DNA of 4,497 bases from Naegleria gruberi (Eukaryota): the NCBI GenBank assembly GCA_000004985.1, contig GG739182.1; one strand, given 5' to 3'. Each line of letters opens with the position of its first letter. Position 1 is the stretch's first letter. Below are positions 1 through 4,497 of this stretch, piece by piece. The notes under the pieces are model-generated. The model made no database searches. It worked only from the letters and a program-made list of their open reading frames with translations, and was not told the DNA's origin. The position numbers and the translations under genes are program-made.

Positions 1-1
1 A

Positions 2-88
2 AATATGTATGATATACTAGTTCCTAAATATGTAGATGATATTACTTTTTGGAAAAGTTACTTTTATTGTTTACATCGAATTTTATTT
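2..88 (+). other. BSD domain, C-terminal portion (conserved FW pair at nt 47-52)
   Basis: The LVPxxVxxxxFWxxYFY motif is diagnostic of BSD domains in the BTF2/TFIIH p62, synapse-associated and DOS2 families. The N-terminal part of the domain lies outside the window. Confidence 0.65.
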
Positions 89-1604
89 ACACAAAATATT
101 GATGAATTAGATGAAGAAATTTGTGAATTATATAATAAAAGAAGAAGACAACAAATGGAAAGAGAATTGGAATTACAAGAATATTGTAATGCTATTGAAT
201 CTGATTGTAAAATTATTCACATGATTATTAAAATGGAAATTGAAAATATTAATCAAATTTTATTATTTGAAAAAAATTTAAATAATCAAATTATTAATTC
301 AATTGATAATGACATTATACATGAAAATAATATTAATCAAAATAATATTCATCAAAATAATTCAAATGATAGTAATGAAAATAGTAATTCAGATAGTAAT
401 AATAATAATGAAATAATTGATAATTCTAATATTTCTAGTAATGAATCTAATAATGAAACATTATCTGATAATACTACTAATACTAATACTAATATTGATA
501 ATTCTTCTACTTCCACATCTACATCTACTACATCAACATCAACACCAACAACATCGACAACAAATGATAAAAAGAAAATGAATGAAGAACGTAAAAGAAG
601 AGAAGAAGAATATCATACTAATAAACAATTAATTGAAGAGAAAATTAGAGAAGTAATTGAAATTAAAAAGAAAGTTTCATTATTTTCAAGTGAAATTATT
701 ACGAATGAAACATTAATTGAAAGAATTTCACAATCTAATCATTGTTTTATGCAAACATTTACCTGAATATACCAAATATAAAGAATTATCTAAAGAATTA
801 TCAGATGAAAATAATTCAGTGTTATGTGTTGGTACAACAATTGGTGGAAGATTGAGATCATGTTCAAATGTTACATTTTCACCACAATTATTAAATACAA
901 ATAGAAATTATCCAATTACAACTGAATTTCAAAGAAAGAAGATTGTTTCTTCTTTACCTGCTAGATATCATTTAAGTAATTGGACTTTATTATATTCAAC
1001 ATTAGAACATGGTATTTCAATTAAAACTTTATATAGAAAATCATTGGATATTGATGCAAGTATTTTAATTATTAAAACTATGGATGGAAATGTTTTAGGT
1101 GCTTTTAATTCAATGCCATATAATGAAAGAGGACATAAATATTATGGAAATGGTGAAATTATGTTATATTCATTTAAAAATTCAACAAATATCAAAACTT
1201 ATCATTGGACTAAATTAAATGATTTCTTCATTAGATCAACAGATTCAATGATTTGTTATGGTGGTGATGAATTTGGAAGAAGTGCTCTCATCATTGATGG
1301 TGAATTATTAACTGGTAGTACAAATATTTGTAAGACTTTTGCATGTTCAGATGATTCAAATGTTGAACAAACTCCATTATTGGAAAAGGAAATTTCATCT
1401 GCAACCACTCCATCAAATAGTGGTAGTAGCAGCAGTACACTTGTTAAATCACAATCCATTACAACTTTTAGTACTGAAGTTGATTTTGAAATTTATGCTT
1501 TGGAAGTTTGGGGATTTGAACAAATTGTCAAGAAGGAAACTAGATCCAATTCAATCAAGACTAATGTTGCTGCCTCAACTCTATTGGATTATTCTCATTA
1601 TTAG
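2..1604 (+). CDS. 5'-partial protein-coding gene: BSD domain (C-terminal part), Asn/Ser/Thr-rich low-complexity, basic coiled-coil, C-terminal TLDc domain (OXR1/NCOA7/TBC1D24-family fold). Two ORF segments (2..766 frame 2; 717..1604 frame 3) must be joined by a splice or an indel.
   Basis: Frame 2 is open from the window edge (nt 2), so the true start is upstream. The first residues, ...YDILVPKYVDDITFWKSYFYCLHRIL, match the BSD-domain C-terminal signature as I recall it from SYAP1 (approximately [21 protein letters not shown]). The frame-3 segment aligns block-by-block with the human OXR1 TLDc domain as I recall it: LPARYHLSNWTLLYSTLEHGISIKTLYR vs LPPRTIGYPWTLVYGTGKHGTSLKTLYR; ILIIKTMDGNVLGAFNSMPYNERGHKYYGNGEIMLYSF vs [45 protein letters not shown] vs SCKTFGN; and DFEIYALEVWGFE vs EDFFIQDIEIWAFE. 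The frame-3 segment has no internal Met before the middle of the TLDc domain and no room for a promoter, so it must continue the upstream ORF. Stop is TAG at 1602-1604, followed in-frame by TAG TAA (triple stop). Confidence 0.85.
505..560 (+). repeat. Imperfect (ACATCN)n microsatellite encoding a STSTSTTSTSTPTTSTT tract inside the plus-strand CDS
   Basis: tcttctacttccacatctacatctactacatcaacatcaacaccaacaacatcgacaacaa, preceded by AAT-rich Asn runs (nt ~300-500). Confidence 0.6.
690..783 (+). other. Candidate 94-nt intron (GT..AG, phase-compatible) joining the frame-2 and frame-3 segments. The alternative is a 1-nt indel somewhere in 717..766.
   Basis: Only a length of 1 mod 3 can join the frames. 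GT at 690-691 to AG at 782-783 is 94 nt and splices to ...KKKVSLFS-K-LSKELSDENNSV.... It argues against an intron that the donor GTGAAA is non-canonical for Dictyostelium (usually GTAAGT or GTATGT), that AT content is only ~75% against ~90% in real dictyostelid introns, and that the interval also reads as plausible protein in frame 2. Confidence 0.25.
915..1520 (+). other. TLDc domain, with a ~34-aa Ser/Thr-rich insertion (nt ~1371-1472) between the last two conserved blocks
   Basis: Conserved TLDc blocks read directly from the frame-3 translation: W-LLYS-HG-S-TLYR; GAF-YYG-GE; CYGGDE-ALIIDGEL; EVWGF. The order and spacing of these blocks match the OXR1/NCOA7 C-terminal domain as I recall it. 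Confidence 0.8.
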
Positions 1605-1668
1605 TAGTAAATAACACTCTTAAATAACACACTCCATCAATTTTGAAAATGTAAATAAAAACTTAATT

Positions 1669-3852
1669 TTATTTAGAAGAGGAGATGAGAGAATTATTGT
1701 TGGCAGAACTATTATTGATACATTTTTGCATTTCACTTGATGTGTATTGTGCAATTTCCTTAATATATTCAAAAGTATCCATTNNNNNNNNNNNNNNNNN
1801 NNNNNNNNNNNNNNNNNNNNNNNNNNNNNNNNNNNNNNNNNNNNNNNNNNNNNNNNNNNNNNNNNNNNNNNNNNNNNNNNNNNNNNNNNNNNNNNNNNNN
1901 NNNNNNNNNNNNNNNNNNNNNNNNNNNNNNNNNNNNNNNNNNNNNNNNNNNNNNNNNNNNNNNNNNNNNNNNNNNNNNNNNNNNNNNNNNNNNNNNNNNN
2001 NNNNNNNNNNNNNNNNNNNNNNNNNNNNNNNNNNNNNNNNNNNNNNNNNNNNNNNNNNNNNNNNNNNNNNNNNNNNNNNNNNNNNNNNNNNNNNNNNNNN
2101 NNNNNNNNNNNNNNNNNNNNNNNNNNNNNNNNNNNNNNNNNNNNNNNNNNNNNNNNNNNNNNNNNNNNNNNNNNNNNNNNNNNNNNNNNNNNNNNNNNNN
2201 NNNNNNNNNNNNNNNNNNNNNNNNNNNNNNNNNNNNNNNNNNNNNNNNNNNNNNNNNNNNNNNNNNNNNNNNNNNNNNNNNNNNNNNNNNNNNNNNNNNN
2301 NNNNNNNNNNNNNNNNNNNNNNNNNNNNNNNNNNNNNNNNNNNNNNNNNNNNNNNNNNNNNNNNNNNNNNNNNNNNNNNNNNNNNNNNNNNNNNNNNNNN
2401 NNNNNNNNNNNNNNNNNNNNNNNNNNNNNNNNNNNNNNNNNNNNNNNNNNNNNNNNNNNNNNNNNNNNNNNNNNNNNNNNNNNNNNNNNNNNNNNNNNNN
2501 NNNNNNNNNNNNNNNNNNNNNNNNNNNNNNNNNNNNNNNNNNNNNNNNNNNNNNNNNNNNNNNNNNNNNNNNNNNNNNNNNNNNNNNNNNNNNNNNNNNN
2601 NNNNNNNNNNNNNNNNNNNNNNNNNNNNNNNNNNNNNNNNNNNNNNNNNNNNNNNNNNNNNNNNNNNNNNNNNNNNNNNNNNNNNNNNNNNNNNNNNNNN
2701 NNNNNNNNNNNNNNNNNNNNNNNNNNNNNNNNNNNNNNNNNNNNNNNNNNNNNNNNNNNNNNNNNNNNNNNNNNNNNNNNNNNNNNNNNNNNNNNNNNNN
2801 NNNNNNNNNNNNNNNNNNNNNNNNNNNNNNNNNNNNNNNNNNNNNNNNNNNNNNNNNNNNNNNNNNNNNNNNNNNNNNNNNNNNNNNNNNNNNNNNNNNN
2901 NNNNNNNNNNNNNNNNNNNNNNNNNNNNNNNNNNNNNNNNNNNNNNNNNNNNNNNNNNNNNNNNNNNNNNNNNNNNNNNNNCTAATTCTTGTTTACATCT
3001 TTGTGAATCATTTCCAAATTTACTTTTCCATTCATTAATTATTGTATTTGTACCTGTTGTATCATTTTCTAAAAATGGTGAATATAAATTACTTAAAAAT
3101 GTAAAAAAAATTAATTCTTGTTTAAATTCTTGTTCAGAACAATAAGTTACATTTCTAGAATGTTTTACAATATTAATTAAATGATACATTACTTGTATCA
3201 TCACTTGCCAATTTCTATTAGATTGTGGTGTTATACTAAAATGTCTCTTATTAAGTGAAACTGGAATTTTAAAAAACTCTACAAGTTCCATCACTAATTC
3301 TTCATTTAAACCTGATACCATTGAATGTCTATTAATAGTTGTATTATTATTATTAGAAGAATTAGAATTGTTATTAGAAGAATTAGATTGTTGATTAGCC
3401 TTCTTCATTTCACTATGAGTTGGAAAGGTAACACATAAATTCATATCAATTTGTTTAAATAAATGATTCAAGTAGAATCTCAACTTGGATGAATCACCTT
3501 CACGGAATGTTTTCATACTAATATCAATACCTAGATTTTCATTAGAGAAGAATTCAACTAGTGCATTAATCATGTGATTAAAATTAAATGATTGTTGTTG
3601 ATTAGAAGCAGCAGCAGAGGAGGTTATTGTAGAAGAATTAAGTCTATCACCACCACCTATGATCATACTAGTAGATAGAATGGATGATGTATTTGATGTT
3701 GTTGATTTTATGGAATCTCTTGGACCATTCTTATTGTTGGAGATTAGTATGGATTTTAATCCACTGTTATTGTTAGAACCTAGTGTACTAGCATTAAGTG
3801 ATGATGATGTGTTGGTAATATCACGCAAGGCTGAACGATGTAATGATGTCAT
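1669..3852 (-). CDS. Hypothetical protein with N-terminal cyclin-B-type destruction box (RSALRDITN, aa 6-14). Only aa 1-290 (nt 2982..3852) and a possible C-terminal 37 aa (1669..1783) are sequence-supported; the middle is an assembly gap.
   Basis: Start ATG at 3850-3852 (revcomp) is the first Met after an in-frame stop (revcomp TAG at 3895-3897). The ORF is continuous to the gap edge at 2982. Asn/Ser/Thr-rich linkers are typical of dictyostelid coding sequence. No cyclin box, Walker motif or other recognisable domain is visible in the readable 290 aa. The post-gap segment 1669..1783 reads MDTFEYIKEIAQYTSSEMQKCINNSSANNNSLISSSK* in an open frame, but its frame relation across the 1198 N's cannot be known. 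Confidence 0.7.
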   Translation of the reverse strand: MTSLHRSALRDITNTSSSLNASTLGSNNNSGLKSILISNNKNGPRDSIKSTTSNTSSILSTSMIIGGGDRLNSSTITSSAAASNQQQSFNFNHMINALVEFFSNENLGIDISMKTFREGDSSKLRFYLNHLFKQIDMNLCVTFPTHSEMKKANQQSNSSNNNSNSSNNNNTTINRHSMVSGLNEELVMELVEFFKIPVSLNKRHFSITPQSNRNWQVMIQVMYHLINIVKHSRNVTYCSEQEFKQELIFFTFLSNLYSPFLENDTTGTNTIINEWKSKFGNDSQRCKQELXXXXXXXXXXXXXXXXXXXXXXXXXXXXXXXXXXXXXXXXXXXXXXXXXXXXXXXXXXXXXXXXXXXXXXXXXXXXXXXXXXXXXXXXXXXXXXXXXXXXXXXXXXXXXXXXXXXXXXXXXXXXXXXXXXXXXXXXXXXXXXXXXXXXXXXXXXXXXXXXXXXXXXXXXXXXXXXXXXXXXXXXXXXXXXXXXXXXXXXXXXXXXXXXXXXXXXXXXXXXXXXXXXXXXXXXXXXXXXXXXXXXXXXXXXXXXXXXXXXXXXXXXXXXXXXXXXXXXXXXXXXXXXXXXXXXXXXXXXXXXXXXXXXXXXXXXXXXXXXXXXXXXXXXXXXXXXXXXXXXXXXXXXXXXXXXXXXXXXXXXXXXXXXXXXXXXXXXXXXXXXXXXXXXXXXXXXXXXXXXMDTFEYIKEIAQYTSSEMQKCINNSSANNNSLISSSK
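1784..2981. other. Assembly gap / masked region (1198 N)
   Basis: Uninterrupted run of n characters. All 'X' residues in the track ORFs come from it. Confidence 0.99.
3352..3393 (-). repeat. Two tandem copies of a ~21-bp unit (attagaagaattagaattgtt / attagaagaattagattgttg) inside the minus-strand CDS, encoding NSSNNNSNSSNNNN
   Basis: Direct reading of the sequence. Coding low-complexity expansion typical of dictyostelid genes. Confidence 0.55.
3811..3837 (-). other. Destruction box (D-box) R-x-x-L-x-x-I-x-N
   Basis: Revcomp reads cgt tca gcc ttg cgt gat att acc aac = RSALRDITN, a perfect match to the APC/C degron consensus RxxLxxIxN (compare cyclin B RTALGDIGN). It sits at residues 6-14, immediately at the N-terminus, as in mitotic cyclins, securins and geminin. 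Confidence 0.55.
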
Positions 3853-3887
3853 TTTTTTTAAAGTGTTTGAAGAATGTAACGAAATTT

Positions 3888-3895
3888 TTTGGCGC
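3888..3895. promoter_or_regulatory. E2F-consensus site TTTGGCGC (TTTSSCGC), 36-43 bp from the ATG of the D-box gene
   Basis: Exact match to the canonical E2F/DP recognition sequence. It is a GC-only pentamer in intergenic DNA that is otherwise >85% AT. Confidence 0.45.
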
Positions 3896-3904
3896 TAACT
3901 TAAA

Positions 3905-3916
3905 TTTGGCGCCAAA
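3905..3916. promoter_or_regulatory. Palindromic double E2F site TTTGGCGCCAAA (overlapping inverted TTTGGCGC half-sites), 53-64 bp from the ATG of the D-box gene
   Basis: A perfect 12-bp palindrome with the same arrangement as the classic overlapping E2F sites of the DHFR and E2F1 promoters (TTTCGCGCCAAA-type). A GGCGCC hexamer is expected far less than once per 4.5 kb at this base composition. Confidence 0.5.
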
Positions 3917-4055
3917 ATCACTTGTTAAATTTCAGCCTTCCACCAAGCCTTTCTTTTCAACAACATTCCCTAGCCTCCAAACATTTGCATTCTCATTGTA
4001 TTAGTCCTAATACATGAATAATTATAAATGATTTATAAATTTTAAATAAATTTTA

Positions 4056-4497
4056 TTATAATAAATTATTACTATTTAAAATATGATAAGAAGGTATTGT
4101 AATTAATAATCTGTTTAAATTATATTCATCATCATTATTATTATAATTTTTATCATGTTTATAAATAACACCACTATTAATTACATTTCTATTCCAAATT
4201 AAATTACCATTTATAGTATCTATTTTAATAAATGGAGCATATCTATGTGATTTTAAATATTCTTTACAATATAATTCTTTTGTAACAATTTCACTTGTTA
4301 AATATTCTTCAATTTCATTTAATTCATTTTCTAAATCTTGTAAATTAATTTTATTTTCAAATTCTTTATTTTCATTAATTTGATTATTTTTAATTAATTT
4401 ATTTAATCTATTTTGTAAATTATTTATATTATTATTATTAGAATGATTATTATTATTATTATTACTATTTAAATTATTATTAGAATGATTATTATTA
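4056..4497 (-). CDS. 3' portion (146 codons plus stop) of a minus-strand gene that starts beyond the window end; Asn-rich coiled-coil-like hypothetical protein. Not in the supplied ORF track because it has no in-frame ATG.
   Basis: Manual revcomp translation from nt 4496 downward is open for 146 codons: NNNHSNNNLNSNNNNNNHSSNNNNINNLQNRLNKLIKNNQINENKEFENKINLQDLENELNEIEEYLTSEIVTKELYCKEEYLKSHRYAPFIKIDTINGNLIWNRNVINSGVIYKHDKNYNNNDDEYNLNRLLITIPSYHILNSNNLL, then TAA at 4056-4058. The other two minus frames hit stops almost immediately. Composition (AAT-encoded Asn runs, mixed-residue C-terminal region) looks coding rather than intergenic. Confidence 0.55.
   Translation of the reverse strand, partial: NNNHSNNNLNSNNNNNNHSNNNNINNLQNRLNKLIKNNQINENKEFENKINLQDLENELNEIEEYLTSEIVTKELYCKEYLKSHRYAPFIKIDTINGNLIWNRNVINSGVIYKHDKNYNNNDDEYNLNRLLITIPSYHILNSNNLL
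4432..4497 (-). repeat. ~24-bp direct repeat (attattattagaatgattattatta) at 4432-4456 and 4473-4497 within the Asn-rich coding sequence of the window-end gene
   Basis: Direct reading. Encodes NNNHSNNN twice. Confidence 0.5.

What the first reader, a model, noticed from the sequence alone, without database searches (positions are those of the whole stretch)
3811..3916. Uncharacterised gene combining an N-terminal perfect D-box with tandem E2F sites at its promoter: candidate novel cell-cycle-regulated APC/C substrate
Two independent cell-cycle signatures coincide on one gene. First, residues 6-14 of the minus-strand ORF are RSALRDITN, a perfect match to the RxxLxxIxN APC/C degron, placed at the very N-terminus as in mitotic cyclins and securin. 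Second, 35-65 bp before the ATG there are an E2F site TTTGGCGC (3888-3895) and a 12-bp palindromic double E2F site TTTGGCGCCAAA (3905-3916). Both are all-G/C cores in DNA that is otherwise almost pure A/T, so chance occurrence is very unlikely. In dictyostelids the Rb orthologue RblA with E2F/DP is known to control S-phase and mitotic genes. The readable 290 aa show no cyclin box, no Cdc6-type Walker A motif and no other domain I can name. There is a weak internal duplication around two LVEFF motifs. The protein could therefore be a lineage-specific or fast-evolving cell-cycle factor. Securin-like, Dbf4-like and replication-licensing-like identities are all unverified hypotheses.
Basis: partly seen in the sequence, partly recalled or inferred. 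Interest (0 to 1): 0.65.

Follow-up and report, generated by a model that had tools for sequence, protein, structure and literature searches.

The report
Naegleria Ndc80 gene, E2F promoter, D-box

Summary
RSALRDITN is at residues 6-14 of the minus-strand ORF. TTTGGCGC (3888-3895) and TTTGGCGCCAAA (3905-3916) lie 36-64 bp before its ATG, giving 3 motif matches against 0.01 expected.

- **Organism:** the window is a whole 4.5-kb scaffold of Naegleria gruberi, not a dictyostelid.
- **Gene:** it is Ndc80/HEC1, not a novel factor. An assembly gap cuts it, and the deposited 225-aa model is an artefact. An August 2026 preprint already identified N. gruberi Ndc80 from transcripts and showed that it is up-regulated in mitosis.
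- **New here, D-box:** it is the only conserved block in an otherwise divergent, disordered tail. It occurs in 5 of 6 heterolobosean orthologues and matches Naegleria's own cyclin A/B D-boxes.
- **New here, E2F sites:** E2F-type sites occur in all six orthologous promoters. Of 14 TTTSSCGC matches in 66 kb, 11 are in these promoters.
- **New here, composite promoter:** the four closest species share a fixed-spacing element, GCGCCAA-N7-CGTTACA-N3-TTCAAA.

Most likely mechanism (inferred): E2F-type, and possibly Myb/CHR-type, transcription before mitosis, then APC/C-mediated removal after anaphase. This is a variant of what is reported for human HEC1. Interest is moderate.

The parts
2983..3852 (-). 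5' part of the Ndc80/HEC1 coding sequence (290 codons), cut off by the assembly gap
   Evidence: ORF. phmmer to orthologues P0002-P0004. Profile hit to human NDC80 9n9g E=4.4e-7. The top five Foldseek PDB hits are all Ndc80/Hec1.
3811..3837 (-). D-box RSALRDITN (residues 6-14)
   Evidence: Conserved as RSALRDITN, RRALRDITN, RRALRDITN and RQPLRDVTN in four further orthologues. Same pattern as N. gruberi cyclin D-boxes RTCLGDISN, REILRDVTN and REALANITN.
3595..3852 (-). Disordered N-terminal tail (residues 1-86)
   Evidence: AlphaFold2 pLDDT below 50 for residues 1-86. Length and sequence vary among orthologues apart from two short blocks.
3709..3723 (-). Second conserved tail block PRDSI (residues 44-48), an Aurora-type [RK]x[ST][ILV] site
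   Evidence: Aligned with PRESM (two orthologues) and RDSL in the Naegleria-clade orthologues. The kinase assignment is an inference from the consensus.
3073..3594 (-). Calponin-homology (CH) domain of Ndc80, residues about 87-260
   Evidence: pLDDT 64-84 over its helices. Foldseek to the Hec1 CH domain 2igp gives TM 0.78 normalised by target, prob 1.00. Weak Pfam Ndc80_HEC hit at residues 92-139.
3310..3387 (-). Asn-rich insertion inside the CH domain (residues 156-181), the heterolobosean 'CE loop'
   Evidence: Low pLDDT for 156-181. Variable-length insertion in all orthologues. Described as a 41-aa CE loop in the preprint.
1784..2981 (.). Assembly gap (1198 N) hiding the coiled-coil part of the gene
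   Evidence: Full-length orthologues are 600-699 aa.
1669..1782 (-). Probable last 37 codons and stop of Ndc80 (..DTFEYIKEIAQ..)
   Evidence: Resembles the orthologue C-termini ESFAAIKQLQ and ECFEGIKQLQ. This is an inference; the reading frame across the gap is unknown.
3888..3895 (+). Proximal E2F-type site TTTGGCGC (GCGCCAAA on the gene strand, 43 bp before the ATG)
   Evidence: The same GCGCCAA core is at -40 to -45 in L001, L004 and L005.
3905..3916 (.). Distal palindromic double E2F-type site TTTGGCGCCAAA (-64/-60)
   Evidence: Identical palindrome in L001 at -70/-66. TTTCGCGCCAAA in L005 and L003.
3875..3881 (-). Conserved CGTTACA (TGTAACG on the + strand), exactly 7 bp after the proximal E2F core; candidate Myb/MSA-like element
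   Evidence: Fixed spacing in four promoters. The same heptamer lies in sense orientation upstream of three cyclin B genes. The factor is unknown.
3864..3871 (-). Conserved TTCAAACA (TTTGAA on the + strand, the sequence of a reverse-oriented CHR), 3 bp after CGTTACA and 19 bp before the ATG
   Evidence: The CHR consensus TTTGAA works in both orientations near the transcription start in human late cell-cycle genes, including NDC80 (PMC4176359). Function here is only inferred.
4056..4497 (-). 3' end of the upstream same-strand neighbour gene (stop codon 4056-4058). It limits the Ndc80 promoter to about 200 bp.
   Evidence: The same neighbour (..VINSGV..IP.Y..LN) precedes Ndc80 in L004 and L005.
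5..1604 (+). Convergent BSD + TLDc-domain gene (synteny marker, not part of the feature)
   Evidence: Pfam TLD 7.2e-32 and BSD 1.3e-4. A TLD gene is convergent with Ndc80 in L004 and L005.

Best explanation
The minus-strand gene is the Naegleria gruberi orthologue of the kinetochore microtubule-binding protein Ndc80/HEC1. It is split by an assembly gap.

**Promoter.** The roughly 200-bp promoter carries two E2F-type sites. They are followed, at fixed spacing, by a CGTTACA and a TTCAAA element just before the A-rich start.

**Protein.** It begins with a cyclin-type destruction box in a disordered tail.

**Proposed mechanism.** E2F/DP-Rb sets cell-cycle-dependent transcription, possibly together with a Myb-like or MuvB-like factor on the proximal block, so that Ndc80 is made for mitosis. 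After anaphase, APC/C with Cdc20 or Cdh1 recognises the N-terminal D-box and removes the protein. This fits an amoeba that has no microtubules in interphase.

**Shown:** gene identity, the motifs, their conservation and their statistical enrichment. The mitotic mRNA rise comes from the literature.

**Inferred:** which factors bind the DNA sites, and that the D-box drives degradation.
For: **Identity**
- phmmer links the ORF to full-length orthologues.
- One of these passes the Pfam Ndc80_HEC threshold: 41 bits against a cut-off of 25.1.
- A profile of four orthologues hits human NDC80 collinearly at E=4.4e-7.
- The AF2 model's best five PDB matches are all Ndc80/Hec1.
- Synteny holds in two other Naegleria genomes.
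- The preprint independently reports N. gruberi Ndc80, its CE loop and mitotic up-regulation.

**D-box**
- Present in 5 of 6 orthologues as the only conserved block among the first ~40 tail residues.
- Chance occurrence is 0.2% within the first 25 residues.
- The region is disordered.
- It fits R-x-x-L-x-D-[IV]-[ST]-N, the pattern of heterolobosean cyclin A/B D-boxes.
- Naegleria has one Cdc20 and one Cdh1.

**E2F sites**
- 3 matches against 0.01 expected in the window.
- E2F-type sites occur in all six promoters.
- 11 of 14 TTTSSCGC matches in 66 kb fall in 960 bp of Ndc80 promoters, where about 1.8 matches are expected overall.
- N. gruberi encodes E2F and DP with intact RRxYD motifs, plus DEL and Rb.

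**Composite element**
- Identical spacing in four species whose Ndc80 proteins are only 42-48% identical.

**Biological fit**
- Interphase Naegleria lacks microtubules.

**Precedent**
- Human NDC80 is a CHR/DREAM gene and a reported APC/C-Cdh1 substrate.
Against: - No binding, expression-mutant or protein-stability data exist for these motifs in Naegleria.
- The most distant orthologue (P0004) lacks the D-box arginine and leucine, so the degron is not universal.
- In human cells, mutating the Ndc80 D-box changed neither its cellular level nor its kinetochore disassembly (PMC3613690). APC/C control of Ndc80 is therefore not firmly established even in the precedent.
- E2F sites classically mark G1/S genes, whereas Ndc80 mRNA peaks with mitosis. 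The heterolobosean cyclin B promoters examined have no TTTSSCGC.
- The four closest promoters are phylogenetically related, so their agreement is not four independent events.
- The window protein alone does not reach the Pfam threshold: 10.6 bits.
Confidence: 0.6

Rival explanations
1. The conserved N-terminal block R-x-[AP]-L-R-D-[IV]-T-N is a short linear motif with another job, and only resembles a D-box. Possible jobs include docking of a kinase or phosphatase, tail-mediated oligomerisation of Ndc80 complexes on microtubules, or nuclear import for closed mitosis.
For: - Ndc80 tails are known to act in microtubule binding, oligomerisation and Aurora regulation (preprint).
- The block is more constrained (L-R-D-[IV]-T-N) than the minimal RxxLxxxxN.
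- Human D-box mutants show no stability phenotype.
Against: - The constrained positions are exactly those shared with the D-boxes of this organism's own cyclins A and B.
- The motif is at the extreme N-terminus of a disordered segment, as in cyclins.
- The motif has no basic cluster, so it is neither NLS-like nor a charge patch.
Confidence: 0.25
2. The GC-rich sites are bound by a factor other than E2F/DP. Alternatively, mitotic induction is driven by the proximal CGTTACA/TTCAAA block (Myb-like or MuvB/LIN54-like), with the E2F-type sites acting only as repressor sites outside the cell cycle, as in a DREAM-like arrangement.
For: - CGTTACA is shared with cyclin B promoters that have no E2F sites.
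- TTTGAA is the CHR sequence, and human NDC80 is a CHR gene.
- The spacing GCGCCAA-N7-CGTTACA-N3-TTCAAA is invariant.
Against: - CGTTACA is short: 9 matches in 66 kb against about 3 expected.
- TTCAAA is common in A+T-rich DNA.
- The 17-bp distance from the E2F core to TTCAAA does not match the 4-bp CDE-CHR spacing. That spacing figure is from my own knowledge of CDE/CHR promoters.
- The composite was not found in a metagenome scan.
- The presence of LIN54 or a 3R-Myb in Naegleria was not checked.
Confidence: 0.3
3. Both signals are chance or neutral features of an A+T-rich genome with no regulatory role.
For: Short motifs. No direct functional data.
Against: - Window statistics: 3 matches against 0.01 expected.
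- About 300-fold higher density in orthologous promoters than elsewhere.
- The D-box is conserved in tails that are otherwise unalignable.
- Shuffle probability is 0.2-0.8% per species.
Confidence: 0.05

Closest known systems
Human NDC80/HEC1
   Same: - Orthologous protein: disordered N-tail, CH domain and coiled coil.
- Late-cell-cycle transcription through E2F/DREAM-type promoter elements near the start site.
- Reported D-box and APC/C-Cdh1 dependence.
   Different: - The human D-box is at residues 372-380, inside the coiled coil, and its importance is disputed.
- The Naegleria-clade D-box is a cyclin-type RxxLxD[IV]TN at residues 6-14 of the disordered tail. The position equivalent to the human D-box has no RxxL in the orthologues (alignment).
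- The Naegleria CH domain carries an extra Asn-rich CE loop.
- Sequence identity to human is about 13% in the structural alignment.
Mitotic cyclin D-boxes (N. gruberi CycB1 RTCLGDISN, CycAa REILRDVTN, CycAb REALANITN; N. fowleri and N. lovaniensis CycB RRALVDISN)
   Same: Same nine-residue pattern, N-terminal and in a low-complexity disordered region. RRALRDITN of N. lovaniensis Ndc80 shares 7 of 9 residues with RRALVDISN.
   Different: - No cyclin box.
- The motif starts at residues 6-10 rather than 30-90.
- Cyclin D-boxes are experimentally established in other organisms; this one is not.
E2F-site promoters such as the mammalian DHFR site TTTCGCGCCAAA
   Same: The N. lovaniensis and L003 promoters carry exactly TTTCGCGCCAAA. 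N. gruberi and L001 carry TTTGGCGCCAAA. That the DHFR site has this sequence is from my own knowledge.
   Different: - Here the sites lie 40-70 bp before the ATG of a mitotic gene, not a G1/S gene.
- They are coupled at fixed spacing to two further conserved elements.
CDE/CHR and plant MSA (Myb) G2/M promoter elements
   Same: - A TTTGAA hexamer in reverse orientation close to the start, as in about 45% of human CHR genes.
- TGTAACG contains the AACG core of Myb/MSA sites (own knowledge) and recurs as TGTAACGG upstream of cyclin B genes.
   Different: - Spacing to the GC-rich element is 17 bp, not 4 bp.
- The final G of the YAACGG Myb consensus is missing in the Ndc80 promoters.
- No evidence was obtained here for MuvB, LIN54 or 3R-Myb in Naegleria.

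Membership tests
Ndc80/HEC1 kinetochore protein | Sequence match to the Ndc80_HEC (PF03801) CH-domain profile above the curated threshold | tested here: inconclusive
   The window protein scores 10.6 bits, E=0.47, below the 25.1 cut-off. Orthologue P0004 scores 41 bits, E=2e-10. P0004 is linked to the window protein by phmmer at E=3.3e-9.
Ndc80/HEC1 kinetochore protein | Collinear architecture: disordered tail, CH domain, long coiled coil of about 600-700 aa | tested here: met
   Orthologues are 600-699 aa. Their profile aligns with human NDC80 over positions 174-595 against 174-618, and also over the first CH helix, at E=4.4e-7. In the window itself the coiled coil is hidden by the gap.
Ndc80/HEC1 kinetochore protein | CH-domain fold like Hec1 | tested here: met
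   AF2 with 5 sequences gives pLDDT 64-84 on the CH helices. Foldseek ranks 1-5 are 2ve7, 2igp, 9n9g, 7kdf and 5tcs, all Ndc80. 2igp gives TM 0.78 by target length, but E-values are only 0.015-0.8.
Ndc80/HEC1 kinetochore protein | Forms the Ndc80-Nuf2-Spc24-Spc25 complex at kinetochores | not testable with these tools
   The preprint reports a confident AlphaFold-Multimer model of the four N. gruberi subunits. No localisation of Ndc80 itself was seen in the sections read.
APC/C D-box substrate | RxxLxxxxN/[ILV]xN motif | tested here: met
   RSALRDITN at residues 6-14.
APC/C D-box substrate | Motif lies in an accessible disordered region | tested here: met
   pLDDT about 30 for residues 1-86.
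APC/C D-box substrate | Motif conserved among orthologues | tested here: met
   5 of 6 orthologues. Absent from the most distant one, P0004.
APC/C D-box substrate | Organism has APC/C co-activators Cdc20 and Cdh1 | not tested
   Taken from the literature: one Cdc20 and one Cdh1 in Naegleria (PMC3195147).
APC/C D-box substrate | D-box-dependent ubiquitination and degradation at mitotic exit | not testable with these tools
   Needs experiments. For human Ndc80 the evidence is conflicting.
E2F target gene | TTTSSCGC site(s) close to the start of the gene | tested here: met
   Three matches at -43 to -64.
E2F target gene | Sites conserved in orthologous promoters | tested here: met
   Exact TTTSSCGC in 5 of 6 promoters. 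The sixth (L004) has the one-off variant ATTCGCGCCAAT plus TTTGGCGG.
E2F target gene | E2F/DP/Rb present in the organism | not tested
   Taken from the literature: NgruE2F, NgruDP, NgruDEL and NgruRB sequences in the supplement of PMC4862756.
E2F target gene | E2F binding and E2F/Rb-dependent periodic transcription | not testable with these tools
   Only mitotic up-regulation of the mRNA is reported.
CDE/CHR (DREAM/MuvB) promoter | CHR hexamer TTTGAA at or near the transcription start | tested here: inconclusive
   TTCAAA at -16 to -21 is conserved in four Naegleria-clade promoters. The hexamer is frequent in A+T-rich DNA, and the transcription start site is unknown.
CDE/CHR (DREAM/MuvB) promoter | GC-rich CDE four nucleotides upstream of the CHR | tested here: not met
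   The nearest GC-rich core ends 17 bp upstream of TTCAAA.

The most novel reading that the evidence does not exclude
Heteroloboseans use a fixed-geometry G2/M promoter module: E2F site, then a Myb/MSA-like TGTAACG, then a CHR-like TTTGAA. This would be the Discoba counterpart of the animal DREAM/MMB and plant MYB3R-E2F systems, which would push that combined logic back to the last eukaryotic common ancestor. In addition, Naegleria destroys its kinetochore-microtubule coupler Ndc80 every cycle through a cyclin-type N-terminal D-box acquired in this lineage, in parallel with its mitosis-only microtubule cytoskeleton.
Probability: 0.2. Interest if true: 0.65.

Novelty: new variant of a known kind. 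Interest (0 to 1): 0.4.

Why it matters
**Annotation.** The analysis assigns a mis-modelled orphan scaffold gene (XP_002668248.1, 'predicted protein') to Ndc80. The assembly gap and the truncated gene model are a plausible reason why genome surveys disagreed about whether Naegleria has this complex.

**Biology.** Naegleria builds microtubules only for mitosis, which makes it a natural system for asking how a cell makes and disposes of a whole spindle and kinetochore apparatus each cycle. A conserved cyclin-type degron on Ndc80 and a compact, conserved E2F-containing promoter give two short, mutable sequence handles for that question. They also offer one of the first concrete cis-regulatory candidates in a discoban outside the kinetoplastids.

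**Limits.** It is not a new kind of system. E2F/DREAM control and APC/C targeting of HEC1 are already described in human cells.

Tried and rejected
- **Direct sequence searches with the 290-aa protein.** Single-sequence searches against PDB found nothing. Pfam gave only a sub-threshold Ndc80_HEC hit and a sub-threshold DUF7308 hit.
- **Word-indexed protein search.** It found only the protein's own truncated model. The exhaustive representative search was needed to reach orthologues.
- **Single-sequence AlphaFold2.** Unusable, pLDDT 34. The five-sequence alignment gave a modest model, pLDDT 53.
- **Securin-, Dbf4- or Cdc6-like identities.** Rejected: no such family appears in any search, and Ndc80 explains the whole protein.
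- **Dictyostelid origin.** Rejected.
- **Internal duplication.** Rejected.
- **Cyclin B loci of N. gruberi.** Locus look-ups for P0007 and P0015 returned nothing. Same-species promoters could therefore not be compared, and other heterolobosean cyclin B loci were used instead.
- **Metagenome scan.** The 30-nt composite promoter pattern gave no hit. A looser 14-base pattern was not run because it would be swamped by chance bacterial matches.


Full report
**1. What is in the window**

The window is 4497 bases, 24% G+C, with a run of 1198 N at 1784-2981. An exact protein look-up shows that it is a complete 4497-bp scaffold of Naegleria gruberi. The deposited product is a 225-aa 'predicted protein', XP_002668248.1 / EFC35504.1 / D2W600.

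The minus-strand ORF starts at 3852 and runs 290 codons into the gap. The deposited model is an artefact. It follows this ORF for about 216 residues. It then jumps to nine residues (KMIQQVQIQ) read in another frame at 3068..3042. A probable last exon fragment..DTFEYIKEIAQ.. plus stop, lies just beyond the gap at 1782..1669.

**2.

- RSALRDITN occupies residues 6-14, encoded at 3837..3811.
- TTTGGCGC is at 3888-3895 and TTTGGCGCCAAA at 3905-3916.
- TTTSSCGC matches three times, against 0.01 expected from shuffles.
- A strict D-box pattern arises in 0.8% of shuffled tails, and in 0.2% within the first 25 residues.
- The claimed LVEFF duplication is not significant.

**3. Identity: Ndc80/HEC1**

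On its own the 290-aa fragment is almost invisible to standard tools. Pfam Ndc80_HEC scores 10.6 bits against a cut-off of 25.1, and there is no PDB hit. The following evidence establishes the identity.

- An exhaustive phmmer search found three relatives. A profile search added two more.

| Orthologue | Source | Length |
|---|---|---|
| L001 / P0002 | soil metagenome contig | 600 aa when its true start is used |
| P0005 | unnamed SRA assembly | 696 aa |
| P0006 | Naegleria lovaniensis | 699 aa |
| P0003 | Willaertia magna | 655 aa |
| P0004 | unnamed SRA assembly | 653 aa |

- P0004 passes the Pfam Ndc80_HEC threshold at 41 bits.
- A profile of four orthologues hits full-length human NDC80 (9n9g) collinearly at E=4.4e-7.
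- An AlphaFold2 model built with five sequences has a disordered tail (residues 1-86), a helical CH domain and a disordered Asn-rich loop (156-181). Its five best PDB matches are all Ndc80/Hec1 structures, and TM is 0.78 to the Hec1 CH domain.
- In two Naegleria-clade loci (N. lovaniensis and the unnamed assembly L004) the gene has the same neighbours as in the window. These are an upstream same-strand gene ending ..VINSGV..IP.Y..LN and a convergent TLDc gene.
- A bioRxiv preprint of August 2026 (10.64898/2026.08.18.745565) reports the same gene. It found N. gruberi Ndc80-complex subunits only after de novo transcriptome assembly. It describes the 41-aa 'CE loop'. It shows that all four subunits are up-regulated in mitosis. 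It does not mention a D-box, APC/C, E2F or promoters.

**4. The D-box is conserved**

In the six-sequence alignment the tails differ in length (47-119 residues) and are largely unalignable. The exceptions are one block near the N-terminus and a second short block, PR[DE]S[ILM], which fits an Aurora-type site.

| Orthologue | N-terminal block |
|---|---|
| N. gruberi (window) | RSALRDITN |
| P0005 | RSALRDITN |
| N. lovaniensis | RRALRDITN |
| L001 | RRALRDITN |
| Willaertia | RQPLRDVTN |
| P0004 | no motif |

The constrained positions R..L.D[IV][ST]N are the same as in the D-boxes of this lineage's own mitotic cyclins:

- N. gruberi CycB1: RTCLGDISN
- N. gruberi CycAa: REILRDVTN
- N. gruberi CycAb: REALANITN (supplement of PMC4862756)
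- Willaertia CycB: RTCLGDISN
- N. fowleri and N. lovaniensis CycB: RRALVDISN

Naegleria encodes one Cdc20 and one Cdh1 (PMC3195147). I therefore read the motif as a genuine APC/C degron. This is an inference from pattern, position, disorder and conservation. No stability data exist.

**5. The E2F-type sites are conserved and specific**

Positions are relative to the ATG.

| Promoter | Sites |
|---|---|
| N. gruberi | -64/-60 (palindrome) and -43 |
| L001 | -70/-66 (same palindrome) and -40 |
| N. lovaniensis | TTTCGCGCCAAA at -48/-44, plus TTTGGCGG at -70 |
| L004 | ATTCGCGCCAAT at -48/-45, plus TTTGGCGG at -70 |
| Willaertia | TTTCCCGC at -41 |
| L003 | TTTCGCGCCAAA at -144/-140 |

Over all ten loci held (66.4 kb) there are 14 exact TTTSSCGC matches, against about 1.8 expected from a first-order model. 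Eleven of them lie in the 960 bp immediately upstream of Ndc80 genes. The upstream neighbour is on the same strand and ends at 4056, so the sites can only serve Ndc80. N. gruberi encodes E2F and DP with intact RRxYD DNA-contact motifs, an E2F7/8-like DEL and an Rb protein.

**6. A conserved composite promoter**

In the four Naegleria-clade promoters the proximal core is followed at invariant spacing by two more elements: GCGCCAA-N7-CGTTACA-N3-TTCAAA, ending 10-15 bp before an A-rich start. Their Ndc80 proteins are only 42-48% identical.

- On the + strand of the window these elements read TGTAACG (3875-3881) and TTTGAA (3866-3871).
- TTTGAA is the CHR hexamer. In human cells CHRs work in either orientation, sit on the transcription start and control NDC80, NUF2 and SPC25 (PMC4176359).
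- TGTAACG contains the AACG core of Myb/MSA sites (own knowledge).
- As a side test I fetched four heterolobosean cyclin B loci. Three carry CCGTTACA in sense orientation upstream: Willaertia at -127, N. fowleri at -326 and N. lovaniensis at -305, the latter two before what looks like a 5'-UTR intron. The fourth has CCGTTAAC. None has an E2F site.
- CGTTACA occurs 9 times in 66 kb (about 3 expected), and 7 of those are at these promoters.

This is suggestive, not proven. The motifs are short, two of the cyclin loci are orthologous, the spacing does not fit the classical CDE-CHR arrangement, and a metagenome scan for the composite found nothing.

**7. Mechanism proposed**

- Shown: the gene is Ndc80; it carries the motifs; they are conserved and enriched.
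- From the literature: the mRNA rises in mitosis, and interphase Naegleria has no microtubules and builds its spindle de novo.
- Inferred: E2F/DP-Rb, possibly with a Myb- or MuvB-like factor on the proximal block, times transcription. APC/C with Cdc20 or Cdh1 removes the protein after anaphase through the N-terminal D-box.

**8. Comparison with what is known**

Human HEC1 is a CHR/DREAM late-cell-cycle gene. It was reported as an APC/C-Cdh1 substrate (Li et al. 2011, cited). Its D-box is at residues 372-380 in the coiled coil, and mutating it changed neither protein level nor kinetochore disassembly in another study (PMC3613690). The heterolobosean orthologues have no RxxL at the equivalent position (alignment). 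Instead they carry a cyclin-type D-box at the very N-terminus. The case is therefore a variant of a known arrangement, not a new kind of factor.

**9. Verdict**

The gene's identity is already known. The conserved N-terminal degron and the E2F-containing composite promoter appear to be unreported and are directly testable. Interest is moderate (0.4).

Noticed in passing
window 3864-3895 (-); L001 584-613, L004 598-627, L005 2957-2986: Four Naegleria-clade Ndc80 promoters share GCGCCAA-N7-CGTTACA-N3-TTCAAA with identical spacing. CGTTACA, as CCGTTACA, also lies in sense orientation upstream of cyclin B genes in Willaertia (L006 at -127), N. fowleri (L007 at -326) and N. lovaniensis (L009 at -305). 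Those cyclin B promoters have no E2F site. This is a possible Myb/MSA-like plus CHR-like mitotic promoter code.
   Followed up: partly
window 3042-3068 (-) and 1784-2981: The deposited N. gruberi gene model (XP_002668248.1, 225 aa) is an artefact. It leaves the true ORF after about 216 residues and ends with 9 residues from another frame, just before the 1198-N gap. This may be why genome-based surveys disagreed about Ndc80 in Naegleria.
   Followed up: yes
window 3709-3723 (-): A second conserved block in the Ndc80 tail, PRDSI. It aligns with PRESM (P0005, P0006) and RDSL (L001) and fits the Aurora-kinase consensus [RK]x[ST][ILV].
   Followed up: partly
window 1669-1782 (-): A short ORF ending ..MDTFEYIKEIAQYTSSEMQKCINNSSANNNSLISSSK* resembles the C-termini of the orthologues (..ESFAAIKQLQ....ECFEGIKQLQ..). 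It is probably the last part of Ndc80, with a 26-aa extension.
   Followed up: partly
window 5-1604 (+): The convergent neighbour encodes a BSD domain (ORF 5-766) and a TLDc domain (ORF 717-1604) in two different frames. This implies an intron or frameshift near 720-770. The single TLDc gene model in N. lovaniensis encodes 764 aa.
   Followed up: no
L002 5001-7291 (Willaertia magna KAL9642285.1): The C-terminal ~100 residues of the annotated Willaertia Ndc80 match a zinc-binding dehydrogenase domain (ADH_zinc_N_2, E=5.7e-4) and do not align with the other orthologues. This is probably a gene-model fusion.
   Followed up: no
L007 2690-2790 and L009 2715-2800: The N. fowleri and N. lovaniensis cyclin B genes appear to have a non-coding first exon (ATGAATGTC.. 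with early stops) followed by a GTAAGT intron, about 300 bp upstream of the annotated start.
   Followed up: no
L004 570-588 and L005 2930-2946: In N. lovaniensis and its close relative the intergenic space before Ndc80 is only 55 bp. The distal E2F-like half-site (CCGCCAAA) therefore lies inside the last codons of the upstream gene.
   Followed up: no
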